A stretch of 64,000 bases of DNA from an uncultured Acidobacteriota bacterium (GTDB lineage: Bacteria; Acidobacteriota; Thermoanaerobaculia; UBA5066). A program made the translations under genes and the position numbers. The first letter of the stretch is position 1, and each line of letters opens with the position of its first letter. A model generated the notes under the pieces. It ran no database searches and was not told where the DNA came from. It saw only the letters and a list, made by a program, of their open reading frames with translations. Shown in pieces: positions 1 to 64,000 of this stretch. The stretch lies in contig CAVRJB010000019.1 of assembly GCA_963721385.1 (NCBI GenBank), positions 901,513 to 965,512 of the forward strand, given 5' to 3'.

Positions 1-3880
<3,880 letters not shown>

Positions 3881-3918
3881 CGCGAGGTGCCGCCGCGCGG
3901 CCTGCGTATCATTCGTCG

Positions 3919-5043
3919 ATGCCGGACGACAGGCGGACGGGAGCGGGGGGATCGCCCGTCTGGTGGACGATCGACCCGGCCATCGCCCGGGCCGCGACGC
4001 TTCCGGCCGAGGTCTACGCCGACCCGCGCTGGCTGGAAGCTGCCCGGGAGAAAGTGTTCGCCCGCACCTGGCATCTCATCGGCGACGCCGACCAGCTCCT
4101 CGAGCCGGGGCAGTGTCTCCCGGTGACGCTCCTGCCGGGCTTCCTCGACGAGCCGCTCCTCCTGACGCGCGGCCGGGACGACAGGGTTCACCTCCTTTCC
4201 AACGTCTGCACTCACCGGGGGGCGCTGCTTTGCGAAGGGCCGGCGGTGCAGCCCGGACTCCGATGCCGGTATCACGGCCGCCGCTTCGGGCTCGACGGCC
4301 GCTTCCTGTCCATGCCCGAGTTCGAGGGCGCCGAGGGCTTTCCATCACCGGCAGACGACCTCCCGCAGGTCGCGTTCGCATCCCTCGGGAAGCTGATCTT
4401 CGCCTCGCTCGCCCCGGCCTTCCCGTTCGAGGAGCTGGTCGCGGAGATGACGGCGCGCGTCGGGTGGCTCCCGATCGGCGATGCCGTGCTCGACCCGTCC
4501 CGGTCGCGGGACTACGACGTTCCGGCGAACTGGGCGCTCTACTGCGACAACTACCTCGAAGGGCTCCACATTCCGTTCGTCCACGCCGCCCTGCTCGAAG
4601 CCCTCGATTTCGGCGCGTACCGGACCGAGGTCTACCGGTGGGCGAGCCTCCAGGTCGGAGCGGCGTCCGGCGACGACGCCACTTTCGACTTCCCTCCGTC
4701 TTCGCCGGACCACGGCCGGCGGATCGCCGCCTACTACTGGTGGTTCTTTCCCGACACGATGATCAACGTCTACCCCTGGGGACTGTCGGTCAACCTGGTG
4801 CAGCCCCTCGCGCCGGACCGGACGCGCGTGGCGTACAGGACGTACGTCTGGGAGCCGGGGCTTCTCGGCCTGGGGGCCAGCGCCGACCTGGACCGGGTCG
4901 AACGCGAGGACGAAGCCGTGGTCGAAAGCGTCCAGCGGGGCGTGCGGTCGCGCCTCTACCGGCGCGGCCGCTACTCGCCGAAGCACGAGGCCGGCGTCCA
5001 CCATTTCCACCGGCTCCTGACCCGCTTCCTCGCGGCTGAATGA
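3919..5043 (+). CDS. Rieske [2Fe-2S] non-heme iron oxygenase alpha-subunit-like protein (choline/betaine/carnitine monooxygenase-like class)
   Basis: C-terminal 374 aa of ORF 3358..5043, starting at ATG 3919 (MPDDRR...). Rieske motif CTHRG...x17...CRYHGRRF. The ring-hydroxylating-oxygenase catalytic domain follows (NWALYCDNYLEGLHIPFVH). ATGA overlap with the next gene. Confidence 0.8.
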   Translation: MPDDRRTGAGGSPVWWTIDPAIARAATLPAEVYADPRWLEAAREKVFARTWHLIGDADQLLEPGQCLPVTLLPGFLDEPLLLTRGRDDRVHLLSNVCTHRGALLCEGPAVQPGLRCRYHGRRFGLDGRFLSMPEFEGAEGFPSPADDLPQVAFASLGKLIFASLAPAFPFEELVAEMTARVGWLPIGDAVLDPSRSRDYDVPANWALYCDNYLEGLHIPFVHAALLEALDFGAYRTEVYRWASLQVGAASGDDATFDFPPSSPDHGRRIAAYYWWFFPDTMINVYPWGLSVNLVQPLAPDRTRVAYRTYVWEPGLLGLGASADLDRVEREDEAVVESVQRGVRSRLYRRGRYSPKHEAGVHHFHRLLTRFLAAE

Positions 5044-6437
5044 CGAGGCCCGAAGAGGGAAGCGCCCGCCTCGAGAGGCGGCTCGGGGCGTGGGACGGGG
5101 CGCTCCTGACGGTCGGCTCGGTCGTCGGGACGGGGATCTTCCTGACGACGGGCGACATCGCGAAGGCCCTGCCTCACCCGGGCCTGATCCTCCTGGTCTG
5201 GCTGCTCGGGGGGCTCTTCACGCTCGCCGGTGCCCTGAGCTACGCCGAGCTGGGAGTCCTCTTTCCGCGGGCCGGCGGGATCTACCACTTCCTCAAGGAG
5301 GCCTTCGGCCCGTTCGCCGGCTTCCTGTACGGATGGACTTCTTTCGTCGTCATCATGTCCGGCGGCATCGCGGCGATCGCCGTCGGGTTCGGGGAATACC
5401 TCGGCGCGTTCGTCCCGTTCTTCGCGGGCGGGCGGGTTCTCGTCGAGCTTCCCTTCGGCCCCTTCATCTGGAGACTCGAAGGACCGCAGATCGCCGGTGC
5501 GATCGCGATCCTGCTTCTCACGCTGCTCAACCACGCAGGGCTCCGTGAGGGAGTGGCGGTGCAGAACGTTCTCACCGTCGTGAAGGGCGGCGCGCTCCTC
5601 GTCCTGGCCCTGCTCGGGCTTTTCGGAACGGAGTCCGTCTGGCGGGCGGTGACCGCTCCCGTCGGCCTCTCGCCCCGGGCCTTGCTGGCCGGACTCGCGA
5701 GCGCGATGGTCGCGGCGCTCTGGACGTACGACGGGTGGTATGCGCTGACGCTGTCGGCGGGCGAGGTGCGCCGTCCGGCGCGCGACCTGCCCCGGGGCCT
5801 CGTGGGCGGGACGGCGGCCGTCGTCGGGCTCTATCTGCTCGTGAACGTTGCGTACCTTCGGGCCCTTCCGATGAATCGCCTGGCCGGGATGACCCGCGTC
5901 GGCGAAGGGGCCGCCGAGGCTCTCCTCGGGCCCTCGGGCGGCCGGCTCGTCGCCGCGCTGATCGCGGTCTCGATGCTGGGCTGCCTCGCGGCGACGATCC
6001 TCTACGCCTCCCGTCTCTACGTTCCGATGGCCGAAGACGGGGTTTTCTTCGAGGCCGCGGGGCGCGTCGACCCGGCAAGGCACACGCCCGCCGGAGCTCT
6101 CTGGTTGCAGGGCGTCTGGAGCGCGCTTCTGGCCGTGACCGGCGGCTACCGCGCGCTCTACACGTGGGTGACGTTTGCGGCGGTGCTGTTCCACGTGGCC
6201 ACGTGCATGGCGCTCTTCGTCCTCCGGCGCACCCGGCCAGACGCCGAACGCCCCTACCGCGCGTGGGGCTATCCCGTCGTCCCGGTGCTGTTCCTCCTCG
6301 CAAGTCTCGCCCTCACGGTGGCCACGCTCTTCCAGAACCCGGTCGAATCGGGCCTGGGCCTGATCGTCGTGGCCTCGGGCGTGCCGGCGTGGCTCTGGTG
6401 GCGGAGGAGAAAGGGCGTCGGGTTCCGGGGCGCTTGA
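5040..6437 (+). CDS. APC-superfamily amino acid/organocation permease
   Basis: ORF 5040..6437, 465 aa, about 12 hydrophobic segments. N-terminal APC signature region LGAWDGALLTVGSVVGTGIFLTTGDIA...LSYAELGVLFPRAGGIYHFL. Confidence 0.85.
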   Translation: MTRPEEGSARLERRLGAWDGALLTVGSVVGTGIFLTTGDIAKALPHPGLILLVWLLGGLFTLAGALSYAELGVLFPRAGGIYHFLKEAFGPFAGFLYGWTSFVVIMSGGIAAIAVGFGEYLGAFVPFFAGGRVLVELPFGPFIWRLEGPQIAGAIAILLLTLLNHAGLREGVAVQNVLTVVKGGALLVLALLGLFGTESVWRAVTAPVGLSPRALLAGLASAMVAALWTYDGWYALTLSAGEVRRPARDLPRGLVGGTAAVVGLYLLVNVAYLRALPMNRLAGMTRVGEGAAEALLGPSGGRLVAALIAVSMLGCLAATILYASRLYVPMAEDGVFFEAAGRVDPARHTPAGALWLQGVWSALLAVTGGYRALYTWVTFAAVLFHVATCMALFVLRRTRPDAERPYRAWGYPVVPVLFLLASLALTVATLFQNPVESGLGLIVVASGVPAWLWWRRRKGVGFRGA

Positions 6438-6492
6438 CACGCCGAGAGGCGGCAATCAATAGTCGTCGAAAAAGAGAGGGCGGAGTCCTCAC

Positions 6493-7137
6493 ATGTACGC
6501 CGAGATGAAACAGGCGGTCGTCCTCGGGGACGCGGCCCGGGCGAGGCAGCTCGCCGAAGGCATCGTCGACGGCGAAGGCGACCTCGTCGCGGCGATCGAA
6601 CAGGGCTTTGCCGCCGGGATCCGCCGGGTGGGAGATCTTTGGGAGGAGGGAGAGTATTTCCTCCCCGAGCTCGTCCAGGGCGCCGAGGCCATGAAGGCCG
6701 CCATGTCGGTTCTCCAGCCCGCGCTTCGCAAGCTCCACGGCGGGCAGGCCTCGAAAGGCCGGGTGGTCATCGGAACGGTTCAGGGAGACCTCCACGACAT
6801 CGGGAAGACCCTCGTCGCGACTCTTCTGTCGGCGGGAGGTTTCGAGGTCGACGACCTCGGCAGCGACGTGCCTGTCGATCGATTCCTCGCACGGGCCAAG
6901 GAAAACGGCGCCGACATCATTGCGGCCTCGGCGCTCCTGACCACCACCATGCCGGCCCAGAAGGCGATCGCCGCGGCCATCCCGTCCCTGGGGCTCACCC
7001 GGCGGCCCCGGCTCCTCATCGGCGGCGCGCCGACCACGGCGGCCTGGGCGACGGAGATCGGCGCGGCCTGGGCGGAAAACGCCCTTCGCGCCGTCGCGGT
7101 CGCCGAAGCGCTGGTGGGCGCCGCAAGGCACGCCTGA
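6493..7137 (+). CDS. Cobalamin (corrinoid)-binding protein, MtbC/MtgC/MetH-B12-domain type
   Basis: ORF 6493..7137, 214 aa. B12-binding cap helix bundle followed by a Rossmann domain with the DxHxxG motif (GDLHDIGKTLV), SxL (ASALLTTTM) and GG (LLIGGAP). Confidence 0.85.
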   Translation: MYAEMKQAVVLGDAARARQLAEGIVDGEGDLVAAIEQGFAAGIRRVGDLWEEGEYFLPELVQGAEAMKAAMSVLQPALRKLHGGQASKGRVVIGTVQGDLHDIGKTLVATLLSAGGFEVDDLGSDVPVDRFLARAKENGADIIAASALLTTTMPAQKAIAAAIPSLGLTRRPRLLIGGAPTTAAWATEIGAAWAENALRAVAVAEALVGAARHA

Positions 7138-7158
7138 GCGAGTCTCTTACAGAGACGC

Positions 7159-8049
7159 ATGAACGCCTTCGCCGAGCGCCTGCGCCGCCGCGAAACGACC
7201 CTGCTGGACGGGGGCCTCGGCAGCCTGCTCATCGCTCGGGGCCTCCCCGGGGGCGCGGCGCCCGAGTCGTGGGTCCTTTCGCGGCCCGCGGAGGTCAGCC
7301 GCGCGCACGCCGACTACGTCGCCGCCGGGAGCGACGCCGTACACGCGGCGACCTTCGGGGCGAACGCGATTCGCCTGGCGCGGTTCTCTCTCGCCGACCG
7401 GTGCGAGGTTCTCAACGCGGACGCCGTTCGGCTGGCTCGTGACTCCGGCGCACGCTTCGTCCTTGCGGACGTCGGTCCCACGGGCGAGTACCTCCCTCCG
7501 GTCGGGGCGGCCGACCCGCGGGCCTTTCGGGAAGCGTTCCTTCAGCAGGGGAGGGCGCTGGCCGCCGCCGCGCCGGACGCCCTCCACGTCGAGACGATGT
7601 CGGACCTCCGCGAGGCCCTGGTCGCGCTGGAGGCCCTGTTGGAAGCCGCGCCGGCGATTCCCGTCATGGTGTCGCTGACCTTCGAGCGGAAGAAGCGCGG
7701 TTTCTTCACGATCATGGGGGATCCGCTGGCGGGAGCGCTCCGGGCGCTTGCAGGCGCGGGGGCCGCCGCTGTCGGCGCGAACTGCACGCTCGCGAGCGGC
7801 GAGATGCGGCGGCTCGCCGAGGAGGCCCGCGGAGCGGTAGATCTGCCGCTCGTCATCCAGCCCAATGCCGGGTCGCCGGAGACCCGGGAGGGCTCGGTTT
7901 ACTACTCGCAGGCGCCCGACGCCTTCGCCGACGACATGGCTCTGGTCGCCTCCCTCGGCGTCGAGCTGGTCGGCGGATGCTGTGGAACCGATCCGCGCTT
8001 CATCCGGGCTCTCAGGAGCCGCCTCGTGTCGACGGGACCTCGCGCGTGA
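7159..8049 (+). CDS. Homocysteine S-methyltransferase-domain protein (MetH Hcy-binding module-like, zinc thiol methyltransferase)
   Basis: ORF 7159..8049, 296 aa. LLDGGLGSLL start, HADYVAAGSDAV, the zinc-ligand cysteines in GANCTL and GGCCGTDP are all present. Confidence 0.8.
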   Translation: MNAFAERLRRRETTLLDGGLGSLLIARGLPGGAAPESWVLSRPAEVSRAHADYVAAGSDAVHAATFGANAIRLARFSLADRCEVLNADAVRLARDSGARFVLADVGPTGEYLPPVGAADPRAFREAFLQQGRALAAAAPDALHVETMSDLREALVALEALLEAAPAIPVMVSLTFERKKRGFFTIMGDPLAGALRALAGAGAAAVGANCTLASGEMRRLAEEARGAVDLPLVIQPNAGSPETREGSVYYSQAPDAFADDMALVASLGVELVGGCCGTDPRFIRALRSRLVSTGPRA

Positions 8050-8108
8050 CCGGGACGCGCACGCGCGGCCCGACGCCGCCGGCGGCTGTGGCGTCCGCAG
8101 GGCCTCCC

Positions 8109-8780
8109 ATGATCGTCGAAAGGCTTCGACTCTCGATTCGGGAGAGAGAGGTCCTGCACTTTCTCGGCTACCCGGCAGGGCGGCGTCCTCCGGCGCGACT
8201 CGAGCCCCTCCTCGAGGGGACTCTTCACGAGGCGAGAAGGCTGGCGGCGGCGCGCGGCGCCTTCCGGACGTTTCCGGTCTCCTCGGCCGCCGAGGTCGGC
8301 CTCCCGGCGGAGGAGGCCGACGGGCTCGTTCTCGGCCTCGTCACCGCGGGAGGCGGGATCGAGCAACGCGTGACGGAGCTGCTCGGCCGGGGAGAAGCTG
8401 CCCGCGCCCTTCTGCTGGATGCCGCCGGGAGCGCCGCCGCGGAAGAAGCCGCCCACCGGCTGAGCGTCCGGGTCGTCGGCGGAAGGACGAGCGAGGGGGC
8501 CGACGTCGGCTGCCGGGTCAGCCCCGGATACGGCCGCTGGCCCCTTTCCGCGCAGGAAGCGCTCTTCGCGCGCCTCCCTCACGACGCGGTGGGCGTCTCG
8601 CTGAATCCTTCCATGATGATGGTCCCGCGAAAGTCGATCTCCTTCGCCCTCTGGATCGGCGCGAAAGGCGCGCCGAGATCGGGGCTCTCCGGATGCGACA
8701 CGTGCGGCCTTCCCCAGTGCCGCTACCGCCGGCCCGCCGGAGGCGGGGCATTGCGTTCTTCCCGCGAGGTGACGAGCTGA
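8109..8780 (+). CDS. Vitamin-B12-dependent methionine synthase activation-domain-like protein
   Basis: Part of ORF 7977..8780 from ATG 8109 (MIVERLRLSIREREVLHFLGY...). GYGRWPLSAQEALFARL...VGVSLNPSMMMVPRKSISFALWIG resembles the standalone activation/reactivation domain family (from memory). C-terminal Cys cluster CDTCGLPQCRYR. Confidence 0.6.
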   Translation: MIVERLRLSIREREVLHFLGYPAGRRPPARLEPLLEGTLHEARRLAAARGAFRTFPVSSAAEVGLPAEEADGLVLGLVTAGGGIEQRVTELLGRGEAARALLLDAAGSAAAEEAAHRLSVRVVGGRTSEGADVGCRVSPGYGRWPLSAQEALFARLPHDAVGVSLNPSMMMVPRKSISFALWIGAKGAPRSGLSGCDTCGLPQCRYRRPAGGGALRSSREVTS

Positions 8781-10242
8781 TGGCACTGCAACTGAGACCC
8801 ACCGTCTCCCTGTTCTCTTCCGACGACGTGGAGACCGTCGTCCGAGAGGCGATCAGCGTCCTTTCCCAAACCGGGGTCCTCGTCGAGAACGCACGACGGC
8901 CAGGTTCTTCTGAAAGGAGGGGGAGCTTCGGAGGCGGGCGGCCGCTTCAGGATTCCGGAGGCCATGGCTCGCGGGGCGCTCGCGACCGTTCCGCCGCGCA
9001 TCGGGGTCTTCGACCGGGAGGGCGCTCCCGCGATGGACCTCGGCGGAGATCGCGTTCACTTCGATCCCGGCTCCGCGGCCATCCACCTCTTCGACGCCCG
9101 CGACGGGCCGGCGCCGCGCGATCGGGACCGATGACGTCGTCCGGTTCGCCCGCCTCGTCGACGGCCTGCCGAACTACGCCGCCCAGTCGACGGCGCTGAC
9201 GCCGGGCGACGTCCCCGGCGAGGTCGCGGACCGGTACCGGCTCTACCTGATCCTCAGGAGCGCCGTGAAGCCTGTCGTCACCGGCACGTTCCGGAAGGAC
9301 GGCTTCGCCCCCATGCGCGAGATGCTCCTCGCCGTGCGCGGGAGCGACTCGGAGCTGAAGCGCCGTCCCCTCGCCATTTTCGACTGTTGTCCGAGCCCCC
9401 CGCTGAAGTGGAGCGACCTGACCTGCCAGGCCCTCGTCGACTGCGCCCGCTCCGGGATCCCCGCCGAGCTGGTCTCCATGCCGCTGACCGGCGCGACCTC
9501 GCCGGTCACCCTCCGCGAGGCCATCGTCCAGCAGTGCGCGGAGAACCTGAGCGGCGTCGTCATCCACCAGCTGGCGGGCCCCGGCTCGCCGATCGTCTGG
9601 GGCGGCTCGCCTGCCGCCGTCGACATGCGCCACGGCACGACCCCGATGGGCGCCGTGGAGACGATGATGATCAACCTCGGGTCGTCGCAGGTGGGAAAGC
9701 GGCTCGGCCTGCCGACGCACGCCTACATGGGGCTGTCGGACTCGAAGTGCCCCGACTATCAGGCGGGGCTCGAATCCGGGGTCGGATCCATCCTCGCGGC
9801 GCTGGCCGGCATCAACGTCGTCTCCGGCCCCGGAATGCTCGACTTCGAGATCTGCCAGTCGTTCGAGAAGCTCCTCCTCGATCACGATGCCTGCGGCATG
9901 GCGCTGCGGCTCGTCCGCGGGATCGAGCACCGTGAGGAGGGCGCCGTCGACCTGATCCGGCAGGTCGTCGAATCGACCGAGTTCCTCTCGCACCCTCACA
10001 CGCGGAAGCACTGGCGGGAGGAGCTGACCATCGCGTCGCCGCTGGTGGCGCGGGACACCTACGGCGACTGGGAGGCCCGGGGCGCTCCCCGGGCGGACGA
10101 GGTGGCCGCGAAGGAGGTCGAGCGCCGGCTCTCGAAGTCCCCGCCCCGCCCGCCGGCGGCCGACGTGACCCGCGCTCTCGACGAGATCATGCAGCGCGAG
10201 GCCCGGGCCGCCGGCCTCTCAGAGCTGCCCGCCGTCGAGTGA
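8780..10242 (+). CDS. MttB-superfamily (trimethylamine methyltransferase family) substrate:corrinoid methyltransferase, non-pyrrolysine type; 2 apparent +1 frameshifts
   Basis: ATG 8780 overlaps the previous stop (TGATG). MALQLRPTVSLFSSDDVETVVREAISVLSQTGVLVEN, then (+1 at ~8891) [68 protein letters not shown], then (+1 at ~9096) ATGRRRAIGTDDVVRFARLVDGLPNYAAQSTALTPGDVP...; the last frame is ORF 9265..10242. No in-frame TAG; the stops met are TGA in shifted frames. Confidence 0.8.
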
Positions 10243-10592
10243 GGTTCGGTCAGCCCGAGCCTATCGACTGGCGGAAGATCAACCCCCCGGCGGCGGCGTA
10301 CTCGACCTGATGCTTCAGGGAAAGCCCGCGCGGGGCCGCCGAGGAACCGAGAGCAAGAACATGGGGTCAATCCAGCCGACTTTCCTCCACTTTCATTCTG
10401 GGTGGCCGAAGAAGCCGTGCTGTCGCTGAGCGTTTCGATTCATCTGCATCATGCGCTCGTAGGATCTTGGAGACATTCTGTCTTTAACTAGACGTACTCG
10501 CGACGAAAGGAACGCTCTTGCTCAACAAGGGGGGCCTCGTTAGCCGAATGGCGATAGCCGTTCGACGAAAGAGGTGGAGAACTCGCTAATTC

Positions 10593-13500
10593 ATGCAGAT
10601 GCAGACGAGTACCAATGACGTCCCGGCGCTTCGAGTCTCAGCTCTTGGACTGGCGTCTCTCTCTGCTCTTATCGGCACCCTCGTGCCGACGCGCAACGCT
10701 CAAACCTGCGTCAAGCACTCCGACTTCGAGGGCTGCGGCCTGCCAGCCGCGAGCAGTGCTTCCCGGTCCTGGCAGGGCCGTCCTTCCTGGCTCCAAGACC
10801 CTGGCGGTGCCCGGACCTGGCAGGATACCGCCGGGCGCCGCAGAGCCCGCTCAAGCACGTGCGAGCCCCCCCTCGGCAACTCCATCCCGAACTGCTGCGG
10901 GGGCCGGCCGCCCAGCGACAGTCCCGCCCCGACGATTCTCGCTTCGCACCGCGGGGCACGCGGCTTGCTCGTCGACTACGACGCCCCCAACTTGTACTGC
11001 ACCGACGGTGGGGATTGGCCCCCCTTCTTCACCTGCACCAACGACCCCATGGTGGACGGCGATCACCTGTCCATCAGCGATTCCGGAGGGCCATCGAGTT
11101 CGCCTTGCATCTACTTCGAGCACGGCACGTGGGACACGGGCATCGACATCCCGTGCGGAACGACGAGAAGCTATCAGGCATCGATCAGCTACATCAAGGC
11201 CGGAGGTTCGTTGACGGCCAGCACGACGCTGGCGCCCCTTCACCGGCACCTGCCCGGATCGCCAAATGCTGCCCTTTCACCGGGGCGTCGGGCAGCCGAT
11301 CAACGTCGGCTCGGGCGACGTCATGGCCACCGAGCGCACTCTTCAGCGTCGGTCAGGGCCCTCTGTCGCTGCCGTTCTCGCTCACGTACCACAGCTCGGT
11401 CCCCATGTTCCCCGGGCTCGTCGAGCTCGCCGGTGGGGGTCGGATGGACGCATCCGTACGCCCAGACCCTCAGGCCCGAGGACGCCACCAACAACCGCCT
11501 CTATCACATCACGGCCGGGGGCTACGAGTCGGAGTACGCGCGGATCGCCCCCGACACAACCTGGATCGCCATCAACCCGGGAGAGCTTCGGGGCGCGATC
11601 AAGCAGGTGGGCTCGGAGTACCAGCTCACGAACCTCGAGGGCACCGTGACGCATTTCGACGTGGCCACGGGAAACTGGCTGGCCACCACCGACCGCTGGG
11701 GGAACAGCATCACCGGGACTTACACGGGCGGCCAGCTCACGACGATCACCGACTCGGAGGGGCGACAGATCCAGCTCGTCTACGGGAGCGGGCAGGTGAC
11801 GATTACTCTGCCCGACGGCAATGTCTGGAAGCTCGTCCTGGGCGCCAGCAACACCCTCACGCAGATTTTCGATCCCATGCACTTGGGGGCAGCTCCCTGG
11901 CACAGCTACGCCTACCAGAATGACCACCTGGGAGCCCTGCGCCTGCTCACCTCGATCACGGACGATGCGGGCCAACAGCTCGAGGGACACACCTACGACT
12001 CCGTGACCGACCGTGGGCTGACCTCCTCGCAGGCTGGCGGCACGCGGAGCAACGTCAGCATCGTCTACAACACTCCGACGACTCGCACCGTCACTCACAC
12101 GATCGACGGCTCCACACAGGAGACGACCACATTCACAATGGCCTACCTCGTCGGCCGTTGGCTTCCTACGCAGATCTCGGGCCCGTGCGCCTCCTGCGGC
12201 GGCTCGGACGCCGACCTTCAGCTCTTCACGTACGACTACTCCAACCATGTGATCGACAAGAAGAACGGCTCGGGGGCGGAGCAGTCCGAGACCCAGTACA
12301 CCTACGACGGCAACGGAATGATGCTCACGCGGAAAGAGGCCGTGGGCAAACCCGAGCAGCAGACGACGACTTATGCCTACGGCTATGCCTCCGGAACCCC
12401 GTCGGGCGGCGCCCCCTGGCCCAGTTTTGTCACTTCCGTGACTCAGTCCTCGGTCGCCAAGGCCTTCCAGAGCAAGGTGACGACGTACGCCTGGAATGCC
12501 GCTGGAACGCCCGAGACCACGCTGACGACCTCTGCGTCCGGCTACCTGAAGAACACTGACACCTCGCCGACCGTCTACACGACGACGACGATCTTCGATT
12601 CTCACCATCGCCAGACCGAGACGGACGGCCCCGCGGCCAACCAGAGGACCACCTTCTCGTACTTCGCCGACGCGGACGCCACACTGAATCGGCGCGGGCG
12701 TCTCCAGCGAACATCGGTCTACACCTCGGCCACGGCTCACCTGGACACGCAGTACGACAACTACGACGTTTTCGGAACGGCGAAGAAGGTCCTGGATGCC
12801 AATGGCGTCGAGACCGACCGCGTGACGGACGCCGTGGGCCGGGTCACCAGCGTAACCTCCCTCCATGTCACGGGCGATCCCAATGAGACGCTCGACTACA
12901 CCACCGGCTACGCGTACGACACCCGGGACCGCCTCACGAAGGTGACCCTGCCGCTCGGCAACCAGCTCCAGTACAAATACGAAGACGGTACGAATCGGCT
13001 GACCGACACGATTCGGGCCGATGCCTCGGGGATCCAGCGGGAGAGGCTGCACCTGACGCTGAACGTCATCGGAGGCAAGACCCTGGAAGAGGCCCAGAGC
13101 TGTGACGCGCCCGCCACCACCTGCGCCGCCTGGACGACCCGGCGAAGCGACAGCTTCAGCTACGACTCGCACAACAGGCTTTCTGCCATGACCCACCCCG
13201 ATGCCACGCACCTGAACTACACGTACGACAGCCGAGGCAACCTCCTGACCGTCCAGGACGAGCGGCACACCGCCGCGAACACGGTCTATGCCTATGACTT
13301 CCTGAACCGGCTCAAGACGGTCACCCAGCGCCAGACGCTCGTCGTCGGCCCGGACGTGGTCACGCAGTACTCCTACGACGTCCAGGACAACCTCACTGTC
13401 GTGACGGATCCGAACAGCAACGTCACGACCTACGCGTACGACGACTTCCGGCGGATGCAGATGCAGACGAGCCCCGTCACCGGTGTCACGAGCTACGCCT

Positions 13501-16500
13501 ACGACCCGGCGGGGAACCTGCTGACCTCCACCGACGCCAACGCGGCCACCACGACCCGCGTTTACGACGCGGCCAACCGTGTCACGGGCGCCAGCTCCGC
13601 CCGGACGGGCTTCACGACCGAGGCCGTGACCTGGACCTATGACAGCTCCACCGCGGGCGCCTACGGGCTGGGGCGTCTCGCCACGATGGCGGACCCCTCG
13701 GGGTCGACCACGTACGCCTACGAGCGGCGCGGGCTCATGCGGTCCGAGGGGCGGAGCGTCCAGGGGAACGCCTACTCCCTCGCCTACGGCTACGACGCGA
13801 ACGGAAACCGCAGCAAGGTCACGTATCCATCCGGGATGCTGGTCAACTACGCCTTCGACTTCGCCGACCGGCCGCTGTCGGCCTCCTCGGGAACGACGAC
13901 GTTCGTCTCCGCGGCGGCCTACGCCCCATTCGGGCCGGAGACGCAGATCACGTACGGTAACGGCACGACGAAGACAGTGACCTATGACCAGCGGTACCGG
14001 CCCGCCGAGAACAAGCTCACCGCCGGGGCCAATACCCTGGCCGACTACGTCTACCAGAAAGACGCCACCAGCAACATCATCCAGATCCACGACGCGACGA
14101 ATGCCGCCTACAACCGTGACATCGGCTACGACGACCTCAACCGCCTGACCACGGCCAACACCGGATCCTCCCTTTGGGGCACGGCCACAGGCAACAGCTA
14201 CACCTACGACAGCATGGGGAACGTCCTGAGCCTGACGCTCGGGACGGCCCGGACGGCCACCTTCACATACGTCCAGAACGCCTCGTCCAAGAACCTGCCG
14301 AAGCTGGCCTCCGTCACGGAGACCGGCCCCGGGACGCGGACCGTTGCCTACGACGCCGCGGCCAACGAAAGCTCGGTCGGTACCGGGACCTTCAGCTATT
14401 CCACCCGCAACCTCCTGGCCACCGGCGACGGGAACGCGTACACGTACGACGGGCGCGGGCTGCGCACGGTGACCACGGTGACGGGCAGCCCGACGCCCAC
14501 GCCCACTCCCACGCCGACGTTGACACCCACCTCGACCCCAACGGCCACACCCACCTCAACTCCGACGGCCACCCCGACGGCGGCTGCTACCGCCACGCCG
14601 ACAGTAACGCCGACGGTGACGCCGACGCGGACGCCGTCAATCACGCCGAGCCGCACGCCGACAGCGACGATTTCGGCCGACGCCGAGCCGCAACGCCGAC
14701 GGTGAACCCGACCGACGCGACGCCGTCGAACACGCCGAGCCGCACGCCGACGGCGACGATTTCGTCGCACGCCGACCGTACACGCCGACGCGTAACTCTG
14801 CGCGGACGCGCGACGCCGTCGCACACACGCCGACGCCGGTCGACGCCGACGGTGACTCTGACGCGGACGCCGTCGAACACGCCGAGTCGCACCCCGACAG
14901 CGACGATTTCGTCCACGCCGACCGTCACGCCGACGGCGACCCTGACTCGGACTCCGTCGAACACGCCGAGTCGGACCCCAACAGCGACGATTTCGTCCAC
15001 GCCGACCGTCACGCCGACGGTGACGCTGACGCGGACGGCGTCGAACACGCCGAGTCGCACCCCGACATCGACGATTTCGGCCACGCCGATCGCACGCCGA
15101 CGGCGACGCTGACTCGGACGCCGTCGAACACGCCGAGTCGGACGCCAACAGCGACGATTTCGTCCACGCCGACCGTAACGCCGACGGTGACGCTGACGCG
15201 GACGGCGTCGAACACGCCGAGCCGCACGCCGACGGCGACGCTGACGCGAACGCCGTCGCACACGCCGAGCCGTCACGCCGACGGTGACGCCGACGCGGAC
15301 GGCGTCGAACACGCCGAGCCGCACGCCGACGGCGACGATTTCGTCCACGCCGAGCCGTCACGCCGACGGTGACGCTCGACGCGGACGGCGTCGAACACGC
15401 CGAGCCGCACGCCGACGGCGACGATTTCGGCCACGCCGAGCCGCACGCCGACGGTGACGCTGACGCGGACGGCGTCGAACACGCCGAGCCGCACGCCGAC
15501 AGCGACGATTTCGTCCACGCCGACCGTCACGCCGACGGTGACGCTGACGCGGACGGCGTCGAACACGCCGAGCCGCACGCCGACGGCAACGATTTCGTCC
15601 ACGCCGACCGTAACGCCGACGGTGACGCTGACGCGGACGGCGTCGAACACGCCGAGCCGCACACCGACGGCGACGATTTCGTCCACGCCGACCGTCACGC
15701 CGACGGTGACGCTGACGCGGACACCGTCGAACACGCCGAGCCGCACGCCGACGGCGACGATTTCGGCCACGCCGAGCCGTACGCCGACGGTGACCCTGAC
15801 ACGGACTCCGTCGAATACGCCGAGTCGCACGCCGACGGTGCCGACGCCACGCCGTCGAACACGCCGAGCCGCACACCGACGGCGACGATTTCGGCCACGC
15901 CGACGCGTGACGCCGACGGTGACCCTGACGCCGACCGTGACCCCGACGCGGACGGTGACCCCGACGCGGACACCGTCAAACACGCCGAGCCGCACGCCGA
16001 CGGTGCCGACGCCGACGCCGACGAACACGCCGAGCCGCACGCCGACGGCGACGATTTCGGCCACGCCGACGCGTGACGCCGACGGTGACCCTGACGCCGA
16101 CCGTGACCCCGACGCGGACGGTGACCCCGACGCGGACACCGTCGAACACGCCGAGCCGCACGCCTACGGTGCCGACGCCTACGCCGACGAACACGCCGAG
16201 CCGTACGCCGACGGCCACCCCCACGGGCGGCCTGCAGACGATCACGAGCTTCTCGCCCACCAGCGGGGCCACGACCGGGACGACTGCTGAGACGACGCCG
16301 GCGGGAACCGGCACCAGCTCCGGAAGCTTCACCCGGGACGGTCTGATCCCCCGCGAGCCGGCAGATCTCTGGTACGCGCAGGGAAGGCCGGGAGGGCGGA
16401 GCCCGGGGATAGACCTGGTTTCGCGACGCTCGGGCCCGATCGGCCAGCCGGGGCTCTCCGGGTCAGCAGCCTCGCCGCCGCGGCGATAGACTTCGAGGGC

Positions 16501-17756
16501 GTCAAGGAGGCCGCTGGCTTGACAGAGCTGACGTCCGAGACCGGATCGAAGCAGCCGCAGCCGGTGGCTCAGCTGGCGTCTCTGGGGCCGAACTGGAACA
16601 GCTCGAGCGACGGGACCGCGATCACGTTCTCGCTCACGGGGTCTGGGCTCAAGCTGCTCAGAGGTATTACCCCCGGTCCCGACTCGATCTCGGACCAGGA
16701 GGGCGGCGATTTCCGGTACATGCACCTGAGCCTCAAGCCGGTCCTTCTGGCTGTCGGTGGGCGGGCCCCGACCGCCGCAACCGCATGGCGGTACTCCGTT
16801 CTACAACCCCGAGATGAACCTCCTCTGCGGAGACGGAACTTCGCACGACGACCGGCACGCCGCTGGTCCTCTACGAGTACATCTGGTTCAACGGGCACCC
16901 GGTGGCGCAGGTGGAGCCGGGCCCCGTGACCCACTGGACCTTCACGGACCACCTCGGGACACCGATCATTCAGACTGATTCAGCTGGCAACACCTACTGG
17001 CGTGCCGAGTACGAGCCTTACGGCCAGGTCTTCGCGCTACGCTCCCCCGACCAGCACCAGCCGCTAAGGCTTCCCGGCCAGGAAGCCGAGCAGCTCAACC
17101 TCGGCCCGAACGGAACCACGGAACGCAGCTACAACATCTTCCGGTGGTACAGGAGCGGGTGGGGGCGGTATACCCAACCGGATCCGGAGCCTTTCGCGTG
17201 GGCAATTTCGCCTGAAGCCTTCGGGTACTCCGGCCAGAGTCCTCTCCGCTTTGTCGATCGAGTCGGGCTCTACTCCGTTGACGGGAGCTGTTCCAATGAA
17301 CCGTTTGGGACCGGCATCGCGGCAGGGATAAAGGACACGTGTGACAGAACGAAGCCGGGCACGAAATGTTCGGAGGCACTAAAGAACGTTAGCGCGGCTC
17401 TCGGCGGCGGGGCGAACCTTCCCGGGTGCTTCAGCGACCTTTGCGGTGGGAAACGCAACGCCCAAATCAGCTGCGACCCGTGTTTTCCCTACTGCGCCGG
17501 AACCATCGCCTCCCTAGGCGGAACAAAGACTGTGGTTGGGCTGGGAAACTCTGGCTGCCCATTCCAGAAAGGCACGGGCTTCGGCGAGACGATCTTCCAC
17601 GAAAGCCTGCATATCTGCGCATTCGGAAACAAGGCGGATGAACCGGACCAGCCGACGATGCGGGCCTCATGGTTCCGGTACTTGGAGAAGGCGTGCTTCA
17701 ATTGGCGCGATCCGAACCTGCCGCCGATCGGGCCGCCTCGCCTCGGACCGCCATGA
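10593..17756 (+). CDS. rhs: Rhs/YD-repeat polymorphic toxin (about 2,380 codons if read through numerous frame breaks), ending in a HExxH toxin domain
   Basis: ATG 10593 with GAGGTGGAG upstream; signal-like N-terminus. [36 protein letters not shown]...[10 protein letters not shown] reached via +1 shifts at ~11235-11238, ~11345 and ~11415. Dozens of YD-type repeats ([49 protein letters not shown]...) in ORF 10593..14705. Pro/Thr-rich tandem repeats 14478-16225 in mixed frames. Rhs core [32 protein letters not shown]...LRLPGQEAE...[19 protein letters not shown]...[11 protein letters not shown] (ORFs 16519.. and 16902..17756). Confidence 0.85.
14478..16225 (+). repeat. Coding tandem repeat array, about 20 copies of an 84-bp unit (28 aa: [28 protein letters not shown]) plus simpler (T/S)PT runs
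   Basis: Exact 84-bp period between the motif gc(g/a)acgatt at 15502, 15586, 15670 and 15754. Earlier units are spaced 82-86 bp, which breaks the frame. A longer internal duplication occurs at ~15897-16060 vs ~16066-16215. Only the Pro/Thr-rich reading ([15 protein letters not shown]) extends the Pro/Thr linker that ends ORF 10593..14705; the alternative frames give Arg- or Asp/His-rich low-complexity products. Confidence 0.9.
16330..17186 (+). repeat. Rhs core-proximal segment duplicated at 18469-19225 (copy A, in the main gene)
   Basis: About 90-95% identity by eye to 18469-19225. Copy A has an extra 88 nt (16363-16450, flanked by agccgg) and two extra G residues (~16796, ~16822) that shift the frame relative to copy B. 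Identity ends at ggatccg (17181-17186 / 19220-19225), just before the divergent toxin tails. Confidence 0.85.
17271..17753 (+). other. C-terminal toxin domain 1 of Rhs: Cys-rich HExxH (zincin-like) metallopeptidase domain
   Basis: 161 aa after the core terminus VDRVGL (17253-17270). 12 cysteines. Single HExxH ([13 protein letters not shown]; HESLH at 17598-17612). Lower GC than the flanks. Confidence 0.6.
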
Positions 17757-18211
17757 TGAAACTCATGAAACCGATCGTGGCTCTGACCGGAGCTATAGCT
17801 GGACTTCTTTGTCAGCCGGCTGCGCGCGCTTGTCAGTGTGGGGCCATTCCGCCTCCGGCTCAGGCTGCAGAACAATCTGTGGCGGTACTTGCGGGGACCG
17901 TGCTGACCATCCAGGAGACCAGATTCCACGTGCGCATAGGTGACCGTGACGAACCCATTACCGCGAGTCGCGTGGTTGTCAAGCCGCAGCGCGTGTGGAA
18001 AGGCAAGCCAGGGACGTCCATCACGCTTCTGACAGGAGTCACGAACTGTGACTACAGCTTCGAACCAGGAGGCACGTACCTTATCTACGTCGAGAAGAGT
18101 GTCCAGCCCGAGGAACTCACTGCGACAATTTGCAAGCCTACGAAGCGCTACCGCGACGCGGCGGCAGATCGGAAAGAGCTCGGCCCGGGGGAGCTCGTCA
18201 GGAAGCGCTGA
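17753..18211 (+). CDS. Secreted TIMP-like (CxC N-terminus) putative immunity protein / metalloprotease inhibitor
   Basis: ATG 17753 overlaps the toxin stop (ATGA), in the frame of ORF 17669..18211. Signal peptide [26 protein letters not shown], then CQCGAIPPPAQAAEQSVAVLAGTVL...VWKGKPG...TNCDYSFEPGGTYLIYVEK...TATICKP. Mature cysteines fall at 1, 3, 73 and 101. Confidence 0.7.
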   Translation: MMKLMKPIVALTGAIAGLLCQPAARACQCGAIPPPAQAAEQSVAVLAGTVLTIQETRFHVRIGDRDEPITASRVVVKPQRVWKGKPGTSITLLTGVTNCDYSFEPGGTYLIYVEKSVQPEELTATICKPTKRYRDAAADRKELGPGELVRKR

Positions 18212-18268
18212 ACGGACCGGTGGCGAAGGCCGAGTCAAGAGGCGTCGAGGTCGGGTCCGGGTGTTAGG

Positions 18269-18458
18269 GATTTTGGCGTCAAGAGATTTTGGGGTCAAGA
18301 TTTTGGGGTCAGGTCTATATTATCTATTATAGTTCGCCGCTGCCGTTGACCTGGGCGTTGGGTTCTGACCGCTGAAGGTCATGAGCGCTGAGGGGCAGGG
18401 CGCGGTGCGGCTCCGCTCTTGCAGCGTGGCGTGCACAGGTTGATGAAGATTTGAGGGG
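18269..18458 (+). repeat. Inter-cassette non-coding element, copy 1
   Basis: Three tandem 15-nt motifs GATTTTGG(C/G)GTCA(A/G)G (18269-18313), a 21-nt AT box TCTATATTATCTATTATAGTT (18314-18334), and after a variable ~25 nt a ~100-nt conserved GC-rich segment gggttctgaccgc...atttgagggg (18360-18458). Repeated at 20126-20300. Confidence 0.85.
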
Positions 18459-18468
18459 CGGGGGTCCT

Positions 18469-19225
18469 CACCCTGGCCGGTCTGATTCCCCGCCAGCCGG
18501 GGCTCTCCCAGGCTGCCGCTGCGGCGATAGACTTCGAGGGCGTCAAGGAGGCCGCTGGCGTGACCGAGCCGACGCCCGAGACCGGATCGAAGCAGCCGCA
18601 GCCGGTGGCTCAGCTGGCGTCTCTGGGGCCGAACTGGAACAGCTCGAGCGACGGGACGGCGATCAGGTTCTCGCTCACGGGGTCGGGTTTCAAGCTGCTC
18701 AAAGGCGTCACCTCAGGGCCCGACTGGATCTCGGACCAGGAGGGCGGCGATTTCCGGTACATGCACCTGAGCCTCAAGCCGGTCCTTCTGGCTGCCGGTG
18801 GGCGGGCCCCGACCGCCGCAACCGCCTGGCGGTACTCCTTCTACAACCCCGAGATGAACCTCCTTTCGGAGACCGAACTTCGCACCACGACCGGCACACC
18901 GCTGGTCCTCTACGAGTACATCTGGTTCAACGGACACCCGGTGGCGCAGGTGGAGCCGGGCCCCGTCACCCGCTGGACATTCACGGACCACCTCGGGACG
19001 CCGATCATTCAGACTGATTCAGCCGGCAACACCTACTGGCGCGCCGAGTACGAGCCCTACGGCCAGGTCTTCGCGCTCCGCTCCCCCGACCAGCACCAGC
19101 CGCTGAGGCTTCCCGGGCAGGAAGCCGAGCAGCTCAACCTCGGCCCGAACGGAACCACGGAGCGCAGCTACAACATCTTCAGGTGGTACAAGCCGGGGTG
19201 GGGGAGGTACACCCAGGCGGATCCG
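18469..19225 (+). repeat. Rhs core-proximal segment, copy B (orphan module)
   Basis: Homologous to 16330-17186 (see copy A). Reading frame intact throughout. Confidence 0.85.
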
Positions 19226-19741
19226 CTCAGCTTCCTCGACCCGCCAGATATCGGGCGCCTGCAGGCATTCCGCCGCTTGTCACCCTACCTCTACGTGGAC
19301 GCCAACCCGCTGAGACTCCGCGAAATCCTTGGTCTTTGCACAAGTTGCGATCCCTGCCCCAGCGGGAACTGGAAGCTCGACATGACCGCCGGCGTCTCGG
19401 GCGGCGCCGGGTTTGGCGGCAGTAAGGGACGCGGAAGGCTAATCTGTCACAATCCAAACGACCTTGTCCACGAATACGTGACGAGACCTGTAGACGTTGA
19501 GTGCTGGTGGGGCGGCCCCATGTTAGCCGTGGGCGTGGGCGGAGACGTGCAGTTCAGGGGCTACGCCGTAACCGGAACCTGCCGGCCTGAGAAGCTTCAT
19601 TCCTTTGGCTTCACGAACAGCTTTGGCAGTTTTGGACCGATTTCAGTCACCGGAGATCCGTCCGGGTTCGGCATCGGCATTTCAGTTTTTGACTGGGGCG
19701 CTGGCTTCGCCCGGCAGGAATGCTGGGTCAGGCCTAGATGA
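18560..19741 (+). CDS. Orphan Rhs C-terminal module: Rhs core fragment + alternative Gly/Cys-rich toxin domain
   Basis: ORF 18560..19741 (GTG start assigned by the track; homology to the main gene begins upstream at 18469 without an obvious start). Core [32 protein letters not shown]...RWYKPGWGRYTQADP...YLYVDANPLRLREILGL (core ends 19336). The 134-aa tail CTSCDPCPSGNWKLDMTAGVSGGAGFGGSKG...MLAVGVGGDV...GFGIGISVFDWGAGFA is unrelated to toxin 1. Confidence 0.8.
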   Translation: MTEPTPETGSKQPQPVAQLASLGPNWNSSSDGTAIRFSLTGSGFKLLKGVTSGPDWISDQEGGDFRYMHLSLKPVLLAAGGRAPTAATAWRYSFYNPEMNLLSETELRTTTGTPLVLYEYIWFNGHPVAQVEPGPVTRWTFTDHLGTPIIQTDSAGNTYWRAEYEPYGQVFALRSPDQHQPLRLPGQEAEQLNLGPNGTTERSYNIFRWYKPGWGRYTQADPLSFLDPPDIGRLQAFRRLSPYLYVDANPLRLREILGLCTSCDPCPSGNWKLDMTAGVSGGAGFGGSKGRGRLICHNPNDLVHEYVTRPVDVECWWGGPMLAVGVGGDVQFRGYAVTGTCRPEKLHSFGFTNSFGSFGPISVTGDPSGFGIGISVFDWGAGFARQECWVRPR

Positions 19742-20118
19742 CACCCATGAGGAAAACGCGCCGTTTCTGGTTCGGTCTACTTGGTTGGTTGACGCTCGTG
19801 GGCGTCTTTGGCCTGATCGCGAGCGTGTTCCTGACGTTCTTTCACGCCCCGATCACGCAAGCCTGGATGGAAGAGGACAGTCCCTGGGCTATTTTTGGCT
19901 TCTTCATGCTGGCAGCTGTCGGCACGTTGTCAATGATCGTCCATCTCAATGTTACTGACGAACTGAGCGAAGAGGAGAAAAGCAGTTGGCGGTCTCTCTT
20001 GGCGATCGGCGGTCCGTTAGCAGCTTGTTTCTATTTCTTCCGCGGTGGCCGGAGCCCAAACTCTCGGGCCCTCTCTCGGATGGGGAAGGTGACTTGGAAC
20101 AGGCCGTTTCGCCGCTGA
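19738..20118 (+). CDS. Small integral membrane protein, putative immunity protein for orphan toxin 2
   Basis: ORF 19738..20118, ATGA overlap with the orphan toxin stop. About 3 hydrophobic segments (FWFGLLGWLTLVGVFGLIASVFLTFF, WAIFGFFMLAAVGTLSMIVHL, WRSLLAIGGPLAACFYFF). Low GC. Confidence 0.6.
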   Translation: MTPMRKTRRFWFGLLGWLTLVGVFGLIASVFLTFFHAPITQAWMEEDSPWAIFGFFMLAAVGTLSMIVHLNVTDELSEEEKSSWRSLLAIGGPLAACFYFFRGGRSPNSRALSRMGKVTWNRPFRR

Positions 20119-20125
20119 TGTGAAT

Positions 20126-20300
20126 GATTTTGGGTCAAGGATTTTGGGGTCAGGTCTATATTATCTATTATAGTTTGGCGCTGCGTCTGGCCTAGACGCA
20201 GGGTTCTGACCGCCGAGAGTCCTGAGCGCTAGGGGCGAGGCTGCGGGGCGGCTCCGCTCTCTCAGTGTAGTGCGCACAGGATTCTGAACATTTGAGGGGG
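20126..20300 (+). repeat. Inter-cassette non-coding element, copy 2
   Basis: Two 15-nt GATTTTGGG(G)TCA(A/G)G motifs (20126-20154), an identical AT box (20155-20175), and the conserved GC-rich segment 20201-20300. Starts 8 nt after the immunity-2 stop. Not followed by further rhs homology. Confidence 0.85.
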
Positions 20301-20702
20301 GAAGACGCCAAGCGCTTTTCCGCTTTTCGGGGCGACAGCGCCAGCTGGAAAGGAGAGACCTCCGTAGGTACTTTGAGGAAAGGGGAGCGGTCGATGGAGT
20401 GTGTCGCCGAGGAGACCGGCGCGCCAGGGGGCACGAGGGGGGCACGAGGGCCAGGTCTTTCATCTACCGTCTGCTCGTGTAGCGGCGCCCGACGGCGGTC
20501 CGGCCGATGAAGTGCGGTGATCCCCCGACGCCGGGCCTTGGCGGGTGGCGATTACGCGGCCGGCTGGCCTTCGGCGTTTTGCTCCTCCCTTTCTGCCGCG
20601 GTGACAAGAGACGGCAGATCATCGACGCCGAGGGGCTCGCAGAAAGGGAGCACCCGGTGGTACATCAGGCCGACGGCCGTGATCAGCTGCTTCCGGGCGC
20701 TG

Positions 20703-21131
20703 TCAGCCGGTCGGGTTCTCCCAGCGCAGCCCCTTGAAGCGGGAAAAGTCGTTGTCCGAGGAGACGAGTACCGCCCCGTGGCTGATCGCGAGGGCCGCGA
20801 GGTGGGCATCCGTCGTCAGGTTCCCCGCCGTCCCCGTCTCGGCCAGGAGCCGCCGGAGGATCTCCCAATGCTCGTCTTTCTCTCTCACGAGGCGGGCTAC
20901 GGGAAGAGAGAGCCAGGAATCGACTTTCCGGATCGCGCTCTCCGGTTCGAGCGGACGAGAGAAGACCGCGGGGTTCGTGGAAAGACGCAGGAAGCCGAGC
21001 AAGACCGTCCACGGAAAGCCGATCGGCTCGCCGCCATTCGTCGCCCCATGCCACCAACGAAGCGCCTTCCGATGGTGAACGGCGTTTTCGTTGACCGCAT
21101 AGAGAAGAACGTTCAGGTCGACGATCTTCAC
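20703..21131 (-). CDS. vapC: Type II toxin VapC (PIN-domain ribonuclease)
   Basis: ORF 20703..21131, 142 aa. MKIVDLNVLLYAV (first acidic PIN residue), ...TTDAHLAALAISHGAVLVSSDNDFSRF (C-terminal PIN motif). Confidence 0.85.
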   Translation of the reverse strand: MKIVDLNVLLYAVNENAVHHRKALRWWHGATNGGEPIGFPWTVLLGFLRLSTNPAVFSRPLEPESAIRKVDSWLSLPVARLVREKDEHWEILRRLLAETGTAGNLTTDAHLAALAISHGAVLVSSDNDFSRFKGLRWENPTG

Positions 21132-21394
21132 TTGCGGAGCATCAGCTTGCGGAGGATCTCCGCGTCCTCCAGCCGGGTCGCCGCCGCGAGGGCCTTCGTG
21201 AGGTCGATCTGGGGTCGCCCCATCGGGTAGGTCTTTTCGCGGTGACGGTTCCGCCGCCGGGCGGGAACTCGCGAGGCGGACAGGCCCGCGCGGAGGGTCC
21301 GGTTGAGCACCTTCGTGAGCGGAGTCCTCTCCATCCGGGCGCTCTCCTTCAGCTCGTCGAGAAGGTCGTCGTCGATCCGGGTCGTCGTCCTCAC
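21128..21394 (-). CDS. vapB: Type II antitoxin, VapB-type
   Basis: ORF 21128..21394, 88 aa, 4-nt overlap with vapC. N-terminus MRTTTRIDDDLLDELKESARMERTPLTKVLNRTLRAGL is typical of antitoxin DNA-binding domains. Confidence 0.75.
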   Translation of the reverse strand: MRTTTRIDDDLLDELKESARMERTPLTKVLNRTLRAGLSASRVPARRRNRHREKTYPMGRPQIDLTKALAAATRLEDAEILRKLMLRK

Positions 21395-21398
21395 GGAG

Positions 21399-21433
21399 GC
21401 ATCATAGCATCATCTTTGCTGATGCTGAGATGC
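21399..21433. promoter_or_regulatory. Imperfect palindrome immediately upstream of vapB (candidate VapB operator)
   Basis: GCATCAT-A-GCATCAT-CTTTGC-TGATGC-TGA-GATGC. Two direct GCATCA half-sites face two inverted (T/A)GATGC half-sites, 5 nt from the vapB start in a low-GC spacer. Confidence 0.35.
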
Positions 21434-21487
21434 GTATTTCTTTCCGATTCCCGGACGGGAAGAGCACCGGCGCTTCATCCTGCCCGT

Positions 21488-22603
21488 CTACGCCGTCGTC
21501 TTCCGGAAGCGGAAGACCGCGACGCCGACGATGAGGACGGTGTAGACGACGAGGGCGGCGACGGGCTGCCAGAGGTCGGCGAGGCCCGCGCCCCGGAGGA
21601 CGATGCCGCGGATCACCTCGATGAAGTACCGCGCCGGGATCAGGTAGGTCACGAGCTGGAACGCGGGGGGCATTCCGTCGATCGGGAAGACGTAGCCCGA
21701 GAGGAAGACGAACGGGAGCATGAAGAAGAACGACATCTGCATCGCCTGCATCTGCGTCTTCGCGACGGTGGAGACGAGCATGCCGAGGCCGAGGACCGCG
21801 GCAATGAAGACGAGACCGGCCGCGTAGAGACCGGCGAGGCTCCCCGCGATCGGGATGTCGAAGACGAAGCGCATCAGGGCGACGACGAGCGTCAGCTGGA
21901 AGAGGCCGATGACGAGGTACGGCAGGATCTTCCCGAGGATCAGCTCGACGCGAGTGAACGGGGTGACCTGCAGCTGCTCGAGCGTTCCGCGCTCGCGCTC
22001 GCGGACGATCGCCATCGCGGTGAACTGGATGAGGGTGAACGTCAGGAGGATGGCGATGAGTCCCGGGACGATGAAGGTCGACGTCTTGAGGTCGGGGTTG
22101 TACCAGGCGCGGACGCGAAGGTCGACGGGGAGGGCGTCGGACCGCCAGCCGGCGCGGCGGGCGAGGGTGGCGATGGAGAGCTGCATGGCGACGCCGCCCG
22201 CCACCCCCATCGCCTGGCTGGACACGACCGTGTCCGAGGCGTTGACGACGAGGAGGGCTTCGGCCGCCCGTCCGCTCCGCCGGCTCTTTCCGTAGTCCCG
22301 GTCGATGACGAGGCCGACCGAGGCTCGCGCGGCGTCCAGCTCGCGCCTCATCTCGTCGAAGGAGTCGACGGATCCGAGGACGCGGAAGTAGCCGCTCGCG
22401 GCGAGCTTCGCGACGAGCTCGCGGCTCTCGAAGGAGCCGTCCTCGTCGAAGACGACCGACTTCAGGCGCTTGACGTCGTAGTCGATCGCGAAGCCGAAGA
22501 TGATCGTCTGCATGACCGGGATCAGGACGATCATCCGGAGCGTCACGCGGTCGCGCGACAGCTGAAGGAACTCCTTCCGGATGAGAGCGAGCAGGCGCCT
22601 CAC
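21488..22603 (-). CDS. ABC-2 type transporter permease (YbhR/YbhS-like)
   Basis: C-terminal 371 aa of ORF 21488..23881, from GTG 22603 (VRRLLALIRKEFLQLSRDRVTL...). GTGA overlap with the upstream permease. About 6 TM segments; paralogous to the next gene. Confidence 0.85.
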   Translation of the reverse strand: MRRLLALIRKEFLQLSRDRVTLRMIVLIPVMQTIIFGFAIDYDVKRLKSVVFDEDGSFESRELVAKLAASGYFRVLGSVDSFDEMRRELDAARASVGLVIDRDYGKSRRSGRAAEALLVVNASDTVVSSQAMGVAGGVAMQLSIATLARRAGWRSDALPVDLRVRAWYNPDLKTSTFIVPGLIAILLTFTLIQFTAMAIVRERERGTLEQLQVTPFTRVELILGKILPYLVIGLFQLTLVVALMRFVFDIPIAGSLAGLYAAGLVFIAAVLGLGMLVSTVAKTQMQAMQMSFFFMLPFVFLSGYVFPIDGMPPAFQLVTYLIPARYFIEVIRGIVLRGAGLADLWQPVAALVVYTVLIVGVAVFRFRKTTA

Positions 22604-23715
22604 GCGGCCCTCTTCCGGAACTTCAGCGCCGCCGCGCCGACGATGAGAACGGCGTACAGGAGGAGGAGGGCGACGGGGCGCCAGAGGTCGAGGAGGCCGG
22701 CGCCGCGGAGGACGATGCCCCGGATCACCTCGATGAAGTAGCGCGCCGGGACGAGATAGGTGACGAGCTGGAAGATCCGCGGCATCCCGTCGATCGGGAA
22801 GACGTATCCCGAGAGGAAGACGAACGGGAGCATGAAGAAGAAGGAGAGCTGGATCGCCTGCATCTGCGTCTTCGCGGCGGTGGAGACGAGCATCCCGAGG
22901 CCGAGGACGCAGAAGATGAAGACGATCCCGGCCGCGTAGAGGGCGGCGACGCTCCCGGCGATCTCGATGTCGAAGACGAATCGCATCAGCCCCGTGACGA
23001 GCGTCAGCTGGAAGAGGCCGATCAGGAGGAACGGGAGGATCTTCCCGACGATGAGGCTGAGGCGCGAGACGGGGGAGAGCTGGAGCTGCTCGAGCGTGCC
23101 GCGCTCCTGCTCCCGGACGATCGCCACGGCCGTGAAGGGAATCAGCGTGAAGGTGAGGATGAGGGCGAGAAGGCCGGGGATGACGAACGTGGCCGTCCGG
23201 AGGTCCGGGTTGTACCAGGCGCGGACGCGGAGGTCGACCGGCGGCGCGGCGTCCTGCCAGGCCGCCTTCCGGATCAGGACGCCGGCGGAGAGCTGGCGCG
23301 CGACTCCGGAGGCGACCGCGATGGCCTGTCCCGAGACGACGTTGTCGGAGCCGTTGACGACGAGGAGGGCGCGCGCGGGGACGCCGCGCCGCAGGTTCCG
23401 GCCGAAGTCGCGGTCGATCACGAGACCCACGGAGGCATGGGCGGCGTCCAGCTCGCGCCCCATCTCGGAAAGGGACGGGACGAACTTCACGATCTTGAAG
23501 TAGTCGCTCGACGTCAGCCGCGCCACCAGCTCGCGGCTCTCGTACGAGCGGCTCTCGTCCACGACGACGGTCGGGAGGTGCTTGACGTCGAAGTTGATGG
23601 CGTAGCCGAAGAGGAGCGTCTGGAAGATCGGGATGAAGAAGATGAGCCTCACCGTGATCGGGTCGCGCCGGAGGTGGGCGAACTCCTTCCAGACGAGGGT
23701 CAGGAGGCGCTTCAC
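22600..23715 (-). CDS. ABC-2 type transporter permease (YbhS/YbhR-like)
   Basis: C-terminal 371 aa of ORF 22600..24747, from GTG 23715 (VKRLLTLVWKEFAHLRRDPITV...). GTGA overlap with the ATPase stop. Confidence 0.85.
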   Translation of the reverse strand: MKRLLTLVWKEFAHLRRDPITVRLIFFIPIFQTLLFGYAINFDVKHLPTVVVDESRSYESRELVARLTSSDYFKIVKFVPSLSEMGRELDAAHASVGLVIDRDFGRNLRRGVPARALLVVNGSDNVVSGQAIAVASGVARQLSAGVLIRKAAWQDAAPPVDLRVRAWYNPDLRTATFVIPGLLALILTFTLIPFTAVAIVREQERGTLEQLQLSPVSRLSLIVGKILPFLLIGLFQLTLVTGLMRFVFDIEIAGSVAALYAAGIVFIFCVLGLGMLVSTAAKTQMQAIQLSFFFMLPFVFLSGYVFPIDGMPRIFQLVTYLVPARYFIEVIRGIVLRGAGLLDLWRPVALLLLYAVLIVGAAALKFRKRAA

Positions 23716-24647
23716 GCGGCGGCTCCCCGCTCGCTCCTCTGGCGCGCCAGCGAGACGAAGACGTCCTCGAGGGACGGTTCGGCAGGCTCGGGGGGGCCGG
23801 ACCTGCCGAGGAGGCGCATCGCGGACTCTCCGGCACCGGGGCGTGCCACGGCCCGCAGCCGCGTGCCGAAGAGATACGCATCCTCGAGCGCGGCGTCGCC
23901 GCGGACCGCGGCGAGGGCCGCGAACGGCTCGGATCCGGCGGCCACCTCGAAGAGGCGGCCGGCCAGTCCTTCCTTCAGGTCGGGCGGCGTCCCCTCGGCG
24001 ATCAGTTCCCCCTCGAGGAGGAAGGCGAGGCGGTCGCACTGCTCCGCTTCGTCCATGTAGTGCGTCGTGACGAGGACGGTCATCCCGCGCCCCGCGGCCA
24101 GCTCGTAGATGAGATCCCAGAAGATCCGCCGCCCCTTCGGGTCGACGCCCCCCGTCGGCTCGTCGAGGAAGAGGAGCTCCGGCTCGTGGAGGAGCGAAGC
24201 GGCGAGGGCGACGCGCTGGCGCCAGCCGGTCGAGAGCGACTCGGTCAGATCGCGGCGGAGGCGCGAGAAGCCGAGCCGTTCGGACAGCTCGCCGATCCGG
24301 TCCGGGAGGCGGGCGTTCGAGAGGCCGTAGGCCGCGCCGAAGAACCGGAGGTTCTCCTCCACGGTCAGGTCGAGGTAGAGGGAGAACTTCTGGCTCATGT
24401 AGCCGAGCCGCGTCTTCCAGCGGTCGGTGTCTCGGACGACGTCGAGCCCGCCGAGACCCGTCACGGTGCCGGCCGTGGGCGCGAGGAGGCCCGTCAGCAT
24501 CCGGATCGTCGTCGACTTTCCGGACCCGTTCGGGCCGAGGAATCCGAAGACCTTCCCGCGCGGAATGTCGAAGCTGACGCCGTTGACCGCCGTGAAGTCG
24601 CCGAAGCGCCGCGTCAGGGAGCGGACGGTGACGGCGGCGTCGCTCAC
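23712..24647 (-). CDS. ABC transporter ATP-binding protein
   Basis: ORF 23712..24647, 311 aa. Walker A GPNGSGKST, signature LSTGWRQR, Walker B LLFLDEPT. Confidence 0.9.
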   Translation of the reverse strand: MSDAAVTVRSLTRRFGDFTAVNGVSFDIPRGKVFGFLGPNGSGKSTTIRMLTGLLAPTAGTVTGLGGLDVVRDTDRWKTRLGYMSQKFSLYLDLTVEENLRFFGAAYGLSNARLPDRIGELSERLGFSRLRRDLTESLSTGWRQRVALAASLLHEPELLFLDEPTGGVDPKGRRIFWDLIYELAAGRGMTVLVTTHYMDEAEQCDRLAFLLEGELIAEGTPPDLKEGLAGRLFEVAAGSEPFAALAAVRGDAALEDAYLFGTRLRAVARPGAGESAMRLLGRSGPPEPAEPSLEDVFVSLARQRSERGAAA

Positions 24648-25528
24648 GCGTCCTCGCTCCGGAGGACGAAGACGTCTTCCAGCGACGGCGGGATGCGGCG
24701 AATGTCCCCGCCCGGGACGAGGCCCTCGAGGGCCCTCGTGATCTCACGTTCGAAGACCTCTTCCGTCTTCTCTTTCCCGCGGGCGTGAAGGCGGGTTCCG
24801 AAGAGCGAGACGTCGTCCACGATCGGGAGCTTCGCGAGGAGCGCTCGGGCGGCGAGGCGGTCGCCGGTCCGGATCTCCACGAGGGGGCGGGGGTAGAGGG
24901 CCAGGATCTCGTCGCGCGTCCCGACCGCCGCGAGACGCCCCCGGTCGAGGAAGCCGATCCGCGTCGCGTACTCGGCCTCGTCCATGTAGGGCGTCGAGAC
25001 GAGGATCGTCAGCCCCTCCGCGTGGAGCTGGTTCAGGAGGAGCCAGAACTCGCGCCGCGAAACGGGGTCGACGCCGGTCGTCGGCTCGTCGAGGAGGAGG
25101 AGGTCGGGCCGCGTCAGGAGCGCCGCGACGAGCGAGAGCTTCTGCTTCATCCCGCCCGAGAGCGCGCCCGCGAGGCGGCGGCCGACGCCCGAGAGCCCCA
25201 CCCTCGAAAGAAGGGCGGCCGCGCGCTCGCGCGCCTCGCCGTCCGGGATCGCGTACATCCTCGACCGGAGGAGGAGGTTCTCGTCGACGGAGAGGTCCTC
25301 GTAGAGCGAGAAGCGCTGCGGCACCATGCCGAGCGTCCCGCCCTTCTCGACTTCGACCGTGCCGCTCGTCGGCGCGAGGAGGCCGGCGACGCAGCGGAAG
25401 AACGTCGTCTTTCCAGCGCCGTCGGGGCCGATCAGGGCGAAGAGCTCCCCGCTCGCGACGGAGAGGTCGACGCCGCCGAGCGCCTTCACGGCGCCGAAGC
25501 GCCGCGTGAGGGCCTTCGCCTCGATCAT
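24644..25528 (-). CDS. ABC transporter ATP-binding protein
   Basis: C-terminal 294 aa of ORF 24644..26455, from ATG 25528 (MIEAKALTRRFG...). Walker A GPDGAGKTT, signature LSGGMKQK, Walker B LLLLDEPT. ATGA overlap with HlyD. Confidence 0.9.
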   Translation of the reverse strand: MIEAKALTRRFGAVKALGGVDLSVASGELFALIGPDGAGKTTFFRCVAGLLAPTSGTVEVEKGGTLGMVPQRFSLYEDLSVDENLLLRSRMYAIPDGEARERAAALLSRVGLSGVGRRLAGALSGGMKQKLSLVAALLTRPDLLLLDEPTTGVDPVSRREFWLLLNQLHAEGLTILVSTPYMDEAEYATRIGFLDRGRLAAVGTRDEILALYPRPLVEIRTGDRLAARALLAKLPIVDDVSLFGTRLHARGKEKTEEVFEREITRALEGLVPGGDIRRIPPSLEDVFVLRSEDA

Positions 25529-26502
25529 TTTGCCGGGAGCGCGGCCGTCACGGCGACCTCGGCGGGCTGTCCCGGCACCAGAGGCTCGCTCCATCCGCCG
25601 TCGAGGTCCACCTTCGCCGCGTAGACGAGGTTCACGCGCTCGCGGCGCGTCTCCACGGGCTTCGGCGTGAACTCGGCGTCGGGGGAGATCTCGGTGACGC
25701 GGCCGGGAAAGCGCCGGCCGGGGAACGCGTCGACCGTCACCTCGGCGGGCTGCCCCGGCTTCACGCGGCCGAGCTGCGTCTCGGGGACGAAGGTCCGGAC
25801 GTAGAGGCGGTTCGCGAAGGCCATTGTCAGCGCGGGCGACCCGGGGCCGAGCAGGAGCCCCGGCTCGGCCATCCGGTGGAGGACGACGCCGTCGGCCGGC
25901 GCGCGGATCTCGCTCTCCTTCGCGACCGACTCGGATTGCTTGAGGACGCTCTTCGCCCGGTCGACGTCGAACCGCGCCTGCTCGGTCTGGTACTTCCGGA
26001 AGCCCTCGTGGAGGAGTTTCAGTTTTTCCTCGCTCATCCTGAGGTTGGCCTGCGCGCGTTCCAGAGTGGTGCGCGCCACGTCGACGTCGCGAGGAGTTCC
26101 GACTTTCTTCGAAAGAAGGACCTGCTGGCGCTCGAGCTCCGGCTTCGCGAGTTCGACCGCGGCTTTTCGATCGGCGACTTCCTGCTCGGCGGCTCGAAGC
26201 TCGGCGTCCCGGCTTCCGACCTTCAGGTCCTCGAAGCGTGCCGTCGCGGACTGCACGCCCTGCCTGTCGCGCTCGACGGCGATCGCGGTCTCGCCGAGGT
26301 CGAGCTTCACCAGCACGTCGCCGGCCTTCACCCGGTCCCCCTCGCGGACGAGGACCTCGACGACGCGTCCTGCCACCTTCGGCGCGAGGTCGACCAGCGG
26401 CGCCTCGAGGCGGCCGTTCAGCCGGACGACGTTCGGGTCGTCCTTCCGGCCGCACGCCGCGGTGAGGAGAGCGAGGGCGAGCAGGAGGGCGAGGCGTCTC
26501 AT
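25525..26502 (-). CDS. HlyD-family membrane fusion lipoprotein (YbhG-like)
   Basis: ORF 25525..26502, 325 aa. Lipobox LLTAAC, biotinyl-lipoyl-like hairpin (VREGDRVKAGDVLVKLD), coiled coil, beta-barrel domain. Confidence 0.85.
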   Translation of the reverse strand: MRRLALLLALALLTAACGRKDDPNVVRLNGRLEAPLVDLAPKVAGRVVEVLVREGDRVKAGDVLVKLDLGETAIAVERDRQGVQSATARFEDLKVGSRDAELRAAEQEVADRKAAVELAKPELERQQVLLSKKVGTPRDVDVARTTLERAQANLRMSEEKLKLLHEGFRKYQTEQARFDVDRAKSVLKQSESVAKESEIRAPADGVVLHRMAEPGLLLGPGSPALTMAFANRLYVRTFVPETQLGRVKPGQPAEVTVDAFPGRRFPGRVTEISPDAEFTPKPVETRRERVNLVYAAKVDLDGGWSEPLVPGQPAEVAVTAALPAK

Positions 26503-26506
26503 CGCG

Positions 26507-29500
26507 TCAGGCCTGCGGTTTCACGAAGAGGCCGGAGACGCTGACCTCGCGCGCGGGCGTTGCAGGAGCCGGCCGCCGCCGGAAGAGCCGGGCGAGGGCC
26601 TGCTGGACGTCGTCGAAAAGGGAGTAGGCGACGGGCGTCGCGAGGAGCGTCAGGAGGAGCGCGAGCGTCTGTCCACCCGCGATGACCGAGCCGATGGCGC
26701 GGTTCGTCCCGGCGCCGGGGCCCGAGGAGACGACGAGGGGAAGCATGCCGGCGACGAAGGCCATCGTCGTCATCAGGATGGGGCGAAGCCGCTCTCGGCT
26801 CGCCTCGACGACCGCCTCGTCGCGGTCCATGCCGCGCTCGCGGAGCTGGTTCGCGAACTCCACCTGCAGAATGCCGTTCTTCTTCACGACCCCGAAGAGG
26901 ACCAGGATGCCGAGCGACGTGAAGATGTTGACCGACTGCCCGAAGACGAGAATCGCGAGGAGGGCGAACGGGACGGTCAGCGGCAGCGCCACGAGGATCG
27001 TGATCGGGTGGAGCCAGCTCTCGAACTGCGCGGCGAGGATCAGGTACATGAAGATGAACGAGAGGCCGAACGCGAGAAGGAAGTTCTGCGCGGCGCGCCC
27101 TTGCTCCTTCGACCGCCCGATGAACCGGGTCGTGTAGGCCGGGTCGAGGTTCATCGCCTTCGTCTCCTTGACCAGGAGGTCGATCGCATTCTGCGACGAA
27201 TAGCCCGGGAGCATGTTGGCGAAGATCGTGACTTGCCGCCGCCGGTTCAGCCGGTTGATCTCGGAGGGGCCGGTGCCGGGCCGGGCCGTGGTGACGTCGT
27301 CGAGCGGGACTCCCCCGAGACGGACCGAGGGGACGTTGAACCTTCGGAGCGTCGACCGGTCGGTCCGGTCCTCGGGCCGCGCCTGGAGCCAGACGTCGTA
27401 CTGCTCTCCGCCGTCGTCGAAGGCGCTCGCCTTCTCGCCGCCGACGAGGATCCGCAGCGTATCGGCCACGTCGGACACGGAGACGCCGAGGTCGGACGCC
27501 TTCGAGCGCGCCACGGTGACGCCGATCTCGGGCTTGCCGAAGATGAGGGACGAATCGACGTCGACGATGCCGGGCACCTTCTCGAGCTTCTTCTGCAGCG
27601 CGTCCGAGATCTCGGCGAGGCGCTTCAGGTCCGGCCCGTTGATGACGAACATGATCTCCGTGTTCTTGACGCCGCCCGAGAACGCGTTCACGTAGCTGAC
27701 GTCCGTCCGGAGCTTCTGGTCCGCGTACCTCGGCAGCACGTCCTTCCGGACGAGGTTCATGACGGTCGTCTGGCTTTCCTTCCGCTTCTTCACGCCCGCG
27801 AGCTTCACGTAGACGCTCCCGACGTTCGCCGTCCGTTTGGCGTCGCCGGCGACGGTCGTCAGCGTCGACACGACGCCGGGGAGCTCCTGGATGTCCCGGG
27901 CGATCCGGGTGCCGAGGAGGCCGGTCGCCTCGAGGGAGGTCCCCTCGGGGGCGCGGAAGTTCACCTCGAACTGCGACTCGTCGTCGTAGGGGAGGAAGTT
28001 CTTCGGCACCTTCATGAAGAGCGGAACGACCGAGACGAGGGCGAGAGCACAGATCAGGACGATCGCCCAGCGGTGCGCCATCGACCACCGGAGCATCGCG
28101 ATGTAGGCGCGGTCGACGAAACGGTAGAAGCCGCGGTCCTTCGAGCCCCCCCCGTCCGCCTTCTTCGGGTCGCGCTTCAGAAGACGTGCCGAGAGCATCG
28201 GCGTCAGGGAGAACGAGACGAGGAGCGAGACGAGGATGGCAAACGCCATCGTGAGCCCGAAGGAGTTCATGAACCGGCCGACGATTCCTCCCATGAAGGC
28301 GACGGGGAGGAAGACCGCGACCAGCGAGAGCGTCGTCGCGAGGACCGCCAGCCCGATCTCCTTCGTCGCGTCGATGGCGGCCTGGAACGGCGCGACCTTC
28401 TTCTCCTCGATGAACCGGAAGATGTTCTCGAGGACGACGATGGCGTCGTCGATGACGATGCCGACGGCGAGGGTCAGCGCGAGGAGCGTCAGGACGTTCA
28501 GCGTGAAGCCCATCGCATACATGAGCGCGTAGGTCGCCACGATCGAGGTCGGGATCGCGACGGCCGCGATGAGCGTCGACCGGAGGTTCCCGAGGAAGAG
28601 GAGGACCACGAGAGCGGCGAGGAACCCGCCCAGGAGGAGGTGCTCCTGGACCGTGTGGACGGCCGCGATGATGAACTGCGACTGGTCGCGGACGATCTCG
28701 AAGGAATAGCCGGCCGGGAGCTGCGGGGCGAGCTCGGCGAGGCGCGCCTTGACGCGGTCGACGACCTCGATCGTGTTCGTCCCGGACTGCTTCCGGACGG
28801 AGAGGACGACCGTCGGGACGCCGTCCTTTGCGGCGACGGTCTTCGCGTCCTCGACGCCGTCCTCGATGGCGGCCACGTCGCCGATCCGGATCGGCAGGCC
28901 GTTCTTCTCGGTGATGACGACCGATTCCAGCTCCTTCGGGTCGGACGACCCGCCCGTAGACACGGACGGTGGCCTCGATCGCCCCGGACTTGAGCGTCCC
29001 GCCGGGGATCTTGACGTTTTCTCTCTGGAGCGTGCGGCGGACGTCGACGGCCGAGAGGCCGTACGCCTTCAGCCGCTCGGCGTCGAGGAGGACGTTGATC
29101 CGGCGCGAGCGGCCGCCGAGGATCGTGACCTGCCCGACGCCGTCGATCGACTCGATCTGCCGGCGGAAGACCTTGTCGGCGAACTCGGTCGTCTCGCGGA
29201 GCGACCGCTTCCCGGTGAGGGCGACGCTCAGAATCGGCGTCGCGTCCGGGTCGAGCTTCTCGACGATCGGCGGGTCGATCCCCTTCGGCAGGTCGCCGAG
29301 GACGCGGCTCACCTTGTCCCGGACCTCCTGCGCGGCGACGTCGACGTTCTTCTCGAGGATGAACGTCACGAGGATCTGCGAGATCCCCTCGGCGGAGGTC
29401 GACTGGAGCTCGTCGATGCCCGCGATCGTGTTGACCGATTCCTCGATCTTGTCGGTGATCTCGGTCTCCACCTCCTCGGGCGCGGCGCCGTCGAGGCGGG

Positions 29501-29648
29501 TCAGGACGCTGATCGTGGGGAAGTCGACCTTGGGGTAGCGGTCGGTGCCGAGGCGGCTGTAGCCGACGCCGCCGACGACGATGAGCGCCAGGATGAGGAC
29601 CGAGGCGAAGACGGGCCGGCGGACGCAGAGACGGGCGAGGGCCTGCAT
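26507..29648 (-). CDS. RND efflux pump inner-membrane permease (AcrB/HAE1-like), one apparent +1 frameshift
   Basis: N-terminal ~230 aa in ORF 26499..29648 (MQALARLCVRRPVFASVLILALIVVGGVGYSRL...IEATVRVYGRV). The rest is in ORF 26507..28963 (DPKELESVVITEKNGLPIRIGDVA...). The junction at ~28943 is explained by one extra G/C. Confidence 0.85.
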
Positions 29649-29670
29649 GGCGATTCCTTTCCCCGCTCCG

Positions 29671-30741
29671 TCAGCGGGCCACGGCGAGGCCGTCGGTCAG
29701 GCGACGGTCCGGGGAGACGACGACGCGCTCGCCGGCGGAGAGACCCGAACGGACCTCCACGAGGTCGCCGCGAGGCTCGCCGAGGGAGACGAGGCGTTCG
29801 GAGACGCGGTCGGGGCCGAGGACGAAGGCGCGCGAGACGCCCGCCTCGGTCACGACGGCCGACCTCGGCGCGAGGAGTGTCGGCACCGTGGTCGGCAATT
29901 CGATTTCGGCCGTCACGAAGAGTCCGGGCTTCAGGAGCCGGCCCGGGTTCGGGACGAGCGCCTCGACGACGAGCGTCCGGGCCTCGGAGCGGAGCGACGG
30001 GCCGATGTAGGCGATCCGCCCCTCGAACGGACGGTCCGGAAACGTCTGGACCGAGAGCCGGACGATCTGGCCCACCTTGACCGCACCGACCGCGGACTCG
30101 GGGATCGAAAGCTCGGCGCGGAGCGGCTCGACCTTCACGAGCCCCGCGACCGGCTGGCCGCGCTTGACGAACGCTCCCTCCGAGATCTTCTTTTCCGTCA
30201 CGAGGCCGGCGAAGGGCGCGCGGATGACGCAGTCCTGGAAGGCTTTCTCCGCGAGAGTCAGCGACGCCTGCGCGAGGTCGAGGTCGATCCCCTTCCGCTG
30301 GTCCTCCGCCTTCGCGACGACCTGCTTCTGGCGGAGCTCGGCGTAGCGGGCCACCTCGGCCTTCGCCCAGGCGAGGTTCGCCTTCGCCTGCTCGAGCGTG
30401 GCTCTTGCCTCACGGTCGTCGAGCTCGGCGAGGACGGCGCCCTTGTCGACGAACGAGCCCCTCTCGACGAGGACGCGGGCGACACGGCTGTCCCGCTCGG
30501 ACGACACGTCGGCGGTCTCGTCGGCGACGAGGGCGCCGGTGACGGCGAGGATTCGGGGCAGAGTCTTCTGTTCGACGGGCGCTGAGGTCACGTGGATCGG
30601 CTCCGGCGTCGGCGCGGCCTGCGCCGGCGCGCCGCCGGCTTTCGCGCAGCCGACGGTGACGGCGAGGGTCGCCGCGAGCGAAAAGAGAACGATGAGGAGG
30701 GCCGCATTTCGGTTCGGGCGGGCCAGGGTCGTCGCGTTCAC
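29671..30741 (-). CDS. RND efflux periplasmic adaptor (membrane fusion protein, AcrA-like)
   Basis: ORF 29671..30741, 356 aa. Lipobox VTVGC; typical MFP lipoyl, hairpin and barrel sequence order. Confidence 0.85.
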   Translation of the reverse strand: MNATTLARPNRNAALLIVLFSLAATLAVTVGCAKAGGAPAQAAPTPEPIHVTSAPVEQKTLPRILAVTGALVADETADVSSERDSRVARVLVERGSFVDKGAVLAELDDREARATLEQAKANLAWAKAEVARYAELRQKQVVAKAEDQRKGIDLDLAQASLTLAEKAFQDCVIRAPFAGLVTEKKISEGAFVKRGQPVAGLVKVEPLRAELSIPESAVGAVKVGQIVRLSVQTFPDRPFEGRIAYIGPSLRSEARTLVVEALVPNPGRLLKPGLFVTAEIELPTTVPTLLAPRSAVVTEAGVSRAFVLGPDRVSERLVSLGEPRGDLVEVRSGLSAGERVVVSPDRRLTDGLAVAR

Positions 30742-32327
30742 CGGGAGCCTCCTTCGGTCCGGATCGCGGGAACGTCTCCGGTCAGGACGATGTGGCGCTC
30801 TTCGAGGAGGGTGCCGATCGAGCGGTCGAGCGACGTCAGCGCAATCCGGTAGTCGGTCAGCGCCTGCGTCTCCGTGAACTCGGCCCGCGCCAGCTCGTTT
30901 TGGCGGGTCAGGACGAAGAAGTTCGTCGAAAGGCCGACGGCGAACCGCTCGGTCTCGGCCCGGAGCTGGATCTCCGCGGCGGCCCGGCCGGCGCGGGCCG
31001 CCTCGAGGCGCTGCGCAGCGGTTTCGAGCGTGAGGGCGGCGTTCCGGACCTCGACGGCGACGCGCTGCTTCGTCTGGTCGTAGCGGGCCGTCAGCTGCCG
31101 CTTCTGGGCCTCGGCGATGACGGCGTCCGCCTTCGCAGTCCGGTTGCCGATCGGCAGGGCGAGCGCGATCCCCACGAAGGCGTCGGGGAATTCGTTGCTC
31201 CCGATCGTCCCGAACGAGCGGCCGAGGCCGCCGACCATCGCCTCCGGGGCCGTGATCGGGGCGCCGCCGAACGAGATTGTGTTCGGGTTCGCCGTGCCGG
31301 CGAGGCCGCGCCGGCCGTAGGAGGCGACGAGGTCGAGCTGCGGCTTGATCCGGTCCATCGCGGCCTCGATTTCGACGTCCTGGCGGGCGACGAGGAGCGA
31401 GGCGTCCTGAAGCTCGGGGCGCCGTTGCTCGGCCTCGGCAAGGGCGGCGGGCAGGTCGACGCTCCGCTTCGGGGCGTCGGGCGAGTCGACCGGGTCGAGG
31501 GTGTCGTTCCAGAGCGGGTCCGCCGCGTCGGACAAGATCAGGCTCTTCAGGACGAAACCGGCCTGTTTCTCGAGTTCCTCGGCGGAAAAGAGCTCACCCT
31601 TCCGCCGCTCCACCTCGGCGACCGGCTGCGCGAGATCCGATTCGGGAAGGACGCCCGCCTCGATCCGCGCCTCGGTGTCGCCCTTCTGCGACTCGGCGAG
31701 GCCGACGCTCTTCCGGGCGACGGCCACGGTGCGCCGCGCCGCCACGAGCGACCAGTAGACGCGCTCGACCGAGGCGACCGTGTCGGAGACCGTGCGCCGG
31801 AGGGAGGCGACGGAGCGGTCCTTGTCCAGCTTCGCGATCTTGATGGCGCGCCGCGCCGGGTCGATCGAGAACCCCTGAAGGAGCGGCTGCCGGAGGTCGA
31901 TCGAGAAACCGGTCGCGTAGGCCGGCGTCAGGAGCGCGAACTGGCTCAACGCGGTGTCCCGCCAGAGGAGGCCCGAGACCGACACCGTGCCCCCGGTCGG
32001 GAGGAGCTGGGAGAGCGAAATTGCCGACGTCAGGTTCGTGTAGGCGGGGCCGAGGTCGGGGGAGATCGCACCCGAGAGCGCGGAGTTCAAAGCGTCGGTG
32101 TGGTCCCGGTACCGCGCGTCGAGCCGGAAGTTCGGGTCGTACGAGCCGTCCGCCCTCGTGAGCGACGCGCCCGCGATCTGGAACGACTGCTGCTCGATGG
32201 CGATGTCGTGGTTCTTCTTCAGGGCGAGCGCCGTCGCGTCGAAGAGCGTGATCGGCCGGTCGGCGCCGGTCGCAGGAACCGCGACTGCGGCCGCGAGCGC
32301 CGCGGCGAGGAGGGCAGCGCGCGTCAT
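30738..32327 (-). CDS. TolC-family outer membrane efflux protein
   Basis: Within ORF 30738..32624. Likely start at ATG 32327 ([21 protein letters not shown] signal). Duplicated OEP repeat pattern. 4-nt overlaps at both ends. Confidence 0.8.
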
Positions 32328-32587
32328 GACGTCCTCCGGTCGAAGGGGGACGGATGCGTGCCGCTCCGCAGGCTCGCCTTCTGGAGGCGCGGGTCGAGAG
32401 TCTCGGCGATGCGGTCGAAGACGAATGCGTCCGTCGCGACCAGCGCGGAGACTTCGGAGCGCGTCAGCTCGGTCCCGTGCTCCATCAGCTCTCGGACGGC
32501 CTGGCCCGGGTCGGTCCGGAAGAGACGACGGAACTCTTCGTCCGTCGCGAGCCTTCCGATGATCAGTTCGACGTTTTTCTGCGACAT
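32324..32587 (-). CDS. Small helical protein resembling the NHLP/Nif11-clan (Os_1348-type) family
   Basis: Within ORF 32324..32683. Likely start at ATG 32587: [73 protein letters not shown]... Family resemblance is from memory of the motif pattern (GR..TDeeFR...P..a.....LT..E..AL....LD.R..K). Stop overlaps the TolC start (ATGA). Confidence 0.45.
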
Positions 32588-32826
32588 GGCAGCTCTGTGC
32601 CCCCTGCTGTGGCTCTTTACACACTCCATGCCAAGTCCGTTATCGGCTCCCATGATCGTATTTAAGCGACCACATGAGAGCATGTTGCGAGATCGGAACT
32701 GGAATGCGGCGAGAGGTCCCGGGGAGAGTCGATATGTCGAAATATCAGCACTAATGATTGCGGGTAATCAGTCGACATCTACGTCTTGCGCCGGCGAGGT
32801 CGTCGTCGCGAGGGACTTTTCCGGCG

Positions 32827-33129
32827 TCAGCGAGCCGACGACCCGGCCAGCCGGTCCATCGCCGCGGCCAGCTCGAAGTCGAGGACCGTGAGACCCCCCG
32901 CGTCGTGCGTCGAAAGCTCCACCGTGACGCGGTTCCAGACGTTCGACCAGTCCGGGTGGTGGTCCATCTTCTCGGCGGCGAGGGCGGCGCGGGCCATGAA
33001 GCCGAAGGCCTCGGAGAAATCGGCGAACCGGAACTCGCGCCGGAGCTTCCCGTCCGCGAGCGACCAGCCGGGGAGCGAGGCGAGGCGCGTCTTGATCTCG
33101 GCGTCGGAGAGGCGTGTCGGGCGCGTCAT
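32827..33129 (-). CDS. phhB: Pterin-4-alpha-carbinolamine dehydratase
   Basis: C-terminal 100 aa of ORF 32827..33495, from ATG 33129: [76 protein letters not shown], the canonical PCD motif. Confidence 0.9.
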
Positions 33130-33206
33130 GAGAACGATTCTCCACCGAACGGCGATTTCGCGCGAGGAAGCCCCGGAGTTAACGTGTCGGACAGCAGGAT
33201 TCCGAC

Positions 33207-34533
33207 ATGAAGTGGCTGAAGGCTCTCGGCGCTGCCGCCGCGGCTCTCGCGGTGGGCCTGGTGATCTGGCTCGTCGTCGGGAACGACGTCGCGAACCGGC
33301 GTCGAGATCGAGGTGCTGCAGGCCTGGGCGGAGGCGCCCGGGCTCGTTCCCTGATTTCCTCGCGCGGTATCCCTTCGAGGAGACGAACGAAACGGCCCGC
33401 CGTCTCGAAGCGGCCGCCGATCGCCCTGGGCCTCGACCTGAGGCCGCGAGCGAGGCCTTGGACGGGTCCGGAGACCGATTCGTCGACGAAGGCAAGCCAG
33501 GAAAGGCAGCTCATCGGCGGCTATATCGACGTTGAGCTGTCGAAGCCGTCCGGCGACGGCTGGAGCCTCCGTCCCCGGAGGCCGCGGCAGTTCTCGACCG
33601 GATGGCCCCGCCTCTCGGCGCGGTGGAGCAGGCGCTCGCCGGGGGAGAGCCCCGGTGGCGGATGGACGTCGCCCGCGGATTCGACGCGCCGATTCCGAAT
33701 CTGCTCGGACAGATCCAGCCTCCAGCGCGTTCTTCTCGCGTCGGCACTTCGGGAATCCTCGCGGAAGAGACTTCGCCGCTGCACGAGGCGTTCCTCGAGG
33801 CCTCCTGGGCCTTGAACGTCGCCGCTGCGCGCAAGGCCGGAGCTGATCTCGAAGCTGATCGCGATGGCGTCGACGCGGATTGCAGGCGGGAGTCCTGCGA
33901 AAGGTCGCCGGTGAGCCCGGACGCCTGGATGCGGCGGCTCTCGAAGTATCGACCCGCGGGCAGAGATGATCGACGCGCTTCAGGCGGGACGCTGGATGAC
34001 TCACGAAGCGTTTCCGAGGCCGCGCCCGCGTCGGCGACTCCAGGACGTTGACTTCGGACGTCGTTCGTCGACTCGGGTCGTCCTCGGGCCCCTGCATCCG
34101 GATCCAGGTCGCGCGACATGCTCGAAAAATGGCGGCAGATCGTCCTGCTGCCGAGAGCGAGGAGTCACTGGTCTCGGACGGCGACGGGCAGGCCGACTTG
34201 GTCGCGCGGCTCGAGAGACCCGGAGCTGCATCGGCGGACATTATGGTCGCGATCTGGCGATGCCGAATACGGTCAACGCGTGGAAGCGTGCCGACCGCCT
34301 GACGGTCGAGCTGGAGCTGACACGGAAGGTCCTCGGAATCCGGGCGGCCCGGGGGCGTCGAAGACGTGGCCCCGAGGCGTCGATGCGGGATCGAGACGTC
34401 GGCCCTGAAGGACGCCCGGTGGATCTACGCCGTGACACCCGACGGCCGCGCCTCGATCGAGCTCTCGCGGCAACTCGACTGGGGGCAGACCGTCGGCGTC
34501 GTGCTCCCGACCCGCTGGACCTCGGCCGACTGA
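33207..34533 (+). CDS. Hypothetical membrane-anchored protein, reading frame broken many times
   Basis: ATG 33207: [27 protein letters not shown] (TM anchor). Sensible peptide stretches then hop between frames ([169 protein letters not shown]). No family recognised. Confidence 0.3.
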
Positions 34534-34559
34534 CGAAGGGCTTCCGTGCACTCTCTACA

Positions 34560-35691
34560 ATGGAGGCGATGCGGATCGCGGTCGCGATGTCGGGAGGGGT
34601 GGATTCGTCCGTCGCCGCGCTTCTCCTCGCGCGGGAGGGGGCGGAGGCGATCGGTCTGTCGATGCACCTCTGGGACCACGACCGCGACGGGACCGGCGCG
34701 GCCGAAGGGCGCTGCTGCACGGCCGACGACCTCTCGACGGCGCGCCGGGCGGCCGAAGCGATCGGCATCCCGCACTACGTCCTGAACCTCGAGGAGCGCT
34801 TTGCCGAGGCGGTCGTGAAGCCGTTCGTGACGGGCTATCTCGACGGGGAGACGCCGATCCCGTGCACGGCGTGCAACACCGAGCTGAAGTTCAAGACGCT
34901 CCTCGAGCGCGCGGCGGCCCTCGGCTGCGAGGCGGTCGCAACGGGGCATTACGCGCGGATCGAGACGGACGCCGGCGACGGGCGAGGTGCGGCTTCTCAA
35001 GGCGCGCGACCTCTCGCGCGACCAGTCGTACTTCCTCTACGACCTGAGCCAGGCGCAGCTCTCCCGCGCGCGTTTTCCGCTCGGCGACCTCCTCAAGTCG
35101 GAGGTGCGTCAGATCGCGCGCGAGGCCGGGCTCCCGAACTGGGACAAGCCCGACTCGCAGGAGATCTGCTTCGTCCCGAAGGGTGGCCCGGAGGAGTTCA
35201 TCCGGAAGGAGGCGGCGGCGTTCGGTCTCTCGCTGCCGTCGCTTCCGGGGGCCCGGCCGGGGCCGATCAGCGACGAGGCGGGGAACGTCCTCGGGAGGCA
35301 CGAGGGGACGTTTCCCTTCACCGTAGGGCAGAGGCGGGGTCTCGGAATTGCCGCGAAAGAGCCTCTCTACGTTCTCGAAGTGCGGCCGGCGGAGGCCCGC
35401 GTCGTCGTGGGGAGAGAAGAGAGGCTCCTGTCGCGGGCCGTTCCTCTCACTCGGGTCCACCTGCTCGAGCCGGTGGAGCCGGGCGGGGAGCTTCGGGTCC
35501 TCGCGCGAATCCGTTCGCGCCACCAGGAGCAGCCGGCCAGGCTCGAGCTCCTGGGCGGCGGACGCGGCCGCCTCGTCTTCGAGGAGCCCGTGCGCGCGGC
35601 GGCGCCGGGACAGTCGGCGGTCTTCTTCGACCCCGGCCGCCCCGAGCGCCTGCTCGGGGGCGCCGTCATCGCGCGACCCTCTGCCGGCTGA
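34560..35691 (+). CDS. mnmA: tRNA 2-thiouridine(34) synthase MnmA, one apparent +1 frameshift
   Basis: N-terminal part in ORF 33966..35720 from ATG 34560 ([25 protein letters not shown]-loop SGGxDS; ...CCTADDL...IPCTACN...ATGHYARIE). Remainder in ORF 34987..35691 ([24 protein letters not shown]...). Frame break at ~34981-34986. Confidence 0.85.
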
Positions 35692-35765
35692 AGAACCAGG
35701 GTATCCGGCCTCCCCCTTGACTTTCGACAAACTTACGTCTAACTTACGTCACGAGGGGGAACGTC

Positions 35766-36446
35766 ATGAAGGCGTCGGAACTGAAAGGAAGCGAGACCGG
35801 TACCAGTTCCCGGGAAGGGTCGGTGAATCCGCTCCGGTACGCGCGCCAGATGATCGCGCCCGGAGTTGGCGGGCGGCGTGTCTTCACGCTGCTCGTCCCC
35901 GACGCTTGCCGCTACGCCTGCTCGTTCTGCCCAATGGCGGGGGAGCGCTCGCTTCCGAATCCGCTCCGGACCACGCAGGGGCTCGCGAGGGTCTTCATGA
36001 CAGCTTTCCGACGCGGTCTCTGCGACGGCCTGTTCCTCATGGCCGGCGTGCCGCGGAATCCGGTGCGGGCGACGGCGCGAATGATCGAGCTCCTCGAGAC
36101 GCTCCGAGTCCACCACGGGTTCCGGGGATACGTCCACGTGAAGGCCGTGCCGGGCGCCGAGGCCGGCCAGGTGCAGAAGCTCATGCGGCTCGCCGACCGG
36201 GTTTCGTCGCATCTCGAGCCTGCCTGCGGCCGCGCGCTCCTGGAGAATCCGACGGGCCTCCGTACGAAAGGGATGGAGCTCTTTTCGAGCCCGGAGAAGG
36301 CCGAGGCGGAGCTTCGGGCGGCGGCCCGGGAGTCGGCCCGGCGCGCTCCGGAGCTTTTGCCGGCGCCGGGAATCGCGGAGCCGACGCGCCGTCAGATGAA
36401 TCTCTTTATGTCGTCAAGTAGTTCTATTCCAATGGGTTCTGGCTGA
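35766..36446 (+). pseudogene. Radical SAM protein of the putative DNA modification/repair family, apparently truncated to its N-terminal half
   Basis: ORF 35766..36446, 226 aa. CX3CX2C (DACRYACSFCP). GLFLMAGVPRNPVRATARMIELLETLRVHHGFRGYVHVKAVPGAEAGQVQKLMRLADRVSSHLEP matches my recollection of TIGR03916-type proteins (~420 aa). The ORF ends where GC drops sharply (~36400-36570). Confidence 0.5.
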
Positions 36447-36573
36447 GACGGCGACTCGATACCGGGCTTTTCAGAGGCCCGGATCAGGTGCACAAGAGAG
36501 CTTTCGCGGCAGAGTTGGACGACGCGGTCTCGTTCGCCGTGTCTCATTGGCATGCTAGAATTTAGGGTTGCGT

Positions 36574-37359
36574 ATGGCGAAGACGACATCCTCCGCCGTC
36601 CCGATTCTTCTCAAAGAGATTCGAACTGCTCTCGAGGCGAAGGCCGACGAGCGGACGCGTCTTTCTGCGGCCGCTGCCCAGCCGAAGACCCCTCTGAAAT
36701 CTCTCGGCGTCAAGGCGTCCCTCGTCCGTTCGGTCGCGCGCGACGTCGGACAGAGGGCGAAGCCTCCCGTCGATTACGCGACGGCGCTCGCACTTCTCGA
36801 CGCGGCCGCGTCGCGGAAGATCCGCGAGGAGATCCTGGTCGCCATCGAGATCCTCGAGCGGTTCCGACGCGAGTTCGGCGGGTCCATCTTCCCGCACCTC
36901 GAGAAGTGGGGCTCTGCCGCGGAGGATCTCGAGGTGGCTGAGGCGCTCGGCATCCGCATCGCCGCGCCGGCTCTAGCGAAGGAGCCCGGGAAGATGGCGA
37001 TCGTGAAGAAGTGGGCGAGGCTGAAGAGCGTGGGCAAGCGGCGCCTCGCCGTGCTGGCCGCGTCGGGCCTCGTTACGGAGGGCCGCCGGGAGGCGTCGCT
37101 CGTGCTCGACATGTGCGAGCACCTGCTCCACGAGGACAACCCGGCGCTCGTGTCGGCCGTGGCGGGCCTGCTCCGCGACACGACGAAGGTGGACGCGAAG
37201 GCGGTCCAGGATTTCCTCTTCCGCCGTTCCATTGACGGGAACCCGCAGATCCTGCGCGCCGGCTCGGAGAATCTCGACGCCGCCCGTCGCGCCGCGCTCA
37301 TCGCGAAGCTCGAGGCGCAGGCCGGGATCCCGGTGCCCCTCGCCGCCGCCGAACGCTAG
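36574..37359 (+). CDS. DNA alkylation repair (AlkD-like HEAT-repeat) family protein
   Basis: ORF 36568..37359 (ATG 36574). Helical-repeat protein; the motifs LGVKASLVRSVARDV...ALLDAAASRKIREEILVAIEIL...KWARLKSVGKRRLAV are reminiscent of the PF08713 family (from memory). Confidence 0.5.
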   Translation: MAKTTSSAVPILLKEIRTALEAKADERTRLSAAAAQPKTPLKSLGVKASLVRSVARDVGQRAKPPVDYATALALLDAAASRKIREEILVAIEILERFRREFGGSIFPHLEKWGSAAEDLEVAEALGIRIAAPALAKEPGKMAIVKKWARLKSVGKRRLAVLAASGLVTEGRREASLVLDMCEHLLHEDNPALVSAVAGLLRDTTKVDAKAVQDFLFRRSIDGNPQILRAGSENLDAARRAALIAKLEAQAGIPVPLAAAER

Positions 37360-38312
37360 GACGGCAGCAGCAACCTCTCGCCGCTCGCGATCTCCTGCCC
37401 GGTGAGGGTGAGGATGAAGGGGTGCGAGCGCCATTTGAGGCGGCGTTCCGACGCGCCGAGGCGCGTCATCGCACGGACCTCGGACTCGAACCGCGTGCGG
37501 CGCTTTTCGTCCATCTCGGAGAGCCTCGCGGCGAGTCGCTTGAGTCCGGCCTTCTCGTCGGGCGTGAATCCGCGGACGCGGCGCCAGCGTTCCTCGAGGG
37601 TCTGGCGCTCGGCGAACGGGCGCGCGGCGAAGGCCGCCTCGAGCTTCATCCACCGGGCGCGCTCCTCCGGGGAGGCGGCCCTCCAGTCGGCGAGGCGGTC
37701 GGCCTCGGCCTCTTCGCTCTCGCGCGGCGGCGCCGCGGCCTGCGCCCCGGGAGCGGCGGGCCCGATCTCGCCGGGGAAGAGGGGTCCGAGGCGCGCCAGC
37801 GTCTCGACGAAGCCGAGGAATTCGACGTTTTTCAGGGCGAGGATCCGCTGGCGCTCCTCGTCTCCCAGCGGCCCCTTCTCGAGTGCGATCGGCGTCGAGC
37901 GGACGGCGAGGATGTCGGGGGGACGTGCGGCCCGGTCGGCCGGAGTCGCGGCCCGGCGGGTCGCCGGCGCTGCGGGCGCGGGCGCCGGGGCCGGCGCCTT
38001 GCGGATCAGCAGCCCGGCGAGGCCGAGCCCGAGGACGACGGCGGCCGTGCCAAGCACGCGGCGCGAGGCGAGCCGCGCGAACATCCGGGCCGCGGCGGTC
38101 TCGCGCGCCATCCGGAGGCTGACCTTCTGGTCGAAATCAGGCGGCGGCTCGGCTTCGGGCGCGGCGCGGAGTAGATTCTCGATGGCAGCGAAATCGCGCG
38201 CCAGCGAACGGCAGGCCGTGCACTCCTGCAGATGCTCGACGACCGGCGCGTGGCCGCCCTGCGATCCGGAGGACGGGTCGACGATTCTCTCGCGAAGCTC
38301 CTGGCAGTTCAC
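37356..38312 (-). CDS. Anti-sigma factor (zf-HC2 N-terminus, one TM, DUF3106-like periplasmic region)
   Basis: ORF 37356..38312. MNCQELRERI...HLQECTACRSL (HxxxCxxC). TM VLGTAAVVLGLGLAGLLI. 4-nt overlap with the upstream ECF sigma gene. Confidence 0.75.
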   Translation of the reverse strand: MNCQELRERIVDPSSGSQGGHAPVVEHLQECTACRSLARDFAAIENLLRAAPEAEPPPDFDQKVSLRMARETAAARMFARLASRRVLGTAAVVLGLGLAGLLIRKAPAPAPAPAAPATRRAATPADRAARPPDILAVRSTPIALEKGPLGDEERQRILALKNVEFLGFVETLARLGPLFPGEIGPAAPGAQAAAPPRESEEAEADRLADWRAASPEERARWMKLEAAFAARPFAERQTLEERWRRVRGFTPDEKAGLKRLAARLSEMDEKRRTRFESEVRAMTRLGASERRLKWRSHPFILTLTGQEIASGERLLLPS

Positions 38313-38896
38313 GGCTCGATCCCTCCAGGAACCGGGCCCTCGCCCTCCGAGCCTGCGGAAGGCTCCAGGTGCGGATTCAGAAGCGGCTGGAGCGAGGCGG
38401 CCAGGGACTCGAACGCACGCACGAGCCTCCGCCGGAGCTCTCCTTCGGATGTTCCGAGCGCGTCGGCGACGATGGGGAGCGGCTGTCTCGCGACGCGAGC
38501 GAGAAGAAACGCACTTCGCTCACCGGGCGGGAGAGCCGCGACGGCGGCGCGCTGGAGCGCGATCTGCGCGGCCGCCGACTCCTTGAGCCGGGCGGCGGGG
38601 ATCGTCGGGACGTCCGCGGCCGGCAGCCGCGAGGCCTCCTTCGCGACGAGGCCCCAGAGCCTTGCGGGGAACGACGTCTTCGGGTCGAACCGCGGCGCGG
38701 AACGGAACAGCGCCTCGAAGACTGCGGCCGCAGCTTCGGCGGCGGGCGCCGGGTCGAACGTCCGTTCGAGGACGGTGTACACAGGCCGTCGCCACCGATC
38801 GAGGAGGCGCCGCTCGGCCGCAGCATCACCTGCGGCGACGAGCAGCAGGTCGCCGGTGTCGGGGAGCGGAGCGGTTCCGGTGAGCGGTCGTGCCAC
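38309..38896 (-). CDS. ECF-type RNA polymerase sigma factor
   Basis: ORF 38309..38896 (GTG start, GGAG upstream). Region 2-like DLLLVAAGDAAAERRLLDRWRRPVYTVL and region 4 LPPGERSAFLLARVARQPLPIVADALGTSEGELRRRL. Confidence 0.7.
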   Translation of the reverse strand: MARPLTGTAPLPDTGDLLLVAAGDAAAERRLLDRWRRPVYTVLERTFDPAPAAEAAAAVFEALFRSAPRFDPKTSFPARLWGLVAKEASRLPAADVPTIPAARLKESAAAQIALQRAAVAALPPGERSAFLLARVARQPLPIVADALGTSEGELRRRLVRAFESLAASLQPLLNPHLEPSAGSEGEGPVPGGIEP

Positions 38897-38943
38897 CCAG
38901 GCTCCATTCTAGAGGAGGGGCGGCCGGCGCCGCCGGCCGCGCG

Positions 38944-39474
38944 TCAATCGGGTTTCGAGCGTTCGAAGCGCTGAACGATCCAGAGCTGCGCGTATTCCGG
39001 CCCCTTCGACGCGATCGCCGCCATTTCGCCCGCCTTGAGGACCTCGTCGACGTTTCCCCGAGGCCCGAAGATCACGATCGCGGGGAGCGGCGCCTTCGGA
39101 TCGACGCCGAACCTCTCGGGGATGGCGGCGTTCGCGTTTCCGGGCGTGACGTCGACGAAGGCCGGGACGAACTGCCGCAGGAGCTGATTCAGGAACTTCG
39201 GTTCGAAGATCGCCGTGTTCAAGTTGCGGCACGGCTTGCAGTCGTTCGTCCCGAAGACGAGGAGCATGCGGCGGTTCGACTGGTCGCAGACGACCTTGTA
39301 GTGCGCAATCGTCAGGTCGCCGTCGGCTTCGGCGTCGAAGATCGGGAGCGAATCGGCCTTCGCCGGGGCCGCAGAGGTCGGCGCCGCGGCAGGCTTCTTC
39401 GGCGGCGGCGCCGCAAGAGCGGCTCCGGCGACGAGAGAGGCGAGTGACAGGGCGAGCGTCAGTTGTCGGGTCAT
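38944..39474 (-). CDS. Secreted thioredoxin-fold protein (CxxC)
   Basis: ORF 38944..39474, 176 aa. Signal peptide; LLVFGTNDCKPCRNL active-site-like motif; SD AAGGAAAGAG upstream. Confidence 0.7.
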   Translation of the reverse strand: MTRQLTLALSLASLVAGAALAAPPPKKPAAAPTSAAPAKADSLPIFDAEADGDLTIAHYKVVCDQSNRRMLLVFGTNDCKPCRNLNTAIFEPKFLNQLLRQFVPAFVDVTPGNANAAIPERFGVDPKAPLPAIVIFGPRGNVDEVLKAGEMAAIASKGPEYAQLWIVQRFERSKPD

Positions 39475-39520
39475 CGGGGCTCTTTCCTTCCGCGGCGGCC
39501 GGCGGGCCGCCGTCGAGATG

Positions 39521-39868
39521 TCAGTTGGGACGCACCGGCGCGGGCACGTCAGCCCGCGAGGCCTCGAAGTCGGTCCGGATCGGGCCGAAGGTCTTCTCGT
39601 AGAGGGCGATGTTCTGCGCGAGAGCGTTCAGCAGCTGCTTCGCGTGGACCGGGGTCGTGAGAACGCGGGAGAGGACGCGGACGTCGTTCCGCCCCGGCAC
39701 GGCGCGACCGAAGTCGAGGACGAACTCCGCCGGGTTGTGGATGATGTTGGCGAAGTTCACGTAGACGCCGTTCGCCACCGTGTCGTCGATGGAGAACTGG
39801 AGCGTGGACGCCGCGGGCGCGTCCGGTTTGGGAGGCTGGTCGGTCACGGTGACACCTCTCGGCCGCAT
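39521..39868 (-). CDS. DUF3467-family protein
   Basis: C-terminal 115 aa of ORF 39521..40864, from ATG 39868: ...LQFSIDDTVANGVYVNFANIIHNPAEFVLDFGRAVPG...RVLSRVLTTPVHAKQLLNALAQNIALYEKTFGPI. Family assignment is from memory. Confidence 0.65.
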   Translation of the reverse strand: MRPRGVTVTDQPPKPDAPAASTLQFSIDDTVANGVYVNFANIIHNPAEFVLDFGRAVPGRNDVRVLSRVLTTPVHAKQLLNALAQNIALYEKTFGPIRTDFEASRADVPAPVRPN

Positions 39869-39910
39869 GTCGCGGCCACCCGCAAAGGACGCGCCAGTAT
39901 AGTGGAGACC

Positions 39911-40795
39911 ATGCGTGCTCTCGCCCGTGCCGCCGCCTTCGCCGTGGCCCTCATCGCCCTTCCCTCGGCCGTGGCCCAGTCGCCCGCGGCCGAAGGCGCC
40001 CTCGCCGAGGCCGACCGGCTCTGGACCGAGCGGGCGCTTGACTCGACGGGGGGCGAGGCCTCCGCCCCGCGCGCCGCGGCGCTGGTCGCCGCGTGCCGGA
40101 AAGCCGCCGAACTCGACCCCGGGTCTCTCGAGCCCCGCTGGCGGCTGATGCGCGCCCTCTACTTCCAGGGCGAGCACGCGACGGCCGACGCCGCGGAGAA
40201 GAAGACGATCTTCGCCGAGGGGAAGAAGGAGGGAGAAGCGTCGCTGGAGATCGTCCGGCAGGCCGTCGCGACGACGACGGGCCGCAAGACCGCGGACGAA
40301 ACGCCGGTCCGGCTCGCCCCGGACGCCAAGGGAATCCCCGGCATCGTCCCCACCTTCCTCTGGGCGGGGATCGACTGGGGGAAGTGGGCGCTCGTTTTCG
40401 GGAAGACCGAGGCGGCGAAGAAAGGCGCGGCCGACAGGATCCGGGACTACGCGGCGGCTGTGGTGCTCCTCGACCCGTCCTTCGAATCCGGCGCCGGCTA
40501 TCGGGTCCTCGGCCGGCTCCATCACCAGACGCCCGCGATCCCGTTCTTCACGATGTGGGCCTCGCGCGACGAGGCCCTGAAGAACCTCCGCCTCGCGTAC
40601 GCCGCGGGGCCGAAGCACTTCTACAACAGGCTCTACCTCGCCGAGGTGATGTGGGACTACGAGAAGCCGAAGCGGCCCGAGGCCCGGAAGATGCTCGAGG
40701 AGCTCGCCGCCGCCACCCCCTCGGCGGACTACCTCGTCGAGGACCGGCGCGCGCAGGAGGACGCCCGGGCCCTCCTCGTCGTCTGGGCGAAGTGA
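39911..40795 (+). CDS. Secreted helical-repeat hypothetical protein
   Basis: Within ORF 39518..40795, from ATG 39911 (GGAGA SD). Signal MRALARAAAFAVALIALPSAVAQ, followed by TPR-like helical content. No specific family recognised. Confidence 0.6.
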   Translation: MRALARAAAFAVALIALPSAVAQSPAAEGALAEADRLWTERALDSTGGEASAPRAAALVAACRKAAELDPGSLEPRWRLMRALYFQGEHATADAAEKKTIFAEGKKEGEASLEIVRQAVATTTGRKTADETPVRLAPDAKGIPGIVPTFLWAGIDWGKWALVFGKTEAAKKGAADRIRDYAAAVVLLDPSFESGAGYRVLGRLHHQTPAIPFFTMWASRDEALKNLRLAYAAGPKHFYNRLYLAEVMWDYEKPKRPEARKMLEELAAATPSADYLVEDRRAQEDARALLVVWAK

Positions 40796-40824
40796 CGCGC
40801 GCCTCGCGCGACTAGAATCCCGCC

Positions 40825-41769
40825 ATGAAGAACGTCTCCAGTCGGCCGCCGTCTCCCCGGCCACGCGTCGCGGAGCGGCTCCGGCGCGCGATGAACCGGA
40901 TCGTCGAGACGGCGGAGGCCCGGCCGCTCCTCTCGGCGGTCGACGCGCCGCCCCGGCCCCAGAAGGGGGAGATCGTCGAAGTCCTCCGGATGCTTCAGGA
41001 GGTCCTGTTCCCCGGTTATCACGGCCACGCCGTTCTCTACCGCGCGAACCTCGAGAATCACCTCGGCGACGTCCTCTTCCGGATCCACCTCAAGCTCTCG
41101 GGCGAGATCGAGAAGGCGCGCGCACACCTCTCCGACCCCGGCGTCCCGGCCGAGGTGGCGCGCGAGGTCACGACGGCCCTCTTCGAGAAGCTCCCCGAGA
41201 TCGCCGACCGGTTGGCCGAGGACGTCCAGGCGGCCTTCGACGGTGATCCGGCCGCCACGGGGCACGAGGAGATCATCCTCGCCTATCCCGGGCTCCAGGC
41301 GGTCTTCACGTACCGGATCGCCAACGCGCTGCTGCTCCTCGGCGTGCCGCTGATCCCGAGGATCATGACGGAGTTCGCACACGAGGTGACGGGGATCGAT
41401 ATCCATCCCGGTGCGCGGATCGGCCGCAACTTCTTCATCGACCATGGGACGGGAACGGTCATCGGCGAGACGACCGACATCGGCGACCGGGTGAAGCTCT
41501 ACCAGGGCGTGACGCTGGGAGCCCTCTCGTTCCCGAAGAACGAGAAAGGCGAGCTGATCCGGGGGAAGAAGCGCCATCCGACGGTCGAGGACGACGTCGT
41601 CATTTACGCCGGGGCGACGATCCTCGGGGGCGATACGGTCATCGGGAAGGGGAGCGTGATCGGAGGGAGTGTCTGGCTCACCTCCTCCGTGGCGCCGGGC
41701 ATGCGGGTTACGCTCGAGGGGTCGCAGCTCCGGGTCGAGCCGCGCGCGCCCGCCGCGCACGCCCGCTGA
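40825..41769 (+). CDS. cysE: Serine O-acetyltransferase (long form)
   Basis: ORF 40825..41769. DGDPAA...[16 protein letters not shown]...[43 protein letters not shown], a hexapeptide left-handed beta-helix. Confidence 0.85.
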
Positions 41770-42266
41770 CCGCGGGCTCCGCGCCCAGCCTCCGGATCGC
41801 TTCGCTCGAGCTCGCCCTCGCCTCGCGCAGGAGGCGCGCCACCGTCTTCCCGGTTCCGGGCACGACGCGCCGCGGCGCGAGTCGGGCGAGCGGCTCGAGG
41901 ACGAAGAGGCGCTCCGCCATCCGGCGGTGGGGAATCGTCAGCATCCGCGTCTCAAGGCGGGCCGTGCCGTAGAGAAGGAGATCGAGATCGAGGAGGCGCG
42001 GGGCGTTGCGTCGGCCGGCTCCTCGGCCCGCGGCGCGCTCCAGCTCCTTGAGGCGTGCGAGCAGGGTCCGGGGCCCGAGGCGCGTCGTCCCGACGAGGAC
42101 GGCGTTGACGAAGTCGGGCTGGGGCGGGCCGCCGACGGGGGAGGTCCAATAGAGCGGAGAGAGGCGGCGACCCGCGACGTCCCGCGCGAGGCGGCGCGCG
42201 GACTCGCGGAGCGCCGCGACAGGGTCTCCGAGATTGGCGCCGAGCCCGATCGCGACGAAGACGGCG
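41708..42266 (-). CDS. folK: 2-amino-4-hydroxy-6-hydroxymethyldihydropteridine pyrophosphokinase (HPPK); start codon unresolved
   Basis: Own translation of the frame of ORF 41708..41944, extended upstream: [26 protein letters not shown]...[22 protein letters not shown]...[15 protein letters not shown]...[23 protein letters not shown]. No in-frame ATG/GTG/TTG upstream of 41944. Confidence 0.65.
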
Positions 42267-42281
42267 CGGGCCGGAGCGGCC

Positions 42282-42617
42282 TCAGTACTCTTCGTCGTCG
42301 GTCTCGGGGCCCTGAAGGCCCGTGGCCGCTTCGCCGAGCGGCAATTCTTCTTCGTCGTCGAGGCGCTTGAGGTTGGGGTCCTCCGCTTCGGGAGTGCTCC
42401 CTTCCTCGTCGTCGCGCGAGCGCTCGAACATCTCCGGATCCGCGAACTCGTCGCGCTTGGCGCGACGGGCCGCCTGCAGCATCACGGGGGACGTGGGCTG
42501 CGGCGGCGCTTCCTTCTGGTCGGCGCCGCATTTCGGACAGAGGACCGGCGTTTTCCGGAGGTCGTAGAACTTGGTCCCGCACTTGAAGCAGGAATGTTTC
42601 AGTCCCAAGTCGGGCAT
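42282..42617 (-). CDS. FYDLN_acid family zinc-ribbon protein (TIGR02300-like)
   Basis: C-terminal 111 aa of ORF 42282..43724, from ATG 42617: MPDLGLKHSCFKCGTKFYDLRKTPVLCPKCGADQ plus an acidic tail ending DDEEY. Confidence 0.75.
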   Translation of the reverse strand: MPDLGLKHSCFKCGTKFYDLRKTPVLCPKCGADQKEAPPQPTSPVMLQAARRAKRDEFADPEMFERSRDDEEGSTPEAEDPNLKRLDDEEELPLGEAATGLQGPETDDEEY

Positions 42618-42704
42618 CGTTCCCCCAAAGAAAAAGGCGGGCGGAACATAGCATCCAGGTTGCGGCGGGTCAACGACTTGCCCAGGGCTAGACTCCCCCC
42701 GTCG

Positions 42705-43850
42705 ATGCTGGGCTTCTCGGTTCTCGGACGGGACGGCGCCTCGGCAGCGCGCCGGGGACGCCTGGTCCTGGATCACGGCTCCGTCGAGACCCCCGCGTTC
42801 ATGCCGGTCGGCACCGCCGGGACCGTCAAGGCGGTCCGATGGGAGGACGTCTCGAGGGCGGGCGCGGAAATCGTCCTCGCGAACACCTACCACCTGATGC
42901 TCCGGCCGGGCGGCGACACCATCCGGCGGCTCGGGGGGCTCCACCGCTTCTCGGGCTGGACCGGTCCCATCCTGACGGATTCCGGCGGATTCCAGGTGAT
43001 GTCCCTTGCCGCGAACCGGAGGCTCTCGCCGGAGGGAGTCGCGTTCCGGAGTCACCTCGACGGCAGGGAATTCCTGTTGACGCCCGAGCGTGCGATGGAG
43101 CTCCAGGCTCGCGACTTCGGCGTCGACGTGGCGATGGTCCTCGACGAGTGCACGCCGCATCCGGCGACGCTCGCCGAGGCGCGCATCTCGATGGAGCGGA
43201 CCCACCACTGGGCGGCGCTTTCGCTGGCGCGCTTCCGGGAGATCGCCGGGGACGGGGGGCGCGGCGCGCTCTTCGGCATCGTCCAGGGCGGGATGCACGT
43301 GGAGCTCCGCGCGGAGAGCGTCGCCACGCTCTCCGCGATGCCCTTCGACGGCATCGCCTGCGGCGGCCTCTCCGTCGGAGAACCCAAGGAGGAGATGCGC
43401 CACCTGGTGGCCTTCACCGGCCCGCGACTCCCCCGGGAGAGGCCCCGCTATCTCATGGGCGTCGGGCGGCCCGACGACCTCGTTCACGCGGTGGCGCACG
43501 GCTTCGACATGTTCGATTGCGTCCTCCCGACGCGGGCCGCCCGGCACGGGCTGCTCTACACCTCGGAGGGGACGCTCACGATCAAGCAGGCTCGCTACCG
43601 CGAGGACGCCGGGCCCCCCGATCCCGCCTGCGCCTGCCCGACCTGCCGTTCCTGCTCGCGGGCCTACCTGCGGCACCTGTTCGTCTCCGGCGAGCCGACA
43701 GCGGCCACGCTTCTGACGGTTCACAACCTGACGTCGATCCTTGACTTGATGCGCCGAATCCGTGACGCTCTCGAAACGAACACGTTCGGGGCGCTCGCCG
43801 CCGGAACTGCGGTGCGCTCCCGGACCGACGACCGAAAGGACGCCCGATGA
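42705..43850 (+). CDS. tgt: Queuine tRNA-ribosyltransferase
   Basis: Within ORF 42234..43850, from ATG 42705: ...GRLVLDHGSVETPAFMPVGTAGTVKAV...LANTYHLMLRPG...ILTDSGGFQV...VQGG...GGLSVGE...YLMGVGRPDDL...CACPTCRSCSRAYLRHL. Confidence 0.92.
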   Translation: MLGFSVLGRDGASAARRGRLVLDHGSVETPAFMPVGTAGTVKAVRWEDVSRAGAEIVLANTYHLMLRPGGDTIRRLGGLHRFSGWTGPILTDSGGFQVMSLAANRRLSPEGVAFRSHLDGREFLLTPERAMELQARDFGVDVAMVLDECTPHPATLAEARISMERTHHWAALSLARFREIAGDGGRGALFGIVQGGMHVELRAESVATLSAMPFDGIACGGLSVGEPKEEMRHLVAFTGPRLPRERPRYLMGVGRPDDLVHAVAHGFDMFDCVLPTRAARHGLLYTSEGTLTIKQARYREDAGPPDPACACPTCRSCSRAYLRHLFVSGEPTAATLLTVHNLTSILDLMRRIRDALETNTFGALAAGTAVRSRTDDRKDAR

Positions 43851-44179
43851 CTCTCGCTTTCCTTCAGCAGGCCGCTCCCCCTGCGGGACCTCTCCAGGGC
43901 CTCGCGAGCTTTCTCCCGATCATCCTGGTCTTCGTCATCTTCTATTTCGTCCTCCTCGCGCCGATGCGGAAGCAGCAGAAGAAGACGAAGGAGATGCTCT
44001 CGCACCTCAAGAAGGGCGACCGCGTCGTCACCTCGGGCGGCATCTACGGGACGGTCGCCCAGGTCGAGGACCCGGTCGTCTGGGTGAAGATCGCTGACAC
44101 GGTCAAGGTGAAGATGGCCAAGAGCGCCATCACGGCCGTCGTCGAGGACGGCGAGACCCCGAAAGAACCCGCCGCCTGA
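43847..44179 (+). CDS. yajC: Preprotein translocase subunit YajC
   Basis: ORF 43847..44179. One TM, then LKKGDRVVTSGGIYGTVAQVED. ATGA overlap with tgt. Confidence 0.9.
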   Translation: MTLAFLQQAAPPAGPLQGLASFLPIILVFVIFYFVLLAPMRKQQKKTKEMLSHLKKGDRVVTSGGIYGTVAQVEDPVVWVKIADTVKVKMAKSAITAVVEDGETPKEPAA

Positions 44180-44234
44180 CGGCGCGACCCGCCCCTCGAG
44201 GGGGAGGAGGACGGATACGGCCGCACCCCCGATC

Positions 44235-45431
44235 GTGATCCTGCAGACGTCGGACTGGCACGTCGGCTCGGCGCTGACCGGGCGCGGGCTGTCCTGGCCC
44301 GCAGAGCTCCGGGCCGAGCGCCGCGACGAGGTCGACGGCGCGCCCGAGCGCGCCGTCCGGGCGGCGCGCGAAGCCGGCGCGGACGCCCTGCTCGTGCCGG
44401 GCGACCTCTGGGACGCCGAGAGCGCGCCGCCGTCGTCGATACACCGCCTTCTCGAGGCGCTCGCCTCGTTCGCGCCGCGTCCCGTCTTCGTCGCGCCCGG
44501 GAACCACGACTTTGCCGGGCGAGGCGGCTTCTACGACCCGTCGGTCCTTGCCGCGCTCGGGATGCGGGCCTGGCCGGAGAACGTCGTCGTCTTCCGGGAA
44601 CCGTCGTGGACCGTCGCCCTGTTTCCGGGGCGTCCGGACGTCGCCGTCGTCGGCCGCGCGTTCCTCTCGGCCGCCGCGGTGGCGGACCGGCCGCTCGCGC
44701 CGCCGCCGCCCCGGCCCGCGGTCCCGCACGCGCTGCTCCTCCTCCACGGGTCGCTCGAGACCTACCCGGGCGCCGACGCACCCCGCGGCGCAAAGGTGAC
44801 GGCGCCCTTCTCACGGCGCGAGCTGCTGAACGCCGGCTTCTCGTGGGCCGCGCTCGGCCACCACCACCACCAGTACCTCGTCGCCGACGACGCGGGCGGG
44901 CCGCGAGCCGCCTACGCGGGCTGCCCGACGGGGCGCGGCCTCGACGAGACGGGGCTGCGCGTCTTCCTGAAGGTCACCGTCCGCGACGGCGAGCCGGCCG
45001 AGGTCGAGGCGATCCCCGCCGACGCGCGAACCGTCTACGACGTGGAGATCGACGCCTCGGAACTCGACGCGCCGGCGCTCCAGTCGAAGGCGGACGCCGT
45101 CTTCGGGCGCGAGGGGATTGCAGCGCCGGACGTCGTCCGCGTGACGCTCCGGGGCGCCCAGCCGTTCGGAGCTCAGCCGGCGGCAGCGCTCGAGCCGCTC
45201 GCCGTACGAGTCAGGCACCTCGTCGTCCGCGACCTGACATCGCCGCCCGCGCCGGCGGCCGAGGGGCCCGGACTTCCGACCGCAGAGGGACGCTTCCTCT
45301 CGGAGCTCAAGGGCCGTGTCGACTCCGCTCCGGACGAGGCAGCCCGCCGGGTGGCCTCTCTCGCGCTCCGCCTCGGGTGCGACGCCCTCGCGGGGCGGCC
45401 CGTACGGCCGCCGGACGCGGAGCGCCCGTGA
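44235..45431 (+). CDS. DNA repair exonuclease, SbcD/YhaO-like metallophosphoesterase
   Basis: ORF 44235..45431 (GTG). Calcineurin-like motifs SDWHVG, VPGDLWD, APGNHD, LLLHGS, LGHHH. Confidence 0.75.
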   Translation: MILQTSDWHVGSALTGRGLSWPAELRAERRDEVDGAPERAVRAAREAGADALLVPGDLWDAESAPPSSIHRLLEALASFAPRPVFVAPGNHDFAGRGGFYDPSVLAALGMRAWPENVVVFREPSWTVALFPGRPDVAVVGRAFLSAAAVADRPLAPPPPRPAVPHALLLLHGSLETYPGADAPRGAKVTAPFSRRELLNAGFSWAALGHHHHQYLVADDAGGPRAAYAGCPTGRGLDETGLRVFLKVTVRDGEPAEVEAIPADARTVYDVEIDASELDAPALQSKADAVFGREGIAAPDVVRVTLRGAQPFGAQPAAALEPLAVRVRHLVVRDLTSPPAPAAEGPGLPTAEGRFLSELKGRVDSAPDEAARRVASLALRLGCDALAGRPVRPPDAERP

Positions 45432-48361
45432 GGATCGAGCGGATCCGGATCGACGGCTTCGGAGCACTCACCTGCGCCGATATCGCCTGGCCGGAAGACC
45501 GCCTTCTCCTCGTGGTCGACCAGAACGAGACCGGGAAGACGACGCTCTGCGAGGCGGTCGTCACCGCCCTTTACGGACTGCCCCGGGGGCGCGGCCAGGC
45601 GCCTCGGCTCCGCGAGCTGCGCCGGCCCCGGAGCGGCGCGCCGCTCCGCGTGGGCCTCGACCTCTCCGCAGGGGGCCGGCGCTTCTCCGTCGACCGCGAC
45701 CTCGACGCCGGGACGGTCCGGATCGTCGACCGCGACCGGGGGCTCGACGCCACCCGGGAGTTCCTCCGCCCCGGCGGGCGCGATGCGTTCGGCGAGATGG
45801 CCACCGGCGGCCTCAGCGAGGCGCTCTTTCGCGCCTCGGCGTACGTCTCCCAGAACGTGCTCGACCGCGACAGCCTCGATTCGTCGCTCACGGTCGAGCT
45901 CGCGCGGATCGCCGACTCGGGAGGCGGCGAGGCGTCGGTCGTGCGGGCGCTGGGGCTTCTCGACGCGGCGCGGAAAGCGATGCTCGACGCGACGACCGGG
46001 AGCACGGTCTCGGTCGAAACCGAGATCGTGCGCCTCTCGCGAAAGCTCGAGACCCTTCGCGCCGAGCGGGCGGAGCTGGCGGGCTTCAGGGACGCGGCGG
46101 CCGAGGCGTCGGCGCTCCTCGCGGCCCGGACGCGGGCACGCGACGACGCGAGGCGCCGCACCCATCTCGCGGAGGTCACGGTCGTCGAGGCGGAGCGGCG
46201 GACCCTCGCCCGCCGGCTCGCGGCTCTGACGGCGGCGCGCGAGGCCCTCCGGTCAGCCGAAGCCGAGTCCGCCGCCCTGGCGCGGGACGCGGAGCTCTTC
46301 GGCCCGGAAGCCCTCGCGGAGATAGACGGCTTCAGGGAGCGGCGCGGGGCCCGGCCCCAGGCTCTCCGCGAGGCGCGCATCGCACTCGGCGCAGCCCGGG
46401 CGGAGGCCGAGCGGGCCGAGCGGGACCGCCTGCGGCTCTTCGGCGAAGCGCTGCGCCTCTCCGACGAGGAGCGCCGCCGGGCGCGAACCCTCCTCGACGG
46501 GTCGATCGAGGCCGCCGAGGAGCGGTCCGCCGCCGAGACGGCGCTCGCGGCCCAGTGGGAGGAGCTCCGGAAGGAGGGCCTCGCCGACGACCTCGCGAAG
46601 CTGGAGGCGCTTCCGCCCGCGGAGCGGAGCTTCGTGGCGGCGGCGGACGACGAGCGGGGGTCGCGCGAGCTGGAGGGAGTGAAGCTCGACCGGAAGGTCG
46701 CCGACGCGGCGGCGCTCGTCTCGATCATCACGGGCGAGCGGCGGGAGCGCGTGACGCGCGCGCGAGCGCTCGTGGTGGTCGCGGGGATCCTCGTTCCCGT
46801 CGTGCTGGTTCTCGCGCTGACGAAAGCCTCGTTCGCGGTGACGGTCGCCGCGGGCGTCTTCGCCTTCGCTCTCGGCGTCTTCGGCGGTGTGGCCTGGTTC
46901 AGCGGCTCCCGGCACCGCCTCGCCGAGCAGGCGCGCGCGCGCGGCGACGAAACGTCCCACCGGCAGAAGGCCGCCGAGGTTCGGCGGCGGCTCTCGGATC
47001 TCCGGCAGCGGCTCGAGCGGACGGCGCGCGGCGCGGGATTTCCCGACGCCTCCTCGCTCGTCCGGGCCCATCGGCGGCTGCGGGCCGCCGACGAGCTCCG
47101 CCGGGCGCTCCTCTCACGGACGGCCCAACGCGACGCAGCGAGCGACCGCGTCCGCCAGCTCTCCGCGGAGCTCGCTTCTCTTGCCCCCGCCCTCGGCCTT
47201 CCGGACGGGCCGCCTCCACCCGAGGCGGCGCGCCGCGCGCTGGCGTTCCTTTCGGAGCTCGAGGCGCGGCTGGAGGAGGACCGGACGGCCTCCGCGGTCC
47301 TCGCGCGCGAGGAGGAGCGGCTCGCCCGCGAGGGCGCCGACCTCGCCGCCCTCGAGGACCGGCTCCGCGCCGCCTTCGCGCGGGCAGGGGCGCCGCCTGG
47401 CCTCGCAGTCGCGGAGGCGTTCGCGTTTGTCGAGGCGGGCCGGCGGCGCGCGGCGCGCTGGAAGGAGCTCCTCGAGGTGGAGCTCCCGGCGCGGCGCGAG
47501 GCGGTGCGCGACGAGGAGATCGGCGAGCTGACGGAGCGGGTCGCTTCACTGGCGGCGGAGGTCCTTTCGAGGCTCGGAAGCCTTGGCGCCGACGAGACGG
47601 CGCTGCCGGAGGCGCCCGCGCCCGAGGCGGCCCGCCGCGCGGCCGCGGTGGCGCGCGCGGCCCTCGAAGCGGCCGAAGGCGAGTGCCTCGCGGCCGAGCG
47701 GGAGCTCGGGGCCGCGGCCCGGCGCGGAGGGGAGAGAGCCCGCGCCTGCGAGGAGAGCCTCGACGAGGCCGAAGCGTTCCTTGTCCGCGCAACGCTCTTC
47801 CGCGACGCGCTCGACCTCGCGCACCGGACGCTGACCGGCGCGGCGGCGGCCGTCTACGGCGACTTCCGGCGCGGGCTTTCCCGCGCGTCGCGGGCGATCC
47901 TCGAAAGCTGGCGCGTGCCGTACGAGGCGCTCGAGTTCTCCGACGACCTGTCGCTGACCGCGGTCGCGCGCGGCGGGCGCGTCTCGACGAAGGGGGAGAT
48001 TGAGAGCGCGCTCTCGACCGGGGCGCGCGAGCAGCTGCACCTGACGGCGCGACTCGCGGTCCTCCGCTACCTCGGGACGGGAGCGGAGGGCGTTCCGCTG
48101 CTCCTCGACGACCCGCTCACCGGCGCCGACGACGAGCGCTTCGTCTCGGTCATGCGGTTTCTCGCGTCGAACGTCCTCGCGGAACGGCCCGTCCTGCTCG
48201 TCTCCTGCCACGGCTGGCGGCACGAAAAGCTCCTCGAGGCGCTGCCCGCCGAGGTCAGCGCCCGGCTGACGCGGGTGTCGCTCGCCACTTTCTCGTCGAA
48301 GCCTGCGGTTGCGGCCGAATCCGGGCCGTCGGAGGCGGACGAGCCCGGTCCGCCGGCCTGA
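45428..48361 (+). CDS. AAA/SMC-like ATPase, SbcC/YhaN-like, with a central predicted transmembrane hairpin
   Basis: Within ORF 44606..48361, from GTG 45428 (GTGA overlap). Walker A DQNETGKTT. Very long Ala/Arg/Glu coiled coils. Hydrophobic ALVVVAGILVPVVLVLALTKASFAVTVAAGVFAFALGVFGGVAWF mid-protein. C-terminal signature/Walker B LSTGAREQLHLTARLA...PLLLDDPL. Confidence 0.75.
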   Translation: MRIERIRIDGFGALTCADIAWPEDRLLLVVDQNETGKTTLCEAVVTALYGLPRGRGQAPRLRELRRPRSGAPLRVGLDLSAGGRRFSVDRDLDAGTVRIVDRDRGLDATREFLRPGGRDAFGEMATGGLSEALFRASAYVSQNVLDRDSLDSSLTVELARIADSGGGEASVVRALGLLDAARKAMLDATTGSTVSVETEIVRLSRKLETLRAERAELAGFRDAAAEASALLAARTRARDDARRRTHLAEVTVVEAERRTLARRLAALTAAREALRSAEAESAALARDAELFGPEALAEIDGFRERRGARPQALREARIALGAARAEAERAERDRLRLFGEALRLSDEERRRARTLLDGSIEAAEERSAAETALAAQWEELRKEGLADDLAKLEALPPAERSFVAAADDERGSRELEGVKLDRKVADAAALVSIITGERRERVTRARALVVVAGILVPVVLVLALTKASFAVTVAAGVFAFALGVFGGVAWFSGSRHRLAEQARARGDETSHRQKAAEVRRRLSDLRQRLERTARGAGFPDASSLVRAHRRLRAADELRRALLSRTAQRDAASDRVRQLSAELASLAPALGLPDGPPPPEAARRALAFLSELEARLEEDRTASAVLAREEERLAREGADLAALEDRLRAAFARAGAPPGLAVAEAFAFVEAGRRRAARWKELLEVELPARREAVRDEEIGELTERVASLAAEVLSRLGSLGADETALPEAPAPEAARRAAAVARAALEAAEGECLAAERELGAAARRGGERARACEESLDEAEAFLVRATLFRDALDLAHRTLTGAAAAVYGDFRRGLSRASRAILESWRVPYEALEFSDDLSLTAVARGGRVSTKGEIESALSTGAREQLHLTARLAVLRYLGTGAEGVPLLLDDPLTGADDERFVSVMRFLASNVLAERPVLLVSCHGWRHEKLLEALPAEVSARLTRVSLATFSSKPAVAAESGPSEADEPGPPA

Positions 48362-48511
48362 CGGGGCGGTTGCCCGCGACCGCCTCCTCCCGTAGACTCC
48401 GCCGGTTCGCCCGGGTGACCCGGGCGCGATCCCGCGGTTTCAGGGAAGCGTCGAGCGGCGTCCTCTTGCCGCCGCCGTTCTCTCCTCGGACCGCACCCGG
48501 AGGTTTCGTCC

Positions 48512-50143
48512 GTGCAAAAGCCCGTCGGATGGCGCGTGGCCCTGACGCTCGCCGTCCTCGTAGGATCCATCGTCGCCTACTGGTGGCGCGGCCACGAGGC
48601 GCTCAAGGTCAACCCCGCGGCGCCGCCGAACCCGACCGTGGGCGACATATTCCGCAACGGCCTGAAGCTGGGGCTGGACCTCCGCGGAGGCATTCACCTC
48701 GTCATGCAGGTCAAGACCTCGGACGCGCTCCGCGTCGAGGCGCAGGACGCGCTCGAGCACGTCAAGGACGAGGCCGGGAAACGGGGCGTTGCCCTGACGC
48801 CCGCCGGGCCCGCCGACGCCACGGGCTTCGTCCTCGCGCTGAACGAGAAGAGCGAGCCGACGAAGCTCCGCGACCTGCTGAAGACGGCCCTCCCTCCGAA
48901 CGCGTGGGACGTCTCCGAGCGCGGGCGCGAGTGGAAGGTCTCCCTGAAGGACGTCGAGCGGAGTGCCATCGAGGACCAGGCCGTTCGGCAGGCCGTCGAG
49001 ACGGTGCGCAACCGCGTCGACGCGCTCGGCGTCGCCGAGCCCTTCATCGGCCGCCAGGGGACGGACCGGATCCTGATCCAGCTTCCCGGCGTCGACGACC
49101 CGGGCCGCGTCAAGGAGATCATCGGGACGACCGGCCTCCTCGAGCTGAAGCTCGTGGACGACAAGGGCGGCCCCTACACGAAGCCCGAGGACGCCACCGC
49201 CTCCTACGGCGGCTCCATCCCGCCCGAGCTCGTCCTCGTCGAGGGCTTCAACGAGGACGCCGAGGCCCGGACCCGCACACCGGTCTACTACGGGCTGAGG
49301 AGGGCGTCCGTCGTGACGGGCCGCGACTTGAAGAACGCCCGGGTCAGCCGCGACAAGTTCAACCAGCCGGCGGTCGAGTTCTTCCTGAACGCGGCCGGGG
49401 CCGTGAAGTTCGGCGACGCGACCGGCAAGAACGTCGGCAAGCGCCTCGCGATCGTCCTCGACAACCGCGTCCAGTCGGCCCCGGTCATCAACAGCCGGAT
49501 CGACTCGAACGGGATCATCGAGGGGAACTTCACCCAGGAGAAGGCCGAGGCGCTCACGCTCGTCCTGAAGTCGGGCGCCCTCCCGGCGGAGATGATCATC
49601 CTGGAGGAGCGGACCGTCGGGCCGTCCCTCGGTCTCGACTCGATCAAGAGGGGAGTCCTCGCCTCGATCGTGGGGATGCTCCTCGTCTTCGTCGCGACGA
49701 TCTTCTACTACCGGCTCGCGGGCGTGAACGCCGTCGTCGCGCTGATCCTGAACGCGATCATCCTGCTCGGGGCGATGGCGTGGCTGAACGCGACGCTCAC
49801 CCTGCCCGGCATCGCGGGCTTCATCCTGACGATCGGCATGGCCGTCGACTCGAACGTCCTGATCTTCGAGCGGATCCGCGAGGAGATGGACGGCGGCAAG
49901 GCGCCGCGGGCCGCGATCGACCTCGGCTTCAAGCGGGCCTTCGGCACGATCATCGACACCCACGTCACCACGATCTCGGCCGCGGCGTTCCTCTTCCAGT
50001 TCGGCACCGGGCCCGTGAGGGGCTTTGCCGTCACCCTGGTCATCGGCCTTGCGGCCTCGATGTTCACCGCGGTCTTCGTCTCCCACCTCCTCTTCGACCT
50101 CCACTACGGGTCGAAGCCGAAGGTCGAGACGATCTCCATCTGA
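48512..50143 (+). CDS. secD: Protein translocase subunit SecD
   Basis: ORF 48512..50143 (GTG, GGAGG SD). LGLDLRGGIHLVMQV..., C-terminal 6-TM domain. Confidence 0.92.
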   Translation: MQKPVGWRVALTLAVLVGSIVAYWWRGHEALKVNPAAPPNPTVGDIFRNGLKLGLDLRGGIHLVMQVKTSDALRVEAQDALEHVKDEAGKRGVALTPAGPADATGFVLALNEKSEPTKLRDLLKTALPPNAWDVSERGREWKVSLKDVERSAIEDQAVRQAVETVRNRVDALGVAEPFIGRQGTDRILIQLPGVDDPGRVKEIIGTTGLLELKLVDDKGGPYTKPEDATASYGGSIPPELVLVEGFNEDAEARTRTPVYYGLRRASVVTGRDLKNARVSRDKFNQPAVEFFLNAAGAVKFGDATGKNVGKRLAIVLDNRVQSAPVINSRIDSNGIIEGNFTQEKAEALTLVLKSGALPAEMIILEERTVGPSLGLDSIKRGVLASIVGMLLVFVATIFYYRLAGVNAVVALILNAIILLGAMAWLNATLTLPGIAGFILTIGMAVDSNVLIFERIREEMDGGKAPRAAIDLGFKRAFGTIIDTHVTTISAAAFLFQFGTGPVRGFAVTLVIGLAASMFTAVFVSHLLFDLHYGSKPKVETISI

Positions 50144-50161
50144 GGGGAAGGACAAGGACCC

Positions 50162-51391
50162 GTGCGTCTCTTCAAGAACACCCACATCGACTTCCTCGGC
50201 GTCAAGTGGATCTGCATCGGGATCTCGATCGCCCTGTCGGTCATCGGCCTCGTCTCGCTCCTCCTCAAGGGGGGGCCACGGCTCGGCATCGACTTCACGG
50301 GCGGCGCGCAGATCGTCTACGCGTTCAGCCAGAAGCCCGACGAGAACCAGATCCGGTCGATCGTCGAGGCGGCGGGCGTCAAGGTCGACTCCGTCCAGCG
50401 CTTCGACAAGGCCGAGAAGAACGAGGTCCTTCTCCGGATCCCGATGGAGAAGAAGGAGGGGCGCGACCTCTCCCGCGAGGTCACGGCGTCCCTTCAGAAA
50501 GCCCTCTTCCCGAAGGGGACGGAGGCGGGCGCCTTCGACCTGAACCTGAACGGCCAGGACGTCCTCCTTTCGAAGCTCCTCGCGGACGACCCGGAGAAGT
50601 TCGCCGCGCGCCCCTCCGTCGACCCGAAGACGGAGTACACGCGGATCGCGCAGGCGATCATCTCGAAGCGGTCGGAGATGACGCTCTTTCATTCGATCGG
50701 CGAGGCGGCCTCGGCGCCGGGCGTCCCGGCCGCGACCGCCGCCTGGCTGAAGGAAAAGGCTGTCGTCGGGCCCTTCACCCAGCTCAACGCGGAGAACGTC
50801 GGCCCGCAGGTCGGGAAGGACCTCCGCGAGAAGGGGACATGGGCGATCGTCCTCTCCTGGGCGGCGATGCTGGCCTACGTCGGCATCCGCTTCCGGTCCT
50901 TCTCGTTCGGGGCGGCGGCCGTCGTCGCCTTGATGCATGACACCTGGGTGACGCTCGGACTCTGCTCGATCCTGAACGTCGAGATCTCGCTGACGGTCGT
51001 CGCCGCGTTCCTGACGCTGATCGGCTACTCGATGAACGACACCGTCGTCGTCTACGACCGGATCCGCGAGAACATGCAGAAGTCGCGGAAGAAGCCAATG
51101 GTCGAGCTCATCAACGAGTCGATCAACCAGACGCTCTCCCGGACGGTTCTGACGTCGGTCCTGACCTTCATCGTCGTCATCGTCCTCTTCTTCATGGGGG
51201 GCGAGGTCCTGCGGCCGTTCTCGTTCGTCATGATGGTCGGCATCATCATCGGGACCTACTCCTCGATCTTCATCGCGGCGCCGCTCGTCGTCGTCTGGGA
51301 GGAGTGGAAGCAGAAGCGCTCGGCCCGGAAGCCCGCGTCCGCCCCGACCGCTCCCTCGGGCAAGAAGGCCGCGGCCGCGAAGGCGCGCTAA
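50162..51391 (+). CDS. secF: Protein translocase subunit SecF
   Basis: ORF 50162..51391. LGIDFTGGAQIVY...GYSMNDTVVVYDRIREN. Confidence 0.92.
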   Translation: MRLFKNTHIDFLGVKWICIGISIALSVIGLVSLLLKGGPRLGIDFTGGAQIVYAFSQKPDENQIRSIVEAAGVKVDSVQRFDKAEKNEVLLRIPMEKKEGRDLSREVTASLQKALFPKGTEAGAFDLNLNGQDVLLSKLLADDPEKFAARPSVDPKTEYTRIAQAIISKRSEMTLFHSIGEAASAPGVPAATAAWLKEKAVVGPFTQLNAENVGPQVGKDLREKGTWAIVLSWAAMLAYVGIRFRSFSFGAAAVVALMHDTWVTLGLCSILNVEISLTVVAAFLTLIGYSMNDTVVVYDRIRENMQKSRKKPMVELINESINQTLSRTVLTSVLTFIVVIVLFFMGGEVLRPFSFVMMVGIIIGTYSSIFIAAPLVVVWEEWKQKRSARKPASAPTAPSGKKAAAAKAR

Positions 51392-52644
51392 CCCGGGGCC
51401 GGGGGCGTCTCGAGCTCGCTGCCGAAGACGCCCTCCCAGCGCGCGACGACCACCGCCGCGACGCAGTTGCCGACCAGGTTGATGGATGTACGGGCCATGT
51501 CCATCAGCTCGTCGACCGCGAGGATCATCGCCACGCCCGCCTCGCCCGGCAGGCCGAACGAGGCGCAGCCGGCGGCGATGATGACGAGCGAGGCCCGCGG
51601 CACGGCGGCGACGCCCTTCGTCGTCAGCATGAAGGTGAGGAGCATGGCGACCTGCTCGACGAGCGTCAGCTCGCGCCCGGCCGCCTGGGCGATCGTGAGC
51701 GTCGCGAGGACGATGTAGAGCGTCGAGCCGTCGAGGTTGAAGCTGTAACCGGCGGGGAGGACGAACCCGGCGACGCTCTTCGGGACGCCGAACTCCACGA
51801 TCCGCTCCAGCGCGCGCGGAAGCGCGGCTTCGGAGGAGGCGGTGGAAAAGGCGATCAGGAACGGCTCGCGGACCGCCCGGAAGAACTTCAGGACCGGGAC
51901 CCGTGCCAGCCTGAGGGCCGGAATCAGGACGATCAGCGCGAAGACGACGAGAGCCGCGTAGAGCGAGCCCACGAGCTTCGTGTAGCTTCCGAGGACCTGG
52001 ATGCCGTGGTGCGAGACGGCGCCCGCCATCGCCCCGAAGACGCCGAGCGGCGTCAGGGACATGACGTAGTCGGTCAGCTGGAAGAGGACCGCCACCGACG
52101 ACTCGAAGAAGCTGATGAAGGGACCGGCCTTCGCTCCGACGTGAGCGGCGGCGACGCCGAGGAGCGTCGCGAAGATGACGATCTGCAGGATGTCCTGCCG
52201 CACCATGGCGTCGAAGACGTTCGAAGGGAAGAGGTGGATGAGCGTCTCGACCGCCGTCTTCGGCTTGGCGAGCGTCTCGCCGGACGGGGGGAGGTGCAGG
52301 CCGACGCCGGGTTTGACGACGTGGGCGAAAACGAGTCCGATGACGAGGGCGATCGTCGTCGCGACCTCGAAGTAGATGAGCGCCTTCACGCCCATCCGCC
52401 CGACGGCCTTGATGTCGCCCGTCTTCCCGATCCCGAGGACGATCGTGGAGAGGATGAGGGGGACGACGAGCAGCTTGATCAGGTTGATGAACGCCCTCGA
52501 GAGGAAGCGGAACGTCTCGTAGGCCCCGGGGTATCTCTCGGCGGGGAGAGTGTGGCCGAGGACGACGCCGAGGATCAGCGCGTAGAAGATGAGGGCGGTC
52601 GACGACAGCCAGCCGGATCGCCGCCGGGCGGGCGCCCCGGTCAT
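51388..52644 (-). CDS. Dicarboxylate/amino acid:cation symporter (DAACS/SDF family, GltP/DctA-like)
   Basis: Within ORF 51388..52806, from ATG 52644. LIKLLVVPLILSTIVLGI..., SSEAALP, NLDGSTLY, KGVAAVPRASLV motifs. Confidence 0.85.
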   Translation of the reverse strand: MTGAPARRRSGWLSSTALIFYALILGVVLGHTLPAERYPGAYETFRFLSRAFINLIKLLVVPLILSTIVLGIGKTGDIKAVGRMGVKALIYFEVATTIALVIGLVFAHVVKPGVGLHLPPSGETLAKPKTAVETLIHLFPSNVFDAMVRQDILQIVIFATLLGVAAAHVGAKAGPFISFFESSVAVLFQLTDYVMSLTPLGVFGAMAGAVSHHGIQVLGSYTKLVGSLYAALVVFALIVLIPALRLARVPVLKFFRAVREPFLIAFSTASSEAALPRALERIVEFGVPKSVAGFVLPAGYSFNLDGSTLYIVLATLTIAQAAGRELTLVEQVAMLLTFMLTTKGVAAVPRASLVIIAAGCASFGLPGEAGVAMILAVDELMDMARTSINLVGNCVAAVVVARWEGVFGSELETPPAPG

Positions 52645-53294
52645 GCGGGCGATGTCCCGCGCCGGGCCCGCCAGGCCTTCCAGGCTTCCCGGAGGAGCGG
52701 CAGGGTCGAGATCAGGATGATCGCGATGATCGCGATCGAGAAGTTGTTCTTGACGACCGGGATGTTCCCGAAGAAGTAGCCGGCGAAGACGCAGGCCCCG
52801 ACCCACGCCACGCCGCCAATGACGTTGTAGGCGAGGAAGACGGGATAGTGCATCGACCCGACCCCGGCCACGAAGGGCGCGAAGGTCCGGATGATCGGGA
52901 CGAAGCGGGCCAGGATGATCGTCATCCGGCCGTGCCGCTCGTAGAAAGCCTCGGTCTTCCGGAGGTGCTCTTCCTTCAGGAAGCGGACGGTTCCCGTGAA
53001 GGCGCGGGGTCCGATCTTCTTTCCGATCCAGTAGTTCGCCGTGTCGCCGAGGATGGCGGCCGCGGAGAGGAGGCCGAAGAGGACCCAGGGGGAGAGCGAC
53101 CCGAGCGCCGCGAACGTCCCCGCCGCGAAGAGGAGGGAGTCCCCGGGAAGGAACGGCGTCACGACGAGCCCCGTCTCGAGGAAGACGATCAGAAAGAGGA
53201 TCAGGTAGGTCCAGGTCCCGTACTGCCGGAGGACCTCGGCGAGGTGCTTGTCGAGATGCAGGAACAGGTCCACCAGCTGCTTCACGAGATCCAT
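52641..53294 (-). CDS. dedA: DedA-family membrane protein
   Basis: Within ORF 52641..53447, from ATG 53294. FLETGLVVTPFLPGDSLLFAAG...ILARFVPIIRTFAPFVAGV. Confidence 0.85.
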   Translation of the reverse strand: MDLVKQLVDLFLHLDKHLAEVLRQYGTWTYLILFLIVFLETGLVVTPFLPGDSLLFAAGTFAALGSLSPWVLFGLLSAAAILGDTANYWIGKKIGPRAFTGTVRFLKEEHLRKTEAFYERHGRMTIILARFVPIIRTFAPFVAGVGSMHYPVFLAYNVIGGVAWVGACVFAGYFFGNIPVVKNNFSIAIIAIILISTLPLLREAWKAWRARRGTSPA

Positions 53295-53344
53295 CTGGGC
53301 CCTCTTTCGTCGGAGATTAACCGGAATCCCCCGGAGCCGGGATA

Positions 53345-55540
53345 ATGGGTGCCATGCCGAGGTTCGAGGACATCCTCGAGAAAGTGGAGAGCTACAACCC
53401 GAAGGTGGACGAGGAGTTGCTGCGCAAGGCCTACGTCGTCTCGGCACACGCCCACCGCAACCAGCTCCGCTCGTCGGGGGAGCCGTACCTCGTCCACCCG
53501 CTGAACGTGGCGATGATCCTCGCGGAGATGCGGCTCGACGAGGTCTCGATCGCGACGGGCCTCCTGCACGACGTCCTCGAGGACAGCGAGATGACGAAGG
53601 AACGGCTCCAGGAGCTGTTCGGGCCGGACGTCGCGCACCTCGTGGACGGCGTCTCGAAGATCAGCCGGTACGCCTTCACCTCTCGGGAGGCTCGCCAGGC
53701 CGAGACCTTCCGCAAGATGCTCCTCGCGATGACGGACGATCTCAGGGTGATCCTCGTCAAGCTCGCGGACCGCCTCCACAACATGAGGACGCTCGAGCAC
53801 CTCTCGGACGAGAAACGCCGGGCGATCTCGGTCGAGACGATGGAGATCTACGCGCCGCTCGCGAACCGGCTCGGCATGGGCAAGGTGAAGGGCGAGCTCG
53901 AGGACCTGTCGTTCCGGTTCCTTTACCCGGACGAGTGGGCCACGCTGAATACGGCCGTAGACGAGCGGCTCAGGGCCTCGTCGGCGAACGTCGAGAAGAT
54001 CCGGCGCGAGCTCCTCGAGAAGATCCACGCGGCGGGCCTCGAGGCCGAGGTGACGGGGCGCGTCAAGCGGGCGTGGTCGATCCGGCAGAAGCTCTCGCGC
54101 CAGCAGATCCCGCTCGACCAGCTCTACGACATCCTCGCGTTCCGGGTCCTCGTCGACACGATCCCGGCCTGCTACAGCGTCCTCGGGATCGTCCACCAGG
54201 CCTGGCGCCCGCTCCCGGGGCGGATCAAGGACTACATCGCGATGCCGAAGCCGAACTTCTATCAGTCGCTCCACACGACTCTCGTCCCGGAGAAGTCCCC
54301 GCCGTTCGAGATCCAGATCCGGACGGGCGAGATGGACCTGATCGCCGAGAACGGCATCGCGGCGCACTGGAAGTACAAGGAAGGGAAGCTCGACCCCCGG
54401 GCGGACGAGGCCTCGATCGGGATGGTGCGGCAGCTGCTCGAAACGACGAAGGAGATCTCCGACCCGCGTGAGTTCCTCTCGGCGCTCCGGATCGACCTCT
54501 ACCCGGACGACGTCTACACGTTTTCGCCGAAGGGCGCCGTCTTCTCGTTCCCGCGCGGGGCAACGCCGGTCGACTTCGCCTACCGGATCCACACCGACAT
54601 CGGCCACCGCTGTGTCGGATCGCGCGTCAACGGGCGCCTCGTTCCGCTGAAGACGCCACTGGCAAACGGCGACATCGTCGAGATCCTCACGTCCCCCACG
54701 GCCCAGCCCTCCCGCGACTGGCTCGGCTTCGTGGTGACGACACGCGCGAAGAACAAGATCCGCGCCTTCATCCACGGGGCCGAGAAGGAGAAGTCGATCG
54801 AGATCGGGCGCCGGCTCCTCGACCGCGAGCTGAAGAAGTTCAAGAAGAGCCTGCCGCGCCTCCTCGAGGCAAAGGCGTTCGACGGCTTCCTCGGTGACTT
54901 CGGCGCCGCGAAGGTGGAGGACCTGATTGCCGACGTCGGCTACGGGAAGGTCTCGCCCAAGCTGGTCGTCTCCCGGCTGCTGCCGCCCGACGCGGCCGAG
55001 ACTCCGGCCCCCGTCCCGTCGCGCGTCACGACGCTCCGGAACGCCGTCCGGCGCGTCCTGCCGTTCGGCCCGACGGCCGGGATCCGCGTGAAGGGAGAGA
55101 ACGACCTCCTTGCGACGCTCGCCGAATGTTGCCGTCCCGTCCCCGGGGACGAGATCGTCGGCTACGTCACGCGCGGACGTGGGGTCTCGGTCCATGGGAC
55201 GGCATGCCCGAACGTCCGAAACCTGCTCTTCGATCCCGCCCGGGAGATCGAGGTCGAGTGGCAGAGCGCGAAGGATTCGTCCTTCACCGTGGACCTCGAG
55301 ATCCGAACCGAGGACCGCCCGGGGATGCTGGCGAAGATCACGCATGTGATCTCCGCCGCGAACTCGAACATCCGGGCGATCGAGGCGCGGACGTCCCGCG
55401 ACGGGACGGCCACGATCGAGGGGAGCGTCACGACCCGGGACCGGCGCCACCTCGAGAAGCTTCTCCTGACGCTCCGGGCCCTGCCCGGGGTCACCGAGGT
55501 CCGGCGGCGGTTCAACCTTTCGGGTGTCGAGGCGGGCTGA
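53345..55540 (+). CDS. relA: Bifunctional (p)ppGpp synthetase/hydrolase (RelA/SpoT homolog)
   Basis: ORF 53345..55540, 731 aa. HD hydrolase (HPLNVAMIL...LLHDVLED), synthetase domain (ILAFRVLV...YQSLHTT), TGS, and ACT at the C-terminus. Confidence 0.92.
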   Translation: MGAMPRFEDILEKVESYNPKVDEELLRKAYVVSAHAHRNQLRSSGEPYLVHPLNVAMILAEMRLDEVSIATGLLHDVLEDSEMTKERLQELFGPDVAHLVDGVSKISRYAFTSREARQAETFRKMLLAMTDDLRVILVKLADRLHNMRTLEHLSDEKRRAISVETMEIYAPLANRLGMGKVKGELEDLSFRFLYPDEWATLNTAVDERLRASSANVEKIRRELLEKIHAAGLEAEVTGRVKRAWSIRQKLSRQQIPLDQLYDILAFRVLVDTIPACYSVLGIVHQAWRPLPGRIKDYIAMPKPNFYQSLHTTLVPEKSPPFEIQIRTGEMDLIAENGIAAHWKYKEGKLDPRADEASIGMVRQLLETTKEISDPREFLSALRIDLYPDDVYTFSPKGAVFSFPRGATPVDFAYRIHTDIGHRCVGSRVNGRLVPLKTPLANGDIVEILTSPTAQPSRDWLGFVVTTRAKNKIRAFIHGAEKEKSIEIGRRLLDRELKKFKKSLPRLLEAKAFDGFLGDFGAAKVEDLIADVGYGKVSPKLVVSRLLPPDAAETPAPVPSRVTTLRNAVRRVLPFGPTAGIRVKGENDLLATLAECCRPVPGDEIVGYVTRGRGVSVHGTACPNVRNLLFDPAREIEVEWQSAKDSSFTVDLEIRTEDRPGMLAKITHVISAANSNIRAIEARTSRDGTATIEGSVTTRDRRHLEKLLLTLRALPGVTEVRRRFNLSGVEAG

Positions 55541-55548
55541 AATGAATC

Positions 55549-55575
55549 GGGGGAACCCGGCGGCCGGGTTCCCCC
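55549..55575. terminator. GC-rich hairpin between convergent relA and rpmB (candidate bidirectional terminator)
   Basis: gggggaacccgg-cgg-ccgggttccccc: perfect 12-nt arms (55549-55560 / 55564-55575). U-tracts are weak on both strands. Confidence 0.45.
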
Positions 55576-55621
55576 AATCCCCCTCCGCGCCTCGCGAAGG
55601 GGCCGCTGACGGGCGGTCGGC

Positions 55622-55816
55622 CTATCTAACGACCTTCGTGACCTTGCCGCTGCGCAGACAGCGTGTACAGACGTTCAACCGCTTCGAGCCGCCCGGGGTC
55701 GCCGTCCGGACGGACTTGAGGTTCGGGCGGAATCGGCGGTTGGAAACGTTGTGAGCGTGGCTGATCCGGTGGCCGGCCACCGAGGTCTTCCCGCAGATGT
55801 CGCAGCCGTGGGCCAT
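55622..55816 (-). CDS. rpmB: 50S ribosomal protein L28
   Basis: ORF 55622..55816: MAHGCDICGKTSVAGHRISHAHNVSNRRFRPNLKSV... Confidence 0.92.
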   Translation of the reverse strand: MAHGCDICGKTSVAGHRISHAHNVSNRRFRPNLKSVRTATPGGSKRLNVCTRCLRSGKVTKVVR

Positions 55817-56010
55817 GCTGATCCTTCCTCGCCCGTCCCGGCGACAGGCGCGAGACTATACCGTTTCACCCTTGCGGGCGCAAGGGAAATCGTGAAGATC
55901 GAGGTACTTGACAGGTGGCGGGGGGGAAGCGGGAAAATAACCCTCGGAATTCTGCCTATAGAGATTTGGTCCCCCGCGTCGGCGTTTCAGGAGGGGAGGG
56001 TAGCCGAACC

Positions 56011-57066
56011 GTGTTGTTCCGGAAACCCAAAAACCTGATCGGACTCGACATCGGCTCGTCCGCCGTCAAGCTGGTGGAGTTCCGTGAAGGCAAAGAAGGA
56101 ACCTACCAGCTCGTGAAGGCGGGTCTCGAGACCCTCTCGCCCGAAGCGATCGTGGACGGCTCGATCATGGACTCGTCCCTGGTCGTCGAGACGATCTCGC
56201 GCCTCATGGCCGCAACCGGGGTCAAGGGGCAGAATGTCGCCGTCTCGGTCTCCGGGCACTCCGTCATCGTCAAGAAGATCCTCCTGCCGACGATGCCCGA
56301 GGAGGAGCTTTCCGAGTCGATCCGGTGGGAGGCCGAGCAGTACGTCCCGTTCGACATCAACGATGTCTACCTCGACTACGTCGTCCTCGACCCCGGCGCC
56401 GTCGGGGAGACGATGGCCGTCCTCCTCGTGGCGGCCAAGAAGGAAAAGGTGGACGACTTCAAGAACGTCGTCACGCAGGCGGGCCGGATCCCGTCCCTCG
56501 TCGATGTGGACGTTTTCGCCTTGCAGAACTGCTACGAGGTGAACTACGGCCTCGACCCCGGGCGGGTCGTGGCGCTCGTGAACATCGGGGCCTCCGTCAT
56601 GAACGTGAACATCGTCGCGCAGGGCCAGACGGTCTTCTGGCGGGACATCACGTTCGGCGGCAACCAGTTCACCGACGCCTTGCAGAAAGCCTACTCCCTC
56701 AACTTCGAGCAGGCCGAGGCGCTCAAGAAGGGCGAGCCGGTTGCGGGGCAGACCGCCCAGTCGATCCAGCCGGTCCTGACCGGCGTCTCGGAGGACGTCG
56801 CCGCCGAGCTGCAGAAGACGATCGACTTCTTTCAGGCCACGTCGGGCTCCGACCGGGTGGACTCGATCATGCTCTCGGGAGGCAGCTCGAAGGTCACGCA
56901 CCTCGACGAGGTTCTGAAGGAGAAGTTCACGCTGCCGGTCGAGCCGCTCAATCCGTTCCGGTCGATCTTCACCGATGACCGCGCCGTGGACGCGGCCTGG
57001 CTCTCCGAGCATTCCCCCTCGCTCGCCGTCGCCGTCGGGCTCGGCGTGAGGCGGATCGGCGAGTAG
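56011..57066 (+). CDS. pilM: Type IV pilus assembly ATPase-like protein PilM
   Basis: Within ORF 55915..57066, likely GTG 56011: LFRKPKNLIGLDIGSSAVKLVEF...; actin-like fold motifs. Confidence 0.88.
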   Translation: MLFRKPKNLIGLDIGSSAVKLVEFREGKEGTYQLVKAGLETLSPEAIVDGSIMDSSLVVETISRLMAATGVKGQNVAVSVSGHSVIVKKILLPTMPEEELSESIRWEAEQYVPFDINDVYLDYVVLDPGAVGETMAVLLVAAKKEKVDDFKNVVTQAGRIPSLVDVDVFALQNCYEVNYGLDPGRVVALVNIGASVMNVNIVAQGQTVFWRDITFGGNQFTDALQKAYSLNFEQAEALKKGEPVAGQTAQSIQPVLTGVSEDVAAELQKTIDFFQATSGSDRVDSIMLSGGSSKVTHLDEVLKEKFTLPVEPLNPFRSIFTDDRAVDAAWLSEHSPSLAVAVGLGVRRIGE

Positions 57067-57077
57067 AGAGACGCGCC

Positions 57078-57746
57078 ATGATCCGAATCAACCTTCTCGC
57101 CGAAGCCAAGCCGGCCAAGAAAAAGAGAGGCGTCGCCGCCTTCGGAAGCGGCGGACGCCTCAACACGGTCCTCATCGGCGGTGCCGTGGGTGTCGCGGTG
57201 CTCGCAGGCCTGATCCACTACTTCGTCCTGTCGTCGGCGATCAAGGCGCAGCAGGAGAAGATCCGCGTCGCCCAGGTCGAGGTGACTCGGCTCGAAACCG
57301 TCCTGAAAGAGGTCAGGGATTTCGAACAGAAGAAGGTGCGGCTCCAGAAGAAAGTCGATCTGATCAACCTTCTCAAGGTGAACCAGCGGGGTCCTGTGCG
57401 GCTCATGGACGAGGTCTCCAAGGCACTTCCCGACCTCGTCTGGCTCGAAAAGCTGGACTACCGGGGGAACTCGATCTCGTTCGACGGAAAGGCCTTCAAC
57501 CCGCCGGCCGTGGCGAACTTCCTCGAGAATCTGAAGCGTGTTCCGGCCTTCCAGGAACCGAAAGTGGAGTTCTCGGCCTGCGGAGGCGCGGGAGGCGCCC
57601 AGCTCTATTGCTTCAAGATGTCGTTCCTCTTCTCGACGCTCGACAAGACGCAGCCCGATGCCTCGGGGCCGAAGGCCCCGGGGACAACGGCGGTTCCGGG
57701 GAAGACGGCGGGTGCGCCGGCGCCCGGCGCCGGGCCGGGGATGTGA
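57078..57746 (+). CDS. pilN: Type IV pilus assembly protein PilN
   Basis: ORF 57078..57746. MIRINLL start, one TM, coiled coil; position after pilM. Confidence 0.85.
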   Translation: MIRINLLAEAKPAKKKRGVAAFGSGGRLNTVLIGGAVGVAVLAGLIHYFVLSSAIKAQQEKIRVAQVEVTRLETVLKEVRDFEQKKVRLQKKVDLINLLKVNQRGPVRLMDEVSKALPDLVWLEKLDYRGNSISFDGKAFNPPAVANFLENLKRVPAFQEPKVEFSACGGAGGAQLYCFKMSFLFSTLDKTQPDASGPKAPGTTAVPGKTAGAPAPGAGPGM

Positions 57747-57753
57747 GGACGCC

Positions 57754-58410
57754 ATGGCCATCGACCTGAAGCAGCTCGAAGGCAAGCCGTGGTACTACGG
57801 ACTCGGGCTCGGCGTCCTCCTCGCCGGGCTCCTCTACGCCGCCGCCTACTTCTACCTTCCGAACTTCAGCGAGATGAAGCAGCAGCTCGAGGCGAAGAAA
57901 GCCGAGCTCACCCAGCTGAACGAGAAGATTGCGCAGGGGCGCGCGGCCGAGCGCCGGTTGCCGCAGCTTCGCGAGGAAGTCCGCCGCACGGAACTCGACC
58001 TGCAGCGGCTGCTCCAGGTGCTGCCGACGACGCGGAACGCGGAGGAACTCATCAAGCGCTTCGAGGCGCTCGCTCGCCAGGGCGACTTCTTCCTGAAGAA
58101 GTTCCAGCCCAAGGAGTACATCACCAAGGACTTCTACGCCGAGTGGCCGATCGAGATCCAGATCGACGGCACCTACCACAACCTGGCGCTCTTCTTCGAC
58201 AAGATGGCGCGGTTCTCGCGGATCATCAACGTCGAGGACCTCGTCATGATCGGGATCTCCGACCCGGCCGGGGGGAAGACGCTGGGGGCGAACTTCACGG
58301 CGAAGACCTTCATCTACCTGGGCGACCAGGAGCCGGCCGCCCCTCCGCCGGGAAAGGCGAAGCCGAAGCCCGCGCCGGGGGGACAGAAGGAAGAGAGGAT
58401 CGACGGATGA
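57754..58410 (+). CDS. pilO: Type IV pilus assembly protein PilO
   Basis: Within ORF 57538..58410, from ATG 57754 (GAGGA SD). TM + coiled coil + YHNLALFFDKMARFSRIINV. Confidence 0.85.
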   Translation: MAIDLKQLEGKPWYYGLGLGVLLAGLLYAAAYFYLPNFSEMKQQLEAKKAELTQLNEKIAQGRAAERRLPQLREEVRRTELDLQRLLQVLPTTRNAEELIKRFEALARQGDFFLKKFQPKEYITKDFYAEWPIEIQIDGTYHNLALFFDKMARFSRIINVEDLVMIGISDPAGGKTLGANFTAKTFIYLGDQEPAAPPPGKAKPKPAPGGQKEERIDG

Positions 58411-58889
58411 GGCCTCTCCGTTTCTTCTCGTCGGTCGTCCTCCTCTCCGCCGCTCCGGCGGCGCTCGGGCAGGCAAAAGGAACCCCACCCGCGACGCCCC
58501 CGCCGGCGCCTGAAGCCGCCAAGCCCGCCGAGCTCGAGTCGGGCCCGGCCTACACCTACGAGGTGAGCGGGCGGCGGGACCCGTTCCGGTCCCTCCTGGT
58601 CCGCAATACCGTCGACCGGGACCGCGTCCGGCCTCCCGGCCTCGCCGGCGTCATGGTGGACGAGATCGAGCTCCAGGGTACGGTCCGGACGAAGGGCGGA
58701 TGGCTCGCCATGGTCCGCGCCGCCGACAACCGCTCGTACCTGATCCGGAAGGGCCAGGCGCTGTTCGACGGTGAAGTCATCGAGATCACAGCGGTCGAAG
58801 TCATCTTCCGGCAGAACGTCAACGACCCGACGAATCCGAAGCCTTTCCGCGAGGTGACCAAGTCGCTGGGTCTCCAGAGGAAACGGTGA
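58407..58889 (+). CDS. pilP: Type IV pilus assembly protein PilP
   Basis: Within ORF 57789..58889, from ATG 58407 (ATGA overlap). Signal peptide, RDPFRSLL motif, beta-sandwich region. Confidence 0.8.
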   Translation: MRPLRFFSSVVLLSAAPAALGQAKGTPPATPPPAPEAAKPAELESGPAYTYEVSGRRDPFRSLLVRNTVDRDRVRPPGLAGVMVDEIELQGTVRTKGGWLAMVRAADNRSYLIRKGQALFDGEVIEITAVEVIFRQNVNDPTNPKPFREVTKSLGLQRKR

Positions 58890-58954
58890 CGAGGGAACGC
58901 CTGATGACGCTCACCGATAGGTCGTCCCGGGCCTCGCATTCCGGGGGAGGAAGC

Positions 58955-61744
58955 ATGCTGCGAATTCGATGGGGCCTCCCAGCCCGACTCCCGGTTCTGG
59001 TCGCGCTCCTCGGACTGACGGTCGCCTGCGCGACGCAGCCCGCTGCCGAAACGGCGGCGGGGGTCGCCGGGAGCGGACCTGCCGTTCTGACCGGAGCCAC
59101 GCTGCTCACCGACGGTGATGCGCCGCGACTTCTTCTTTCCGGCTCGGGGCGCCTCTCGCCCACGGTTTTCAGCCGCGAGGGTCACCTGAAGATCGTCGTC
59201 GACCTGGCCGACACGGTCGCCTCGGCCGGCCTCGAGCCGCCCCGCGCCGACGGGACGGTCCTTTCGAAGGTCGAGATGAGGTCCTTCACCGAGCTCGGTA
59301 AGCCGCACGTCCAGTTCGAGCTGACGGCCCGGGCCGCGGTCGATCCGAGAATCGGCAGTGAGCCGGGCTCGACCGCCACCGCGATCGTCCTCGACCGGAC
59401 GACGGCGGCCGCCGCCGCCGCCGCACCGGCCCCTGAAGGGCCGGCGGAGGTGAAGCTCCCCGAGGCCCCGGCCGTCACGGTCGAGGCCCTCCCCTCGGCC
59501 TCCGCCATGAAGGCTCCGGCCGCTCCCGCGACGCCGTCCCTCGTCGCGGCATCGACGTCGGCGCCTCCGCCGGCCGACGTGGCGCCGGTGCCAGTGAAGC
59601 ACGCGGCGGCCGGCATTCCCGCGACGCGCCTCGCGGCCGTCAGCCTCAAGCCGGGAACGGGCGGCACGATGGTGACGCTGGCCGGCGACGGCTCCTTTGC
59701 CTACGAGACTTTCCGGCTCGAGAACCCTCCGCGGTTCGTGATCGACCTGCCGGGCGTCGTGAACGGCGCCGGAAAGAAGGTGCAGGACGCCCACTCGGCC
59801 GCGCTCACGCGCGTCCGGGTGTCGCAGTTCCGCGGCGGTCCCGACCCGGTGACGCGCGTGGTCTTCGACCTCGCCTCGGCGGCGGACGAACCGTCGATCT
59901 CCCCCGCCCCGAGTGGCCTCCGGGTGACGTTCCGGGCCTCCGCGCCGCGCGAGGCGGCTCAGCCCGTCATCTCCCCGCCGGCCTTGTCTCCGGCGCCGGT
60001 CCAGGTCGCGGCGGTTCCTTCCGCCGCGTCGTACGAAAAGCACGAAGTGGAGGACCCTGCCGAGAAGGTCGTCCCCGCACCCGCTCCGGCCGTGCCGGCG
60101 CCCGAGCCCGTTGCCGCGGCTTCGGCGACAGGACCGGCCTCCCAGCCGGCCCTGGTCGTTGCGGCGCCCGAGCCGGTCGCGGTCGTCGCAGCGGCATCGC
60201 CCGCGCCGGCCCAGGAAACGCAGGCGACTCCGGCGGCTCCCGCTCCGGCCCCGGCGGCGCCGGCGATGGCGCCACCGCCGCAACCCGTGAACGCCGCTCC
60301 GGCGCCGGCACCGGTCGCCCCGGCGGCGCCGCAACTGGTTCCGTCGTCTCCCGAAGTCAGGGAAATCAAGGTCGTTCCGCCCGCGGCAAAGCCCGCGTCG
60401 GCGAAGAAGCGGGCGACGAGCGAGGACAAGGCCCTGATCGAGGCGGCCGAGGCGCTCCTCAACCAGCAGGACGCCACCGGCAAGGGGAAGACGGAGCTGC
60501 AGAGCGCCTTCGAGACGAAGACCCTCGGCGCCGGGGACAAGCAGTACACGGGCGAGCCGATCACGCTGAACCTCAAGGACGCCGACATCAAGGACACGCT
60601 CCAGCGCTTCAGCGAGCTGACGCAGCTGAACATCGTCCTCGACCCGGACGTCCGGGGCACCGTGACGGTGAGCCTGCAGGACATCCCCTGGGACCAGGCG
60701 CTCGAGCTGATCCTCAAGATCAACCAGCTCGGCTACGTCCTCGAGGGGAACGTCATGCGGATCGCCTCGACCGCCAAGCTCGCGCAGGAAGAGACCGGGC
60801 GGCTGGCGTTCCTCCGGGCCCAGGACCAGAACCGGCCGATGAAGACGGTGCTGCAACGCGTCTCCTACGCCAACGCCGACTCGATAGCCGCTGTCGCAAA
60901 AAAGGTGATGTCGTCCCGGGGAGACATCTACGTCGACACGCGCTCCAACACGCTCATCATCAAGGAGCTTCCAGACTACCTGCCGACCGTTCTCGACCTG
61001 GTCAGGAACATCGACATTCCGAATCCGCAGGTCATGATCGAGACGCGGATCATCGAGGCGACGAGGACGTTCTCGCAGGACCTCGGCATCGTCTGGGGGT
61101 TCCAGGCGAATTCCAGCGCCGCCACCGGCAACACGACCGGGCTGGTCTTCCCGAACACCGGATCCGTCGCGGGCCTCGTGTCGCTTCCGAGCGGTGCTCC
61201 GACCGTCCTGTCGCTCGCGGCCGCCAACGTGCTCGACACGTTCAAGCTCAACGCGGAGATCCACGCCGCCGAGGCGCGGGGCCTCGTGAAGGTCATTTCG
61301 ACGCCGAAGGTGCAGACCCAGACGGGCGAGCAGGCGTCGATCCAGTCCGGATTCCAGATCCCGGTTCAGACGACCGTCAACAACACGACGACGGTCCTCT
61401 ACATCAACGCGACGCTCCGCCTCGACGTGACGCCGCACATCACGACCGAGGGGACGATCATCATGGACGTCACGGTCCAGAAGCGCGAGCCGGCCGTCGG
61501 TATCAACATCTCCGGCGGGCAGAACATTCCGCTGACGACGCGCGATGCGAAGACGAGGCTCATGGTCCGTGACGGCGGGACCGCCGTCATCGGCGGCATC
61601 TTCAAGCTGACGACCAACGACGGCCAGTCGATGATCCCGGGCCTGTGGAAGATCCCGGTTCTCGGCAACCTGTTCCGGAGCCGGACGAAGCGGGAAGACA
61701 CCGACGAGCTGATGATCTTCATCACGCCGCGGATCATGAGGTAG
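58955..61744 (+). CDS. pilQ: Type IV pilus secretin PilQ (lipobox, 2 AMIN domains, long Ala/Pro linker, secretin)
   Basis: ORF 58886..61744. Best start is ATG 58955 (GGAGGA SD; MLRIRWGLPARLPVLVALLGLTVAC). AMIN-like LKIVVDLADTV and PRFVIDLPGVV...TRVVFDL. Ala/Pro-rich tract 59940-60420. Secretin C-terminus ...GIPVLGNLFR....ELMIFITPRI. Confidence 0.88.
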   Translation: MLRIRWGLPARLPVLVALLGLTVACATQPAAETAAGVAGSGPAVLTGATLLTDGDAPRLLLSGSGRLSPTVFSREGHLKIVVDLADTVASAGLEPPRADGTVLSKVEMRSFTELGKPHVQFELTARAAVDPRIGSEPGSTATAIVLDRTTAAAAAAAPAPEGPAEVKLPEAPAVTVEALPSASAMKAPAAPATPSLVAASTSAPPPADVAPVPVKHAAAGIPATRLAAVSLKPGTGGTMVTLAGDGSFAYETFRLENPPRFVIDLPGVVNGAGKKVQDAHSAALTRVRVSQFRGGPDPVTRVVFDLASAADEPSISPAPSGLRVTFRASAPREAAQPVISPPALSPAPVQVAAVPSAASYEKHEVEDPAEKVVPAPAPAVPAPEPVAAASATGPASQPALVVAAPEPVAVVAAASPAPAQETQATPAAPAPAPAAPAMAPPPQPVNAAPAPAPVAPAAPQLVPSSPEVREIKVVPPAAKPASAKKRATSEDKALIEAAEALLNQQDATGKGKTELQSAFETKTLGAGDKQYTGEPITLNLKDADIKDTLQRFSELTQLNIVLDPDVRGTVTVSLQDIPWDQALELILKINQLGYVLEGNVMRIASTAKLAQEETGRLAFLRAQDQNRPMKTVLQRVSYANADSIAAVAKKVMSSRGDIYVDTRSNTLIIKELPDYLPTVLDLVRNIDIPNPQVMIETRIIEATRTFSQDLGIVWGFQANSSAATGNTTGLVFPNTGSVAGLVSLPSGAPTVLSLAAANVLDTFKLNAEIHAAEARGLVKVISTPKVQTQTGEQASIQSGFQIPVQTTVNNTTTVLYINATLRLDVTPHITTEGTIIMDVTVQKREPAVGINISGGQNIPLTTRDAKTRLMVRDGGTAVIGGIFKLTTNDGQSMIPGLWKIPVLGNLFRSRTKREDTDELMIFITPRIMR

Positions 61745-61758
61745 AAGGGGTGAGGCGC

Positions 61759-62349
61759 ATGAAGAAGAGTTCCCGTTCCCTTGCGCTCGTCGTCGTCCTG
61801 GCGGTGCTGGCGGGCGGCTGCTCGACGAACACTCAGGGCGATGATCCGTCTCCGGTCTTCCTGACGGCCGGTTTCACGCTCCTGCCGGCCATCAAGTGCG
61901 TCAACGACGGCACTCTTCTCCAGTTCGATTCGACAACGCTGAACAGCCGGCTGAAGGGGTCGGCCACGGCGGGCTCTTCCGGATTCCTCGACACCCGGGT
62001 GGAGACGTACACGATCGTCTGGACCCGCGTCGACGGCGGCAAGACCGCGTCGCCGACGGAGACCTTTGGCGGCAACGTCTTGGTGCCGGCCGGCGGCCAG
62101 TCGTCCCTCCAGAACTACCCCTTCATGAGCATCTCCGCGCTCCAGGAGCCGCCCTTGAACCAGCTCTTCCCTTTCAACGGGGGCGTCGATCGGGAGACGG
62201 GGAAGTCCGAAATCCGGCAGGCCGGCACCGTGACGTGGTACGGGCACACGGTTTCCGGCCAGCCGGTCACCTCGGTGCCCGCGGTGTTCAACATGACGTT
62301 TATCTATTGCGCGGCCGCAGGTCGAATCGAAATCTCCCGAGCCCATTGA
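61759..62349 (+). CDS. Lipoprotein of unknown function
   Basis: Within ORF 61645..62349, from ATG 61759: MKKSSRSLALVVVLAVLAGGCS (lipobox). No family recognised. Confidence 0.6.
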   Translation: MKKSSRSLALVVVLAVLAGGCSTNTQGDDPSPVFLTAGFTLLPAIKCVNDGTLLQFDSTTLNSRLKGSATAGSSGFLDTRVETYTIVWTRVDGGKTASPTETFGGNVLVPAGGQSSLQNYPFMSISALQEPPLNQLFPFNGGVDRETGKSEIRQAGTVTWYGHTVSGQPVTSVPAVFNMTFIYCAAAGRIEISRAH

Positions 62350-62412
62350 GCCGGCGCGCCCGATGTTTGGAAACGATCGCCCGCACCCTGGGAGGCTGAC
62401 GAGGTGAAAACC

Positions 62413-64000
62413 ATGCGCCGAATCCTGAGTCCCTTCGCCGCGTCCGCGGCGGGGCTGGCCCTGCTGCTCTCCGGCTGCTCCGGCGAGTCGCCGACCGCCC
62501 CCAAGACCGTCCCGACCCCGGTGCCCCCGGGCTGCGGTGTCGTCGCTGACGCTGCCGTCGGGTCCGATTGACACGCTCGGCGGCACCGCGGTCGTGATCC
62601 GCGCCACGGTGAAGAAGGACGGACAGGCCGTCCCGGACGGCACGTCGGTGACCTTCATGACCGATTTCGGCTTCTTCAACGAGAACGGCCTTCCGACGAT
62701 CTCGAAGACGACGTCCGGCGGAGCGGCCGACGTGACGCCCGGCTCCTTCAACACCGGGAGCGCGAACGTCCGGGCCTCTTTCGAGTGCGGGACGGCGACG
62801 GTCCAGATCAACTACCTGCAGGCCCCCACCTCGGGGCCGTACATTTCCTCCATCGACCCGAGCGCGGGATCGGTGAAGGGCGGCGAGACCGTTTCGATCC
62901 TCGGCGGCCGGTTCGGGACCGACCTCGCGACCACACTGGTGTCGTTCGGCGGCATTCCGGCGTCGGTGAAGACGGTCACAAACACGCAGATCACCGTCTC
63001 GACCCCGTCGTGGACCCTGGCGAATCCGAGCGTCCCGGAGGCCGTCAACGTCTCCGTCACGGTGGCCGGTACGACGGTTACCAAGGTCAAGGGTTACACG
63101 TACGTCGGGATCGATCCGAACAAGCGGGTCTTCGTGTCGAACGTGTCGCCCAACACCGGCTCCCCTGCGGGCGGGGACCAGGTCAACGTGTACGGCGGCA
63201 ACTTCGGGAGCTCGGTGGCGACGACCCGGGTGACGTTCTGCGGGCTGCCCGCCACGATCACGACCCAGACCGACGCGCAGATCATCGTCCTGACCCCGAA
63301 CAAGACGCTCGCCGACCCGTTGGTCGCCGAGACGTGCGACGTCGCCGTGACGACCGACCTCGGCCTCGTGTCGCAGCAGTCGGCGGTCCTGCCCCGGGCG
63401 TTCACATACACGCCCTTGGCGCTACCAGCCGGTCATCAACTCGATCTCGCCCAAGGTGGGCCCGAATGACGCCACGACCCGCGTCACGATCTTCGGCACG
63501 GGCTTCCAGTTCCCGTTGCAGGTCTTCATGACCGGAGGCGGCTGCGGCACGCAGAGGATCGAGGGGACGATTCTCAACCCGATCACGCTGACGAACGTCG
63601 TCTTCGGGACGCCCCGCGCGATCGGCCCGTACTCGTGCCTCTCCAACTCGCTCGTCGACGTCGAGGTCCTCAACCCGACGACCGGCAAGAAGGCGAGCTG
63701 CCCGGCGTGCTTCCGCTATTACGGTTGCCCGACCGTCACCGGCATCTCCCCGTCGCTGATCCCGTATGACCAGACGACGCTCGTGACGGTCAGCGGCAAC
63801 AACTTCGAGGAGCCGATCGAAGCCACGTACCAGCCGACGAGCCCGTCGGGCGGCGCGGTTCGCGTCAACGTGACGTCGGTCGCCGCGGGCAGCGTCATCG
63901 TCCAGATGCCGCCGCTCAACCAGATCCTGCAGAGTGGCGGCGGCCAGACGAACTGCCAGAACGTCACCGGAACGCTGACCCTGACGTCGACGGCCCTCAC
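62413..64000 (+). CDS. Lipoprotein with Big-like and at least 4 IPT/TIG domains; 2 apparent +1 frameshifts; continues beyond window end
   Basis: ATG 62413 (GAGGTGA SD): MRRILSPFAASAAGLALLLSGCS. After a +1 shift at ~62525 it continues in ORF 62537..63469. After a +1 shift at ~63415 it enters a frame absent from the track (own translation: YQPVINSISPKVGPNDATTRVTIFGTGFQ...PTVTGISPSLIPYDQTTLVTVSGNNFE...). IPT/TIG starts: ISSIDPSAGSVKGGETVSILGGRFG, VSNVSPNTGSPAGGDQVNVYGGNFG. Confidence 0.7.

Follow-up and report, generated by a model that had tools for sequence, protein, structure and literature searches.

A widespread gene cassette that resembles a B12-dependent methionine synthase, its folate part predicted to be replaced by a trimethylamine-methyltransferase-like enzyme

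Six genes lie on the plus strand between positions 3919 and 10242 of the window (the 64,000-nucleotide stretch of DNA analysed here), all of them where the original prediction placed them, although only five are intact open reading frames. The first encodes a Rieske [2Fe-2S] non-heme-iron oxygenase alpha subunit (3919..5043, 374 aa; PF00355 and PF00848), with the predicted CTHRG...CRYHG motif at residues 97-119 and also, by motif scan, HIPFVH. Its stop codon is overlapped, by the ATGA noted earlier, by the start of an APC-superfamily permease gene (5040..6437, 465 aa; PF13520 at 6.7e-55), the product of which scores 229 bits against the LAT-type model TIGR00911. A sigma-70-like promoter match on the same strand (TTGACA-18-AATAGT, 6434..6463; a consensus match only, at 10/12 positions, with 0.2 such matches expected in shuffles) separates the permease from the genes that follow. 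These encode a free-standing corrinoid (cobalamin-binding) protein (6493..7137, 214 aa; PF02607 and PF02310), a MetH-type homocysteine-binding S-methyltransferase module (HcyMT; 7159..8049, 296 aa; PF02574 at 3.3e-57), a stand-alone MetH activation-domain-like protein (8046..8780, 244 aa; weak PF02965, TM0269-like) and a non-pyrrolysine MttB-superfamily methyltransferase (8780..10242, ~486 aa; PF06253 at 1.6e-76 on the read-through). The activation-like gene has a GTG start within a GTGA overlap with the upstream HcyMT gene, and the mttB start overlaps the activation-like gene by TGATG. The last four genes (6493-10242) are the core of the cassette; the Rieske and permease genes are accessory.

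The corrinoid protein carries the motifs first attributed to it (DLHDIG at 99, SALL at 146 and GG at 177); its best-scoring model is the MtgC-type NF047995 (199.6 bits), and against the B12 region of MetH it scores 130 bits. The zinc cysteines of the HcyMT are likewise intact (GANC at 206, GGCCG at 272), and 1210 homologs were found at E<=1e-20. This protein is nearest to the MetH Hcy domain (best PDB relative T. maritima MetH, 1Q7M, 130 bits), not to MmuM (62 bits) or BHMT (54 bits), and we propose that it is a methyl-corrinoid:homocysteine methyltransferase. The predicted likeness of the next protein to the MetH activation domain shows best with a family profile, which matches TM0269 (1J6R), the trans-acting partner of T. 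maritima MetH and a full-length homolog, at 3e-20 and reaches ~1e-5 with MetH activation domains; PF02965 itself is matched at 22.1 bits, below its cut-off of 25. The family has the invariant motifs SPGYG and PRKSIS, and the protein encoded here ends in a CxxCxxxxC motif. A role as reductive reactivation factor is proposed.

As predicted, the MttB homolog lacks an in-frame amber codon; the codon equivalent to that for pyrrolysine is CTG (Leu, 9733-9735). The protein is about equally close to MtgB (171 bits) and to pyrrolysine-containing MttB (179 bits). Phylogeny, suggested earlier as a check, places it in a clade distinct from MtgB, MttB and 4YYC (SH-aLRT 100).

The neighborhood of the MttB orthologs was surveyed in 64 loci (the window, four relatives and 59 from the phylum survey) and in 80 loci outside the phylum, with two Asgard archaeal MAGs among the carriers. 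The corrinoid protein is a neighbor in 53/64 loci, HcyMT in 47/64 and the activation-like protein in ~44/64; the corresponding cross-phylum counts are 60/80, 40/80 and 48/80. The original prediction had been staked on gene adjacency, which is kept in relatives and across phyla though the order varies (at least four different gene orders). Its recurrence, in dozens of genomes spread over many phyla, takes the four-gene arrangement well outside what chance could produce. Loci without the activation-like protein carry a RACo/RamA-type activator in its stead, and a Cys/Met PLP enzyme (PF01053) adjoins the cassette in six loci. Half of the cross-phylum loci lack an adjacent Hcy module, notably those of an Aminicenantes type (APC-RACo-Corr-MttB). 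No pterin-binding gene was recognized beside the cassette in the precomputed Pfam calls of the four relatives' loci, and none formed a recurrent neighbor cluster in the neighborhood clustering. Rieske and permease genes adjoin a minority of cassettes. A homologous permease is found at 10/64 and 7/80 loci, in differing gene orders, and a Rieske gene in equivalent position in L006 and L010.

The original reading called for no pterin-binding partner, and a PF00809 search of the host genome finds FolP only. Also lacking are a full-length MetH (the full-length MetH model matches the cassette modules only) and MetE (no PF01717 match), although with the genome 86.6% complete either may sit in the missing part. 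MetX is encoded, as are a second, separate PF02574 protein and a frame-broken MTHFR, for which a folate-independent cassette would leave no evident consumer. Relatives in the same family encode full-length MetH and no cassette. Three other carriers (G157, which is 98% complete, G022 and G194) lack MetH, MetE and MetF. These three, along with G116 and G040, encode neither MetX nor MetA, and in such genomes the cassette may serve only the re-methylation of recycled homocysteine. A second pterin domain occurs in ~49 of 60 carrier genomes of the phylum, and was confirmed to be full-length MetH in G055 and G115; thus, the cassette is usually accessory.

From the domain content and conservation of these genes, we consider it probable that the core is a four-protein cobalamin-dependent relay that would convert homocysteine to methionine without folate. 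The earlier proposal was that a methyl group passes from a quaternary amine directly to homocysteine via a free-standing corrinoid protein. The relay ending on homocysteine is well supported, given the conserved core and a host genome in which MetH, MetE and any pterin module except FolP were not found, but the betaine-type donor is not. The MttB-clade enzyme would use a small methyl donor other than 5-methyl-THF to methylate Co(I) of the corrinoid protein, from which the zinc-dependent Hcy module would pass the methyl group to homocysteine. Oxidized Co(II) would be rescued by the TM0269-like protein, presumably through the SAM-dependent reductive methylation that MetH uses. The APC permease, which recurs with this MttB clade, is a candidate importer that probably brings the donor in, and the Rieske oxygenase probably acts on the donor or on its demethylated product. 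Counted against the relay are the second pterin domain of most carriers in the phylum, the cross-phylum loci without an Hcy module, the carriers without MetX and MetA, the host's MTHFR without a consumer and the incompleteness of the host genome.

The nature of the donor can be approached through the active site. Glycine betaine is bound in MtgB by Y97, R312, H348 and F356, and R312 is conserved among characterized superfamily members with acidic quaternary-amine substrates (PMC13080624). In the alignment of the orthologs, the equivalent positions are S, H/Q, S and E/I/L/V in 64/64 sequences, whereas 4YYC and MttB paralogs from the same phylum retain Y-R-H. In place of glycine betaine or carnitine, the donor is likely to be an N-methylated compound that carries no carboxyl group. 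It is therefore unlikely that, as first suggested, the APC permease imports glycine betaine, carnitine or proline betaine for demethylation by the MttB homolog, with the methyl group going straight to homocysteine and further methyls being stripped by the Rieske enzyme: all four binding residues are replaced, MtgB and 4YYC fall outside the clade, and neither a permease nor a Rieske gene adjoins most cassettes. In favor of a betaine, quaternary amines are the substrates of the characterized non-pyrrolysine MttB-family enzymes cited here (MtgB, MtcB, MtpB, MtyB and others; PMC13080624, PMC12478193). The recurrence of the permease is in keeping with this, as is a GMC oxidoreductase near the cassette of one relative (L007). 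The suggested kinship of the Rieske protein to quaternary-amine enzymes also stands, its best solved relatives being carnitine monooxygenase CntA (6Y8J, 87 bits) and then Stc2 (3VCA), and its best NCBIfam match GbcA (75.7 bits against a cut-off of 670). However, the two Rieske genes compared, the one here and that of L010, are just 37% identical.

Alternatively, the MttB-clade enzyme could replace the pterin module and itself take the methyl group from 5-methyl-THF, in which case the cassette would be a split MetH whose folate module is not homologous to the usual one. We regard this as slightly less probable again than a betaine donor. It would accommodate a host genome with MetX and MTHFR and without MetH, MetE or a pterin module, as well as the same-family relatives, in which full-length MetH in place of the cassette looks like replacement. 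Most cassettes stand without a neighboring transporter gene, and that of G157 lies amid arginine-biosynthesis genes. Against a folate donor, MTHFR is absent from three carriers (G157, G022 and G194), and the second pterin domain of ~80% of carriers (full-length MetH where checked) favors a different donor; the incompleteness of the host genome also weighs against it. No enzyme of the MttB superfamily is known to use folate.

The original prediction was silent on the fact that the reading frame of mttB is interrupted. Two +1 frame corrections are needed, near 8890 and 9096-9100, and the longest intact ORF (9265-10242, 325 aa) matches PF06253 at 1.5e-59 on that part. Alignment with the intact L007 ortholog shows the breaks to be two 1-nt insertions, the second in a G run, and identity to that ortholog is kept at 61-88% over all three frame pieces. 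Similar breaks occur in fadB, a 344-aa gene and MTHFR of the same assembly (~6 per 10.5 kb of coding sequence), and the MttB orthologs of the other surveyed genomes are intact and single-copy, save on one other fragmented long-read contig. Because unrelated genes are broken alike and nearly all orthologs are intact, both breaks are taken to be assembly errors. A decaying pseudogene cluster, inactive in this organism, is improbable. Two breaks within 1.46 kb would suggest decay, as would the fragmentation of both mttB and the Rieske gene in the close relative L006, but the L006 indels differ in kind and place, and the remaining five genes of the locus are intact.

Finally, E. coli mmuPM pairs a permease with a PF02574 enzyme, and PF02574 includes corrinoid-independent enzymes, yet it is very improbable that the HcyMT here acts independently on S-methylmethionine or SAM imported by the APC permease, with the other core proteins forming a separate demethylation system that sends its methyl group elsewhere, given its score for the MetH Hcy domain (twice that for MmuM), its position between and translational coupling to the corrinoid and activation genes, its co-occurrence with both in dozens of permease-less loci, and the second PF02574 gene elsewhere in the genome.

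The proposed relay can be compared with several known systems. The Hcy, B12 and activation regions of MetH are homologous to modules of the cassette, in which they are separate proteins, with an MttB-family TIM-barrel enzyme in place of the 5-methyl-THF pterin module. Desulfitobacterium hafniense MtgB/MtgC/MtgA and Eubacterium limosum MtcB/MtpB/MtyB likewise combine an MttB-superfamily enzyme with a cognate corrinoid protein, but the acceptor module of MtgB/MtgC/MtgA is a THF methyltransferase, rather than an Hcy methyltransferase. Folate-independent "core" methionine synthases (MesA-D) were reportedly recognized by Price and colleagues in 2021 from genomes without MetH, MetE and sometimes MetF. 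Corrinoid proteins feed some of these synthases. MesA-D share with the cassette methionine synthesis free of a folate domain, but have a MetE-type (PF01717) rather than a MetH-type (PF02574) Hcy module.

MtgBCDE of Ruegeria pomeroyi and Phaeobacter inhibens is a split MetH shown genetically, and in Ruegeria its corrinoid protein MtgC works in demethylation as well as in the synthesis of methionine (Mausz et al., 2025; PMC12478193). As in the present cassette, MtgB (MttB family), MtgC and the Hcy-binding MtgE are separate proteins. Unlike it, MtgBCDE includes an essential pterin-binding protein, MtgD, through which the methyl group passes to and from THF, and is reactivated by RamA/DUF1638 rather than by a MetH-activation-type protein. 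The MttB protein here also belongs to a different clade from that MtgB and lacks its betaine-binding residues.

The original prediction held that this exact wiring had not been seen characterized. The same four-component cluster, with an MttB homolog in a clade apart from MtgB and MttB, has been published together with the hypothesis of a novel corrinoid-dependent methionine synthesis from an unknown donor (Williams et al., 2022, Environ Microbiol; PMC9324843); function in this clade is predicted only. The locus is thus a further member of the cluster type described in 2022. Nothing essential differs, and our tree and neighborhood survey agree with that description, although the organisms in that study had a normal MetH too, and none was found in the present genome. 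To that description the present analysis adds a cassette extended by Rieske and APC permease genes, the finding that the residues which bind glycine betaine are lost, variants with a RACo-type activator, and genomes with no recognizable methionine synthase other than the cassette.

On balance we favour a folate-independent corrinoid relay to homocysteine as the function of four genes at 6493-10242, predicted to encode a corrinoid protein (Corr), a homocysteine methyltransferase (HcyMT), an activation-like protein (Act) and a homolog of the trimethylamine methyltransferase MttB. Together with genes for a Rieske oxygenase and an APC permease, they make up the six clustered + strand genes (3919-10242) of the original prediction, which is borne out by domains, motifs and overlaps and made no mention of frame breaks in mttB. 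The source genome (G000) is a MAG of 3.81 Mb in 20 contigs, 86.6% complete; the window (G000:C19:901513-965512) has a G+C content of ~70%. It is probably an acidobacterium of Thermoanaerobaculia type, the class whose MAGs supply the nearest named homologs.

The corrinoid protein (6493-7137, +; 214 aa) combines a B12-binding_2 cap (PF02607) with a B12-binding Rossmann domain (PF02310) that has the DxHxxG, SxL and GG motifs (DLHDIG at 99, SALL at 146, GG at 177). It scores highest against MtgC-type models, and the B12 region of MetH is matched too. The HcyMT (7159-8049, +; 296 aa) matches PF02574 with 195 bits, and three candidate zinc-ligand cysteines are in place, in the GANC (206) and GGCCG (272) motifs recognized originally. 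In T. maritima MetH, the Hcy domain (1Q7M, 130 bits) is its nearest solved relative, well ahead of MmuM-type enzymes (62 bits) and BHMT (54 bits). We reject direct use of betaine by this module in the manner of BHMT, as BHMT is the weakest among the solved relatives.

The gene for the activation-like protein (8046-8780, +; 244 aa) begins with a GTGA overlap. Alone, the protein scores 22.1 bits against PF02965, under the Pfam cut-off of 25, and its ortholog in the acidobacterial genome G157 clears the cut-off (32.6 bits). A family profile built from 19 members matched TM0269, which in T. maritima is an activation-domain protein encoded on its own (1J6R; 3e-20, near full length), and with 1e-5 to 3e-4 it matched the activation domains of MetH from E. 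coli and Thermus. Invariant in the family are SPGYG and P-x-K-S-I/V-S/T, which we take to resemble MetH motifs, and a C-terminal CxxCxxxxC is usual. As had been proposed, the 244-aa protein is a homolog of the MetH activation domain (PF02965/TM0269-like); its predicted activities would be SAM binding and reductive methylation of Co(II).

Upstream of the core are the genes for the Rieske oxygenase (3919-5043, +; 374 aa; PF00355 and PF00848) and the APC permease (5040-6437, +; 465 aa), the latter overlapping the Rieske stop codon at ATGA. A consensus match of sigma-70-like type lies between the permease gene and the core. The Rieske protein has the CxH...CxxH centre and the catalytic-domain motifs. 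Its nearest solved relatives include CntA (87 bits) and also Stc2, and its best NCBIfam match is GbcA, at 75.7 bits versus a cut-off of 670. It is a candidate relative of the quaternary-amine oxygenases GbcA, CntA and Stc2, a kinship that assigns no substrate. Riboswitches or RNA leaders (SAM or B12) were not found at E≤1 in window positions 1-12000, nor at gathering score in nine related loci; a sub-threshold PYLIS_3 match within mttB was the single hit. Directly 3' of the core is a very large RHS/YD-repeat protein gene with a Thr/Pro-rich tail (10593-14705 and beyond, +).

The MttB-family gene (8780-10242, +; ~486 aa), which starts with a TGATG overlap, is not a single ORF. Its protein path switches frame twice, near 8890 (2 to 0) and near 9096-9100 (0 to 1). 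When it is aligned with the ortholog of a relative (L007), which is intact and 486 aa long, two single-base insertions appear in the window gene. We read these breaks as probable assembly errors because other genes are broken likewise. Compared by tblastn with intact proteins of a long-read-style contig (L006), both fadB (enoyl-CoA hydratase / 3-hydroxyacyl-CoA dehydrogenase; 601-2756, -; G000:C19:902113-904268) and a 344-aa gene just before the Rieske gene (~2970-4030, +) span three frames. This amounts to ~6 breaks for every 10.5 kb that is coding, and MTHFR, at C19:5989-6803, is in three pieces. The breaks in these three genes point to pervasive single-base indels, an assembly-quality problem. 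The same reading of mttB follows from the L006 copy, in which the indels differ from those of the window, from the 61-88% identity to L007 that persists over all three frame pieces, and from the orthologs in all 59 other surveyed carrier genomes, which are intact.

A search with the Hcy module returned 1210 homologs at E≤1e-20. All five neighbourhoods inspected (a close relative, an acidobacterial MAG, a Bacteroidota MAG, a deltaproteobacterial MAG and a JGI contig) encode the corrinoid protein, HcyMT, a ~220-aa protein and an intact MttB (482-494 aa). In a phylum survey of 251 genomes (250 acidobacterial genomes at least 90% complete, and the source genome), 61 have an MttB match and 60 a clear single-copy ortholog (≥37% identity; paralogs are at 25-33%). 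About one quarter of the sampled Acidobacteriota carry an ortholog. The corrinoid gene is present in 53 of 64 loci, the Hcy module in 47 and the activation-like gene in ~44. A RACo/RamA-type activator (Fer2 and RACo domains) is encoded in 15 of the 64, all of them lacking the activation-like gene, and in 11 of 80 cross-phylum loci; it is absent from the window locus, where the activation-like protein occurs instead. Less frequent are a homologous APC permease (10/64) and a PF01053 Cys/Met PLP enzyme (6/64). De novo clustering of neighbouring ORFs recovered only RACo, the permease and PF01053 as recurrent beyond the four core genes, and no recurrent pterin enzyme, ferredoxin or demethylated-product enzyme. 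Gene order differs by sub-clade (Corr-HcyMT-Act-MttB, MttB-Act-Corr-HcyMT, HcyMT-MttB-Act and HcyMT-Corr-MttB). Conserved adjacency had been named as a check on the original prediction; the core is linked in the 64 loci and across phyla despite the varied order, and such linkage, outlasting rearrangement, is comparative evidence for a predicted functional coupling.

When each species was represented by a single genome, at least 582 loci with a relative of this MttB clade were identified. The best 80 of these at least 582 loci span Thermoanaerobaculia, Myxococcota, Omnitrophota, Krumholzibacteriota, Aminicenantes, Ignavibacteria, Zixibacteria, Spirochaetales, Phycisphaerales and two Asgard archaeal MAGs, and their commonest order is Corr-HcyMT-Act-MttB. 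A second type, (APC)-RACo-Corr-MttB(-Act), is without an adjacent Hcy module and typical of Aminicenantes (L120, L136, L153-L155, L159, L163, L165, L168 and L171, mostly so labelled); here the MttB clade may feed another acceptor, or the Hcy module may be encoded elsewhere. The Asgard MAG contigs (L162, Promethearchaeota, match at 6001-7398; L166, Thorarchaeota, match at 3033-4448) carry Corr-HcyMT-MttB clusters with MttB ~50% identical to the bacterial clade, a sign of transfer between domains or of mis-binning. The cassette's nearest named relative, in a Thermoanaerobaculia MAG (L094, DATIFW010000253.1; MttB 88% identical), has an extra HcyMT homolog in divergent orientation upstream of Corr-HcyMT-Act-MttB.

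No pterin-binding gene occurs among the conserved cassette neighbours. Elsewhere in G000, where a pterin gene had been a concern of the original prediction, the single PF00809 gene is FolP (ILNVTPDSFSDGG), and there is no other pterin module. PF01717 (MetE) has no match in the genome, and the full-length MetH model (TIGR02082) matches only the cassette Corr and Hcy modules and a PF02574 gene on contig C8, with no pterin region. MetX and MTHFR are encoded. This inventory leaves the cassette as the sole predicted candidate for the reaction that completes methionine synthesis within the assembled genome (86.6% complete). The C8 gene (G000:C8:124884-125831, +; 181 bits), a second stand-alone PF02574 homocysteine S-methyltransferase for which no corrinoid neighbours were identified, may be an MmuM-type SMM/SAM:homocysteine enzyme. 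All same-family, same-order and same-class relatives have full-length MetH (1114-1683 bits). Three same-family genomes, the closest complete relatives (G229:C16:8694-14089, G091:C72 and G147:C1), have, 1-2 kb from full-length metH, a second Hcy-domain gene (624-926 aa ORF) that may encode an HcyMT/MTHFR fusion of YitJ type; in G000 neither of the two was detected.

In the phylum as a whole, ~49 of 60 carriers have a second pterin domain (MetH where checked), which indicates that the cassette is usually a predicted addition to MetH. FolP only, or no PF00809 match at all, characterizes 11 carriers versus 12 of 190 non-carriers, and MetE is also absent from five of those 11 (G000, G157, G022, G194 and G116). 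MetX and MetA are both absent from G157, G022, G194, G116 and G040, and therefore the cassette may serve only the re-methylation of recycled homocysteine in these genomes. In G157, MttB, the activation protein and HcyMT are encoded among arginine-biosynthesis genes, and the corrinoid protein elsewhere. Among the cassette-only genomes, only G000 has MetX, so the argument for a sole biosynthetic synthase is limited to this one incomplete MAG.

The idea of such a cassette is not new. Williams et al. (2022; PMC9324843) described a cluster of a non-Pyl MttB homolog, HcyMT, corrinoid protein and activation protein, both from Ca. Electryoneota and from "diverse bacteria", and all four components are present in the window at 6493-10242. 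The locus is a further member, extended by the Rieske and permease genes, of this published, uncharacterised cluster type. The original statement that the exact wiring is uncharacterised holds in that our full-text literature search turned up no study characterising a cassette without a pterin module, but the cluster itself had been published. Genetics in Ruegeria pomeroyi shows that MtgC, a corrinoid protein, and MtgD, a pterin protein, have two roles: together with MtgB, of the MttB family, they demethylate glycine betaine, and together with MtgE, an Hcy module, they make methionine; reactivation is by RamA/DUF1638 (Mausz et al., 2025; PMC12478193). Unlike MtgBCDE, with its pterin-binding MtgD and RamA/RACo-type reactivation, G000 is without such a subunit and the window locus has the activation-like protein instead.

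If the relay works, many uncultured bacteria would make or regenerate methionine from a non-folate methyl donor. The lineages concerned would be Acidobacteriota, Myxococcota, Krumholzibacteriota, Aminicenantes, Omnitrophota, Ignavibacteria and some Asgard archaea. Metabolic reconstructions would be affected, with carrier genomes perhaps miscalled as methionine auxotrophs, as would estimates of environmental B12 demand and the range of substrates known for the MttB superfamily. A more far-reaching reading, which we consider rather unlikely, would make the cassette a fifth family of methionine synthases that work without folate, derived from MetH, and the sole route from homocysteine to methionine in G000, G157, G022 and G194, with a donor class new for the MttB superfamily (neither carboxylated betaine nor methyl-THF) bound in a conserved S-H/Q-S-E pocket.

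As to the methyl donor, the recurrence of an APC permease suggests that it is taken up by the cell and is amino-acid-like or an organic cation. Methyl-THF is an alternative, and the occurrence of MTHFR gives a mixed answer: the enzyme was found in G000, G116 and G040, and is absent from G157 (98% complete), G022 and G194, which carry the cassette without it and thus argue against this donor. The original prediction had a methyl group pass from a quaternary amine to homocysteine; comparative evidence favours the corrinoid relay to homocysteine, but not a betaine-type donor. The glycine betaine methyltransferase MtgB binds its substrate through Y97 and F356 (cation-pi) and R312 and H348 (carboxylate), as established by mutagenesis and a ligand-bound structure, and R312 is reported to be shared by those members of the superfamily whose function is known (Picking et al., 2026; PMC13080624). 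We mapped these positions via an alignment with D. hafniense MtgB (2QNE), in which Y, R, H and F fall into place at an offset of 16, and anchored the local alignment by conserved G-x-L and S-[YF]-E-K motifs. The window and L007 proteins have S, H, S and E at the four positions, and all 64 orthologs have S/T, H/Q, S/A and E/I/L/V. The controls read as expected (2QNE, YRHF; 4YYC, YRHG), and Y-R-H is kept in 4YYC and some paralogs, unlike the cassette orthologs. The cassette MttB pocket, as aligned, appears conserved yet unlike that of MtgB, and with the betaine-binding residues replaced in all 64 orthologs a carboxylated betaine is an unlikely donor. These residues speak against identity with MtgB.

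Phylogeny likewise speaks against it. In a quick ML tree (root unknown), 62 cassette-type MttB sequences form their own clade (SH-aLRT 100), apart from one holding 2QNE, 4YYC, 7XCL and 15 paralogs of the same phylum. The cassette sequences do not group with characterised MtgB, a comparison that the original prediction had named as a check, and the separation agrees with Williams et al. (PMC9324843). The window protein matches PF06253 with 257.8 bits when read through (cut-off 25) and with 201 bits in its intact C-terminal part; among solved structures, cassette MttB scores 179 bits against Pyl-MttB (7XCL), 171 against MtgB (2QNE/9YCE) and 120 against 4YYC. A pyrrolysine-type trimethylamine methyltransferase is ruled out by the lack of an in-frame UAG and by a score of 336 bits against TIGR02369 (Pyl-type MttB), under the equivalog cut-off of 525. 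As was originally noted, there is no amber codon: the pyrrolysine-equivalent codon is CTG (Leu; 9733-9735), and Leu occupies this position in 58 of 62 tabulated orthologs. An Rfam match to PYLIS_3, the mttB element for pyrrolysine insertion (9733-9832, +; 26.8 bits versus a gathering score of 38), begins precisely where Leu is encoded in place of Pyl and is most likely leftover coding-sequence homology rather than a functional element.
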